Source of the DNA: Thalia democratica | Taxonomy: Eukaryota | Assembly (NCBI GenBank): GCA_965202585.1 | Contig: OZ241831.1 | Location: 17,484,001 to 17,548,000 of the forward strand | Reading direction: 5' to 3' | Length of the DNA: 64,000 bases | Part shown: positions 1 to 64,000 of the stretch, piece after piece | Layout: each line of letters starts with the position of its first letter | Position numbering within the stretch: position 1 is the first letter of the stretch | Translations under genes and position numbers: made by a program | Notes under the pieces: generated by a model | What the model was told of the DNA's origin: nothing | What the model saw: only the letters and a program-made list of their open reading frames with translations | Database searches by the model: none

Positions 1-349
1 AACAGTTTTTGTATGCATTTTAGTATTGAGGATCTGTGGCAAGGAAACTTCCATGTGTTTATAAGTTATAAAATACAAGTATTTTGCTGATAGAGCTTTT
101 TATTGCAAATACATCAATCATATACAGATGGTTCAAGTGATCTAATGGAAGTTAGATGATTGAATTCAGAAAAAAAACTGTTGTTTTAATCTGTATAAAA
201 AAAGTGAAAGCTTAATATAGTTTCAAGTTTTGACTATGTATTTTAGAATAAGTTTTAAAAATATTTTGATTTCAAAAAGTCAGGTAAATTTAAATAAAAA
301 TGTCAAGAGAGTCAGGAAATTTTTCTCAGCTTGATATGTGGCAACCCTG
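1..349. mobile_element. Right end of a non-autonomous DNA transposon of the CAGGGTTGCCAC-terminus family
   Basis: Ends in gtggcaaccctg (338-349), preceded by (a)gtcagg(t/a)aa subterminal motifs. Related termini occur at 21572, 33879, 36396 and 37496. No left end recognised. Confidence 0.55.
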
Positions 350-893
350 AGACATGGTCAAATGCGTTTATTTATTTCATATTTGTTTAGACGAAAGCTA
401 CAAACTGTTGTGTTATTTTAATACATTGTACGTTTACAACAACAATTAAAAAATACTATTTTTAACAAAAATATTATACAATCATGTTTTATGTTTTGTA
501 GGTCTTTTACAATGGTTTAAATAGTGTAAATAATAAAACCTTGTTTACTTATTTTATTTTACTATACTACCGTTCAATAAAAAACCTTATCTTTTTTTGA
601 TTAAAGTTTCTTTTATTTTTGATGAAAATATTAATTATTTGATGTTCTTAGTTTTATTCTAAGTTTTTTTATAAAACTAATTTACTGTCAATTAGTTGAC
701 TGACTGAATATATGGAAAATTACTATTGTGTTTGTATTTAGTCTTAAGTTTTCAAGTCACATCAGCATATTAAACGTAACTATAAAAGCTTAATACTACT
801 TGTTTATGAATTATTTCTAAATTATTTCTGTAACGTCTATATAACTCTCAATAAGGTTTGAAGTAGATAGGTTAGTTTTTTTTTATTGGCTAG

Positions 894-1098
894 TGTACTT
901 AAAAGTCAGTCTGTTTGCATATTTGCTAAGTCAGCAAAAAATTTGTATGCTTTTGTAAGTTTAATCATTAAAAAGTTTATTCTTAATATATTTAGGTAAA
1001 GTGGGTTAAGCATAAAAGAAAGGGTATAAATAAAAATAAAGCTTTAAAAAAATTTGCTGATTCAGCAAATATGCAAATCAGACTAACGTTATAGTATA
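894..1098. mobile_element. MITE, about 200 bp, with long terminal inverted repeats
   Basis: The left arm tacttaaaagtcagtctgtttgcatatttgctaagtcagcaaa is inverted in the right arm tttgctgattcagcaaatatgcaaatcagactaacgttatagta. A related copy lies at 41138-41348. Confidence 0.65.
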
Positions 1099-1594
1099 AA
1101 TGTAATTTCCGTTTTTATTTTGGTTAAATTAGTTTTATAAAGTTTTAGAATTCAAAAAAAAGTATATTTAATTGGGCACTTTCGACCTAATATTTGAAAT
1201 GAAGAACTAGAAGTTTTGAAAAGTAACTTGATGATTCAAACTTCAAAAAAAAAACATGATTAAGCGACTAGAGCGGTAAAATGTTTATGAAGTTAAAAGG
1301 AACAAGTTTTAATTTACAATAAAAGAATGGGTCCAATAAATTTAAATACAAAACTTATAAACAAGTTTAAGAAGATATACGTAATAAGTCTTTAATTTTC
1401 ATCTTGAAGCTTGAAATTTTTAACATTTTCAAAAAGTTAGTCAAACAGGAAATAACTGATAAAAGTAAATTTTATAATCAGAGGCATAAGTTTTGTAGAT
1501 CATTTGATATATTTGAACACCAATATTCAACATACTGCTGGTTTTTCGTTTACCAACAAGTTAAGCTCATAGTTGTAAATTTGAATAATTTCAG

Positions 1595-1662
1595 ACATGC
1601 AGCAAGGAAGTACATTGCCACCTCAGTACGATCCGACACAACAGCCACCCGCTTACAAATAA
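1595..1662 (+). CDS. Probable terminal coding exon (xMQQGSTLPPQYDPTQQPPAYK*) of a gene whose upstream exons were not identified
   Basis: Acceptor aatttcag at 1587-1594, a locally GC-rich stretch, two PPxY motifs, TAA at 1660-1662 and aataaa downstream. An in-frame stop at 1582 means it must be spliced. Confidence 0.5.
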
Positions 1663-4600
1663 ATGCATGTCGTTATTTTTTATTAAGAACTACAACTGAT
1701 CTTTCCGTAATTCAAGCTGCAATCAATTTTTTTTTGTATTTTTTTGGCCGTTTTTACTCAAAACTTCTTTCTGTGATAAATAAAATCTATGTGATTGACA
1801 ATAGCTTTCTTTGCATGATTAAACGTTTTAATAGTTGATTGTTATATTAGATACGTCATATAGTTTAGTTGTTTTTATAAGCTGCGGAAATTTTCTTTTA
1901 GTTATAAAATAAAAAGCAAAACCGAATACAAAATCAACTACTTAGCAATTATACAATTTACACGTATCTTTTCGTTAATGGTTCAAACTTTATTCAAAGT
2001 ATTTTTCTTTTATTTTAAATATGTTTTAAGTTTGACTTAAATTAAATGTTATGAAAGAGATATTATAATCATTTAAGAATAGCAGCTGTTTTGTAACAGC
2101 TCAAAAAATTTTTTTTTACAAACTGGATTTAACACTTTAAACTTGTTTACAAAATCTAACAACAAAAATAGTTATTGCCTGTTATACACTCTTGCAGTTT
2201 TAAAACTTATCAAGTTTACTAAAATTAAAAAAAAAATGTTTTAACCAACTTTTATAACTGTACATTAGTTCTAGTCGACAAACTGTTGGTGTAATGAAGA
2301 GTAAAATTTTGCTTTAAAAACAAAAAGAAAAGTTTTTGTGCTACAGACTTACAATTAAGCTCATAAATCTATAATTATTAGAACTTTTTTGGTCTTATTT
2401 ATATTAATTACTATGTTTAATTTAAAAATATGCTGCTCGCAAGAAACTTTTTTTGGGAAATTGATCCGCGACTTTAAAAATGCTTTTTACCCCTGATCCT
2501 AACCATAAATAATGGCAAAGTTTTAAAATTCTCCAGAGTTGAATATCTATCTACATAATGTCATACTGCTTATAATTATCTTTAAGCTTTTTTACTTAAC
2601 TTTATCCCGTAACTAACGTTTTTCACTATTGAAAAAATGTTGGTATTGCTTTAAAAGTTTTCATAAACAAGTCTAAAACTTATCATGCTTTTTTCAGGAC
2701 AGCTGTTTTAAAAAAGTAATTCATTTACAAAAAGTTAGTTTTAATTTATACTTATCCTTAATCAGAATTTTATTATATTAAATGTTTTTTACTCCTAATA
2801 AAAAATTAAAATGTTCCAAGTTTATTCAGGACAACCTATAGTAAAAAACATGCAATTTTATTAGGCTTATTGATAAGTATTTCAACATCTAAACCTTATA
2901 ATCTACTTTACCATAAAAAATGCAGTTTTAGTCAAAAACCTTAAGTAGCTTAAATAACTATTTACGCATAATTTCTTAATATTTTAAGTTAAAACTTAAA
3001 AACTGAGAGTTGAGTTTGTAATTTGAACTTTATCTTACAAAAATTTTTGTAATGGGTAATATAGTTTTTGTATCAAGTAGTCTGAAATAAGTTTTAGCTG
3101 ATAAAAAGAACAAATTTTTTTAGAAAACTTGAGGATCTCACTACTTTTAATTTTGGTTGATATAACACTTATAAAGTTATATGTGACCTGCACTTTATTT
3201 ATTTAACGATAAAAGAAAAGCGCTAAAAATATTAGTCTAAGGACCTGGTGTAAGTAATAACCTTTTGGTTATTGAGTCTCACATGCTTTTACAAGCTAAT
3301 AAAATATAATTTCTAAAGTTTGAAGTTTAAAACCTCAACAAACAAGACAAACGATAAAAAGAAAACTGAAGTTGAAATGCTGTAAAACTTGAAACAATCA
3401 TTAAAAAAAGTTACTTTCTTTCAAATTAGGTATAGTTTAAGAAAATTCATTTAAGTTAATGTTATCCAGGTAACGTATGACATTAAGTTATTGCGTGATG
3501 TTTAAACTTTATTTGGCGTAGTTATCTGTCATGTTAAAAGCAATTTAAAAGAAACATTTTCGTTTGAAAATTAGTGCTGCTCTTTTTTCAAGTAACTATG
3601 GTAGTAAATGCATAACAAAGTCGTAGTTTTATTCTTATAAAAATTACTAAACTTAAAATGCATGTTTGACGCTTTTTAAGAAGTAAGAAAAACTTGTTTT
3701 TGTAAGACAAGGCGTAGATTATCGGTGCTTATATAATCAGGTTTTAAGTGAATTGTTAAAACTTATAAGTATAAACCAGGGTTCCCAAACCCATTTTAAT
3801 AATATCCACCTTGGCAAAAAATTGAAAACAATCACCCCCTTTTACTAAATAACTTCACTCTGATTTTTAGTTACCAATTTACTTATTAGATACCTCACTT
3901 ATTATTGCCCCCAGATAGCTAAAATCACCCCTTAAGTGTTAACCTTTTTACTTTTTTAAATTGAAAACTGTCAGTAATTTTTTTTTAGTGAGTTAAGATT
4001 AGCAACAATTTTTTTAATGATTAAAGACATTAAAACAAAACTGTTAGCTATTAAATTTTATTTTAATCCTTATATTACTACTATTTCTAATATACATCGT
4101 CATTGTTTTACAACCGGCCATATCTAAACATTTATTCCCACATTGTCAATGTCGACACTAAAACTGTTTACTTTTCTTAACTTTAGTCATTCTCATTATC
4201 ATCCAATTCTTAACTTTTTTTACATTTGAAGAAATTCTTTTTTTTACTGTTTTCTTCTGTCTCGCACCATAACACTCTAAAAATTTGGAGCTTTTAGAGC
4301 CTGATGGCCGGCAATTTTCAGAGTCTGAAAAATTGTAATTTGTGTGAAGATCTGTATGATAGTTGATGTTTATAGGTAAAGTTACAAGCAGCAGTTTTGA
4401 TTTAAAGTTTCAAATGATTCACTTAAACACTATTAAAGTTTTTTTTAAGTGTAAAGGTGTTAAATTATGAATTTTTTTAAAACTATTGTTTATTACTTAT
4501 TTTAAGTTGTTAAGTCTTACTTTAAAATAATGTCTACTTTTAATTGTAAATGTGAGGATTTTTTAAACAAAAGTAGCAGCTTGTTCAATAAGCTCTTTTT

Positions 4601-4959
4601 TTTTAATTAGTTTTTGTTATTATTATTAATTAGTAATTAAAAAAAAATGTTTCTAAATACTTGTTGGTTTTTTAATTCTTTTGCTTTAAAACTATATTTT
4701 CTATATACATATATTTTTTTAAATTTCCTGAAATACATATTAGTCCATAAATTCATTGGCATTTTCAATAAATAATTTCATAAAGTTTTCTTTTTAAGAC
4801 TGCACTAATTAAAAATAAATATCGATGTTCCAAAAAGATTTTGAAAATATTTTTTTTTAGAAATATACATTACTAAAATTATTTATTAATTTTTAAATAA
4901 ATGTGCCGTTTAAGCAATAATATCTTTAGTTATTTAGTATAAAAACTGTTAGGTATAAC

Positions 4960-7900
4960 TTAAATGTTACCTGATTTTTCCTTAATATTAGTAGTGCTTT
5001 CAAGCTTTTCTCCATTTGAACAAACATCTAAAATTTCATTTTTCTCTGTTACATTTTCATAGTAAACATTTTCTTCGTAGCTACCTTCTACGTTTTGATC
5101 AATATTCTCTTTTTCTTTTTTCTCACAGCTCTCTACCTCACTCCCAGCAATGCTCTCTTCTTTATCATCACAACTCTCTACCTCATTCTCACTAACATCC
5201 TTCTCATCACAAATCTCTACCTCAATCTCACCGATGTTCTCTTCTTCTTCATAACAGCTCTCTACTTCACTCTCACCGATGCTCTTTTCTTCATAACAAC
5301 TCTCTTCTTTAATCTCAACGATGTTCTCTTCCTCTTCATCACAGCTATCTTCCTCAATCTCACCGATTTTCTCTTCATCACAGCTCTCTACCTGATTTTC
5401 ACCGATGTTGTCTTCTTCTTCATCACAGCTCTCTTCCTCAATCTCACCGATGTTCTCTTCCTCTTCATCACAACTCTCTTTCTCAATCTCACCGATGTTT
5501 TCTTCCTCTTCTTCACAGCTCTCTACCTCAATCTCACCGATGTTTTCTTCCTCTTCATCACAGCTCTCTTCCTCACTCTCACCGATGTTCTCTTCTTCTT
5601 CATCACAACTCTCTTCCTCAATCTCACCGATGTTCTCTTCCTCTTCATCACAACTCTCTTTCTCAATCTCACCGATGTTTTCTTCCTCTTCATCACAGCT
5701 CTCTACCTCAATCTCACCGATGTTTTCTTCCTCTTCATCACAGCTCTCTACCTCAATCTCACCGATGTTCTCTTCTTCTTTATCACAACTCTCTTCCTCA
5801 GTCTCACCGATGTTTTCTTCCTCTTCATCACAGCTATCTACCTGATTTTCACCGATGTTGTCTTCTTCTTCATCACAGCTCTCTTCCTCAATCTCACCGA
5901 TGTTCTCTTTCTCTTCATCACAACTCTCTTCCTCACTCTCACCGATGTTCTCTTCTTCTTCATCACAACTCTCTTCCTCAATCTCACCGATGTTCTCTTC
6001 CTCTTCATCACAACTCTCTTTCTCAATCTCACCGATGTTTTCTTCCTCTTCATCACAGCTCTCTACCTCAATCTCACCGATGTTCTCTTCTTCTTCATCA
6101 CAACTCTCTTCCTCAATCTCACCGATGTTCTCTTCCTCTTCATCACAAATCTCTTCCTCAATCTCACCGATGTTCTCTTTTTCTTCATAACAACTTTCAC
6201 TAATATTATTTTGTTCTTCATCACAACTTTCACTATTATTATCTTTTTCTTCAACACAACTCTCTACCTCAATCTCACCGATGTTCTCTTCTTCTTCATC
6301 ACAACTCTCTTCCTCAATCTCACCGATGTTCTCTTCCTCTTCATCACAAATCTCTTCCTCAATCTCACCGATGTTCTCTTTTTCTTCATAACAACTTTCA
6401 CTAATATTATTTTGTTCTTCATCACAACTTTCACTATTATTATCTTTTTCTTCAACACAACTCTCTACCTCATTCTCACCGATGATCTCTTCTTCTTCGT
6501 CACAACTCTCTACCTCATTCTCACCGAAGTTAATTTCATCACAACTCTCTACCTTACTTCCACTAATATTCTCTTCTTCTTCAACACAAATCTCTACCTC
6601 ATTCTCACCGATGTTCTCTTCCTCTTCATTATAACTCTCTACCTCACTCTCATCGATGTTCTCTTCATCACAGCTCTCTACCTGACTTTCACCGATGTTG
6701 TCTTCATCTTCATCACAGCTTTCTTCTTCACTCTCACCGATGTTCTCTTCTTCTTCATCACAACTCTCTTCCTCAATCTCACCGATGTTTTCTTCCTCTT
6801 CATCACAGTTCTCTACCTGATTTTCACCGATGTTGTCTTCTTCATCACAACTCTCTACCTCATTCTGACCGATTTTCTCTTCATTACAACTCTCTACCTC
6901 ATTCTCACCGATTTTCTCTTTCTCTTCATTACAGCTCTCTACCTCACTCTCACGGATTTTATCTTCCTCTTCATCACAACTTTTTAGTTCACTCTCACCA
7001 ATATTCACTCGTTTACTTTCTTCACTATTACGAAATCTCTCTTCTTTTGTGTCCTCTTTATCTTCAATGTTCTTTAATTCCTTTATGCATACACACACAA
7101 TAATAATACTCCAACGTAATATTTTTCGTATTACTATAATTAATACAGTAAACCTGCAAAATTTTAAGATTAATAAAAGGTTGAAGTCTAAAGTTTAGTT
7201 AATGAAATAAAGATCATTAAAGCACTTTAGATTTTTATACGCCCAGTGTTTGACAAACTATTAGTTAATATTTTTTCATAACATCGCTATTATACTAAAA
7301 AATAATGATTACCGGATCCTAAAATACTTATTCGTATCCCGCCGGTTCCTAATTTAAAAATGTGATCTGGATCTACCCGAATCCTAGTTTTAAAATAAGA
7401 TTCGAATCCGGTAGATCACTTGAAGCTTTTTGGATTATACTCAATTATTTACCATAACTTTGATGAAATTTAAAGCTGTTCAGAAAATATTAAATTAAAA
7501 GTGGTTAGGACGTGAAATATACAAGGTAATATTAAGAGCAAACAGTTTAAAGTTAGAAACGAATGTAAGTTAGTATAATGCCAAAAAAGCTATAGATTAA
7601 AAGTAATAGTCTGAAGCTAAAAATATCTCAATACAAAATTTAATTGGACAATTCATTACCAAAACAATGTTTCACTCGCTTAAACTTAATCAAACGAGAT
7701 CATCAGTTGAATAAAATCTGTAAAAACTTCTAAAATAACATGCAAGAAGACATTAGGCTATACTTTTAAAAAAACTAAATAAAAATATAAATAAAACCTA
7801 TAGTGTAAAGTTATTATTATAGGAAAACCATAATGTTATTTGGTTATTTTACCTTAAATAAAAATATCTAGAAATATCTAATGAGTTATCACATGCTTAT

Positions 7901-9617
7901 TTTTTGCCACTCGAAAGTTATTTGTGGGAAAACTCGAGGACAAATGTATCATTCAATTCTTCAACAGCGCATTCGTTGAATAAAACTTTGGGAGTACAAA
8001 CATCGTGTTTTGCATTGCCGGGAATTGGAGGGTGATGCTAAATTGAAACTCTGTGCTAAAGTGTCACACCGTGCTATAGTGTCACTCAATGCTAAAGTGT
8101 CACCCCGTGCTAAAGTGACGCTGTGCTTTTCTGACACCTACCCTGATTACACTGGCCAGTATATTTCTAATTACTTTCAGGATATGCTAAGTAATTGGAA
8201 GTTTATCTTGGATCGTGTTCACGTTTTTTTGCAAGACAATGCATTCAGCATAAGGCTGGTAGTATCATTGTTAAAATTCTCATCAGTATCTTGTTTTATC
8301 CATACGCTTCAACTAGTCATTAAAGATTCATTTTTAGTAGACGATCGTATAAATTTGCTACTAGCTATTAGCAAATTCACGAAAACTAGTTTGTTACTTA
8401 AGCTATTCTTCTAAAGCGTGTGAAATTCTAAAAAAAACAGATAAATTAAAAGCTGCACTAATAAAACAAAAAGCTTTACTTCTTGTTCAAGATGTGGATA
8501 CAATGTCGAACAAACTTAGCTTATGCTGAAGAGGCTAGAAAAGTTAAATTTAAGTGTTCAGCATTATGTGGCTAACTATAAATTCGGGTTAGACTATTAA
8601 AGCTCAAGAATGGCAACTGGTTAATCTCATTATTTTGCTCCTTGAACTTTTTTTCATTATAACAAAGAAGATGCAGGGTCACTGACGAAGTTTGTTATCA
8701 AATGTTTAAACTTTTATAAAAATTCAGAAGATATATCAAATTTTTGTAGAACTTTAGTCAAAAAGTAGAAGAGGCTTGCAAAAGAAGGTTCTATAACAAT
8801 AACAACAACTTAGACCGGAATGACAACAAATAAGTGTTAGTCATAACAGCTGTTGATCCACGACATCAACTATACGCTTTCCCTTCTTATTGTAAATTAA
8901 AGTTAAAAAGCTGCTAAAATTAAATTCTAAGAAGCATAACTGTTGTGAGGCTGATCAAAGTGGTGATTCTCCTATTTGCCATCAGAAAAACCAGAGCAAT
9001 CAGGAAATTTTGATCCGAAGAAGTTTTCAACTTATTATTTTAATTGTTTTACTAAAGTACACAAATACAAAGGATAGTACTAACTTAACTTGGAACTTTA
9101 CTAAGTTTCAGATAGGCTTATTTTTAACAAACTTCAAATAAGTCATCAAATAATAACAAAATTTTATACTTAAAATATACTTTAAAGTACACTTAGATAA
9201 TCAAATTTACTTATAAAAATCAACTCACGTGTGTTTTAAAACTACGTTTGTTATTGCGTATTGAATTGCTAAAATAAAGATCCAGTAGTCATTTCTTAGC
9301 TTGGTAATCTTTTGATTATAAATTGTCAAAACCTGCCCAGAAATAGTTTTTTCTTCGAGTACGACTTTTTTAGAGCTGACCAATAAAGTTAGATAATTCA
9401 AGATCCCATCTTTTGAGCTTGCTTCTTCATTCTCAATAAAATTATCGAGAAATCTTATAACTTTTTTATTAAAAGCTGCTGCATTTTTGTTTCTGCCGTT
9501 TAAATTATCTTCTTTCGCTTCAGTTTGTTTAATATTTCCTTCATCGAAGAAACATTTTTTGCCTACCAAGCACAAAATTAGCGTAGTTCCTACCAAGCAC
9601 GTAATTAGTATTCTCAT
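4960..9617 (-). CDS. Secretory-pathway or membrane protein, 860 aa, with a long Glu/Asp-rich, Cys-punctuated tandem-repeat C-terminus
   Basis: Exon 1 is 9617-9229 (MRILITCLVGTTLILCLVG signal-like start; donor AC|GTGAGT, phase 2). Exon 2 is 7153-4960 (acceptor ttttgcag|G). The phases match and give one 2583-nt ORF. A hydrophobic segment WIFILAIQYAITNVVLKHTFTVLIIVIRKILRWSIIIVCVCI spans the junction. Confidence 0.8.
5120..6990 (-). repeat. Coding minisatellite with a 45-nt unit encoding IGEIEEESCDEEEEN
   Basis: About 43 Cys-bearing units counted in the translated ORF. Includes an exact 201-nt higher-order duplication (identical ORF-track peptides at 6063-6257 and 6264-6458). Confidence 0.95.
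7656..7714 (-). ncRNA. Minimal type I hammerhead ribozyme motif in the intron of the acidic-repeat gene (sense orientation)
   Basis: Minus strand reads ttattcaa CTGATGA t ctcgttt-loop-aagcgag t GAAA c att g TT ttggtaa. It has an intact core, a 7-bp stem II, stem I tcaa/ttgg and a GUU cleavage triplet. Confidence 0.7.
8030..8142. repeat. Solo arm of a foldback-type element (cgtgctaaagtgac tandem units)
   Basis: Units such as gtgctaaagtgtcac and cgtgctaaagtgacg match the arms at 58623-59318 and the fragment at 14496-14572. Confidence 0.7.
8170..9030 (+). pseudogene. Decayed hAT (Ac/ZBED1-ZBED4-like) transposase relic
   Basis: Translates to fragments LQDNA, SCFIHTLQLVIKD, LVQDVDT, MLKRLE, EWQLV and AVDPR, matching the Ac-type hAT DDE core. 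Several stops and frameshifts. Confidence 0.7.
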
Positions 9618-11440
9618 ATCTAATCCGATTACTTAAGTTAAACTTAAAGTTTTAATATTATCAAACGATAAAAAAATTAATTAGACCAAGGCTTAAAACA
9701 CGTCATAATTAATTAAGTTTAATGATTTTTTTTTTTGTTAAATAATTAAATATAGTATAAAAAAATAATTAAATATAATAAAATTTTATAAATTTTAAGT
9801 CTAATATTTTTTTTCTAGTTTATTGATTCAAAAATTCATTTATAAAAAAATCTTTTATTAAGTTAATAAGATTAATGAGATCCTCAGTTATTATAAAAAT
9901 CTGAAAATCAAAATAAACATTTATGGAGACATTAGATCTTAGCTTAATTTCACGATCTATATTTATACACATACAAAAACTTCATTTCATATTAATAAAT
10001 TTGTATTTTTGTTCTTGGTAACAAATAGATAACTTTGATTGTAACTCTTGAAATTAATCAAAAGTATACATTTAGTATTTAAAAGATAATAATAACAACA
10101 ATTTGTACGGAACTTGCTTTATTTAACTGACGCACGTTTCTTTGTGTTAGAAAATTAACACAGCTCCACGGAATTAAAAAAAAATTACTGCAAAAAAAGA
10201 TTGAGGATAAAGAAGATTTTTTTTCTTTCTCAGTCTTTATTTTTACAGAACTCCTTAAGTTGCTTAACTCGTTTAACATGTGGCTGTTCAATAAAGAAAA
10301 GTACTGCACGAATTGTTTTCATTATATACTCCAGCGAACTTGTTTCGCTAGGATCTTTATTAACAAACGATTAGCCTGGAACTTTGAGTATTATTTATTG
10401 ATTTATTTTATTCATTTTAATATTCTTTTTATACTCAAAAACCTTTTGTTCTATTTTTTGAAAAATTTTTACAAGTAAAGTCTGAGCTAGTGAACTAAGC
10501 ACTAAGCAGCTCTTATTCTTAAATTTATGATCTGCAAGTCATAAAAAAAAAAGTCAACATCCTACAAAATATAATTTACTGGACGATAAAAAAAGAAGCT
10601 CAAAATATTTGGTCCTAGGATCTGGTGCACGAAGAATCTTTCAGTTATCGGGTAGCACACCACGGATACCTTTTAAGGTCTTGTCCAGGATAGAATAATG
10701 AAACTTTATGAGCTAAATTTTTTTTTTCAATCAGCTAAACATCACAAACAACTTTTTTTACATACATCATGAATTTTTAACGATAAAATATTATCAATTT
10801 CTTTTGTAGTAAACAATATTTAAATAAACATAAAACTAAAAGTTATCATACTTATAACTGATTCAATATTAACAATGTCTTTATGTTAAAGTTGTTCAGT
10901 TTTTTTTACTTTTGAACATTTTGAGTTTTGGTTGGTTATGCATAAAAAGCTACTTTTAAACAAAAAAAAACATTATTAATGAAATCATAAATCTTAAAGA
11001 ACTGTGAGTTGCTTAAAGTTTACTGCAGTCTACCAGAAATTTATTTTTTATTAAACTGGTCAAGGTATAAAATGGCAATACTAAGTTTTTATAGGAATAT
11101 AATTCTTCATTTTTATAACTTTAATAAATGAAAACAACTATTGATTTATGAAACTACTACTTCTGAGAAAAAAGGTCTTAAAATAGGTGTGGACAACTCA
11201 CTGGCCGGGTTAACATTAAATATTAAGAATTTAGAGTTGTGACAAACTGAATTAATTAAAAAAAACGCTTTAAATTACCAACAGTAGAAGTCATACACAC
11301 AAATGACTTTAAATTTGTAAGATGTCTTTATTAAGACCCGAGACATTTTTTATTCAAAAAATGCATTTTTGTATTAAAGTTAATATTATTATCGTAGATA
11401 TTGAATATATAACAAGACATAACATATATATATATATATA

Positions 11441-11682
11441 TTGAAAAAGCAAGATTTCAATAAATTATTTAAAAGCCCTTCAAGTGGGCTCAGTAGAAGG
11501 TGTTAAAGTTTAAATAATATCTTTATATATATATAAACTTGTTTTGAAGCTGATGAGTGCATAGGCACGGAACTCAAGTCCTTTGAGTTTTACATCTTTA
11601 AATAAACCTTTTTATTAATAAAACCCTCAATGTGGGCTCAGTGTGAAAAAATTTGATTTGTTTAGTTAAATAACTTAACTAT
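11441..11682 (+). mobile_element. Penelope-like element terminal (pLTR) fragment between (TA)n tracts, with a degenerate hammerhead at 11545-11594
   Basis: CTGATGA gtgc-atag-gcac GGAA ctcaa-gtcct-ttgag TT ttaca (GAAA changed to GGAA). Partial direct repeat of gtgggctcagt near 11484 and 11632. Flanked by (ta)n. Confidence 0.6.
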
Positions 11683-11780
11683 ATATATATATATAGTTAT
11701 ATATGTATATATATACATAAGATGTAACGTTATAAGGCGTTAAATCCTGGAGATCCTGATAAGCTAAGCTTATCGGAATG

Positions 11781-12179
11781 TATATCACAGATGTTCTTGT
11801 GCTAAAACTTTATTTCAACTAACGGCGTTTCACTGCTCTCAAATAAATTTAAGAACAGATCTACGGAGTCTATAAAATGTTAACACACATTAGAAAAAAA
11901 GCAGAAAAAAGCATGTATAATTATGTATAGTATTTATCTAGGTGTAGACAATTTTATAATTTTATGCTTTTATCTCAAACTTTGTTTTTAAACCATAAAG
12001 TCCATTTATAGTTACTACCTAGATAAATACTATACATAATTATACATGCTTTTTTCTGCTTTTTTTCTAATGTGTGTTAACATTTTATAGACTCCGTAGA
12101 TCTGTTCTTAAATTTATTTGAGAGCAGTGAAACGCCGTTAGTTGAAATAAAGTTTTAGCACAAGAACATCTGTGATATA
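11781..12179. repeat. Apparently perfect inverted repeat with 163-bp arms and a 73-bp spacer
   Basis: 11781-11943 is the reverse complement of 12017-12179 when compared by eye, including homopolymer lengths. Confidence 0.9.
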
Positions 12180-12978
12180 TATATACATATATATACAGTT
12201 TTTCTGTTAACTTTGTTATTGTGACACGCTTAAAGCGTAGAAACTATTGATAACAAATCGAAAACTTGTTGTTTTTTTTTGTATTGTTAACAAGACATAA
12301 TATATGTTTATATAAGATATAACGGTAAAAGGCCAAACATGGAGTGGAGTATTGTTTCAAAGATCAAACATGCATCCAACGGAGTAAGTAGAACTTGCCC
12401 AACTTGCAATATAGAAAGAGCAGTAATTGCAGCAGAAGATAAAGACCTACTTCTGAATAAGCGGCAAGATTTATTGAATATTTGTCCCCACAACCGATGA
12501 TTCTACTTTAAATAACTCTGTCTACTTATGTACTAATTTATTTCACAACACTCACATTACAATAACATACACTTGCAAGTTTAATACTTCATGTTTTTAA
12601 GCTGTATAAACTATTGACCAATTTGTTAAATTTATTATGACGTAACATTTCTGCACAACTCAATTTAATTTTCATTTTAAAAACTTGCCTATTCTTAGAG
12701 CTTTTTGAGGTTAGTGCCTACTTTTATTAAATTTGTATTTTTTGTAGACAATTTTATAATTTTATGTTTTTATCCCAAACTTTGTTTTTAAACCATAAAG
12801 TTCATTTATAGTTATTACCTACATAAACACTATACATAACTATACATGCTTTTTCTGCTTTTTTTCTAATGTGTATAAATATTTTATAGACTCCGTAGAT
12901 CTGTTCTTAAATTTATTTGAGAGCAGTGAAACGCCGTTAGTTGAAGTAAAGTTGTAGCACAAGAACATCTGTGGTATA
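11781..12978 (+). mobile_element. 5'-truncated Penelope-like element with a GIY-YIG C-terminal fragment, tandem pLTR copies and an inverted 5' arm
   Basis: 12318-12515 encodes ...WSIVSKIKHASNGVSRTCPTCNIERAVIAAEDKDLLLNKRQDLLNICPHNR*, the PLE endonuclease C-terminus. The 3' unit is repeated at 11943-12179 and 12743-12978, with an inverted copy at 11781-11943. Both ends abut (ta)n. Confidence 0.8.
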
Positions 12979-13028
12979 TGTTTATATATATATATATATA
13001 ATTTATTGAAATGGCGATTTTAAAAATT

Positions 13029-13085
13029 CTGGAACATATGTTTCATAAAGCTTTAATTTTTCATAAAGCTTTAATCATCAGCCAG
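13029..13085 (-). ncRNA. Minimal hammerhead ribozyme motif with a duplicated stem II segment, in a PLE end (about 12995-13190) between (TA)n tracts
   Basis: Minus strand reads ctgg CTGATGA [ttaaagctttatGAAA]aa[ttaaagctttatGAAA] catatg TT ccag. Stem III is palindromic (catatg), stem I is ctgg/ccag, and aataaa then (ta)n follow. Confidence 0.7.
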
Positions 13086-13202
13086 TTAAATTCAAAATAA
13101 AAAGCACTGTAATAAACAAAGATACAATGATAAACAAAGATATCGAAAGCTCAGTTGAAAGTGTTTAAGTTTAAACATTAACCTTATTTTATATATATAT
13201 AT

Positions 13203-13727
13203 ATAGCGACAGTCATAACTGATAACCAGACCAAGTTTTATGTAGGCTCGACTGGACTATCGTTCAAGAATCGCTACACAAAGCACAAGTAGAGCTTCAA
13301 ACACGAAAAACATAAAAATACGACAACTTTATCGCAGTACATTTAGAAACTAAAAAATAACGAAGTTAATTTTAAAATTCAGTGGGAAATATTAACAAGA
13401 ACGAAAAATAAATACAGTTTAAAAAACGGATGTAAATTGTGCAATGCGGAAAAAATCGAAATTTTAAAAGTTAAGAAATCTGAATCTCTAAACAAAAGAA
13501 ACGAATTACAAACTGGCTGCATACATTATAGAAAGCAACTTATCTAAAAACTCTGTCAAAAATTTTGTCTAAAATCAACTATCTATTATTACGTAATAAC
13601 TAATTTTGTATAATTTTATTGCTGTACTTACAAATTTGCTTTTCATTAAATAAAACTTGGCTGAGGACGCGTATTAAACGCAGAAACAGCTGTACCAAGC
13701 AAAAGTTTATTTTGTGTATGTTATTTC
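13203..13727 (+). mobile_element. 5'-truncated Penelope-like element: GIY-YIG endonuclease relic plus 3' end
   Basis: 13206-13547 is in one frame: ATVITDNQTKFYVGSTGLSFKNRYTKHK*SFKHEKHKNTTTLSQYI*KLK...WEIL...CKLCNAEKIEILK...LNKRNELQTGCIHYRK. It has two internal TAG stops and is flanked by (ta)n. Confidence 0.85.
13656..13699 (+). ncRNA. Intact minimal type I hammerhead ribozyme of a Penelope-like element
   Basis: cttgg CTGAGGA c gcgt-attaa-acgc a GAAA cagctg TA ccaag. It has a complete core, a 5-bp stem I, palindromic stem III and a GUA cleavage triplet. Confidence 0.85.
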
Positions 13728-14495
13728 TATATATATATATATGATATTTATAATACAAAAAAACAACTAATTTTCGTATCGTTTACTAAGTCTCAACGTT
13801 TAACACGTGTCTTCGAAATAAAGTACATAGCACAATTTTTAACGAATCACACAAAAAAACACATTATGACGTTTCAAATAAAACTTAATAATTTCAGTTA
13901 GCTTATCTTAAAAACAACTTATGTACAAGTCAATTTATTTTTTGCTTTGTTTGATTTTAGTTTTATTTTATTGCTATTTTTTGTTATTAATTAATGGATT
14001 TTCTTCTTTTAAAATGCATGTTTTGATTGTGGAGACAGGGTTGATCTCTGTTTTCGCATTAAGAACTTTGACATTTGTCAATTAAAAAACAATTTCAAAT
14101 ATATATATGATGTATTAAAGACATGAAACTTTATGCTTTGGGTATTACTTTCTTTTTTTAGTATACAAACTTTCTAGCCCAAAAACTTTAAGTTTTTTTA
14201 ACAATGGTGAGACTTTCTTTTCATTTTTTGAGCAATTAATTTATTGTTTTGGGTTATAAAACGTATTTTTTTAGTTAAGGTGTTTTAATCAATAACAAGT
14301 CTTAAAAATAGTCCTGAAAATGTCAAGTCATTTGACTGAGTAACTTCGTATCCAGCACTATTTTACTTATATTTGAACTTCAATAAGATTAGGTTAAGCT
14401 TTAGCTAAAGTTTTTTTTTAATTTTTACTTGAACTTAATTTAATTGCAATCATATATATTTTTTTAAGTTAGTTTTATTTTGGTTAGATAAAACT

Positions 14496-14572
14496 CAACC
14501 GTGCAAAAGTTACGACAAGCGTAAAAGTAGCACCCGGCCAAACTTGACTCCGTGCATACTTGACCCATCCTA
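14496..14572. repeat. Degenerate arm of the cgtgc(t/a)aaagt foldback family
   Basis: ccgtgcaaaagttacg, cgtaaaagtagc and ccgtgcatacttgacccatcc resemble 59205-59318. Confidence 0.5.
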
Positions 14573-17500
14573 ACAAAAATACGGTGTTTCACGAAGTTCT
14601 ATTTCTAGTTATCGATGCAAATCGATTTTTCCACATCTATTTCACCGACTAGAAAAGTTGCCTACCTCTTTAATAAACCATAATAGACAAACAGTCTTTT
14701 GAAGCCTTTGTTTATTTAATGATATGTGTATGAATCGCATGTTCAAAAGTTTAATGAATTCAACTAATGTGCTTTCACTTATACTTTAAATATAAAACAA
14801 AAGTAATCTGTTTAAAACAATAATAACCAAAAATTGGTCATAATATTCTTATTAGAAAAGTTTTGCTTACTTTGTTTTTCATGAAACTTTTTTAAGTTTA
14901 TTAGAAACTAAAACAAATCTGAAATAATAAATAGAAATTAATAAACTTTTTTACAACCTTAAACATAAAAAAACGCTAAAAATGCAGTTTAGCAATTACG
15001 TTTCATTTATAGCATTAGTTTTTGAAGTGTTTTACACTTGTAGCCTTTTCAAAATCATTTTTTATTAACGCAGATATACTTTATTTATCATCGTTGATGT
15101 AAAGAAAAAACATTACTATTCTTTAGAATTAAAATACCTTTTTAACAGACAAATCTCTGCTAGTCCTATTGCTTCAAATTTCATAAATTGATAAGCTAGT
15201 AATTTTTTAAGTAGTTTTGCAGAAACTCTAAAAATAGTATAGCTTCTTAATAGCCTTTTGTAACACTTTAATTATAGTAATTCGTAATACACTGTTCAAA
15301 TTTTTTAATAATTTTTTATATCACGGTTAAAACCGTTTTGGAAATCTTTGAAATCATTCGTAAAAAAACCCAAAATTACAAAGATAATATAAAGATCTAC
15401 AGTGACAAAAGACTTACACAGCACTTAAAGTATGTAAATACTTTTTCAAAATACAAATTGTTAGTAAAGCTAAACATTAAATAACCGAATAAATAAGAAT
15501 TTTAGAGCTTGCATGAAGCTTTTTATATCTTTTCAGCAAAAATTAAATGATTTAAATAGTTTTCATGTGTATTAATTTACCTTTTTTTTTTATTATACTA
15601 AGTTGTACCTTCATCTGATATAAATCAAAAACTAGTTTAAATAAGTATAGTGATAATAATATCTAAATGATATTAACGTATGTACCCAGTATAAACCAAA
15701 GGACAACGAAGGCTGTGCAATGGCATAAATATTCTCTACAAACAAGATCGACCATAATTATTATTATAAGAAAAGTGTATAACAAATGTCATGTGTCTTA
15801 TAGTATTTTTTTTTAATTACGCTACTTTAAGTGTTACTTATGGTAACCATCGATCATTAAAATGCAAAAACAATTCAAATTTCATCAAACTATATTTGAC
15901 CTAATATAAGAGATTTGCCTTAATAAATGTTGTGAAACGATTATAAGCTTTTTAAAAAATAACGGTTTAAAAAAAGTAATTAAACTTCTAAACTTACCTT
16001 AAAGTTTTTAACTAAAAATAGTTTTTATAAATTTATAAAATATAATTATATGCACTACGCACTGATTTTTTATAAAAAGAAAAAAATAAACACTTTGCCG
16101 TATATTTATACTTTGGTAAAACACCTTTAAATATTTCTTAATTCTATAGTATATTTAGAAAATTTCTTTATTTATTAAGAAATTCATTAAGTTTGTTTAT
16201 TGTATGACAGTTGCTTAACTTACTTTTTAAGAATAATATTTTGAATAAGGTTCGGAATACTTACAAACTTGTTTTCTTTTTTAGCATGCCAATGTAAGAA
16301 AAAAGTTATAGATATTTATACTTTAACAGAAAATTAAGTATCTAAATAGTAAGCCGAGATAAATGTTTCAAGCAAACTTATGTTGAAAAATCTTCTTTTC
16401 TAGGAAATCAAAAAAAGAAAAAATTATTCTTTTTTAAGTTTGCAAGTATTAATTGCTTTCTGTTATTACAATTTTAGACTTGGAAAAGTATTAAAAATAT
16501 AAAAAGTATATTTTAAAATAGAAGGAAATTTGTTGTTGTTATTATTGTTTTTGTATTTATTTCTCATTAAGTGCATAAATGTTAAAGTACTTATCTTTAT
16601 ATTTTCATTTGTAAAAGTTAAGTTCAGTTATGGTAGAATTAACTTCTTTGAAATCATTAAAAAATTATACAATAGTATATTTATCTAATCAAATGTGAAA
16701 TTGTGTTTACTGTTTAAGTAAAATTACTAAATAGAAAAGAAAAATTACACTTTAAGCACAAAGTACTGATAAAATTTAGCGTAAAAATATTTCAGCGTAT
16801 TACATTTTTACCTTCTTTAAAGAAGTTGTAACCTATCATTCAAGTATTCACAGTTTTGCTATTATTATTGATTATCTCCTTTTATTAGTTAATTTAAAGC
16901 TATGTATACATATATATAAATACTTTAGTTCTTATATTATTAGACAAGTTTTTAAGTACATTTTTCAACTCAAAAATAAATTAATTTTCTTTTCTTTCAT
17001 TTCGTTTAATTGATTATTTTATCACTAAAGATTAAAATATTTAGATGATAAAACAATTATGAATATTCGCTCGTAAGAAATTTTTTAGGCATGTGGTGTA
17101 CGACTCGATAACCGAAAAGTTTCTTTGTACACTATGTCCTTAAACCAAACTTCATCTATTGTTTATCGTTCAATAAACGATATTAAAAACCACATCTTCA
17201 TAGTTTTAGAGAAAAATATACACAGTTTGGTCCGCACAAAAAAATAAAAACTTATTGGAAAATTAGCTTTGACAATACCAGGATTCTAATAAATTTAAAA
17301 CTTCAAACATAAATTAAAATTTCAATTTTAATTGAAGCTATGCAAGTTGGCGCGATGTAACTTATAGAGTTTTTGTTTACGTTAAATTAGATATCTTATT
17401 TCATAGTTTAGTTGGTAAACTAATCAAAAAAAGTTCTTAAAGTAACAAAAAAATATGTATTTATAAAGCTTTTTTGGTTCTTATAATAATAAATCATTAA

Positions 17501-18276
17501 AATTTTATACATAACGATATATGTGGAGCTTTTAAATATATATAAATAAAAACTTCAGATTTAGTAGATTCTAATGAGGTAAATATTTTTGAATTCCAAA
17601 ATCTTATCTACAAAGTTTTCGAACATGATTAGTTTTACGACACACACGTAGTAAAACTATAGAATTTTTCTAAAAATCTTAATTAATCTTCTACGATGTA
17701 AAACTTTATAATAAAATTATATGGAGAAAATCAATAAGGTTTAAAGAGGAATAATATGTTAGTAGAGTAAAAATTATTGACAGCGCTACACTGATGAACT
17801 TAAGAAACCTGTTTTATAAAGTCTTTAAAAATTTCCGATATCCTTTTTTTTTTGTGTTGATTAAAAATTTATTTTGATAAAATTTTAGGCCACACTTACT
17901 AACAGATTAACAAATATTGATATTTTAACGAATCAATAAATTCTTTTTACCAGCTAAGCGCGATTTAAGCTCACCGATATCTACTTAAGAACTAAAAGTT
18001 TTAACATTATAAATCTTAACTTTTTCTAAGATAAGTTTAATACTAAACGTTTAAATAATTGCTTTCTAAAGTATGCAAACATTCGATTTTAAATAAAAGG
18101 ATGAGGATGAAATTCAATACATAAAAAATGATAATAAGAACAACTTTTACTATTCATTACCCTAATCTTCTATTCTGTTTTCCAGTATTTATTTTTATGC
18201 GTTTACAAATTTTAATTTATATTTAACTCCAAGAAACTATGCTAATTTACCTAACACAGAGAAACATATGTTAGCT

Positions 18277-21200
18277 CAGGGGTCGGCAGGTAGTTGGTGC
18301 TCGCGGGCCAAATTTCAAATTTTCAAAATCTTCGCGAGCCACAGTTTTAGTTTTAGTGATATTTGAATAATCTTTTGGCTTTAGTTTTGGTCACACCAGA
18401 GATAATTTTACTTTTATTCACTTTATTACTTCAAGTGACTTTTAGCTGCACATAGAATGCCTACTTGGTTTATAAACATCTATTGGTTATGAATTTACAT
18501 TGTTATCATACTTAAGTCTTAGTAATATATGTAATTTCTTAAACAATTAATAAGTTAAATTTAATAAAATACTTTTATTATTTTACTTACAACCTAACTC
18601 TCTATAAATACTGAGCTTGAAAAATACTTATGAGTCACTTTTGTACATTTTTTATATTATGAACCACCTTTTCATTTTTTCAAAAATGTTAACTTTTGAA
18701 AATATTTTTTGCGTCTTAAATAGTTTGCATTCTTTATAAAATTCAGTAATTAGATAGTTAAATAAATTTAATACCTATTTATACTGTAGATAAGCTAAAT
18801 CAAATTTTTTAACATAATTAATGCTGGAATACTTTAATAAAATACCTTATTAGTAATTAGTTAATCTTTTACCCGGTCGCAATTTAAAAGCAAACATTTC
18901 CGGTTGTCACTTTAAAAGTTTACTAAAAATTAATATAGCTAAAAACTTTCTGTTAATCAAGCAAAAATACATAAGTAAAATATCATTATTATAAAAAAGC
19001 ACAATATGTAAATAGACAAAAAAATATAATTAGTAAACTACACTACAATCATAAAAACTTTTCTGAGAATTCGAAAATTTATTCAAGTTGTTTGAAATAA
19101 AAGTTTCGGATACACCTGAATTAAAATTTTTTTTAAACTAGCCTGTTTGTTTGACAACCCTGTTTAGAATAAAAATCAAAAAGTAAAGAAATACCGAAGT
19201 TTAATAACAGTGAACTAACTATATAAATGAAAAATAAATATTATTCATTTTGAATGAACAATTAAGTTTTTAATCATTTTTAACAAAGGTATAAAAATTT
19301 ATTAAGCTATTAATGAACTTGAAAAAACTTACTTTCTATTGACCATTATAGCAATTCTTTATCTGCAATAAAAATATTGCATTTAAAAAGAACAAATGTG
19401 AATTATAAGACGAGCTATTAGAACTATGTTACGTTAGTTTGGAGTTAATGCGAGAAACAAAAAAAAATAAATCGCTTAAGTCAGTTTAACAACGCACATA
19501 ACTATTTTTAGTAACTACAGACTGATCAGAAAAAAATTGTTAAGGCAAGTTATAAAGTAGCAAAAGTAATTACTAAAAAAAGATACCGTTTAGAGTTGAA
19601 TACTTATTTAAATAATTTGTTTTGGGGTTAGTAAACTATTTTTGTTAATTTCTTCAATATGTAAAAGAAGTCGTGTTTAGGAAATTTCTGAAGACTTTAA
19701 AGCCGCATAAACCAAATTAGGGCTTAAATCAATTTTTTAAGATGTGAGAACTGATACAACGTATATTGCTCGTTTTAGAATTTTTATTACAGGTGGTTTT
19801 ACTAATTTTAACATTTTAGAAGAATTTCTAGGTTTAGTTCCAATACAAAGCACAACAATAGGAAAAAAGATTTTAAAAGCAAAAGTGCAATGCACCAATA
19901 TAAAGTTTTTTAAAATACAACTTTTGCTGCTATTTTAGTATATGATTAAGTTAAAAGTGAAAAAAAGACTGTGTTAAATAATGCAGAAAAATTTAAAAGA
20001 TACTTACTGTTAAGCTACTTTAAATGTGTTTTTTAATAAAAAATATTTATATGGTAGATGTTTTGTGTCAAATCGAAATTTTATTACTTCACATATAAAA
20101 ACTGTTTAAAATCCCAGGTTTTTTCGATAATTCAAGGCTTTTACAGATCTTTTAAGCATACATTGTCAAATTCCAAGCCTTTCCGGGATATTTTAGCAAC
20201 ACTTATACGTATACAATTAATATAAATAATAATTCAAATTATATCAGCTGCAAGACTTAAAATCTAAAATATATTTTAATTCAAATCAACACTGTGTACT
20301 GAACAAAGCATACAAAATAAATTTAATTTACCACTCTTTAAAGAAAATAGTCAGTCCGAGTGACCAAAACTAGCCTGATATATTAGCATACAAAAAGCTA
20401 TCTAAACCAAAAACTGAAAAATTACTAAATTGGCCTGAGATTTGAAGTCTTCAAATAGTCATAGTCTAAGTGTGTTGCAACTTTTATTTGTTTATTTGAT
20501 CAAATTTGAACTACTTTGATTAAAAATGTACAAACTTAATAAATTACCATTTATCAATCTAGTTTGTATTAAATAGGTAGTTCCAAAAAACAGCAACTGT
20601 TTATATTAGTATGCAACGCACAAAAACTAACTTATTTTGCCAACAAACATTGTTTGAAAAATCAAAAAGTATACCTAACAAAAACTTTTTTAATTTATGT
20701 CCTATATATATATTGTTTTAAATGTGTCTGTACACACTTAGATATTTTATGTAGAAAAAATAATGTTAGAAAACTATGCATAAACTAAATTTATCTCGTT
20801 AAGTATTAAATAAAAAGTGGTTTAAAATATGAGCATCTTTGTTCATTGGTGTGCATAGGAATTAATTTAAAATGCAAAGGAAACTTCTAAAAAATCAAAG
20901 GTGTCAAAACCAAAATAACGTTATTTCTTCTTATTATTATTGTTATTTTTAATTTTTTTGTGCACACTAGAATATAAAATTTAGTAATAAAACATCTGTA
21001 ACAGAAGCTTAGGTATAAAACGTTTAAAAAAACTAAACTGTAAAAAAATGACATTTTAGTTAATTACTGTGCATTACTTTTGTACAAAACGGAAAACATT
21101 TGCATTTAGTTTTTACTAATGGGTATTTTATAACTATCTTACTAATTCAAAGCACTTTTTACAATCTTTTTCAGAAAAAATATTGCTGTTATAAGAAGAA

Positions 21201-21477
21201 AGTTGTTATGTAATTGAGAAAAAACCTGGTGGAATGCTAACCTGTCTTTTTCACATTTTTGTAATCAGTCAAGTCTTTTAATTGTTTAAAAATGTTATAC
21301 AGGATCTTAAAACAAAATTAATCAAACAAATTTAACATAAAAAATATTTTTGCTCAGCGGGCCAATTTTACATGCTCGCGGGCCGCAAAATTTTCTTTCG
21401 CGGGCCGCATTCCATTCAAAAAACTAACGTGCTCGCGGGCCGCATTTGGCCCGCGGGCCGCAGTTTGCCGACCCCTG
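18277..21477 (+). mobile_element. hAT DNA transposon (GTF2IRD2/Charlie-type), internally decayed, 3201 bp
   Basis: TIRs caggggtcggca/tgccgacccctg and a perfect 8-bp TSD tgttagct (18269-18276, 21478-21485). Subterminal cgcgggcc repeats. Transposase relics IVKASYKVAKVI (about 19500) and TDTTYIARFRIFITGGFTNFNILEEFLGLVPIQSTTIG (19744-19938). Confidence 0.92.
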
Positions 21478-21571
21478 TGTTAGCTCATTAAAGAAAAGTA
21501 CTGGGAAAATTGTAGTTATAAATGTATATTCCAACAAATTTGTTTCGTTAAGATCCGTATAAAAACTATCA

Positions 21572-21926
21572 CAGCGTGGCCAGGCCACTGGTTTTTAGAT
21601 TTTTTTTTAAATTTCTGAATTTCTTCAATATTTTTAAAAGTATATGTCTTTGGGCCTAATATTAAGTTTAAAAACTGTGTTAGTTAGTATAATAACATTG
21701 AAAAGATACTGAAAAGCTTCTTAAAACGTGCATTCTTAATTAAAAATATTGATGACACATTTTTTAATCTGTATGATAGATTTTTTGTGTCAAATTGAAA
21801 ATTGACTGTTAAACACGTTAAAACTGTTTAAAATTTCAGGTTTTTTATTGATTTCTGTTCAAAATTTCAGGTTTATTCAGCCTAAATTGTCAAATTCCAG
21901 GTTTTTCCAGGTATGTGACCGCCCTG
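21572..21926. mobile_element. MITE of the CAGGG(T/C)-terminus family with ttccaggttttt subterminal repeats
   Basis: Ends cagcgtggcca and tgtgaccgccctg. The interior resembles 36396-36818 and the fragment at about 19940-20200. No TSD recognised. Confidence 0.6.
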
Positions 21927-22638
21927 CTTTTAGCTAGTAAATTCTGAATATTGACAGAGTTTTAGTAATGATACATCTCAAACTCGACTTACTATCAATT
22001 AAACCTGGTACAGGAAAAATTATCAAATAGTTTGATAGTCTAAAATATCTACATACTTTCATTCTAACTAATTTCCACAATAAAAAAACACTTACTTCTT
22101 TATACTAAAACAATTGTAATACTTATCTTGACAAGTGAATAATTAGGAGTTATTAAAAAGAGATTAACAAAACTATCTCATACGTGATTACTTGAAATAT
22201 TCTAGAGCTTAATTAACCAAAAAATATGAAAAAACTATAAATAATTTTATCAAGAAAAAGAGTACAAAACTTTTTTTTATTCTTAATTTTTTTAAATTGC
22301 ATGAAGTTATAGTAAATAAATAAAATTGTTAGTTATAACATTTATTTTACAACAAAAATTTTCTACGTAGTATTAACTAAAATCAAATCAGTAGTATAAT
22401 AAGTTGTATATATCCTTAAAAAGTGTCTCTTTTTTAACTAAAGGTTCAATATTTTTTGTTCATTAAAGGAATTTATAACAAATAAAGTGAAAAAAAAATT
22501 AAAACAAAATTCATAAAAAGGACAACTTAACTATTAAATTTTCAACAACCTAAATGATTTAAACTAAAATAGTTTTCTTTAAAAACTACTAAAGAACTCT
22601 TTACAACGCTGTAAATATTTATTTTTATAGTTAAACAA

Positions 22639-25600
22639 CTACATTTTGATACTGAGGTCAACAAAGTGGGGCACTTTACAACCGAAGCCTTGCGCGGTTT
22701 TGACAAGATCCAGCTTGGTGACGTCAAACGCCTCCTTGTGCTTGTTGGCTGCGTACTGTCCGATGTAACTTTTGTACGCTTCTTGTGAGTTTTGATGCAG
22801 GGCATACATCTGTGAATAAAGTTGAGTAAACAAAAATAATTTTACAACGCATTTAAAATACTCTTATAAATTAATAAAAACTGAAGTACTGTAATACGAA
22901 AGAAGTTCAAAACTGTTCACATTTCTTAATTCGCTTAAAATTGTGAAGTATACATTTATTTACAATTTTTTTGTTTGTAAATAATTTTTTTTATTTTTTT
23001 CACATGTTATAAGTATATTAATTTGTGTTGAAAATTTATCTATTTTAACAGTTCTGTTATATTGTTTCTTAGCGCAACTTTTGAATTTTTATATTTCAAA
23101 GTATTCTTTTTTACTTTCAACCCCGAGTTGGTTTTATAAATGATATATTAATTAAAAATCTGGTTAATTAGAACATCATTACAAACTATTTACCATACTT
23201 TTTCTCTTTCAAAACATAAATAACTTTTTTTTTGAAACTTTTAGCCAGCAAAAAAATAATTTTTTGGAATATAATCTAAAAATACACAATTTCGATTCTT
23301 TAAAACTATTAAAGCAAAAAAAAAAGAAGCATTTGAACAATCTACGGAAGATGTAAAAAAAATATTATAAATTTTTACTACATTATTTAAGCTTAAAAGT
23401 CTAATTAATCCTATTTTTAGATATTCGATGACAATCAAAATTAGCTATAAAGAAAAAAACTTGATTTTTTCGATACAAAAATCTGATATAAGAACTTCGA
23501 CAAACCTCGGCGGTCAAACTATTGATTTTTCCCTGCACGCTCGACTTCTGCATGGGGGTGATTTGCGAGGACTCGGTTTCCAGCAGGTCGAGGAAGGAAG
23601 ACTCGTGCTGCCTGAGAAACAAGATGATCTGCCGGGTGCAACCAACAAGCTGGCCATTCACCTGGCACGCCGATTGCGGAGGATCGTAGTAGATGATGCA
23701 GTGAGCTTCGGGCATGGCGAAGCTCTTGGCAGAGTTCTCGCTAATCAGCAGGATTCCCGTCTCGCAATTGCAGAAATCTCTGAACACCTGAATTTTCGTT
23801 TAACAAGCTTGTTAGGAGTCTTTCGAGTAAATATTGTATGAACAACTATTAATTTTAAAATTTTTAATGACTTTGTTTCTGCTACTTAAATATTTTTGAA
23901 CGATGGTAGTTTTTTAATAAACAGATTTTAAGATAAAAATTTTCTGCGCGTTTTCATTAATAAGTTTTACTTATTTGCTAAGTTAGGCTTTAATTTCTAT
24001 AAATAAAATTAAAAGAAACAGCAAAATAAATGAGATTGATAAAAAGTTACCTGCAAGTTGTCTTGCCTTTTCTCGAAATAGTTGTGCACTGCATAACACT
24101 CTACATCGAGATGATTGAGCAAATCTTCATGGTATTTCACAGACATGGAAGTTGAAAAATAAACAATTACTTTTGATGATTTCGCTCTCGTCAGCATCGT
24201 GTGAAGGGTGGCGAGTCTTTGTTATTTAAAATTTATCAATTTAAATAGTATGTGGTAATAATAATGATTAATAAAAAATCATAACCAGTGATGAGAATGA
24301 ACTTGCAGTAAAACAAAAATACATGGTTTCAGCTAAAGATATAAAATAAAAAATATAAATTAATAAAACTGGTATTTACAATTAGTTATTAAAATTAAAA
24401 TATTTAAATTTTAAACTTTAAATTGCTTTAAAAAAACCTTTTTTCTGATGCACAGTACAAATAGTCCAAAGTGCAGTCAACCGTATCATCGTCTTCTTTC
24501 TCTTCTATATTGTCAAAGTAAAGCGGACCGGTCTTCAACACGATTTTGGTCAAATTCTCAGTTTTCTGATAGTCACTGGTGCACAGTACAGACTGCCTGG
24601 TTTTCGGAAGATACTGCATTGCTTTAATCAAATTATCCTCCAATCCCAAGTCAACAATCTCAGCAGCATTGCTTACCTGATAATATTTTTTATTTGTTTC
24701 TACTTTTCTGTAAACATTAATATTACTCGGACGGTTACTTTTCATAGTAAATGCTTCAAAACACATTTTCAAATATATTTACTAGATTTACCTTTATTTA
24801 TTAAAGATCTCTTTACCAGATTTATATATCTAAAACTTAGTCATTTAAAATAATTCTATTCCAATTATAAACACACAGTATTTACATAATGTTTTTATTT
24901 TCAACTCAAAAAAAAAACTACTAAGTAACTACAAAAGGATGGAAATTTTTGTAAACTCAATAAACTTATAAAATCTATTCAAAATTTTTTTTATCATCCT
25001 AATAAGAAAAAGCGATGTTATCTGTCCTAAAAGTATAAATAACTTAAGAAAATTTTTAAAATAAATTATGTATTAAGTGTTTGATGTAATATATTGAACA
25101 CTTTTTAAGTAATTGAAATACAAAAAAAAACATTTTATCATTAAGAGCAGTAAAACATATAACTTCATATAAAAAAAAACAATAATATAAACATTGCTTA
25201 TTAGCGAAATAACAAGTAGTTAATTTTTCAATAGCCAACTTACGACAAGATACTGAAGATTTCTTTTTTGAAGATCAGCGGTAGTTTCAAGATGGTGCAA
25301 GAGCTTTCCGGGAGTGCATACTAGAATATTTGCTCCTTTCTCCAACTTCTTACGTTCATTTTTAACGTCCTTTTTAAACATTACTCCAATTAAACAAAAT
25401 GAAAAATAACAAAAAACAGAAAATTTTAGTAAACTAAACTTTATTTAAAAAGAGCATATGTTATTTACTAATCACTCACATTTAGAAGTTTAATAAATAA
25501 CTAATAGCTTGAAATTAATATCTTAATTAGATAAAATAAATTAAACTAAATAAAGTTTTTTTTTTGTAACATTTAGAAAAACTTATTTAGTACTTGGATT

Positions 25601-28140
25601 AAAGTTTTTTTTTTAGATATTTAAATTTCAATTTACAAAAGCATATCCTTAATACATTTTATTACAAAATAAATAAATTATTTATTATTTGTATTATTGT
25701 TGGAAGATTTTTTGTCGTAAATAAATACCATTTGCAACTAAATAGTTAAATAGTTTTATCTATTATTAATTCGAAGCTTTTCGTCTTACTTCCATAAAAC
25801 TTTATCAAGAATGAAAGATAAGTTATTAATTAATTTTGCAATAAGTTTGTAACTTGTAATATTATGACGTAAACAATAGATACTTTTTTGGTTTGAAATG
25901 TTAATAACTGTAGATAATAAATATGCTAATTTAACAAAACTAAAACAAATTTATAACAAAAAACACTTAAAACAATAAATTATTATGTATAAATATATAG
26001 TGCTTTTTTTAAGTTTATGAACTTTATCTAGTTAAAATTCTAAAAAATCATAAAGATGCAAAAATTTAAGGAAAAGCAAGCAAAGTAGGAACCCTACATC
26101 TTATTGTGCACAATCCAAGCAGCATAATTTATTTATAATTTAATTTATATTAAAAAACCATATTACCTTTCCATTGACTGCCATCACGCATTTGTACTCC
26201 ATTCCTTCCAAAAGCTCTCTAAAAACACACAAAAGTTCTTGAGCCTCTTCAGGGTTGGGCACCACGAAGACAGCGCCGAGGCCGTGCTTGGGAGACATTT
26301 GGAGCTGGTGAACGATTTGAACAGCTCTGACCAGCAGCAGCGTCTTCTCAACACCTTCAGTGCGAAGTAGCATGTCGCATCCTTTCAACAGAGGCTGCTG
26401 AACTTTCTGCTCGCTGCTGTTCAAGTACTTTGCCTGATGAAATATATTTTTTAGAACTATGTACTTTTGTGAAAACTATAAATAAGGCTGGAAATATTTA
26501 CTGTTTTGTTTTTAAGGCTAAACTTTGAAAAATTTATGTTGAAAACTCTAAACTTTTATATTATACACTTAAAGAAAGCAAAACAGGTCGTTGAGTATTT
26601 TACACTGTAAACTTTTTTACATTTTTAATAATTACTATGCTACTTTTTTAAATTGCTATTAAATTATTTTTTCCAAATTCATTTAACATCTACAACTTGA
26701 TAATGAAACTTGTATAGTCTTGAAAATGTTTGTGAATAAAATATAAAACAATAATGAGTATTTTCTATATACTTAGTAGAAATGGTATAATTACGTTTAA
26801 AAACATTCCTATAATATTACTATGCTAAAGATGTTGAAGTTTTTCTGACTACCCTTTGGTAAAAAAATATCATTTAAAATGTTATAATTTATAATTCTTT
26901 AATTTTACAGTGAATAATAACATTTTTATCTAACACATTTTAAGTTATAATAGTGGAATATCATTAGTACCAATAACTTAATAGGACTTGTAGTTTAGAA
27001 TATCATTTGACTAAATACAAAAGACAGATAATTATAAAATAATTCTTAAAACAAACAAAAACTAAGTAAGCTCAAAAAAATACTAAATTGTAAATACGGA
27101 TAAAATAATAATTTATATAGGAAATCATATAGGCAATAAATCAAAGCTAAATTCTTTCTTCTGTATACTGTTAAATAACCTGCATTTCTTCGATATTGTT
27201 GAGAATTTGAGAGTCTAACTTCAGTAATGAATACAAGTTGTTGGTATTGTTTGATGTTAACTTCTTCATTTTTACCTGGTTTATGTTATATAATTATAGA
27301 CAATATTTTTTTAAGAACAAAATCTTAATAGCTAAACTAACTACTTATTAGAAAAAGCTATCACTATTGTTATTTGTTTTACTGAAAATTGCAAAAATAA
27401 ACATCAATTTAGTTTATAAACTAAAGTTCTACTTTTCGTAATACATATTTGTACCATTCGAATAATTAAAGTAAATGTACTTTTAAAACATTATAAAAAC
27501 TATTGCATTCTTAAATAAAACAAAATTGAACAATTACCTAAATTATAAAAAAAATTACCAAGAAAAAAATAATAATATATTTTATCTATAGATTACTATT
27601 TATTTAGTATAGTGTAAAAATTTGTAATACAATAAAATTCGTGATTAACTAATTCAGAAAAACTTAATTTATTTTAGTATTAAATGCTTTTTATTTGATG
27701 CAGCTTAGAGATACATGGCATTATTAAAAAAGCTGTTTTTAGTAGTGCAACAGCAACGCAAAAACTGATAACTTAACTATTAGTGTTAGCAAATTTTTAA
27801 AATCGAATAAAATATTTTTAAAATTATAAATACAGTTTGTCTAAGAATGTTTTCAGAACACAAAACTTAATTATTAGCTATAGAATTGTATGAAGTAACA
27901 CTCTTTTTATATTTCAACAACTTAAATTACTTTTTACTTCAAAATTATAAAATTAAGTAAATAAATGCTAACTTGTAGCGAAGTTCCAGGTAAGACTTTT
28001 AAGTTTGAAGCTTTTTTAGGTTTTGTAACTGTAACATTTTGCATCAAAACTTTCTTCTCTTTTGGTGCTACTAATGTTTTCTTCTTAGTAGTCTTTTTTA
28101 AAGGTTTCTTTTGAACTTTTAAATTTTTTGAACTTGTCAT
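22639..28140 (-). CDS. DDX18-like: DDX18/HAS1-family DEAD-box helicase paralog with degenerate catalytic motifs, 8 exons, 504 aa
   Basis: Exons 28140-27973, 27275-27180, 26433-26167, 25369-25244, 24676-24438, 24216-24051, 23787-23506 and 22809-22639. All junctions are GT-AG and phase-compatible, with no internal stop. DDX18-specific blocks: PKHGLGA, CTPGKLLHHL, SEKRL, VYFSTSMSVKYH, YDPP, QEAYKSYI and FGCKVPHFVDL. Confidence 0.9.
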
Positions 28141-29703
28141 TTTGGTAGTTTACTTATATAAATACTGTTTAAAATAATATTGAATTAAAAGAAAGAAATT
28201 TAATAATTATCAGCAAACTTTGAATATTGCAGCTCATATTTTTTTATGATTATGAGTATTAAAAATATTACAATATAAATGTATAACTTTTAAACAAAAG
28301 AACCTAAACTATTTATATAAAATCAATTGAATAAATTTTAACAGGTTTATTTATTAAATTAAACAATGTTCAAAGGTAAGTAAATTTAATTTCCGTATAT
28401 ACACTGAGAATTTCATGAAATTTTTTTATTAGATTTAAAACTATAACAACAAAAATATTTTTTGTATAAAAAAAACTTTATAAAAATTTGACACAGAATT
28501 GAGTTTGAAAACTTTTAAGGACTTAATTTTCAAAAACAAACTGTAAGTACAGACTTAAAAACAAATTATTTATATACAAAGTAAGTTAATAACAACATAC
28601 ACTGATTTAAAATAGTAAACTGTATATATACATACGTTTATAATTAGTAATTAACAACACATCACTTATATTTCTGTTAAAAAAAGTGTTGTTTTAAAAC
28701 ATTATGTGTTACAATAATACTTAAAAATATTCTTTTAAGCTAGCGATAAGAGATTTTTTTTGAACTTGTAATGATAGTTATACTTTTTAATAAAAAAATA
28801 ATAATTTTTGGCTGGGGAGGTAACCTTACCATTTTTTTTTGAAGATTGTGAAAAATTGGATTGATATATCTATTTATTTTAAGTGTTTTTGAACTAAATT
28901 TTAAAGACTATTTGAAGGTTATAAAAACAAAATCAACTTTTAAAGAATATATTTAATTATTAGCTCAGTCATTACAAGTTGACTAAAACTAGATAAGTTT
29001 AGAACAGAACAGATTAGAAAACTGACATTAGGGTGTATATTCTGCTTTTTTAAGACTTTAATTTCCTTTAAAAAATTAAAACACTATTTTCTTTTATAAA
29101 AAGAGCTTCGTAAATCAAATATTTTGTGTTTTATACACGCATTATACTTTTTTTCCAGAAAGTTCTAATTTCAAAGTAGACATTTCTAAATTTTCATAAG
29201 TTAGAGAATATGTGAAATTAAATTGTACTTTAGTATAAAAAATTGCAATATTTTAGTTTATATCATTTTTCTTAATTTATAATCTAAATTACTTTGTTTT
29301 ACAATAATCTTTTCTATCTATTAAATCATAGAAAACTATTGCACATTTATCAATCAAGTAATGCTTCAAAATATTAAAACTATAAAATAATCTAAGGTAT
29401 CTTCAAATAAATATCTAAAAAAAAATATCAGACAAATCTAAAAACTAATTAACATAAAAAAAAGAGGTTAATTTACAAATAAAAACGATTTTAACATTAT
29501 AAAAACATAAAAAAATAGAATTAAAAACCTTAATAAGAATATTTTTATTTTTGTTTCATAAAAAACTCTGGAGTAAGTTGGGCAAATAAATATATTTTGC
29601 AAAAAAACGTATTAAAAACTGTATCAGACAAAAATATTGCATAAAAACATCATTAAAAAGGCAATCAAAGCAAAGAACAGTGATCAATAATATTTTGTAT
29701 ATA

Positions 29704-30594
29704 TTAAAAGTCAGTGATTAACACAAAAAGCTGATAAACATAATGAACAATAAGTTGATAAAGCGAAAAATAAAGTTGCTGATGAAGTATTATTGGCCAG
29801 GGTAGCCAAAGCTTGTACAGTCTAAACTCCAGTAACGAGTGCACTAGTAAATGCTCTCTACTTTTCTTCTGCCACTTTTCATCAGAAATTGCTTTTTTGA
29901 CGCAGCCAGCCTGCTGATATGAACAACTCCTGCAATGGGGAAGTAACACGCCAGAATTCAGTTCTTTAGACTTGTTTATTGCAAACGGCGGTTGATGATC
30001 AGCAAAATAATCAGCTATGGGCATCTTAGAGCTTGTTAACTTGCAAAGTAAGCGATGAAAATTGTTTACAAGGCGAGAGTGTCTCCTACCACAAGAGTGG
30101 CATCCAAACTTGTACCCGATGTACTGGGTCAGCAATCTCTGCTTGTTAGTAATGGGAACGTCGTAGTTGTCTTGAGGAATGCTTTCAACTGCAAAAGCTC
30201 CCTGATGTAGTAAGCTGCTAGGTAATGTTTTTCTAAACGTTCTTGCTGTTAGTAGAAAATAAATTACTGAAACAATCACAGAATAAAAAACAGACTCTAA
30301 AGGAATAGTAGAGTTTTCATCACCAAAGCTTTTTCTAGACTCAACAACTACCAGTGATGATAATAGACTCATCCACACAACAGAAAAGAAGCCTATAAGG
30401 CTAGCATATTTTTGATTGCAGGATAATTTAAATAGTTTGAAAAATATCTGCAGCAAAGTGAGTAAAAAAATGAAACATAGAGCGCCATGAATGCTGGCTT
30501 CTACATTGTGTTTGATGTTAAGTTCTAATTGTCTTTTCTTTTCAGATTTGTCCCAGTTAAAAAACATTCTACTCAGGAAAGCTGGCATTGACAT
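29704..30594 (-). CDS. Intronless 296-aa multi-pass membrane protein with a CxxC-DH-CxxC (HNH/His-Me-finger-like) zinc domain
   Basis: Open 891-nt ORF with acceptor-like ttttgcag just before the ATG. Three N-terminal hydrophobic segments plus a hydrophobic C-terminus. Motifs LPSSLLHQGAFAVESIP, GCHSCG, FADHQPP and LLPHCRSCSYQQAG. Confidence 0.8.
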   Translation of the reverse strand: MSMPAFLSRMFFNWDKSEKKRQLELNIKHNVEASIHGALCFIFLLTLLQIFFKLFKLSCNQKYASLIGFFSVVWMSLLSSLVVVESRKSFGDENSTIPLESVFYSVIVSVIYFLLTARTFRKTLPSSLLHQGAFAVESIPQDNYDVPITNKQRLLTQYIGYKFGCHSCGRRHSRLVNNFHRLLCKLTSSKMPIADYFADHQPPFAINKSKELNSGVLLPHCRSCSYQQAGCVKKAISDEKWQKKSREHLLVHSLLEFRLYKLWLPWPIILHQQLYFSLYQLIVHYVYQLFVLITDF

Positions 30595-33500
30595 ACTGCA
30601 AAAGTTTTTGTTTAAGTGTTGCTTCTAAAAAAAAAGTTAAATGTAAATCAAATACATTTCTAACAAATAAAATTATTTCTGAATTTTTTAAAGATAAAAG
30701 CTATGTTTGTACTAAAATACTTTAATAATAACCAAATTTAAAATATCTATTAGTAACATCACTTAGCTATGCTTAAAAAGCTGCAAAAACTCTGTAAAAA
30801 ATTTATCTAAAATTATCAATGTAGAAAAAACTTTTTTTTTAAACATTAATTGAAAATATTTAAAATATAAGTATTTTGGCTTAAATAATCATGTTTCAAT
30901 AAAACTTAATTACTAAATATACTACACATAATAGTTTATTAATATAAAAGAAAATTGTAGCTACAAGCTGCTCACAACTACTCTTTTAAAAAACTTTTAT
31001 TTGAATTTGCAACTTCAAAAAAAGTTTAAACTAATTAATACAAAAAGAATATAGCTGCTAAATTATTTTTCTCATTAAAAGTGACTATTTAAAACAAAAA
31101 AAAATTGCAGTTAGGACTTTTTTTGAAGCTTTGTATACACACAAAAAATATTTTAAATAATATAAATAAAATACATAATTTCTCTGTATATGAAATAATT
31201 AAATATCTTAAACAAATTATACATTTTGTATAAAAATAGAATACATAAAAATTATTTCAACGTTTAGATTATGTAGCACTTTAAAGTCTAAATAGTACAA
31301 GTTTACTTTCTGCTATTTCCAGCAAATTCATAGAAGATTTAATTTATTATATGCTAATGAAATGTAACACTAAAAAAATCAAAATATCTTTTTTTAATCA
31401 ACTAAATAGTATGTTTTAAAGCTTACGACTGGCACTGTTTTCAGTTTTTTAGTTCTATTTATTTAGATGACACAAGTTTGAATAAAAAAAAATTAAGAAA
31501 CCAAATTCAAAATGACTCAAAATATTTTTTTTTTAATACATTGATATAAAGTAAACAAACTATGTGATTATATTTTTCTTTTTTTATAAAAAATATAACA
31601 AGAACTTGACAAAAAATAAAACTAAGAAAACTTTAATTATACTTTTATTATAAGTGTTACTCAAATTATTCTTTAGTTTAAAAAAAAAAATGCTGACTTC
31701 ATTAAACTAAAAAATTATAAAAGTAAGATTGAAGTTTTGACACAAAAAATATGCAAAAACAAATAATAAATATAAAACCTTTGATTGAAAACAAAACAAA
31801 TTTTCTTTAAAAAAACATGTGTGATATGAAATATAATTACCAGTTGTTTTAGAATAACTAAACTAAGTAGATAAGTAATTATACTTATAGCATTAAATCT
31901 ATAAAATAATATAAACTTAAACAGATTTGTATATTTTAAATAAAACTAAGTAATTTTAAGTAAACATTATCACCATTAAATTCATAACAACAAATAAACG
32001 CACTTGTAGTATTTCCTTGTGATACAGTCTACTTTGTTAACAAGCTTCTCATGATAGCTTTATTACATCATTTGATTTATTTTAATTTTAGAAAAAAACA
32101 GCTATACCTACATCAAAAATAAATTTGATAACTAAAAAAAAGCTTTATACTACTAAATTAAATGATGAAGTAAGATTATATAACATTACTAAACGCGTTT
32201 AGCTTAACTTTAGAGAAACAATTAGTTTATTTTTTATAATTACTTATTCTTATATATCTATAAAAAATATTTCTTAAAAGATATAGTTATATTACATAAG
32301 AACTCATATTTTAGGATAGCATTTTTTAAATATAAATTTATCTGTCTGCTGAGTTTATTGAATAACATAAATTAAAAGTTTAAAAAATATGTTTTCTTTT
32401 TAAATATATCAAGCATCAAAAGGTTAATTCATTTAAATAACAATAACTTTTAACTAGAAAAAAATAAGTTATGTAAGGAAAAACTATTAAAAAATTTACC
32501 TTAAGAAGTATTTTAGGGATAAATAATCACATATTTCAATAAAATAATCATTATTTACAAAAACTACTACTTAGCCTCACTTATAAACTAATCAATGCAT
32601 AGTATACAAAAATAGCTCTTAGATTTAAAATTGCCAATTATAGCTTTGTGACCAGATCAGTTAAGAAAAGTTTCATAAATTTTCTAAATACATTAGTTTT
32701 GTATTAAAAATAATATTTTTAATTTTTACTTTCAATATTTTCTTCTACAATAAAGTTATTCTATGTGACTTTTGCTAATATAATTTGTTTTAACTATAAA
32801 GCATGTTGTTTGTGAGGTTTTTAAATATGTTGTTTATTATTTCATTTTCTGTATAAAACAATTTAAAAAAAAAGTTAAAACTTAAAAAAATTAAATAGTT
32901 GCCACTCTTTGATTGAACATAAAACTATACTAGTAATTAGAAATCACCCTTAGTTTATGGGTAAAATATATAAAAAATATTATACAAAAATAAGCAGATA
33001 AATAATTTATAACTACTTTGTGCTTAAGGTATTGAATTTTTGGTATACTTACGATTCCCACCTGTGCACGACTCCCAGACAAAAGTAATATGTTTTTTTT
33101 CTACTTTTTATGAGAATTATCTTTTTATTTTTAATCTTTTATTTTAATATCACTATTACCCCTAACCCTTAGTTGGTAAGCAATTCTTGGATTAATTGAG
33201 TAGAAATTGTGTGGGTGAGGAATAATCGCAGGTTGGAACTGAGCAGTTCAGAATTTTTTACTATTATTTAGTTGCAGGGTGTGTGAGGAAACATAATATT
33301 AAAAGTAATATTTAAAATTACACATATTGATGAAATTACTCAAACTTTTATGTTAACTGGATGTCAATCATTAATAAAAATTATTGGCTGTAGCTTATTG
33401 CAACTAGTGTCATTTGAGATAAAAACTGGACTAAAACTTTAATCAATTTTATACAAAAAATTATTTTGATTCTAATTATTTGAAAAAATGTGAAAAATTT

Positions 33501-33878
33501 AACTAAAAAATAAAAATTGAAGTTTATTATTATCAATAAAAAGCAATAAAATATAATTAATTTTATAATATAAAAATGTTTTTATTTAAGATTGGCTAAA
33601 TAACTAAATAACAAAGGGTTGCCACTCTATGAGACAAAAATCTAGTTTGTATGAACAAAAACTAGCCTTAGATACATCAAGCTAGTCTAAGTTTATACGA
33701 AAACTGAAATAAAACATTAATATAAGTCAAAATTATTTAAAAAACTAATAGTTGAGCTTAAATATCAAAAAGAACCAAAATTATAACATAATGACTTAAT
33801 AAAAACACGATTTGTAGGAAAAAAGTTTAATTGTTAAAAAATACTTTTAAGATTTAAAAAAAATATCAGAACTAAATT

Positions 33879-34415
33879 CAGGGTTCACACTAAAATTTAA
33901 AAAAAAAAACAATAGGGAAATCCACAAAATATAGCAAATTTATAGGGAAATTAACAAAAATAAAAAGCAATGCATTTTAAGCGTTGCAACCATATTTTTA
34001 AGGTAAATGAAGTAAAATATGTCATTAACCGTTTATAAGCTCAGTCTTAAAACGAAAATTCTTTGTAAGTATAAGGGTTTTTGAGCCCTTATTTTTGTTA
34101 AATAAGTTAACTTAAGATAAATTGTGTTTAATATAAAAAGAATAAAAAATATCTGATAGGTGGCCCAAAGAATCACAGCATTGTACTGAGATTGTTAAGA
34201 TTTTGATTTAAAGAATATGTATATTAAATTTATTTATGTGTTTTTCACCACGCAGTAGTGCTGTTTTTGCTTTAAAATTTCAATCATCAAACAAAAAAGA
34301 AATTTATAGGGATTTCTTGGGATTTTCACATATTTTTCAATTTTTTATAGGGATTTATAGGGGTTTTTTCGAATGTTGCAAATTTATAGGGATTTATAGG
34401 GAAGTTGTAACCCTG
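33879..34415. mobile_element. MITE with CAGGGTT termini and atagggaaat/atagggattt subterminal repeats
   Basis: Starts cagggttcac and ends gttgtaaccctg, with multiple (t)ataggga(a/t) units near both ends. Confidence 0.65.
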
Positions 34416-36395
34416 CAAATAAGGTCAGCCTGAGTTTTTCTGATAATCTTAAATTAGCCTAAGTTTTCCTGAGTGTGCAGTAATTTTGTCAAAAATATAC
34501 ATTATGCTATGTTTTACAAATTAAAAAACTAAAGTTAACAAAAATATTCAAATTTATCAATTATGCCTGAGTATCTTCAAAATTATAATCAAAAGTAATG
34601 CAGCCAGCCTGAGTTACCTTATGTTTTCTTAAAGAAATTAAACTAATCCTACTTACCCTTACTAGAATGATTAGCCAGAGTGAATTGTAACTTAGTGCCT
34701 TTGTTAAACATCACCTAAATAGGAGATCCCTGTTGATTATATATAATTCAAACCATTTGAAACAACTATATGAGTGTTTTCTTGTTTTTAAAATATTTTC
34801 AAGTAGCAGTCTTTTAAAGAATATTTTCTAGCTGTCTGATACTTCAATAGACAATAAATAATATTTTAAATAAACCTGCTATATTGCTCTACTATTGTAT
34901 CATATCTTTATTAGTAATAAACGTGTCAAATCTAACTTTAGATAAGTTCAAAGTCAAACTTTTACTAAGAGAAAACTTAATAAAAAAAAGATAATAGGAA
35001 ATTATCAAAGTAAATTATTTATTTAATTAATATTAAAACAAATGTATACACTACTAAATATCTGTATCTGATTGAAGGTAATATTTTTATTTCTTTAGAA
35101 TTTTATCATGTAGTATATAAAAACTACCTAGTATAATAACACTTTAAAGTAGTTAATCTTTTTTATTTGCTTTTAAGGTTTCATTACTAATTTCTACTAA
35201 ATTTAGAAAACTTATTTCTATTTTATTAAATTCTCAAACTCAGATTAAATAAATATAAATAATTTTACCTAGAACTTAATATATGTAACTTAATTACTAG
35301 TGAGTAAGGAAACAAAACTTTTATATCTACATTAAAATTATTTTAAGATAAGAGATATACAGATAGTTGTATCTTCACAAAGTATGACTTTTACACACAA
35401 AATCTTAAACCTTCACCAATAAAACTTCATATAACTATTAAAAATATTCAGTCATAAACCTTTCAACCTTTAAGCACTGAGGAGTAAATATATTTTTAAT
35501 CTTTTTTGATACTAATAATTGAGCTAAAAAATGCTTTTTTTGTTTTTTTTTATAGTTCAGAAATACTTTTGAAATTAAGTTATCAAATTTTGAGAGCTTC
35601 ATAAGTCTCTTATTAAATGGCCCAAACTAAAACAAAAAATAAATTTAGTAAAAATAAATCTTCTACAATTATAAATCAATAGTTATTAAACTTGGTCAGT
35701 TTTATCTTTATAAAAAAAACTTTCTATGGTAGGCATTTTCTCAACACTTTATAAGTTGTTCCTGAGAATTTTTCTAATACTGCAAAGAACATTTACTAAA
35801 AACTTTAAACCTTTAAAGAATAAATTATAATGAAAACAAATTTATAGTGAAAATTTAAATTCATAGAAAATTGACTATGAAAAAATTGTAGACCATATGT
35901 TTGAAACTTATTGCAAAAATACCTGTCTCAAAAAAATTGTAATTTCATTTCCTAAAAAATATTTATAGTTCATACTTCATACTTCATGGATTCATTCAAA
36001 AGCAATGTTAATTTTAGTAAAAAAAATGTTGTACCTCCTCTCTATGGACTTAATATAAAATTAAAACTTTAAGCTTTAACTTAAGCTTTTGATTAATAGT
36101 CTTACACCATAAACATCATGGAGCTGTAAATTTTTAACTCAAGCTTTCTTCTATAAAGCTCTAGTCTATAACTTATGACTCTTATGCTTAATCTTTTTAA
36201 CTTAAGCTCCGTGTTTTTAAACCTATTATCAATTACCCTAATATGTCCAGTGCTATTAATCACCAACATCAATTCTTAACTTTGGCTCAATAAACAGGAT
36301 CGTTAAATCCTAGCATTTTAAATCTTACCTACAATTAAGGGCATAGGAGTATGAAATTTTATTGTAAAAAATTTGTTAATGGCTGTAGTATAAAA

Positions 36396-36818
36396 CAGGG
36401 TTACCACAGACTTTTAGCAAATTTTCTCCAGGTTTTCAAAGTTTCTTCCAGGTTTTTAAAAGTACATATTTTTGGGTCTATTTTTAGTTTAAACTTAAGT
36501 TTAAAGTAAAAAACTGTGTTGAATAGTATTAAAACATTGAAAAGATACTGTAGAGCGATTCAAATGTGTTTTTTAATAAAAAAAATTTTGATGATGACAA
36601 AAAAAATTCTATCTATATGGTAGATTTTTTTTGACAAATCAAAAATTCTACTTTACATGTAAAAAAAAACTTTTAATTCAAGGTTTTTCCAGGTTTTTAA
36701 GTGATTTTTGTTCAAGATTTCAGTTTTTTTTTTCAAAATTCTACAATTCCAGGTTTTTCCAGATTTTTTTGCCTTAATTGTCAAATTCCAGGTTTTTTCA
36801 GGTAAAGTGGCAACTCTA
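36396..36818. mobile_element. MITE of the CAGGGTTGCCAC family
   Basis: Starts cagggttaccac and ends gtggcaactct, with repeated tccaggttttt units. Shares its interior with 21572-21926. Confidence 0.65.
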
Positions 36819-37495
36819 ATAAATGCTTTAAGTATGAAAGGTACATATTAGCAAATTAAAAAAAAAACTTTTTAAATTTCAGCCTGATATTTTTGAAATT
36901 TCAAAACTATCTAATGTAATTTTCTGAACAATTAAAGAAACAACATAGCTTGATTTATCCTTTTCAGGAAACAGTTCTGGTTGAAAACAAGTTACTGCAC
37001 ATATAATTATGAAAATTTAGTAAGTACTAGTGACAGGGTTTCAAAGGGTTTTTTAGAAATTTCTAAGACAACTCTTTATTTTCAAATTGACCTGTCAGTA
37101 GTTATAGTTTCATTCAAGTGAAATCCACTTTTTTTTTGAATGTACTTTTTAGTTTTTATGCATTACTCTGATGTTTTGTAATAAATAACTAACTATAAAT
37201 TATAAAGTACTTTTCCAATTGCACTCTATTTCCTTAAGATAAGAAGTTTATACACACTTTGTTATAATTACAGTTTAGAAGGCAATTTAAAACAAATGTC
37301 TTATTTTTAAAAAGTTTATGCCTATATAATATAAAAATTTGCATACATAATATAAAAAACATTTATAAACCATTGCTTCCTGTTTTATGATGATCCATAC
37401 AGTAATTATGATGCCAAAATAAAAACTTAATATAACTAAAAATCTTATTTTACAAAAGTTATTGCACATTTCTAAAACTGTATATTTACTATTAA

Positions 37496-38136
37496 CAGGG
37501 TTGCAAATCTTTTGGGAAAAAAATCCATTCAAGTGACCAAAAACTAGTCAGAGTTCACATGAAAATCTAAAAATAAAATGAGCAAAAACTGTAAAAAAAA
37601 ATATTTTAAATCAAAGTAAATAATTTAAAACACCTAAATGTTATCAAAATGACATTATAAAAAAGCAATGTTCAAGAGTAAAAGATTCAAGTCAAAAAAT
37701 ATAGCCTTAGATTTTGGACAGGTGACTACTTGTTTTTTTATAAATATTTTTAAGGTTTTCTTAAGTACAAGTTTTCTTGTTTCATTTTAGTAGAAATTTA
37801 AACTTACAGTTAATAATGTATTTAAATCACTAAAAATATACTGTAATGCTACATTAGTTATACTTTCAAACAAATTAGATTCTAAATAATGCATACTTAT
37901 TTTAGTGAATTTCTTTTCTAAACAAACTCATTTTTTTGTGTGTAAAATATTTCAAAATTTAAGACTTTTACGAAAAGTATAAAATTCTAGTTTTTTCTAG
38001 GTTTTTTTTCTACATTTTAAAACTTCAGGTTGTTCAAATATTAATACCACCATTTAAAGAAAAATGTCTATACTAGCCTGAGTTTTGCACAAAAAACTAA
38101 ACAATTCTGTGTTATTCTGAGTAGATTGCAACCCTG
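37496..38136. mobile_element. MITE with CAGGGTTGCAA termini
   Basis: cagggttgcaaatc ... gattgcaaccctg inverted ends. No TSD recognised. Confidence 0.55.
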
Positions 38137-41100
38137 TGTTAAAGACTTTTACAAAAATATTTGCAAATGTTTATGGTGATCTAGAAAACATTTTTAACCT
38201 GTTGATTAGTAAAATTTTAACTGTTTGGTGTGACTTCATAAATTCTTTAATAGATCAACTTAAAATTAAATAATGAAGTCTTTAAGTTTTTCAATTTCCC
38301 CAAAAAAAGTTTATCATTGCAAGGGATAGAGTTTGAGACTGATGTATTTTTACCATTAAAAAAAAATAGTATGTTTACAGGTTTTCATGATTATATGTGC
38401 AGTCACTTTGCCAAAAAAAAAAGTTTGGCTTTCAATCAGAACTCTCCTCTGAAAAAAATGTACAGAACAAGTAAAAGTATAGTTGTTAATTTAAATTCTC
38501 CTTTTCAGTAAATTGTTTCTTTTATATTTAATGGTAACATGCATAACTTTATAAATTAAAACACTAAACAAATCAAAAGAAATTTCTCATTTCTCAAAAA
38601 ATGTATATGAAGAATTTTTTTTTAAATAAAGTGGTCTTTTTTACTGTGTCCTTCTATGGAGATCCTCTTGAACAAAATTTTTATTTTGGGTTATAAATAA
38701 GTTTAGGTGATCACTCTTGCTTGTTTTTTTATAATTTCTTAATATTTCTGTTTTGAATAACAAAACATTAACACAATTCACTATTTAGTTTAAACATAAC
38801 TTATTTGAAACTAATTTTCTTTATGTTTTTAAATATGCAGCCATTACAATTAATTATATTTAAGTTAAATATTTTTTTTTTAAATAGTTTAAACTGTCAT
38901 CCCTAACCCATGTTAATTAATATTCTACAATCATACCTATACCATATGTGTGATGTGGGTTAGGCATGTAGGCATTACTTACTATTAAAAGACTGTGTTC
39001 AGTTTATTATAAAAACCAAAAGTTGACATAAAAAACACTTAAATAGACTTCAATAGCATTTAAACATTCTCTGAGTTTAATGTTTCAAGATCAAAACACA
39101 TGGCAGACACATACACAAAAATAATCAACAGGCATATTCTTTGATTACATTTATGATGTTGTCAGCTACTGAATCATTTTTAAATTATAAGATAAAAAGC
39201 TGAAAGATAGCACTTGCTTGCGACTTTTGCATGTGTTTATCGTTGGGAAGGAAGATTGAGTGCTGAATTTTTTTCACAATAAAATAAAAACTCCTTTGAT
39301 AAAGTTTAAATATTAAAAAACATTATCATCTAAACTAAATCATAACTAACATATGAAAATATTTTTAAAAATTGCTAACACTTGTTTATAAAATAGTTAT
39401 ATTTTTATTTATTGAATTTTTAAATACACTTCTTTTTGACAATGAAATTATGTACAATTCTCATGTGGATACTAATAGAAGAATCAGTTTTTTTATGCTT
39501 CATTGATTTCATTTCATTAATATTCAACGTTGTAAATATACTGTTAAGTAGAAAAACTACTGTTTAAAAACTTTCTTTTTTTACAAAAAGCTGACTTTTC
39601 CCATACTTAAGTTAGTGTCAATATCAACAAGTCTTAGTACCTTAGTATCTTAGAATCAGTTAATAAATTCAGAAAATGTGCACTTAGAATATAGTCTATT
39701 GTTTAAAAATAATCCAGAAATGCTTAGTTAAGGAACTCTAGATTTTAATTAAATTCATATAAGTTTGAATTAGAAAAAAAGACATTTTTAATATTTTTTT
39801 AAATAAGTAAGAACTGCTCAAGTGCGAGATTACTGCATAAAGCTAATTTAAACAATCACATACATAAAAAGATATATAAAGATCTGATATTTTATAAGAA
39901 TATTCTATGCCAAAATTAAAAGTTAAAGTAATTTAATTTTAGCAGGTTTGTCGTATCCGTTTGCAATCTTTTTGACTCACATAACTTAAAAATATATGAA
40001 GTTTTTGAATCAGATATAAGTTTTTCAAGTAATCAATATTCAGTTGGCATATTTATCTTTTACTTCTGACAACCATTAATTTTATGCATATTATAATATT
40101 AATAAGATAATTTAACACAAAACACAAACTAAACAAAAACGAAAATGCTTAAAAATATTATCTAAGGACCTGTTAAAGACCTTACTTTTCGTTAAATATC
40201 AAGTTTTGTTGGTTATAGGATACGTTGGCTTTAAATTTTAAAGTAGTACAAGGAATAAATAAGTAATCAAATTTGTTGAGACTGGCAAATAGATTGAGAT
40301 TAAGAAAGTAGCAAACTGTTTATAGAAAAGCCTGTTTTGGTTACCAGGATTACATTAACTGCACTATACGTGATCATAAAGTTATTTTGTTTGATTTATT
40401 TTTGAAATAATACTTCCAAAGGACATCGCTCAGTCAAAACTACTTAAAAAAGTTATAGTACTCTTTAAATTAAAGTAGAATTCTATATTTTAAAGTGAAG
40501 AGTTCTAAAAAGTAAAAAATACATGTTAAAATTAGTTTTTACTTATGTATAAGACTATTTGTTAATTTTCTAAGTACCCTTTAAAAAAGACTTGTACTAT
40601 ACTTTTTAGTTAAAATAAAGATTTACTAACAACCATGTTTTATTTTCAGAATGTTATATACACACACCTTTAGAATAATGCTTTGACAGAAAAAAAATAA
40701 TTCAAGACATTTATATAAATTATATTTATCGCAACAATTTATAATGTTTGGTTTTTTAAATTTATAGCAAAAACTAACATTTGTAAAACTTAATAAACTT
40801 TATTTACTTTCAAAAGACTTTATAAACAACAAACCTATATCAAATTTATTTCTTAGTTTTTCTTTTATAGCATTTTTAAAATATATGCATTGTTCACAAA
40901 AAAAAAATTTAGCTTTGATATTTTAAAAGCAGTTGTAAGATGACTATTTTTTTTTCTTTTCAACATAGTTAGTTTTGTTTGGCTAACGATAAACTTAAAA
41001 AAAATGTGTTTTTAATTTTTACTAAGCTGCAACAAAAAGTTGATAATTTTCTTTATCTTGATAATACCGTCATTTAATTACTTAGACAACTAGAATACAT

Positions 41101-41137
41101 GGTAAAAAAGTGTCATTGAGTAAAATTAAGGTGAAAG

Positions 41138-41348
41138 TATACTTAAAGGTCTTTCTGACCAGCATATCTGCTAAGTCAGCAACTTTTTTAAACACTTTTT
41201 ATATATTTTATTTATTAAAACTCTTATCTCTAACCCACCTAAATATGTTAGAAATTAATTAAAAATAAAGTTTTAATAATTAAAAATAACATGAAAAATG
41301 TTTTTGCTGACATAGCGAAAATGCAAATGAGACTGATCTCTAAGTATA
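41138..41348. mobile_element. MITE of the same family as 894-1098
   Basis: tatacttaaaggtctttctgaccagcatatctgctaagtcagcaa ... ttgctgacatagcgaaaatgcaaatgagactgatctctaagtata. Confidence 0.6.
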
Positions 41349-44300
41349 CTAGCCAAATTAAGGTATCTTCGTCAAAATGACAACCATTTCTGAAAGAAGT
41401 ATTACAATTTTTTATTGAAAATTTTTACGTATCTACGTCAGAAAAATTTAATTTATAACAATTGTATCAAGTTTACGTTTATAAAAACTGTCTTTTAAAA
41501 AACTAAAGGTACTGATAACATGTAAGTTAATATCCTATGGTTTTCTTTTTTGGTTTGTCATCTATAATGAATAAGTATATGATTTTGTATGTCGGTTTTA
41601 GAACTTTTAGAAAATTCTTAGTATGTATAAAACATTTAACTAGTTTATAGGGAAAGATAGCAAGAGAATAAGTACTTATACTTTTTAATTGAACAAATAT
41701 TACAGAATACTCAAAAATGCTGTAACATAAAAACTCTTTTTTTTTTTTAAGTATTATTTAACTGCTTAAAACTTTAATGTATCAGACTTTTGTTTGACAT
41801 TTCTTAATCACATGATGTTTTCTAAAATAAATTAATAAAATTAAGAACTGATAATCAAACTAGTACATTTCTGTAAATCCGAGTGAAAATATTAATATTT
41901 TTTTTTTTCATACAGTTTAAGGTTTGAAAACCACACAGAATAGAACAGCCTAGTCTCATTTTTTCAGTTTATCTGGAACGAAATGGAAGGATTTACGATG
42001 ATGCCGAACGGTTTCGTTAATATGCATTTAGTTTATATCAGTTTATATGTCTAATACAATCAGTTAACTTTTTTCAGAACCATACCATATACTTAAAGGT
42101 ATTATAATCAAATATATGCTAAGTTTATAATAAATAAGGCACTATAAAAAGTTTTATATTTGTAAATAAAAAAAATAAATCACAAACAATTCAAATTAAG
42201 AAAGCTTTTTTTCTTTTTGTTATAGCTTATAAATTATTATGCTTGAAATTACTTTTATAAGGATATTATCTTGTTAATTACAAAAAAAAACTAAACATGA
42301 TAATTGTCTCAGAGACTACTTGGTTGGAACGAATATGAAAGATACCATGGTTCTTAACGTCTACCTCATCTATTCAATAAATTAAACCGAGTTAGTAGAA
42401 ACCTGTACTCTTATCTTTTCTTGAACTAATTTAAAAAACTATTTTTTGTGTACTTAAAACTATCTAATGTTGATTACTGTAGGCTAAAAACTTTTTTAAA
42501 CGTAGGAATATATTTAGATTATTACAAATAAGTTGTATTCAATGAGTGGTAGGATAAAAATGCATGAAACATACAAAATATTTGTAAGTTATCAATTATA
42601 GAATGTTTACTATAAAAATAAATATCAAGATACTTTAAAGGTATTAATAGGATATATACCCCTAAGATTGGCGTAAATTAGTATTTTTTTATGTAAAGGT
42701 TAACAAATTAGTGTTATTAATTTACAAAAATTATCATACTTACAGCGCCTATGCAAAAAAAAATCTTTCCAAGTTGTCAGACCTACTTCCATTTAAGTTT
42801 AAAAAACCAACGAACTCATCTAATATAACGAACGACTCAACATTAAATTATAACGAAATTAAATCTAACCAACCAATCCTAGCACCAAGCGAAACAATTT
42901 ACAAAAAAGAAAACCACGATAATTCTTCTTTTAGTGAGCAATCACAGTTGAGTTCAGCCCAAAAACTATGTTTTTCCAGTTAACTTCAGAGCTAAAAAAG
43001 TCTAGAGAGGAAAACTTTCTGGAAGAAAAATTATTTATATAATTATGATAATTATTCCAATCTCAGGTTAGTGCAATAGCAGCGAGTTAGTTGTAGGGTA
43101 AGCGAAGTCGCTAGCTAAGACCTGGAATGAAAGTAAAGTTTTAGAAAATTTACTTAAAGAAGCTACAAATAAAGTTGAGGCACCAGTTAGCTTCTAAAAC
43201 TGTACTGGACTGAATCATAGATCAAGGTCTGAAGAACTTATCAACCAAAGTTATTCACCTATAAACTATAAAAAAGTGGAAAGATAATGTAAATCACACA
43301 ACGTATATTCTACGGGACACGTTCATATTCTACATACATACAACAAGCCTTTCCTGCAAAAAGTATCACCAATTTCGTCGAATTCCAGTATTGAATCGGA
43401 AGATGTCAAAAGGTTTGTCGACTCGTTAGCTAAAGGCAACACGAATGTGTCAATTGCCGATTTGACCAACCTTGCTAAAAGCTTTAGGTTCCTCTCTAAA
43501 ACACAGTTCATCGCAAGGTAGCATATCTACTATAAGCGAACCAGCAAGCACTAATACTCCTAGGTCGAACTTTTCAGTTGATTTACACACTTAGAAAGAT
43601 GCTAAAACCGAAGATAGTTGTTTGAAATCTTTTCTAATGAATTTAAAGATGTCAATACTCATAACGAAAAAATTGTCAAGAAAACGTCGTACACTTTTAA
43701 TTTTAGGTTATAAACTGATAATCACAAGTAGCAACCAATATTTTTTTAAAGCGAATCTGGATCAACTCAATCAACAACAAAAAATAAAACGAAGAAAAAT
43801 TTTTTTGATCAATAGTCCACATAATGAATTTAAAGTGTATGTAAAATATAATCTAGCTTAATATAAATTCTTAACTTATAATTAAAAAAGATATAGTACT
43901 ATTTTCTTCATTACTTTTTTCAAATACTGTAAAATTTCAGACACTATTTTGAGAACGAAAACAACAAAGACTGCAACAAAAGAAAAGTTTTAATTTTAAA
44001 AGTGTTAATTAGTTTTTTTTTTAAACAACAATTATAAATTTTATTAACATAAAACTTTAATTTTAAGATATATTTTAAAGTATAGTCTATTCTTAATTGT
44101 AATATTTCTTTCAAAAAATTTTGTTTATCAGTCAGTTTTAAACTGGTAAAAAAGACTTTAATTTCAAGTAAAAATACACTAAACAGGAATACCAGAAACA
44201 ACTATGATGCTAAAGACCAAAACTTTATAAGTTAAAAAAACATAAATTAGAATTTATTATTATACTTTAATAAAAAAATTTATATAAAGCAGGTATAAAG

Positions 44301-45229
44301 CAAGTTAATGAGACTTCAAAAACTAAAAAAAGCGGCCTGGTTTCTTCAAAAAAAATTTTTGTTATGCAAATATGGTAAGCTTTGATGATGTAGTTATTAA
44401 CATTTTAAACCTAAAAATAAAATACTCAGTGTCTTTATAGTATATAAATTATTATATGGATAACTTTAAATTTTTGTAAGTAACAATAAAAGTCTTTATG
44501 AAAAGTTGCATATTTTTCTGGCAATTAAATATTTTGAAAATTTTCAAAAATTTGTACCAAAATAATGTTTTTAAATGACTCAGGGTAAGTTTCCACCTCT
44601 TCTACTCTAATTTAAATAACAGTTTCACTTTTTATAAATTTTAGAAGTTAGATTTGATTAAATCTTTAATATAAAAAAGTTAAGCTTCATCTTCAGAATA
44701 TTAATGGACTTTCAAACGTAAACGAAAATCAAATCGTAAATAATCCAATATATAAATGTTTCCTGTTTTTTCTGAAAATACCTGCCAGAAATTAATTAAG
44801 AAATTGTGTATTTTACTAGCGTTTATAACTCAATATGTTATTAAAAAAAGTAAAAAAAAGACTTTTGTTTTAATATTATGGCAACTTTAAATAAGTTGAA
44901 TGTGTATTTAGTGAATCATTATTTTTTTTATTAGTTCTGTTTGTACAACGATACGAACTTTTATACAATAACACCTAAATAAATTTAAGTGGTAATCATT
45001 AAAACTAATATGTAATAGTAAATAAGGTTAAAACTAAAAACAATTATATAAAAAAATACATATTTTATATAAAAACAATCAATAACAAAAATATTTACTA
45101 TAAACAATTAGCTTGAGCATTATAATCATGTACGTCTTCTTTGAAACAGTTAGTTTTTAAATTAGTTTACAAACTGTTTCAGTTCTTTTAAAGGAGATTT
45201 AGTATACTGGTTTTTGAAACTAGTATTTG

Positions 45230-45440
45230 AACGCATTATGTCTAGCTTGGATATTTCATTTGTGAATTATTTTGATGATGAAACGCAAATTTATCATGCA
45301 TGGAGCTTTTTTGTTTGTTTTTATTATTATTTTGCTATACTTTACTCTACAATGTTAACAGCAGATAATACTAATCTCGTTGGATACTTATCCTCGTGCG
45401 TTTTAACGAAAACGTATAACTCGTCCGATTGAGAATATAG
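45230..45440 (-). pseudogene. Possible relic of a Penelope-like reverse transcriptase N-terminal region
   Basis: The minus frame gives ELYVFVKTHEDKYPTRLVLSAVN, resembling the PLE RT motif LYGLPKxHKxxxPLRPIVS, followed by stops. Short match only. Confidence 0.35.
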
Positions 45441-47674
45441 TAGATAAATCATGTAATTAGTTTTTTGGTCAACAAAAAAGTTTCTAATATAACTTATACA
45501 ACAGTAAATTACTTAGTTTTTATTTATAATCATAAAACTAACTTTTTTGTGTTTATAGAGTTAAAATCTAATTCATTTTTCAAAATTTCTGTCTATAATA
45601 ATTTTGTCTTTCTTTTAAAAGCGATTCATTTTATATAAAACAGAAACACTATAATTTTTACTCGTTTTGCTGCTACCATTGGAAACTTTTTTTGAGAGAG
45701 ATTGCCGAGTGTTTTATGCACTTGTTGGTTCTAGCTTTACATTTATTTTGTGCATCATTAATAATTTTCATGCTGTGTCACAAAGAGAGATTTTTTATTA
45801 AAAGTTAAATTTCTTTCATTAATTATTTTACACGGTCTATACACAAAAGCAAGACAGCTATCAAACTTCCACACTACTATAAACGTATAATTGTATACAG
45901 AAAACCAACAGACATTTGCCTAAATTTCAATACACTATTCATTCACACATCATCAAAGATCTAAAAAACACTGAAAAGTACTCAGACATAAAAATGTTAT
46001 CTCATTTACAATATTTTATCTGAATAGTTTGGTTTTGGTACTGGTTTTAATTAAAAAGTTTAAACATAACTGACTCATTTTCAAAAAAAAGTTTATTTAT
46101 TAATTTCGTTTAAGGTAAAAATTTATACTATTTTAAATGTTTTTGTTTTAGCAATTTTGTCTTATAAATTACTTTAAGTTAGTTCAGTATAGCTCTATTC
46201 TATTTTTCAAACTTTTTCTAAACAGACTTTTATTCTTTATGACGTAACTATTTTTTGTTAGACTTTTCAAATTCATTATATATAACTAAAATTACTCTAC
46301 AATATTCATAGTTTTTAGCAATGTTATTCTGAAGAGAGCTAAACGAAATTAATAAATAAACTTTTTTTTTGAAAATGAGTCAGTTATGTTTAAACTTTTT
46401 AATATTTTATCTGTAGGTAATTACTAAACACGACTCCAAAAATGTATGGTGTCCGTTTTAAAAATCACAGTATAATAATCAAACAAGCATATATAAGCAA
46501 ATCAATCTGTTTTACTATTCCGATAATAAAAGCAAATGCTCGGAAATATTTGACGGAAATTTCATCCCTTAATACAGTTGTTGTGTAGATCAGTGCATAT
46601 CGTACATAAAAACGAAACCACGACAAACTTTTTGAAGAATTGCAAACCATTGTGGAAATGACAAAAACACCACAATATTTCATCATCTATTTTATTGCAC
46701 ACACCATCAAAACTGACACATTGAAAAAACAATAAGAACTTTAAAAAGATGTAAGTAGAGCGAAATTTAATAGTCTGGAATCGATACAATCTAAGAAGAG
46801 AAACCTAAGCACTCAATATGGATCAATTGGTAAAAGCCATGATATTAATTAGTTAGTACACTCTTACTTAACTGTTGTTTAATTAAATTACGTTTAAAAA
46901 TTTGTTATACCTTTAAAAATTTTAATTGGTTAAGTCACAATATATTGAATACATTTTATCAACACTTAATTTGTACGTATTTTTTTTACTTTTATCACTT
47001 GAAATGGATATTAAGTTTATATCGAGGAGCTTAAAAAAGAGTGATATCTGTTTATTTATACCAAGTCTCAAATAGTATTTAAAACATAATACAAACCTTT
47101 CATATAAACTTATGTTACCTCACAGCTTTTGGTAAGTTAGAAAAAAAGTGCATTACAATTTTATATCGTTTTGCATTTAAAACCTTTTTTTAGTTAATTT
47201 ACATCAAAAGAATCCTTACCATATTGTTTCAATTAGAAAAGTAAAAAACTTGTTTTGGAAATCCCAATTATTTCAAAAAAATAACCAACTAAACTTAAAA
47301 CATTATCAAAATATCTGATAGGCTCTGTTTCATAGGCACAAATAAATAATAAGGTTTATCTAAATACAAAGTACGTTCTTTTTTGTAAAAAAAATGTCGA
47401 AATAAGCCTAGCACAGAAAAATGTCGTTAATTTTAATAAGTGGAGTACTTTTCGAAGTTGAAGATACTTTAAAGTTTTCACATAAGATCATAATTTGAGT
47501 TTTTTTATATATATTTACTTAACAATATTTGATCTTAAATTGTTATATACATTAGCTTATTTAGATTTTAAAAATTATTATAATTTAAAATATTTGAATA
47601 TATTTTCAAAAAAGAACAGTTCAAACTCTTTCAATTATGTAAGATATTATTTCAAATGCAAAAATTATAAACCA

Positions 47675-47915
47675 AGGCAAAAAAAGCGCGGAAAAGGGAA
47701 GGGCGCGAGCGACTAGTATATCTTCTAAACTGCATAAATGACGTCATAAAAGGCGCGTAGACGCGAAGGATAACGAAAGAAAGAGAAATTGCGGTCGGAA
47801 GGGGGCGATGTAGTGCAGTATTTCGGCTCAAAGCGAAATTTGGCGCAAATTGTCTTGAAGCGAGCAAACAGCGCGAAACTGTGTTTTTTTACAATTGACA
47901 GCCGTCCAATAGTAA
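47675..47915. promoter_or_regulatory. CpG-rich promoter-like island with E2F-type sites, a CRE and a CCAAT box
   Basis: gcgcggaaaa (47686), tgacgtca (47739-47746), tttggcgc (47839), gcgcgaaa (47871) and ccaat (47906) in a GC-rich patch within AT-rich DNA. No convincing CDS overlaps it. Confidence 0.55.
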
Positions 47916-48664
47916 TTCAGCGTTTTTGTTTTGCCTCGTAATTTTTATCCCACGGTGATCGCTTTTTGGAAATATAAGCTGACTGAAAACAAAAAATCCC
48001 ACGCAATTAAATATAAATTTGTATTTGATACTTCAATGACAATTTTAGCTAATTGTCGAAAACTTTTAAAACTATACATATACTATTTAAAAACTCAGCA
48101 CTTGGATTTATTCATGATACACAGAAAAACGAGCTTAAAAACAGCTAGTAATGCAACATTGATGTTTTATGTTATACAGATTTCTTATATAGGAATGCCG
48201 TGAAGTCGGTTACCAAGCCGTTTAATATACATAAACCTAAAAAATTTACTTATCAACATATCATTGTGAAAATAAAAGAAGTAAAAATAAACATGTTAAG
48301 TAATATAAAATAAAAAAACTTGATGCTTAACTAAAAAAAAAGAATAATTGAAAGAAAATTTGAAATAGAAACTATTTATCTAACTTTAAAACGTCCAAAA
48401 ACTTTAATTATACATTTTTCTAATGTGTAATAAAATAGCATTTTAAAAGGCAAAGCGTTTTATATAAAAAAACTCGTATTGCTCCATACACTTAAAACAA
48501 AACGACATTCAATAATGTTTTAAATTAACAAAATTACTTAGAAGACAGACAAGGTTGAGGGAACAAGAACGTTGATTATTTTCCTAAAAACCTATTTTTT
48601 TAAAACACATAAATTTCACAGGGTTGTCGACAAAAACATAAATCCCCGCGCGTCGCCCAAATGT

Positions 48665-51519
48665 CTAAATGACGTCACAGTAGTCTAAGTCGTCGTCCAT
48701 GTCGGAGAGGTCGTCGTCATGGTAATCTCCATCGTCTTCCGAGCCCTCCAGTTGGTCGACGAGGCGCGGGAAGAGGGCGCGGAAGTCGCGGTCCAGCAAG
48801 TTGGCCCTGTTGCTCTCTTTGGCGTGGTCCTTGCTCAGGTCCAACGGTATTTCCCCGGACCCTGCAGCCATGGACGCAGAGGTGAAAGTGCTGTCCCTGC
48901 CCGTGGTCAGTCGGCTGTCAGTAAAGATCTTGTAAAAGATACAGCTGAGTACGGAACGGACGGAAAAGGCCGGTGACCTGTTATGATGTCATAATAATTT
49001 TGTTTTTGCAAGCTGGTTAGTTGTTAGAACTTAAAAACATTACTATTTAAAAACTCTACGATGGCTAGTGTTAAAAAAAATAATAATCTGGAATTAAACG
49101 CTAAAAACTAGTTGCAAAACATAACCATCAAAATAAACACAAAAAGCACACTGACCATGTTTCGAGCGAGAAGAGGCAATCGGAAGTGGAAGGTGAAGTT
49201 GATTGGAAGTCGGCGGGAGTGATGAGCACTATTTGAGGGGGTTGAAAGGGAAACGAGGTGGGAAAGAGCAGCTTGCCGTGGAAAAATCCCCCGCTCAACA
49301 GAGTGTCGTCCATTCCTTTGAACTGAAATAATTTTCGCTTAGTTTCGGCTATTGGGTGAGTTATGAAACAATTATTCACTATTTCGTTTTTTTAACTGGT
49401 TCGGAAGTACTCTTTTAAATAAAAATTACTTATAACTATAGTTGTAATAGAATTATAGTATTTTACTATTTTAAAACAATATTTAGCTAATTTTTGATTG
49501 ATTTTAATCTAATACGCAGTTTAACGTAATTTGAAATTTTAGTTAAAATTATAATCTAAATTCAAGAAACATAAAACATGTTTGAATTTTTTCGTTTTGT
49601 TTTAATCAGGATTAGTGCGAAAAATTTTGAAATTTTACACTGACGTTTCAACTCTTGTTAGAAGGCGCCGAGATGGGCCTATTACTAGATGAAACAACGT
49701 ATCCTAACAGTTTAGTTCTAACAGCGTAGCCTATAATAAGTAATATCTTTTTTTATGATTTCAAGATTTTTTACATGGTCTCTTGCAAATTCATTCTCAA
49801 AAAAACGTTACTTTGCTGACTTAAACTATCTATTTTTTTTATAAATAACAATGAAAACAAGATAACTACATGATTTACAATGGTGTATAAATAGCTGGAA
49901 TGAAAAAGTACCCATTTTATTGTGAGTTTCAATATTATTAAAACTAAGGTTACAAAAACTAATTTTTTTTAGCATAATTTCAGATTTAATTCTTTTTTTT
50001 GATAAAATAATTCTCAAACTTATTTTTAAAACTCAGAAATTTTCAAGCATTTAAACAAATAAACTTAAAAAAAATTGTAAATATTGTTGAATAAACTGAT
50101 TTAGCCTAACGCGTACGAACCCTGATTAATTTTGAATATAAAATATTAACACTATATAAAATAAAAAATTGAATATATTTTTAACTAGACATTTATTCTA
50201 ATTACATTTAATAAGGTTATTTAAAGTTTGAAAACCGCTACATAAAAACTAAAAACTAATAACCATGTTGTAAAAAACTATTGATTACATACTTTAAAAT
50301 TATCCATACTTTACAAATATAAAGTTATTTTGTAATCTTTATTTAGTTAGATGGTTTTGTACGACAAAACAAAAGATTACAAACGCAAGTATTTAAATCT
50401 TTCTTTTTTAATTATTTAAGCAAATCTAGTGTATTTATACATACACATATAAAGGTACTTACAAATTAAATAAGAGAAAAAATTTTTTTTAGCAAGATTC
50501 TTTGTTTTCAAATTAAATAAAACTATTTAAATGTAAACCAAAAACACAAATTACAAAAACTTATAAGAGCGGTCTTAGTATATAAAATTGCCCTATTTTC
50601 GATACGAAAGAAGTTTCTCGAAGTAATTAGTTTTTTGATAATAGAAAAGGTAAACAGTTATATAACCTGCATAACAACAATGCAAGCTTGTTTTGAAAAC
50701 GCAGAAAAACCTGAGTTGAACCTAATTATTTTTGTACCACGTAATTACAAATAATTTCAATTTCACAGCTAAATTAGTTAAGTTAATTTTTTAAGTTGTA
50801 AAACAGTAAATACTGCATTTGTAAAATTTTATGTACTAAATAAATAACAGTTAAATTGTACACAATGTACATTAAAGTTTGTTTTTATAAGTAATAATTT
50901 AATTTAACATAAATTTATTGACTAGAAGATAACTCATTTTAAAATTATTATTAAATCAGGCTAGACTATTATGATCAATTAAAATATCAACTTAACAAAA
51001 CACATGAATAAATTTATAAAAATTTGATTTAAATACTGAAAATGAAATACTATTTGCATCGAACTAAAAACCATTATATTATTTTGAATATAAAAACTTA
51101 TGAATATTCAACAAAATTACAAAATACATAACAACTTCATTTAATAACTGTCATGTAAAAAGTGTTAAAAGTAAAACTTTTTAGAATTATTCAAACTAAA
51201 TAAACTTTTTTAGGTAAAACTTGATGAGAAAATGTTGACTTACCATTACAATTTATACTTTATAAAATCGTGACTTGCCAGCATTATAGCTAGCCAAACC
51301 ATAGAAAAACAAACTTTAATTGAAATTAAAACTATATTCAGTTTATATCGGTTATTTAAAAATATTAGATATCAAATATGAAACATAACCCACCACAAAA
51401 TGCCATTCGTAAACGTTTTCCGGATGAATTTCAACTTGGACCTGTGGCAGAGGATCTCTCTTCAACTGCATGTAGTCGTGCATCAACCGACGCATGGTGC
51501 CGCTGTGACTCGTTTCCAT
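48665..51519 (-). CDS. UBE2J2-like: UBE2J2/Ubc6-derived ubiquitin-conjugating-enzyme-like protein 1, 3 exons, 201 aa, acidic tail and no TM anchor
   Basis: Exons 51519-51394 (METSHSGTMRRLMHDYMQLKRDPLPQVQVEIHPENVYEWHFV), 49322-49156 (FKG...GGFFHGKLLFPTSFPFQPPQIVLITP...DCLFSLET) and 48977-48665 (WSPAFSVRSVL...NLLDRDFRALFPRLVDQL...DDD*). GT-AG junctions with matching phases. Confidence 0.88.
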
Positions 51520-54023
51520 GGTGATTAATTATTTAATGATTCTGTTGTTTTAATTTTGCCTTTGAAACTACTTTAATCACTACTTAATTATAACTTGTTA
51601 TTTTAAGTAACTTTTGTTTACACGGAATTTTTTAAATCCATACTTTTTTATTTCATAAAAATGCTTTATTCAATACAACTACCTCTACAAATTTGTCTAT
51701 TCAAGACTATGTACAAATTACAAGTAAAAAACACTTTTATTTCAAAGTTATTATAATGTAATTACAGTATATATCAAAAGAATAAAAGTATATAGAAATA
51801 AAAATAATGTACAACACCATAAATAAAAATTAAAAAATTAACGATAAAATTTTAGCTTTAAGTAGCTTGAATGAATTTAAGAATAAAAAACTATTTTACA
51901 CATTTACAAAATATTGTTATTTGGAGTAAAAAGTATTTAGAGTTCTTTTAAATATAATATTTACATTTTATAAATTTTAGACAGTAAAATGACTATTGGA
52001 CAAATTATTCAATTCACGTACAAAAAGTTGCAACTGAATTTACATAAAAATGAATTTAAGAAAAAAAAATTACATGTTAAAGTACATAGTAATATTCAAA
52101 AAAAGAATTTCGATTTAATGCTTAAGGTTTATTTTAGACAGGATAGTATTTTCAATTTATTAGAAAGATACTTTAGTTTAAAATTTAAAAAGCTGGAATC
52201 TCATCTAAATTATAAAAAAATATTTCAAGTTAGCATTTAAGGTCTTTTTGTATTCTAAAAACTTTAAACTTAATAAAAACACATTCTAAAAAATTACTTA
52301 ATTGATATTTGAATAACAAATTTTACGAGACACGCAAAACTTTTCTTGTTTAGAACTTAATATGTTTAACTTACTTAACAATGCAATCTTTACTAGCACT
52401 CTATTATTAAAGTTTATAAAAATATATTTTATCTCATTTAAAGAACATAACACAGTAAAACAGATCTGTTATAACTTTTTTATTTCATAAAATGGAAATT
52501 ATTGTAAATAGTATATACAGTAAGTACAATTTGTAGCAAGTTTTAAGGACAACAAAAATGAAATGTCATACCTATAAACATACTACAAGGGATGTGTAAA
52601 CTTTTTATGCCTTCAAGATAAAAGCTAAACTTAATAACAGAAAAATCATAAACAGCTGAAAACCAAATTAATAAAAACCTTAGCTATATACAGGCTGAGT
52701 TGACGTATGGTTGGGGCAAACTTTTCAAGTAAAACAAAATATACATGTGAGAAAAAGTGCTCATAGACCTGAGAAAATAGTTATGTACAAATTGATGAGC
52801 CTATTTCAAACGATAAAATTTTAAATAAACATGCCATAAGGACAACGAAAACAAGAGCTATACAGCACTCAAGGCAATGAGTTGAACTTAACCCTATGTA
52901 CACTTATTTTTATTTTGTACAATTCACAAGGAATTTTATTTTAGTATTTTATATAAGCAGCAAAATATAAACTTTTTTTATCACTAATTGTTGAAAGCAA
53001 AATGAACTAAATTTTTAAAAGTGATACAAAAAGGTATGCTAAAAAAAATAATTTACTACTAATTAAATTTTTGAGGACATAGATATTATTTGGGGAATTG
53101 AATTAACGTTAATAAGTGTTTTTAAAAATCATCTATAGTTCTTTTTATGCAACAGTACAATTAAACAAGTGGCAGTAGAACCTCTACTTTTTCTGGTAGT
53201 ATTAATAGATATCTAAAAATAATTAAAAATTCATATATAATATTGCAAATTTTACTTTTTTTTTTTGCACTTCTTGGCTATATGAACAACAAGTTTAAGA
53301 TAATTGTAGAAAACAACAAATTAAATTTCATACTTTAATTTTTTTTTAAATATACTTTGATTAGTTTGAACAAACGTATATTTAGCAAATTTATTTTGAT
53401 AACGTATGTTTGCAGTATTTACGAATGTCAGGAAACTATTCTGTTATAGATTTCACAGTAAATATTTATTTGAGCATAGCTTAAAAAAAAGTATAACAAG
53501 AAAAATTGTACCCATTAAAAAATGAGAGTTTAAATAATTTGAAAATAAAAACTAACTCCAGACGTGGTAAATTTAATGTTTTGATTAAAGTTATGTGACC
53601 TATAGATACTATTTATTTTAGGAAAAAACTTATTATAAAATTAGTTTAGAAAATTATAGTTAAGATTAACAGCCTTCAAGGATATTTTGATTTGGCTTAT
53701 AACTAACACTGCAAATTAAAATAATTGAAATAAGACAGGAAATTTTTGTATAAAAAGTAAACTATGTACTAACTGTATAATAACTTAAAAATTTGACATT
53801 TAAATATTCTAAACTAAATCTTTTTAAATTGACGTTTAATTAGCACCATCGATGATAAACTTTTTTAAACAGTAAGTACAGTTTTAAAACAATTCAAACA
53901 CAAAAATTAAAATAATTAATTAAAGCAATTTACAAGTGATGATTCTAATGAACAAGGTTTTTTATAGTACATATTAACAGTTTTATCATAGTAGTGCAAT
54001 TTACACTGTTAGAAATGGCCAAG

Positions 54024-55181
54024 TTAAAGTTCATCTGTCTCTGAAAAATCAGACAAGCTAGACTCAACTTCACTTATGTTACCATTCAGCTTTCCTCCAA
54101 CTATTTCTTCCACAACATTTGGAAACAGTTTACAAAACAGGGGGTTTTCTAAGTTTTCTTTATTCTTTTTTAACTGATGGTTGACAGAAAGGTCAAGTGC
54201 ACCAAACTTGTCAATTAGAGAATTAGTGATTATCCCAGAAAGCACTATTTGTTTTACATTCATAATTACGTCAGTAGCTGTAAAAATTGGATTCCAGGGA
54301 GGGTTTAATATTGATCCATATGGAGATACAACAACCTCCATCATCTGTGAGCTGATGAATGAGTAGGGTAGCACACAGGTGTAGAAAGGAGGAGATATAA
54401 GTACAACCATAGGTGGTTTGAATGGGTAGGAAACTGGAAAAATTATTCTGCCATGGAAGAAATAGCCAGTCAGCAGGCTGGTTTTAGGCACCCTAACCTA
54501 AAAATTAAACACTTTAAATTCCTAAAAGTACATACTTTTGCACAGTTATCAAACAGTTATCTAGGTACAATTTATTTAATATTATATATGTATACTTAAA
54601 TAAAAAGTACTAAATTTCGAAAGAAATTACTTTCTTTTTTCTGTTTTTGTTTTCCAATTAGTTGTAAAAAAATAATTCTTTGCAAAGTTTTTGCTTAGTT
54701 TTTCTTACATAAACTACAAAAGTTATATAAAATATTTATTAATTAAACTTAAAATTTGTTTTCATAAATTTAAAACAATAAAATATATGCATCAAGTCAA
54801 GACGCTTTTCTTAGTTTTATTCATTTTGTTTTAAAAAAAAAACAGCAAGCAGTTTTCCTTTCTTTGCAATGTTTAGTAGGCAAAAGGAGTGAGTTATTTT
54901 TATTAATTTAAAAAGACTTTATTCTATAAAGTAAAACAAATTAACATAGTATATGAACTAATAAAACAACTTACAACAAAATGCCATTCTTGTTTATTCC
55001 TTGGGTCCCTAATAACTTCAACATGTTCAACTGGGTCTTTGATTATCTGAATAAAATCAGATTTCAATCGGGATTGAACACAACTTGCTAAGCTTTTATC
55101 ATATTTAACAGGAAAAATTTTATTTACTAGCATGACAAGCCCATAAAACCACCATAAAGGCAGATGGGTGTACCTTTCCAC
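54024..55181 (-). CDS. UBE2J2-like: UBE2J2/Ubc6-derived E2-like protein 2 (probable UEV), about 210 aa from the ATG at 55133
   Basis: Exon 55181-54975 (acceptor ttttgcag, donor GTT|GTAAGT; SRLKSDFIQIIKDP...EWHFV) and exon 54497-54024 (GYFFHGRIIFPVSYPFKPPMVVLISP...WNPIFTATDVI...NLENPLFCKLFPNVVEEI). The start codon is uncertain because the frame is open to the acceptor. Confidence 0.85.
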
Positions 55182-55725
55182 CTGCAAAACTACTGTTATT
55201 ATAGCTAAATTATTACAAAGAAAAGTATTTATGCTTTTAGTTTTTAAAAAAGACTTATAAACTTTAAGCTATTGGTTTGCCAACTTTTTTTCTAACTAGT
55301 GATTAAATAGTTTAAATACTAATGTAAGTTGCTTACTAACAAGAATCAAAGAAATGGTTCTTTCTTCATTAAACAAAAATATTTGTAATCTATAGACAAT
55401 TATGATTTTAAAACTGTTATCGTACGAGTTTTCAAAAACATTTAATATAATAACAAAAGATATAAATACACGTTTTTGTTATGTAAAATTAAAAAACTTT
55501 CTGATAAAAAATTTAAGATCTTAAATTTTTAACTAATGGATTTAAAACAACTTTTATTTATAAATGCTCCAACTATTACATTGCAATATTTTTGGGCTAA
55601 GAATTTCTAGGCTAAGAAACTATTAGCCAAAAAAGATTACAATCAACTGTTACTACTATTATATTTAACATTTAAAATTTTGCTTAAAAGTTTAAAATTT
55701 ATGAACAAAAAATTTCTTTTATATA

Positions 55726-56592
55726 CAGTGGTTATCCACTTATCCAGACATCACTTATCTGGACAGTTTTAGTCAAGAAGGAAATTCAAAAAATCTCAAT
55801 ATTAAACACAAACATTTTTGTATGATAAAAATGTTTTTAAGCTTTCATGCGTAAGAAAACTATAAGTGATTTTCGAAATTCTGCAATTTAGTTCATTACT
55901 ATGATGTAACAATACTACTAAAGCTTACATTTAAACTTTGATAAATACTAGTTTAGTTATCAAAAACCTTTGTATGTAAAGTAAGTCAGTTCAGTTTTTT
56001 TTTTCATCCTATGTTATTTAAAATATGACTAAAAGTTTTTTATTTAAACTTTTAAAGTTTTTTTGATAGTTGATTAAATATTAAGTTTTTTTTATAAAAT
56101 CAATGTATAACAGTTATTTTTGGTTTTTAGTTTAAACTAATTTATAAAAGTTGTTAATTCAAACATTTTGTTTAAGATGAGGTGCATGATTTTTTATTTA
56201 TTTATAAGTTACATAAGTTTGACACACTAAACATACCAGGTATTAGAAATGGACAAAACATAAAAAAAATTAGTTTTAAAATAAAAAAAAGTTTTAAAAT
56301 TTAAATAAATACATAATAGTTTAAAAATAAAATTAAAAAATTCAAGTTTTTAAAATGGTAAAAAACTATGTGCCAAAGTCTTTTATAAGGGAGCAGTTTA
56401 GCATAGGCAGGTTGACTTTATACGATATTTTGAAAAGTGATGAAAAGTTTAAACAGAAAAAGAGGAGCTGAGCTTTTAGTATGAATTGCATAATAATAAG
56501 CAGTTACGTTATTTGATGAAAAAAAAAATTTTGTACTTATCCAAAAAATGCTTATCCTTGCCAAATATGTCCGGATAAGTGAATAAGCACTG
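55726..56592. mobile_element. pogo/Tigger-like (Tc1/mariner superfamily) non-autonomous element, 867 bp
   Basis: TA|cagtggttatccacttatccagaca ... tgtccggataagtgaataagcactg|TA: TIRs of about 25 bp and a TA target duplication. Confidence 0.85.
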
Positions 56593-58400
56593 TACTAATT
56601 AAGATTTCAAAAACTTAAAATAAATTCAAATGTAAATTACAATTTTTACAGTTACAGTTTTGATTTAGCTTACAATCTTTTGTTTATTGATGTAAAAAGG
56701 AAAATTTTTTAATGATTTTGTTTATCATTGAAACAACTATTTTAATAATAATATCTTTCAAAACTGTGAATTATCAATTTATGATTAAACTATTAGACAA
56801 TGTTTTCATAAAATAAAAATCAGTATTTATTTGTTATCTTATATCAAATACTTACTAAAATAATGATTAAAATAAAAATCAGTCAATATATAGATAAAAA
56901 AACAAAAAGTTATTGAAAGTAATTTTGTTTAAAACTCTACCTGATTTATAAAATTTAAATATAAGCATTTTTTAAGGTTATAGAAAATAAATAATATTAA
57001 AACAAAGTCTAAACAAAAGCATTCGCAAACAATAATATATTTTAACAAGCACATCTTCATTCATGATGAAGTCACCTATTAAATATTAAAACACCAAAGG
57101 ATATTTATTTGTATGTTTAAACCACTAGGTTTTGATTTTTCAGCTTCAACTAAGAGAGCTTTCAGCACCCTCATTAGGAATCCTAAGGAATCAGGCCAAA
57201 TAACTAAGTAATAAGCAATATAACTTATACTGTGTATAGATTTACCTGTCATTTCAAGAAAAAGTTCTTAAACTGATTGAGTGTAAACTAATTAAAATCT
57301 ATATTTTTTAAATAAAACTCTTGGCTAAATTTCATTTCTTAAATTTAAGTTCAGCTAAATCAAATTTAAAGAAAAATTTTCAAAATAAGTGTTAAACCTC
57401 CACAAAAAACCTACTTTTTGTCTGAATAGATACTAAGAAAGTTTAGCACATGAAATGAACTTTGTTTTCCTATTATTGGATAAACTTAAATTTTGTAAAA
57501 TGTTTTTTTTTTAGATTAGTTTGTTTTTTATATACTTTATGATAAATAAGTTTGGATATATATTATATTTTTTTAGTGTAAAAAAAAATTTAAATAAACT
57601 GATAAACTGTTTTATTTAAACAAACTGATAAAAACAAAGGTGTACTAAACTTGTTTTGTTAATTTTTATGAGAGAACAACCATCACAACAACTCACTAAT
57701 ATTTATTAAAAACAGGTTCCTGTTTTATTTTATAGAATAAATAGCTAATACTAGAAAGTAGATGTATAAAATTGAAAATAGTGAGAGCTTCACTACATTG
57801 GATGAGAATAGTGTTTCTCATGAGCCAATGGATAAAACTTCATTGTTCCAAAACTTAACGAAGCTGTTACTTTTACTTATGAGCAGATTACTTGCTTTAA
57901 CATACAATTTCTAAAATAATTGATTCAATTGAAAAACTATGTAAAAATTTATTAAACTTTTGATAAACAAATTGTATATTTTAACAGATTTTGTAATCAT
58001 AAACTTCAAATTGTTTCGATATAAACAAACTTATGATTTAGATAACACAACTCATCTTTTTTATTTTTGAATTGCCTTTATTTATAGACAGTAATTTACT
58101 TTTTAAAACTTCATGTTTACTACAGTTTTAAAAACCGAATAAAACTTTAAATAAAACAGTATTATCAAATAGTATTTCGTTCTAGGTTTTATTTTTGAAA
58201 GTTTTTTTTAAACTTCTAAAGAACAATTTCCTAAAGTTACGCAACCTATTTTGACTTTTTTTTTAACTAGCCTAGCCCGTATAATACTTTTTTGGTAAAC
58301 CTAGCACGCCGACTAGAAGAATTGCGCACCTCTATTTTAGGTTATCGTTAGCAAAGCTGGGATGTTTTTTCACTTAGGTAATAAATACTAGGCTACACTG

Positions 58401-58470
58401 CACGACCATTAACAAGAGCTTCTAAGAAAATTTCGCTCTTTTTTGAACTCATCAGCAAGACATAGTCGTA
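58401..58470 (-). ncRNA. Hammerhead-ribozyme-like motif with an intact core and partly mismatched stems I and III
   Basis: Minus strand reads tacgactat gtcttg CTGATGA gttc-aaaaaa-gagc GAAA t tttc-tta-gaag c TC ttgtta atggtcgtg. A 9-bp distal stem I is in register with the core. Confidence 0.45.
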
Positions 58471-58622
58471 TAAAACCACATTATTATGCAGGAGTCGGAA
58501 ATTTCTGGCCTACAAAGTGACAATTTGTGACTCGTAAGGTTTTTTAGTGGAAAAATACTTAAAAAAAGTTTTTGTGGTATAAGAACTTTCAACTACGCTC
58601 TTGATTTAATAACTACTGTTTA

Positions 58623-59318
58623 GGGTGGCTGTTAGAACGGCACAGCGACACTTCAGCACGGGTCGTCAGTTCAGCACGATGCATCAATTTTTCATGTTGG
58701 GTCACTTTGGTACGGAGGTTCACGTTCGCACAGCGTCATTTTAGCACGGGTAGTCACTTTTGCACGGCGTCACTTTAGCACGGTGTGTCACCTTATCACG
58801 GTGCGTCACTTTAGTACGGGGGTCACTTTTGCACGGCGTCACTTTTTTATGGCGTCACTCTAGAACAGTGGGTCATTTTAGCACGATAGGTTAATTTTGA
58901 CGGAGCCGTATTTTTGCACGAACCAAAGCTTTTCAATAGGAGGATTTATAAAACTTTTTATTTATCTTATAAAAAATAAGTGTTAATACACTAAGTTTGT
59001 AAGAATTTTGAGCTTAATTTATTTTTCTTATAAATTTGTCTTTTAGTTTTTAAAAAAACATTTATTTTATATTTTTTAGTACTTTTGAGTTGTTATAGTA
59101 TTAAATTTTTCAATACTGTTTAATATCAAACCTAAAAATGTTAAAGTTTGTTACTTAATAATCATATACATTTTAAATACGATAAAATAGTAAAGGTAAT
59201 AACATCGTGCTAAAGTGACGCATTGTTCTGAAATGACGCCGTGCTAAAGTGACCTACCGTGCAAAAGTTGCGCTGTACAAAAGTGCCTTGCTAAAGTGAC
59301 GCCGTGCTATACTCACCC
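58623..59318. mobile_element. Foldback-type element: long inverted arms built from about 17-bp gtcactttagcacg(g) tandem units around an AT-rich core
   Basis: The left arm (about 58640-58920) has gtcactttagcacgg units and the right arm (about 59205-59310) has cgtgctaaagtgac units. Termini are gggtg.../...caccc. No TSD recognised. Confidence 0.7.
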
Positions 59319-60171
59319 ACTCCCATTGTTTACTAGTAGTACTAGTAAGCTATAGATTATGTTTATTTTGTTTTTAGTGTAAACAGTTTTTTTTTAAATT
59401 AAATTGTTGTTAATTTCTTTGAAAATACTTTTTTGTTTAACTAAGTCTAAAAAATATCAAAAAGTAGATCAAACTGTTAAACGACTTTAAGTGAGTTTTT
59501 ATTTTGATTTTCGTAACAACAACTACTGTGCAAACGTACTAAAACAGTTTAAAATAAATGAAAACACTAGACACTGTCTAATACTAATAGACAAAATCTT
59601 ACTTAAAAATTTACATAGAAAAATATTACTTAATATTAAAAAAATGTATAAACACTATACATTTACTTTTTTTTTAAAGATACTCTTTTGAAAATTACTT
59701 CATTAATCACTTTGAACAACTAAAAAATCAGCCATTACCCTCACATTACCATATAAAAACTTTTGATACAGAAGCAATTTTTTAGTTTTAAAGTTTTTTA
59801 TTAGCTGACTTTATCAGAAGTCAAATTTAATGTTAAAGTTTTACATATATCAAGTCATGTGTAATTTTCGAACATCAAATTTAAAATGAGTTATAAGTCG
59901 TGAAAAACATTTAAAAAACAAATAAATATGCTGTAATCTTTTTTTTGCAAACTTATTTGTTTAACTATTTGCTTTAAATCTAAAAACAAATCCTGGCTAA
60001 ACTTAGCACAGTAAAATGACAATTTAAATTTTGACCAAAACTTTAAATAAAATTCAAAATAAACTTTCACTCACTATGTAAGTATGTAAATTCCATATGT
60101 TTCTTTTCTTAGATCATTTTAAAAATCAAATTTACTTAAACATGACATTCTAAAAGTTCTTAAGTCCACAT

Positions 60172-61246
60172 CAGGGGCGTAGCGTGGGGAGGGACACTGG
60201 CGCATGCATGCCACCCAAAAAAAAAAGTAAAAAAAAGAATGTTATATCTTTATCCTTTATAGTTTATTTTTTCTGCTTAATTTGCCTTTTTTCAACTATG
60301 TTTATCTAGTATTCAAAAAGTTAAACGAAATTTTGAATACCAATTAGTGACAAGTTAGGAAAGTACATGTTAATACTCAATATACTGATTCGGTGCGTAA
60401 TTTCAAATGCGCACCGATGTTGATGAGAAACTCCATAAGGAAAAATTTTATAAATTCATTAACTTGATAAGAATTTAGACTCAAAAAGTACGCAATTAAT
60501 ATAGCGCACCGCTGTAGTATAACCTTATGGCAGATTATTTTTCTACAAAAAGTTTACAAAAATACGTCACGCTTAAAGAAAAATTAAACAATTTTACAAT
60601 TTTTTTTTTATGCTACATTGTTAAGACTACTGCTAGTTTTCTGAACTTTATTTTTGTAAACCAACAAGATAAGCGTGTCGGCCTATGAGAAATAAACTTT
60701 GTTTGTGATTTTTATTTTAAACAAATACAATCAAATGAATTAAATTTAAAAAGTATATTTTTAACTATTTTACAAAGTTGTAATAAACTGTAATAACAGG
60801 TATAAAATTGGTCTATTTTAACTTCTGTGTAACTTTATTAAAATTATGTGCAATGAGGTGTTGTTATCACTGTTGTATTGTATATTAAAGAGATTGATAT
60901 TTTTTTCGTAAATAAAACAGATACTTTCGTTTTATTGAATATATTAATTTTTAAAGATATTAAGTTTACTATAAGTAATAAAAACAATTTTTATTTAGTA
61001 AGTTTACATTTTTGCAAGTATAAGTAATTCTAATGAAATTTATACTTTTATTTAATTCTTTAATTTCGTAATATATAAATATTTTTTAAAACAGTTGACG
61101 AACTTATTTTACTTAATAAATTTATTTCAATTAAATTACTTATAAAAAGTTTTTTTATAGCTAATTACAAAAGTTTTAATTTAGAGGATTTTTTGAGAAA
61201 AAAAAATTTGTGCACCTTCTGACCAAAATACCACCCTACGCCACTG
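60172..61246. mobile_element. Non-autonomous hAT element, 1075 bp
   Basis: TIRs caggggcgtag/ctacgccactg, with 8-bp TSD gtccacat (60164-60171) versus gtccacac (61247-61254), a 7/8 match. Confidence 0.85.
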
Positions 61247-62019
61247 GTCCACACATATTTTAAGCACAACAAATTTTAATAGTTTAATATTTTTCTTAAG
61301 TTATACAGCTATAAGATTTTATAAAATAACCATTGACTAAACCACAAACTTATAAGGTTAAAAATAAAAATTGTTCCGTTGGTCAAACATACTTTTAGCT
61401 GAATATACTATATTAAACTTTATCTTCTGTATCTATTATAAATCTTAGTAGCAGTAAAAAGTTAAACCGCATAAGTTTAATACATTGGCAGTGCGAAAAG
61501 TGTTTGATACTGTAAAAGCTTTTCAATGTTTTTAGGAAGGTCTAGAAAAACAAATTTAAACAATTTTAGAACAAAAAACATAACTTTTTAAAGTAACGAT
61601 TATATTTTTTGCGCAGGAGGATAGTTTTGTATACACTAACTTTAGTTGTAAACTGTTTAGGAAGTACGAACAGCGAAGATAAGTGGTAAACTTTATAGCA
61701 CAAAAGGTATTTTACCGTAAAGTTTACTTTTAGAACTTTTATTTTTTAACAAATATGAACGTATTAAAACAAATACAAAAAACAATCAGCATTTACATTC
61801 AGCAAAGTAATAATTAAACACATTTGCAAACTATTTTAAATTCGAACTAGCTAAACCTTCTAGTTTACAAAAAACCTTTTAACTTTAAAATTGTATGGTT
61901 ATAACTTTTTTACAAATAATTATGTTAATAAACTTCAACTATTGACCAAAGCAGAATGTTTTATTAGTAATTTTTAATAAACAATAACAAAATCATTATA
62001 TTAAACTAGGCGTCTAAAT

Positions 62020-64000
62020 CAGGGTTTCCCAAAGTGGGCGATATCGCCCCCCTGGGGGCGATTTAAATAAGTCGGGGGGCGAATTTTAGTAAAGGGGCGA
62101 AAGGGGGGCGATAACTAGTAAGGGGGCGAATAGGGGGCGATTTTAAAATTTTGGGCAGTTATAAAATTTTTACTTTCTATCTTGTTATCTTAATAATTTT
62201 AGCTTGCCATTAAATATTTTACCCTATGTTAAAACTTTAACAAAAAAAAAGTCCATTTTGTTTACGTAAAGTATAGATTTCATTCTCAACATATAGATAA
62301 GAATGTAGAGTTTTTCAGAAAACATCGAGATGATAAAACAAAACAGTGTAAAATCACAAACATGTTTAAGAAATCTACACAAAGTTTTGAAGATGGACAA
62401 TTAGCTTTTTACTATCTGTCTCTCATAGTTGCTAAACAAGGACTGCCTCACACCATTGGAGAAAAATGTTTTTACCTATCTTAAAAACAGTCCTGGAAAA
62501 AGTCATTCATTATAAAAACACTAGTAATGTTTTACGTTCTATTCCATTAAACAACAACACTGTGAAAAGACGTATAGATGAAATGTCAGAATGTGTTGAA
62601 CAAAAGCTAGTTCGAATGATGTGCAATAATATTTTTTTCGATGCAGGTTGACGAGTCCACTTTGCCGGAAAATAAATGTCTTTTTCTTGTTTGCGTGCGT
62701 TTAAAAGTTGATGATACAACATACGAAGACTAGCGTTCTCCCAACTAATGGAAACGCATAGCACAGAAAAGTTTGTGTTTCAAAAATTAAAAAATATTTT
62801 GAAGTAAATAGAATACCTTCAAAACATCTTATAGGAATCACAACAGATGAAGCTCCGTCTATGATAGGAAAGTATCGTGAATTAATCACATATTACAAAG
62901 ATTTAAACCCCGATATACAAACTATTCTTAGCGATATACATCGCCAAAAAAAATTAAGCGTCCGTTTAAATGACTTATTAAACTTTATGATAAAAGCTGT
63001 TAATAAAATAAAAAAGCATGCTTTACAAAGTCGTCTGTTTAAACAGCTGTTCAATGACAATGATGAGGCTTTTGTGAGTTGATAATGTATACAGAAGTGA
63101 AATGGTTATCAAAAGGAAACTCTTTAGAAAGTTTTCGGCTGTTTTTGATTCAGTTTATGATTTTTTATTCTGTAAAGGATAAAATATTGGCGGACAATCT
63201 TGTTTAAAGAAAAATAGACATTGCTTACATGTCAGACTTATATGGTAAGATCAACAATCTGAACAAAACTTTACAAGGTAAAAACTTGAACCTTGTAATA
63301 GTCAAAAGTAAGATAACCAGTTTTAGAAACCAACTTGAACTGTATGGAAAAAAATTAAAAAATAATCAGTTTTCACAGTTTGCAAGCTTGGAAAACTTAA
63401 AACTTCAAATAAGTGAAGGTGAAGTAGAAGTATTTTCATCTCATCTGGAACATCTTAAATGTGATTTTGATAAACGGTTTACTGTCATTTTTCAATTAAA
63501 CGTCCCGAAGTGGATTATGGATCCTTTCGAAGCAAATCTTTTTGAAGTAAACGTTGACTTACAGGAAACTTTCTTAGACTTACAAACTGACCTTGAACTT
63601 AAAGTAAATTTTTCCAAAGAACGATAAAAGAGCTTTTGGATCCAACAAAAACTAAGGCAAAAGTATCCAATCATTCGGAAGGAAGTTAGATTGTTGTTTA
63701 TAGCTTTTCCTTCTAGCTATAATGTTGAGAAAGCTTTCAGTTCAGTTATCAACATCTTGAGCAAAAAAAGAGGTGACTTGAGGCTTTATTTGACTGATTT
63801 AGAACCAAATATAAAAAACTTGCAAGCAGTCATGAAGCTCGCAAGCTCATCCTTCATATTAGATTAGACTTCAGTTGCAGACATTATTTTTTGTAAGGTC
63901 TTCAATTTAAGTTGATTTTTAAAAAGATTTCTTATTTAAGCTGGTTTGTTGAATTTAAGTAGTCTTTTTATAATAACAATTTTATTAAGTTATTTATTCT
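62020..64000 (+). mobile_element. Buster-type hAT transposon (ZBED5/SCAND3-like) with a frameshifted transposase; right end not found in the window
   Basis: Left TIR cagggtttcccaaagtggg after gtcTAaat, with ggggcga subterminal repeats. Relics at about 62300-63830: AKQGLPHTIGEK, IPLNNNTVKRRIDEMS, QVDESTL, YTEVKWLSKG, AYMSDLYGKINNLNKTLQG and PSSYNVEKAFS. Several stops and frameshifts. Confidence 0.88.

Follow-up and report, generated by a model that had tools for sequence, protein, structure and literature searches.

The window, a stretch of 64,000 nucleotides from Thalia democratica (contig OZ241831.1, positions 17,484,001 to 17,548,000), contains a real, expressed and selected gene that encodes a helicase-like protein, inferred from its motifs to be catalytically dead. 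We favour, at roughly 80% probability, the reading that this gene is a functional tunicate descendant of DDX18 whose product neither binds nor hydrolyses ATP and serves as a non-enzymatic binding module, that is, a pseudo-helicase. Three properties converge on this reading: degenerate catalytic motifs, selection, and spliced RNA. DDX18/Has1, the evolutionary parent, is a DEAD-box helicase of 90S and nucleolar pre-60S particles. Given that nearly every ATP-using residue is replaced, the protein most likely acts by binding and not by catalysis.

Gene structure, expression and constraint

The gene model confirms the intact eight-exon gene with seven GT-AG introns and an unbroken frame that had originally been read from the DNA. 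The exons lie on the minus strand (28140..22639), the reading frame spans 1515 nt (504 codons), each of the seven introns runs from GT to AG, and an in-frame TAA stands 12 nt 5' of the ATG. The introns, at about 20% GC, contain about one stop codon per 10 codons, whereas the exons, up to 94 codons long, are open and joined in frame; the frame is thus far beyond chance. The gene is single-copy in the genome, and its features are as follows, in window coordinates.

27973..28140, minus strand: exon 1, with the ATG at 28140; aa 1-56 form a Lys-rich N-terminal tail (16 K+R in 56 residues, net charge +15); covered by metatranscriptome contigs
27180..27275, minus strand: exon 2, aa 57-88, N-terminal to the Q motif; junctions 27275/27973 and 26433/27180 present in RNA contigs
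26167..26433, minus strand: exon 3, aa 89-177; degenerate Q motif at 26418-26404, Walker A changed to EGVEKT at 26358-26341, motif Ia changed to PNPEEA at 26259-26242, GG changed to NG
25244..25369, minus strand: exon 4, aa 178-219; motif Ib (TPGKL) kept at 25315-25301
24438..24676, minus strand: exon 5, aa 220-299; DEAD changed to SNAA at 24673-24662, SAT changed to TSD at 24580-24572
24051..24216, minus strand: exon 6, aa 299-354, where the second RecA-like domain begins; motif IV (VYFSTS...VKYH) kept
23506..23787, minus strand: exon 7, aa 355-448; motif V changed to SENSAKSFA at 23742-23716, YDPP kept
23676-23629, minus strand: motif VI region within exon 7, replaced and shortened
22639..22809, minus strand: exon 8, aa 449-504 and the TAG; Has1/Spb4-type C-terminal extension at 22785-22654, basic C-tail of canonical DDX18 absent
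22548..22638, minus strand: 3' UTR of at least 91 nt; record 1 of RNA contig X1 extends from 22548 across exon 8 and continues, spliced, into exon 7
within 22810..27972, minus strand: seven introns of 697, 746, 797, 567, 221, 263 and 696 nt, with 16-23% GC

Expression is documented by environmental metatranscriptomes assembled into contigs, and in these marine contigs all seven junctions occur exactly as modelled, which supplies the spliced transcript that the original prediction depended on. The X1 RNA contigs match the window at 99% identity or more, and in run X2 the depth over the intron bins is zero. A search of JGI metagenome contigs with two exon-junction patterns returned no spliced cDNA contig of the gene, and one RNA contig has loose letters at its 5' end, considered as a spliced leader or upstream exon, that are absent from both the window and the genome.

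Two related species, represented by Tara Oceans metagenome contigs that were assigned to species from their divergence (species B, L021; species C, L028 and L017), share its exons, its splice sites and its dead motifs. The species B contig holds exons 1-7 with lengths and splice sites identical to those of the window gene, and 88% of the amino acids of exon 1 are conserved in it. Its dN/dS against the window gene is 0.125 (bootstrap 0.07-0.20), with a dS of 0.26 that is about equal to the intron divergence of 0.21-0.49; exon 6 shows 0 non-synonymous and 11 synonymous changes. For species C, dN/dS is 0.105 over exons 3-6 (dS 0.84) and about 0.095 in exon 7 (P0001/L017; 77% identical, with the same degenerate motifs), where NG86 dS approaches saturation. 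The comparison with orthologs in relatives that had been proposed as a check consequently indicates purifying selection, at 0.10-0.13, across at least three planktonic tunicate species that share the dead motifs. Moreover, 88 of the 116 altered positions that are invariant in canonical DDX18 are identical across the three orthologs, so that a new conserved state has formed. Between the window gene and its species C ortholog dN is 0.088, a value comparable to the 0.046-0.079 seen for canonical DDX18 among relatives; the statement is confined to dN, as the pairing of contigs with species is insecure and the dS values disagree.

These data also bear on whether the locus might be a relic that is transcribed but has no function, a duplicate in decay with a frame that has stayed open by luck. 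The genome does harbor several dead DDX18 copies with stops, and the stem branch of the window gene is extremely long. Set against this are the low dN/dS in two independent comparisons, exon lengths and splice sites that are identical in three species although the introns have diverged like synonymous sites, and the lack of a single stop in 504 codons of an AT-rich genome. The relic reading is already contradicted by these observations, and we accord it next to no credence.

Descent from DDX18 and intron history

Several lines of evidence trace the gene to DDX18. A DDX18 profile matches the protein colinearly over aa 36-503 (293.7 bits, E 4e-91); the protein is about 32% identical, colinear over its full length, to the DDX18 of the same genome; and tblastn with the gene reaches the DDX18 locus L004 at E 1e-66 as compared with 2e-26 for the DDX55-like locus L007. 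In exon-wise searches, the PDB matches of exons 6 and 8 are DDX18/Has1 chains only. In the tree the gene falls inside DDX18, and at 6 of 7 positions that are informative for tunicates versus vertebrates it carries the ascidian-type residue, while it has just 2 of the 31 derived residues of the canonical pelagic DDX18 clade and 13 in the ancestral state. On this sequence evidence the gene is of tunicate DDX18 origin and separated before the canonical pelagic lineage diverged. A recent duplication of the canonical gene was considered and rejected, both on these residue counts and on an AU test of a clade that unites the gene with the canonical pelagic group (p 0.013, to be read as post hoc and affected by a long branch). 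The original designation of the gene as a paralog therefore stands insofar as it is intact and lies beside a separate canonical DDX18, with the qualification that, far from being a recent copy, it is confined to its lineage and has diverged extremely. Its distribution appears narrow: a phmmer search of 1.84 billion representatives, with the single exon 7 as query, found only the Tara fragment P0001 and no ascidian, appendicularian or vertebrate protein better than E 1e-6. The high GC3 (0.52 overall, 0.76 in exon 7) does not point to a foreign origin, since other genes of the genome span 0.23-0.89.

The canonical DDX18 whose presence had to be confirmed is indeed there, intact, at locus L004. 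It is intronless, as it is in three ascidians; the window gene, with its seven introns, differs from tunicate DDX18 in this respect. None of the seven introns coincides with an intron position of Takifugu DDX18 (13 introns compared), and the idea that the gene is a relic of an intron-bearing ancestor is on that account unsupported. An introner or transposon source is similarly disfavored, as the introns resemble neither one another nor the rest of the window. The locus offers a clean case of intron history, with seven introns, none at a vertebrate position, in a gene whose canonical counterpart is intronless both in ascidians and here. A second DDX18 paralog, L005 (G000:C6:63885152-63886492), invites comparison in that it too has an intact ORF and partly degenerate motifs (SAT changed to YGE and HRVGRTAR to HRVGNLPR, with DEAD and GKT kept). 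Unlike the window gene, however, L005 is young, intronless and 65% identical to canonical DDX18, and of the 31 residues that are derived in the canonical pelagic clade it carries 16 rather than 2.

Loss of the ATPase motifs and its likely consequences

Alignment with five DDX18 proteins (the canonical protein of the same genome and those of Ciona, Styela, Takifugu and Talpa) bears out each of the original statements about the motifs. The Gln of the Q motif aligns with Glu96; Walker A has changed from AKTGSGKT to TE-GVEKT, with a deletion of one residue and a Gly-to-Glu change before the Lys; and motif Ia reads PNPEEA in place of P(T/V)RELA. DEAD is replaced by SNAA (aa 221-224), SAT by TSD (aa 252-254), TDVAARGLD of motif V by SENSAKSFA, and HRVGRTARG of motif VI by the shorter QVNGQLVGCTR. 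Changes also affect all of Ia, GG, QxxR and V, the motifs that contact RNA. Of the DEAD-box set of Q, I, Ia, Ib, II, III, IV, V and VI, only Ib and IV are kept. The features said to be retained are equally evident, namely TPGKLL (Ib), VYFSTSMSVKYH (IV), YDPP, the C-terminal extension and the Lys-rich N-terminus. In scans of single exons, exon 8 matches Pfam CTE_SPB4 (PF13959) with 42.3 bits, above the cut-off of 27 (E 7.7e-11), exon 4 reaches 21.5 bits with Pfam DEAD (PF00270), below the cut-off of 26 (E 2e-4), and neither exon 6 nor exon 7 matches Helicase_C (PF00271). The helicase core has moved from a net charge of +22 (pI 9.5) in DDX18 to -5 (pI 6.3).

Could the protein still be an enzyme, an ATPase or helicase with a non-canonical active site? 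Walker A still has its Lys-Thr (EKT), motif Ib is present, and the segments that were once motifs I and II are invariant among the three species (GVEKT is identical in L021 and L028, and SNAA and TSD, the latter from motif III, in P0129, L021 and L028). Yet the P-loop is one residue shorter with Glu in place of Gly beside the Lys, the Q-motif Gln is displaced, and both acidic residues of DEAD, the SAT motif and the arginines of motif VI are gone. In DEAD-box enzymology each such loss alone abolishes or cripples activity. Together with the observation that Has1 Walker A mutants lack ATPase activity (PMC9196750), this leaves a surviving enzyme very improbable.

The description of the gene as selected and catalytically dead accordingly holds, with expression and a dN/dS of 0.10-0.13 behind the first term and the chemistry of the motifs suggesting the second. 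Judged by the chemistry of DEAD-box proteins, a P-loop that is one residue short and has Glu ahead of the Lys could not hold the phosphates, SNAA would provide neither the Mg-binding Asp nor the catalytic Glu, and the arginine finger of motif VI would be missing; given these losses, the two RecA-like domains would not be closed on RNA by ATP. The colinear alignment, interrupted by only short indels of 6 residues or fewer, is indirectly consistent with retention of the fold. The two-domain body and the Has1-type C-terminal extension may have been kept as a docking platform, either rigid or with a hinge. The Lys-rich N-terminal tail possibly directs the protein to the nucleus or nucleolus or touches RNA without specificity, and the rebuilt, slightly acidic core might favor the binding of proteins over the clamping of RNA.

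Which partners such a module would have is a separate matter. A neofunctionalised scaffold with new, lineage-specific partners, by analogy with MUT-15, has close to an even chance. It is somewhat less probable that the module still docks in pre-ribosomes at the sites or partners of DDX18/Has1, in an ATP-independent structural role or as a competitor, and a minor share is left for other options.

Closely related is the more specific alternative of a subfunctionalised Has1-like structural factor or natural dominant-negative, which would dock without ATP at the DDX18/Has1 site in nucleolar pre-60S (or 90S) particles or on DDX18 partners, and would either take over the ATP-independent structural role or compete with canonical DDX18 and so tune ribosome production. 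The Has1-type C-terminal extension and a Lys-rich N-tail like that of DDX18 are both kept, and ATPase-dead Has1 indicates what such a protein might do: Has1 binds the 5.8S/25S region of pre-rRNA without requiring its catalytic activity (PMC6846684), and its Walker A mutants are dominant negative, with catalysis perhaps needed solely for the 90S role (reviewed in PMC9196750). These mutants are, however, single-site laboratory changes, whereas the window gene has changed 60% of the invariant positions and conserved the new state. Further, the protein keeps only 105 of the 261 DDX18 family-invariant columns (40%), with no preference for DDX18-specific residues (36%) over pan-DEAD-box ones (45%); the motifs that contact RNA are altered, the basic C-tail is lost and the charge of the core is reversed. 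The charge shift and the lack of preferential retention weaken the idea of a simple pre-60S mimic, and we regard this alternative as possible but rather unlikely.

Known pseudo-helicases and implications

As the original prediction had surmised, a literature search found no account of a DDX18 derivative of this kind. With its parent DDX18/Has1 the protein shares the CTE_SPB4 extension, the Lys-rich N-tail and motifs Ib and IV, and it departs from it in the replacement of motifs Q, I, Ia, II, III, V and VI and in an acidic instead of a basic core. Should it still serve ribosome biogenesis, the nearest functional analogy would be Utp25/Def, a pseudohelicase of the SSU processome with a DEAD-box-like two-domain body and dispensable or degenerate helicase motifs that acts as a structural factor in ribosome assembly (PMC9539457). 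Utp25, however, is ancient, pan-eukaryotic, essential and not derived from DDX18, while the window gene is lineage-restricted and has a recognisable parent. A second precedent is MUT-15, a DEAD-box-like pseudohelicase that acts as a scaffold in the CPUG complex of C. elegans; its DEAD has become NNAE and ATPase activity is absent (bioRxiv 10.64898/2026.09.04.749402). It resembles the window protein in the replacement of DEAD (NNAE versus SNAA), the loss of the Q motif and the expected lack of ATPase activity, and exemplifies a helicase body turned into a docking scaffold of a lineage-specific pathway. It nevertheless belongs to a different parent family and pathway, and bears a large positive RNA-binding patch where the window protein has a net-negative core.

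Helicase-derived pseudo-enzymes are rare, and those that have been validated, Utp25 and MUT-15, are too old or diverged for an active parent to be known. Here the genome still contains the parent, which is obvious, together with a derivative that is both expressed and under constraint and whose substituted motifs have been conserved in their turn. More speculatively, an old, tunicate-born duplicate of intronless DDX18 may have been rebuilt as a new kind of nucleolar or RNP scaffold, losing ATP use, reversing the charge of its core and gaining seven introns. In pelagic tunicates such a scaffold may regulate an RNP pathway, that of ribosome production or a different one, and might for instance serve as a built-in antagonist of DDX18, or as its partner, when the animals grow in bursts. 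The lineage is one of unculturable planktonic tunicates, and the biology may be narrow. Parent and derivative form a natural before-and-after pair that bears on which parts of a DEAD-box protein matter without catalysis and on what an ATP-free Has1-like body binds. If the scaffold reading is true, the window gene would be the first case in nature of a pseudo-helicase whose active parent can be recognised and is still present, and a direct model of how a DEAD-box enzyme becomes a scaffold.

Gene structure, family and transcription

With a GC content of about 25%, the window is AT-rich, and six-frame translation of 22500-28300 yields eight open minus-strand segments with DDX18-like sequence, which join into a single 504-codon reading frame with no stop. 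Intron lengths run from 221 to 797 nt, at 16-23% GC, and the gene is single-copy in a whole-assembly search.

Exons of the window gene, all joined at GT-AG sites
28140-27973, minus strand, exon 1
27275-27180, minus strand, exon 2
26433-26167, minus strand, exon 3
25369-25244, minus strand, exon 4
24676-24438, minus strand, exon 5
24216-24051, minus strand, exon 6
23787-23506, minus strand, exon 7
22809-22639, minus strand, exon 8

Against a profile of 119 canonical DDX18 proteins, the spliced product matches in a single stretch (aa 36-503; 293.7 bits, E 4e-91), and it keeps 105 of the 261 family columns with invariance of 97% or more. Exons 6 and 8 alone match solely human DDX18 and fungal Has1 among all PDB chains, and the protein matches the genome's canonical DDX18 at E 1e-66 versus 2e-26 for its DDX55-like gene. 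When exons were scanned singly against Pfam, exon 8 passed CTE_SPB4 (42 bits, E 7.7e-11), the DEAD match of exon 4 stayed below threshold, and no match came from exons 3, 5, 6 or 7.

The gene is transcribed and spliced as the original prediction proposed. Metatranscriptome contigs placed on 22500-28300 come from four marine runs containing parts of the locus, and they omit exactly all seven predicted introns: a single 1067-nt contig links exons 6 to 1, and contigs from run X1, with 99% or higher identity to the window, link exons 8-7 and 7-6 and cover 91 nt or more of the 3' UTR. Depth in intron bins is zero in a further run, X2, and DNA contamination cannot account for the spliced form. One exon joint is shifted by one base, which is attributed to a relative's substitution in the final base of exon 4; L021, the contig carrying the species B ortholog, has the same change. 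As assembled contigs, these RNAs speak to splicing and not to level, tissue or RNA ends; exon-junction patterns found no spliced copy among JGI metagenome contigs. An X2 contig follows the gene to 28129, 11 nt inside the coding sequence (window 28129-28140), and then runs into 67 letters absent from both window and genome. The contig may be chimeric, or a relative may have an alternative or divergent 5' end; that the extra letters are a spliced leader from this genome is unlikely.

Motif loss under constraint

Every motif call of the original prediction, which saw an intact DDX18/HAS1 paralog stripped of its ATPase motifs, is borne out by alignment with canonical DDX18 from the same genome and from Ciona, Styela, Takifugu and Talpa. 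The Q-motif Gln is Glu; motif I has gone from AKTGSGKT to TE-GVEKT with a loop one residue shorter; Ia reads PNPEEA (Arg to Glu), II SNAA, III TSD and V SENSAKSFA; and VI is replaced and shortened. RNA-contact elements are altered as well (Ia, GG to NG, QxxR and V), while Ib (TPGKL), IV, YDPP and the C-terminal extension are kept.

Exon-wise searches of gene fragments called on Tara Oceans plankton metagenome contigs recovered two orthologs, so that the sample comprises three closely related taxa, the window gene included. In species B (L021, 6.3 kb), exons 1-7 have identical lengths, every splice site and the same dead motifs; across 422 codons dS is 0.261 and dN 0.033 (dN/dS 0.125, bootstrap 0.07-0.20), and intron divergence, at 0.21-0.49 substitutions per site, is about equal to dS. 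Species C (L028, exons 3-6; L017, exon 7) likewise has GVEKT, SNAA, TSD, degenerate V and VI, and the exon lengths of the window gene, with dN/dS 0.105 over exons 3-6 (dS 0.84) and about 0.095 over exon 7, for which dS approaches saturation. These ratios are far from the value near 1 expected of a decaying copy. Its dN to species C is 0.088, against 0.046-0.079 for canonical DDX18 between relatives, a rough comparison as species are not securely paired.

Among family-invariant positions, 88 of the 116 changed by the window gene and 82 of the 89 it kept are identical across the three orthologs, so the gene has settled into a new sequence that is itself conserved. Divergence among the three species is greatest in motifs V and VI, and the stretches that were once P-loop and DEAD do not vary. 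The N-terminal tail is tolerant of length change: a relative's transcripts miss 6 nt, in frame, at 28024 within Lys-rich exon 1, whose dN/dS of 0.30 is the highest reliably estimated (the 0.68 of exon 2 stems from 4 changes).

Origin among DDX18 copies

The separate canonical DDX18 that the original prediction called for is present, as found when PF13959 and the canonical protein were searched against all of the roughly 802-Mb assembly.

Other DDX18 loci in the genome
G000:C8:41072237-41073937, canonical DDX18 (L004), intact, intronless, all motifs
G000:C6:63885152-63886492, minus strand, outside the window, intact, partly degenerate, intronless paralog of 463 aa (L005)
G000:C2 62.65, 63.22, 63.39 and 63.59 Mb and C7 30.10 Mb, five intronless copies with stops and frameshifts (L001-L003, L008)

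The best named relatives of the canonical gene are those of Ciona, Phallusia, Clavelina and Styela (61-70% identity), and its closest kin, like those of the window gene, come from Tara Oceans plankton metagenomes, so that a pelagic tunicate is the most probable source. The stop-bearing copies are 57-85% identical to it, four of the five clustering inside 1 Mb of a single chromosome-scale contig. L005 (65% identity) retains DEAD and GKT, with SAT changed to YGE, HRVGRTAR to HRVGNLPR and Ia to SDDERA; it may be a second helicase en route to inactivity. GC3 spans widely in this 25% GC genome, from 0.23 in canonical DDX18 to 0.89 in an open frame at G000:C5:16.43 Mb (L009); the window gene has 0.52 and its exon 7 0.76.

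Maximum-likelihood analysis places the window gene and its ortholog within DDX18, among tunicates, on a stem that at about 10 substitutions per site is very long, and apart from the pelagic clade, the canonical DDX18 of this lineage and its plankton relatives. Constraining the two to group lowers the log-likelihood by 10 units (AU p 0.013), a post hoc test involving that long branch. Less exposed to long-branch effects is a count of derived residues: at 31 positions derived in the pelagic clade the window gene has 13 ancestral and 2 derived states and L005 1 and 16, and at 21 positions separating ascidians from vertebrates the window gene is ascidian at 6 and vertebrate at 1. Tree and counts together point to descent from tunicate DDX18, with a split that precedes the canonical gene's own changes; L005, carrying those derived residues, is a young duplicate. 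A single exon query found no homolog of the window gene in ascidians.

No introns interrupt the canonical DDX18 coding sequence of Ciona (L023), Styela (L031), Clavelina (L032) or this genome; Takifugu DDX18 (L024) has 13 introns and 14 exons. Before the ascidian and pelagic lineages split, an intronless form apparently took the place of the essential gene, or the gene itself lost its introns. None of the seven window introns lies at a Takifugu intron position, the nearest being 7 alignment columns off, and the simplest account is that a gene already without introns was copied and the copy gained introns later, although sliding of introns or an ancestral structure outside the sample might also underlie these positions. 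A search of the introns for introner-like similarity found none.

Function and analogues

In DEAD-box enzymology, loss of the Walker A Gly beside Lys with a shortened loop, of the motif II acids and of the motif VI arginines together precludes ATP binding, hydrolysis and a closed RNA clamp. Because the window protein has lost all three, ATP binding, ATP hydrolysis and an ATP-driven closed RNA clamp would be excluded. The original prediction of a scaffold or competitor stands insofar as the protein is selected and, by its motifs, dead; the idea of a simple pre-60S mimic is weakened. A serious alternative, though less strong, is that the protein still occupies a Has1-like position on pre-60S independently of ATP: Has1 contacts the 5.8S/25S region without catalysis (PMC6846684), and its Walker A mutants lose ATPase activity and are dominant negative (review PMC9196750), but the core (aa 57-504) has gone from a net charge of +22 (pI 9.5) in the canonical protein to -5 (pI 6.3), the basic C-tail is missing and the RNA-contact motifs are altered. 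DDX18-specific invariant residues, moreover, are kept no better (48/133) than pan-DEAD-box ones (57/128; Fisher p 0.17). Motif loss, altered RNA contacts, charge shift and the lack of DDX18-specific retention favour a putative docking scaffold with rebuilt surfaces, which the Lys-rich N-tail, still at +15, may place in the nucleus or nucleolus.

Full-text searches of incomplete coverage on DDX18 pseudoenzymes, tunicate DDX18 and ATPase-dead DEAD-box paralogs returned nothing relevant. DEAD-box-like pseudohelicases are already known, in Utp25, a validated example in the SSU processome (PMC9539457), and in the scaffold MUT-15, which has no ATPase activity and reads NNAE for DEAD (bioRxiv 10.64898/2026.09.04.749402); the window protein reads SNAA. 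What appears new here is a lineage-specific pseudo-helicase whose parent is recognisable and still present beside it in the genome.

Follow-up and report, generated by a model that had tools for sequence, protein, structure and literature searches.

Closest described systems

The closest described relatives of the domain discussed here are in the NGO1392-like (Tox-SuFu-Nuc) clade; NGO1392 itself is MafB of N. gonorrhoeae. In bacteria members of the clade are the tips with which Rhs, PT-HINT and MafB-type polymorphic toxins kill. The parts of Zhang et al. 2012 (PMC3482391) that treat the clade list Imm-SuFu, Imm13, Imm21, Imm33 and Imm38 as the immunity proteins, and give a eukaryotic range of apicomplexa, choanoflagellida, metazoa, stramenopiles and viridiplantae. 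The corresponding passage of Zhang, Iyer, Aravind 2011 (PMC3113570) had already placed the nuclease in animals, plants, stramenopiles and apicomplexans, with the comment that the eukaryotic form is unlikely to be a toxin and may be a DNA-repair enzyme. For NGO1392 the available part of Jamet et al. 2015 notes only an HNH/EndoVII-fold domain. The available text of PMC3113570 and PMC3482391 makes no mention that we could find of a membrane architecture for the eukaryotic forms. In the portions of the literature covered we found no functional or experimental study of the clade.

EXOG and TREX1 are membrane-anchored eukaryotic nucleases, in which the anchor is a single TM helix or a tail anchor. 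They share with the protein described below the concept of a nuclease whose membrane anchor keeps it in one compartment, and differ in that their anchors and the TREX1 fold are unrelated and there is no homology. The HNH domain of ZRANB3 (5mkw) differs in being soluble, nuclear and attached to a SNF2 ATPase, with another active-site signature, and no relationship to it was detected at sequence level. The Gme HNH endonuclease Gmet_0936 (4h9d; PMC3765158) has the same CHxCG knuckle, strand-1 Asp-His, P-x-C-x-x-C at a helix start and structural Cys4 zinc site as our protein, but is a small soluble bacterial protein, unlike the membrane protein here.

The gene and its transcript

The window, by which we mean the whole 64,000-nucleotide stretch of Thalia democratica DNA that was analysed, carries an intact minus-strand open reading frame, from ATG to TAA, that encodes 296 amino acids. 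The parts of the gene are as follows.

29704 to 30594, minus strand: coding sequence, a single exon of 296 codons plus stop, from the open reading frame list and colinear RNA contigs
30596 to 32003, minus strand: 5'UTR intron of 1408 nt, GT..AG, skipped in an RNA contig
32004 to 32097, minus strand: non-coding 5' exon (5'UTR; the true 5' end is undefined), matching positions 1-94 of the RNA contig with 0 mismatches
29544 to 29703, minus strand: 3'UTR, tentatively bounded by the AATAAA at 29544-29549, which a signal scan places 155 nt beyond the stop codon; an RNA contig reaches 29585

The gene is expressed, the open reading frame being covered at about 98% identity by contigs of two marine metatranscriptome runs from one sample, a spliced contig included. 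That contig (X2 record 13, 1001 nt) is colinear with 29689-30595 and then jumps to 32004-32097; by skipping 30596-32003 it defines the non-coding 5' exon and the GT..AG intron, which has the donor GTGCGT and the acceptor TTTTGCAG, the acceptor lying one base before the ATG. There are stop codons in the frame in which the upstream exon enters the ATG and there is therefore no N-terminal extension. A previous reading of the letters alone, which we call the sequence-only reading, had the gene as intronless. This is true of the coding sequence but not of the gene, as the single-exon coding sequence is transcribed with a spliced 5'UTR intron.

There is one copy of the gene in the 802-Mb genome. Two orthologues from marine assemblies have 93% and 84% protein identity to it, and in comparison with these dN/dS is 0.11 overall, 0.04-0.06 in the nuclease-like domain, 0.03-0.07 in the C-terminal tail and 0.19-0.31 in the TM region. 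It is clear that the gene is under strong purifying selection.

The neighbouring genes are interrupted eukaryotic genes, and no immunity-like open reading frame was found adjoining the gene. Ahead of the domain the 296-aa protein has TM helices only, with no Rhs/HINT, trafficking or repeat region, and the marks of a polymorphic toxin system (trafficking or repeat region, pre-toxin domain, adjacent immunity gene) are absent from this locus. Partial DNA contigs from two runs number in the hundreds, at depths of 100-600, over 28150-29660 and 30570-32500 of the window, whereas few or none fall in the middle of the open reading frame, which places the gene between repeated elements.

The predicted protein

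The protein has the following parts, all on the minus strand.

30235 to 30486, minus strand: three TM helices, residues 37-55, 66-84 and 97-120 (hydropathy, AlphaFold and family-wide alignment)
29884 to 30222, minus strand: NGO1392-like (Tox-SuFu-Nuc) HNH/EndoVII domain, residues 125-237 (hhalign, the match to 4h9d, AFDB and Atlas clusters, and the model)
30088 to 30105, minus strand: GCHSCG zinc knuckle, residues 164-169, with Cys165, His166 and Cys168 (alignment with 4h9d)
30004 to 30087, minus strand: basic insert of 28 residues joining the zinc knuckle to strand 1, including helix 174-186 (pLDDT 95-97)
29986 to 30003, minus strand: ADHQPP, residues 198-203, in which Asp199-His200, predicted to be catalytic, end strand 1 (alignment with 4h9d)
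29920 to 29940, minus strand: PHCRSCS, residues 219-225 (motif scan)
29911 to 29940, minus strand: PHCRSCSYQQ, with the second zinc pair Cys221/Cys224, Ser225 and Gln228, at a helix start (alignment with 4h9d)
29707 to 29847, minus strand: hydrophobic or amphipathic tail, residues 250-296, with an H..LR.Y..WLPWP motif (conservation, dN/dS and the model)

The AlphaFold model built from an alignment of 105 sequences has pLDDT 93 and pTM 0.84; this alignment was required, as three close sequences alone gave a pLDDT of only 38. In its N-terminal part there are helices at 5-54, 64-89 and 99-117, with pLDDT mostly 96-98 over the TM span and 86 in the loop preceding the third helix. Hydropathy and the model thus agree on the three N-terminal TM-like helices of the sequence-only reading. 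The positive-inside count across the four loops is ambiguous for topology. In the domain itself the model has strands at 139-141, 196-201 and 215-221, of which the second ends in Asp-His, and helices at 150-163, 174-186 and 222-237. The zinc knuckle lies between the first two of these helices, and the third begins at the second CxxC. The model accordingly has the beta-beta-alpha core by which the proposal of a beta-beta-alpha-metal fold was to be judged, with the general-base His of a canonical HNH domain ending strand 1. Net charge of the domain is +9, which is also the family median.

GCHSCG, ADHQPP and PHCRSCS are all present as first described, but with spacers of 28 and 15 residues rather than 29 and 14. 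The tail is likewise hydrophobic or amphipathic over residues 250-296, but falls below the TM hydropathy threshold used. In the model it has helices at 266-271 and 276-295, and His252, Arg258 and Pro265 are conserved across the family.

Among AFDB clusters the eukaryotic family ranks first (E 1e-11 to 1e-8), and next come an RHS core protein at E 4e-5, two entries named "HNH endonuclease" at E about 1e-3 with rmsd 3.0-3.2, and then an intein-C toxin. In the Atlas two PF01844 clusters match at TM 0.55. Foldseek with the whole model gave no match in the PDB or among Swiss-Prot models. A wide VIA structure search was dominated by helical membrane proteins, with an HNH match from the PDB only at rank 49.

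The eukaryotic family

Searches of Pfam, NCBIfam and PDB sequences with the single protein gave no match. Pfam HNH models do not match the protein at E<=10, nor is any of them enriched in a set of 45 domain sequences of the family, where only NinG was seen (3/45, E 0.03). A word-indexed protein search with the family alignment found 9 proteins only. An exhaustive HMM search with a 3-sequence profile over 1.84 billion representatives gave 164 proteins at E<=1e-3, of which 34 were at E<=1e-10. The hits from this search, with a few close homologues and cluster members, make a set of 157 proteins, of which 139 have the full CxxCG...DHxPP...CxxC pattern, the remainder being mostly fragments or having DHxP-x. 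With 164 profile matches and the pattern in so many of the collected proteins, the motif set is far beyond chance.

Members are mostly 250-360 aa and the alignment spans TM helices, domain and tail. Those from named sources are the ascidians Ciona intestinalis and Clavelina lepadiformis, amphioxus (Branchiostoma), a starfish (Asterias), the sponge Oscarella lobularis, the choanoflagellate Stephanoeca, the green alga Botryococcus, the foraminifer Bolivina and Plasmodium chabaudi, and every one carries the label uncharacterised. Members from Cnidaria, diatoms and chlorophytes are found in Atlas clusters as well. The arrangement of TM helices, domain and tail is common to the choanoflagellate, sponge, algal, foraminiferal and apicomplexan proteins, and the fusion of the domain to a membrane anchor is real and shared by these relatives. 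We found no fused domain hinting at function in ten longer members. The number of residues before the first TM helix has a family median of 22.

In the 105-sequence alignment Gly132, Gly164, Cys165, His166, Cys168 and Gly169 are invariant in the N-terminal half of the motif set, as are Asp199, His200, Pro202, Pro203, Cys221, Cys224 and Gln228 in the C-terminal half, although as members were picked by the CxxCG...DHxPP...CxxC pattern only the invariance of Gly132, Gly164, His166 and Gln228 is unbiased. Knuckle and Asp-His are linked by 26-32 residues in the window protein and in those of Ciona, Clavelina and Branchiostoma, against 7-10 in Asterias, Oscarella and the majority of members, so that the chordate versions differ from the clade at large by an insert.

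Some individual members are unusual. P0138 (326 aa) and P0149 (232 aa) each have two tandem NGO1392-like domains and lack TM helices as well as any Rhs or HINT region; P0138 is placed with the bacterial tips in the tree. The Branchiostoma orthologue (locus L069, 2001-2801) is a single exon within the span of a Cpn60_TCP1 gene (1594-4801) on the same strand, and is presumably nested in an intron of that gene. The annotated isoform of the Oscarella lobularis protein P0156 (584 aa) has about 230 extra N-terminal residues with a weak match to the NACHT N-terminal helical domain NNH1 (E 8e-7, 29.7 bits), in which no single stretch is significant alone; the extension may be genuine or may come from fused gene models in the annotation.

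Our searches gave no vertebrate protein of the nuclease family. Vertebrates retain SuFu. Eukaryotic SuFu descends from an immunity family of the NGO1392-like toxin clade and might still be paired with the nuclease, but the ranges given in the available part of PMC3482391 list apicomplexans and stramenopiles for the nuclease and not for SuFu. By these published ranges there is no strict co-occurrence of the two.

Bacterial toxin tips and clade assignment

Seven of the HMM matches are bacterial polymorphic-toxin tips (P0096, P0097, P0099, P0102, P0112, P0134 and P0145), at E 1.6e-5 to 5.6e-4 with the 3-sequence profile. Directly upstream of the tip domain is Rhs core or PT-HINT sequence, and the C-terminus has the form ...PGPFA..SIPARGPERNFT..ER..I..IG...GCHTCG-x12-PDHQPP-x15-LYPHCxxCSxxQGGEV. 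The sequence-only reading had pointed to a GCHxCG...DHQPP...PxCxxCS pattern in the C-terminal toxin domains of Rhs/CDI proteins, and the pattern is indeed real in Rhs- and PT-HINT-linked tips. Alignment of 45 eukaryotic domains with 5 tips by hhalign has a probability of 99.9% (E 8e-34, 91 columns) and begins at the PGAFA segment, directly after the third TM helix. The three-TM part is restricted to the eukaryotic family.

With the 5 bacterial tips as query, a scan of bacterial genomes, which samples one sub-clade, gave 64 loci, mostly in Proteobacteria, Myxococcota, Bacteroidota, Acidobacteriota and Bacillota, with the domain at the C-terminal end of proteins of up to 1761 aa. The open reading frame directly downstream of the tip encodes Imm21 in 17/64 and an Imm33-like protein in 13/64; Imm-SuFu was not seen downstream in this 64-locus sample. 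A TM-anchored version was present in 0/401 genomes of a Bacillota sample, only two of which had any match.

Half of the downstream open reading frames (32/64) have no Pfam match and two more match only unrelated families. Many of those without a match are of about 120-145 aa and from alphaproteobacterial MAGs (L022:5287-5646 and L047:5279-5638 are examples, in alignment A5), and may belong to immunity families of the toxin clade, one or several, that have yet to be described. In Streptococcus timonensis (L061) and S. infantis (L062) there are degenerate remnants of a toxin tip at about 4899-5234, with the first Gly-Cys missing and the frame stopping short of the second CxxC. An Imm21 gene is still present 3' of these remnants, which therefore look like orphan immunity loci.

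The CxxC, DH, CxxC, Q signature of the NGO1392-like clade is present in full (Cys165/Cys168, Asp199-His200, Cys221/Cys224, Gln228), the bacterial homologues are Rhs/PT-HINT tips adjoining Imm21 or Imm33 genes, and the eukaryotic range (metazoa, choanoflagellates, viridiplantae, stramenopiles, apicomplexa) is that published. As signature, immunity context and phyletic range all fit we file the domain in this clade, an assignment that rests on these three. The present protein adds to a domain family that was recorded in eukaryotes in 2011-2012 and is uncharacterised. In contrast to the bacterial toxins of the clade the domain here is not a secreted-toxin tip with an adjoining immunity gene, but sits between three TM helices and a hydrophobic tail in a protein of about 300 aa.

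Origin of the gene

A maximum-likelihood tree was made from 176 domain sequences and 114 columns. The window protein is in an 18-member clade with the ascidian sequences (SH-aLRT 96), its nearest named relatives being Ciona and Clavelina, followed by amphioxus and a starfish, and all sampled bacterial tips lie beyond one branch from the eukaryotic proteins (SH-aLRT 80). Together with the occurrence of the gene in marine plankton data, the nearest relatives make a pelagic tunicate the probable source. With one bacterial sub-clade sampled and a short alignment, a single origin of the eukaryotic family is compatible with the tree but unproven.

Phylogeny and the phyletic pattern of matches had been proposed as checks on the suggestion of possible horizontal acquisition. 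The matches are bacterial Rhs/PT-HINT tips and proteins of widely scattered eukaryotes, and the tree goes against recent transfer. The single-exon coding sequence is also found in Ciona, Branchiostoma and Oscarella, although that of Asterias has introns, and is thus a habit of the family and not a mark of recent or lineage-specific acquisition. The coding sequence without introns, its GC content (37% against 22% in the flanks and about 25% for the window) and the bacterial toxin type of the domain could still be taken to mean that an intron-free toxin gene is new to the lineage, or that the assembly includes bacterial contamination. We reject this and give it next to no credence, in view of the spliced 5'UTR intron, the orthologues in marine samples, the ascidian, amphioxus and starfish relatives, the architecture shared with distant eukaryotes, the branch separating the bacterial tips, and the absence of any Rhs or HINT region or adjoining immunity gene. 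The gene is native to the lineage.

The active site

The domain profile matches 4h9d only marginally (E 0.0075), with GCHSCG aligned to Cys38-His39-x-Cys41-Gly42, the cysteines of which bind Zn. Residue roles in 4h9d are from PMC3765158. Cys165, Cys168, Cys221 and Cys224 correspond to its zinc ligands Cys38, Cys41, Cys73 and Cys76, Asp199-His200 to Asp53-His54 of the active site, Ser225 to Asn77, also of the active site, and Gln228 to Lys80, for which no role is stated. Asn68 has no counterpart, the aligned position 216 being occupied by Val in our protein and by Arg or Lys across the family. Profile, structure and this alignment together support the zinc-bearing, HNH/His-Me-finger type of C-terminal module that was first proposed, although two features of canonical (PF01844-type) HNH domains are not present, the Asn/His metal ligand that follows the second CxxC and the central Asn.

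The serine had been seen as casting doubt on activity. It does indeed map to Asn77 of the Gme enzyme, but Ser is found in 89/105 members and also in bacterial tips, while Gln228 is in 105/105; Ser is thus the norm for the clade, toxins included, and no sign of decay here. It is likely, judging from the alignment, that the invariant Gln, one helical turn past Ser225, replaces the missing metal ligand.

The same residues bear on whether the protein has become a pseudo-nuclease, in which a zinc-stabilised treble-clef scaffold would bind nucleic acid or a protein partner without cleavage and act as tether, sensor or adaptor at the membrane. Besides the replaced Asn, one can cite Gln215, which is present in 71/105 members and is Gly in the window protein and its nearest relatives, the protein P0040 of the same clade, which has no Asp-His while the rest is kept, and animal toxin-derived HNH domains such as the teneurin C-terminus, for which loss of the active site is reported (PMC3482391 Table 2 and PMC3417536, in the parts available). 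We regard this as rather unlikely, given that Asp199-His200, His166 and Gln228 are in every one of the 105 aligned members, that dN/dS in the catalytic domain is the lowest apart from the tail, and that the combination of Ser225 and Gln228 also occurs in bacterial tips paired with immunity genes, the pairing implying toxicity. P0040 itself (250 aa) retains the TM helices, CHxCG knuckle, second CxxC and tail, has lost Asp-His-x-Pro-Pro as a whole, and looks like a naturally inactivated scaffold copy.

Proposed function

Homology to the toxin tips, the fold, the clade-defining residues, expression and purifying selection are established for this gene. For its function we think it probable that it encodes a native integral-membrane protein of an old eukaryotic family that is a compartment-restricted, zinc-stabilised, metal-dependent HNH nuclease. 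The three TM helices and the hydrophobic tail would hold the domain of about 110 residues at the membrane. Within it Cys165, Cys168, Cys221 and Cys224 would be the ligands of a structural zinc, His200, with which strand 1 ends, would activate water, and Asp199 and Gln228, perhaps with Ser225, would hold the catalytic Mg2+ or Mn2+. Nucleic acid would be bound by the basic surface, assisted in chordates by the extra basic helix, and the anchor would limit cleavage to nucleic acid that reaches one face of the membrane. The former toxin would then be a housekeeping or clearance nuclease restricted to one compartment and not a toxin. The short N-terminus may argue against import by a cleavable presequence and for the endomembrane system or the outer membrane of an organelle.

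The substrate could instead be a phosphodiester close to the membrane, for instance in a lipid head group or in a nucleotide- or protein-linked adduct, the enzyme being an active phosphodiesterase that does not act on free nucleic acid. The pTM suggests rigid packing of the domain on the TM bundle and tail, the anchor is always kept in the family, and a conserved LPSxLxxPGAFA directly follows the third TM helix. However the PGAFA segment is also in soluble bacterial tips and is thus part of the toxin domain and not an adaptation to the membrane, the domain is strongly basic, and characterised His-Me finger enzymes, as far as the available text of PMC5714182 goes, act on nucleic acids, barring inactive nuclease-like domains. 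We consider a substrate of this kind quite improbable.

If the nuclease function is extended from this protein to the whole family, then the proteins of about 300 aa would be an unrecognised class of integral-membrane HNH nucleases, derived by one early domestication of a toxin tip and cleaving nucleic acid (for example foreign, cytosolic or organellar DNA) at one membrane face. The same three-TM anchor and tail would have been kept in animals outside the main model species, choanoflagellates, green algae, stramenopiles, foraminifera and apicomplexans, and the chordate branch would have gained the basic helix and with it altered substrate binding. We put this forward tentatively, as plausible but short of probable.

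What we have in this family is a bacterial killing domain, kept with its predicted catalytic residues intact and under strong constraint, in a multi-pass membrane protein of many eukaryotes. Pfam has no model for the domain, Swiss-Prot models gave no structural match, we found no functional study, and the prior functional suggestion, in the available text of PMC3113570, is one sentence of 2011 on DNA repair. A role in DNA repair sits badly with the membrane anchor, which points to compartment-restricted cleavage of nucleic acid. As there are orthologues in tractable organisms (Ciona, Plasmodium, green algae and diatoms) function can be tested directly, and nuclease activity, if demonstrated, would be the first for the bacterial NGO1392-like toxin clade.
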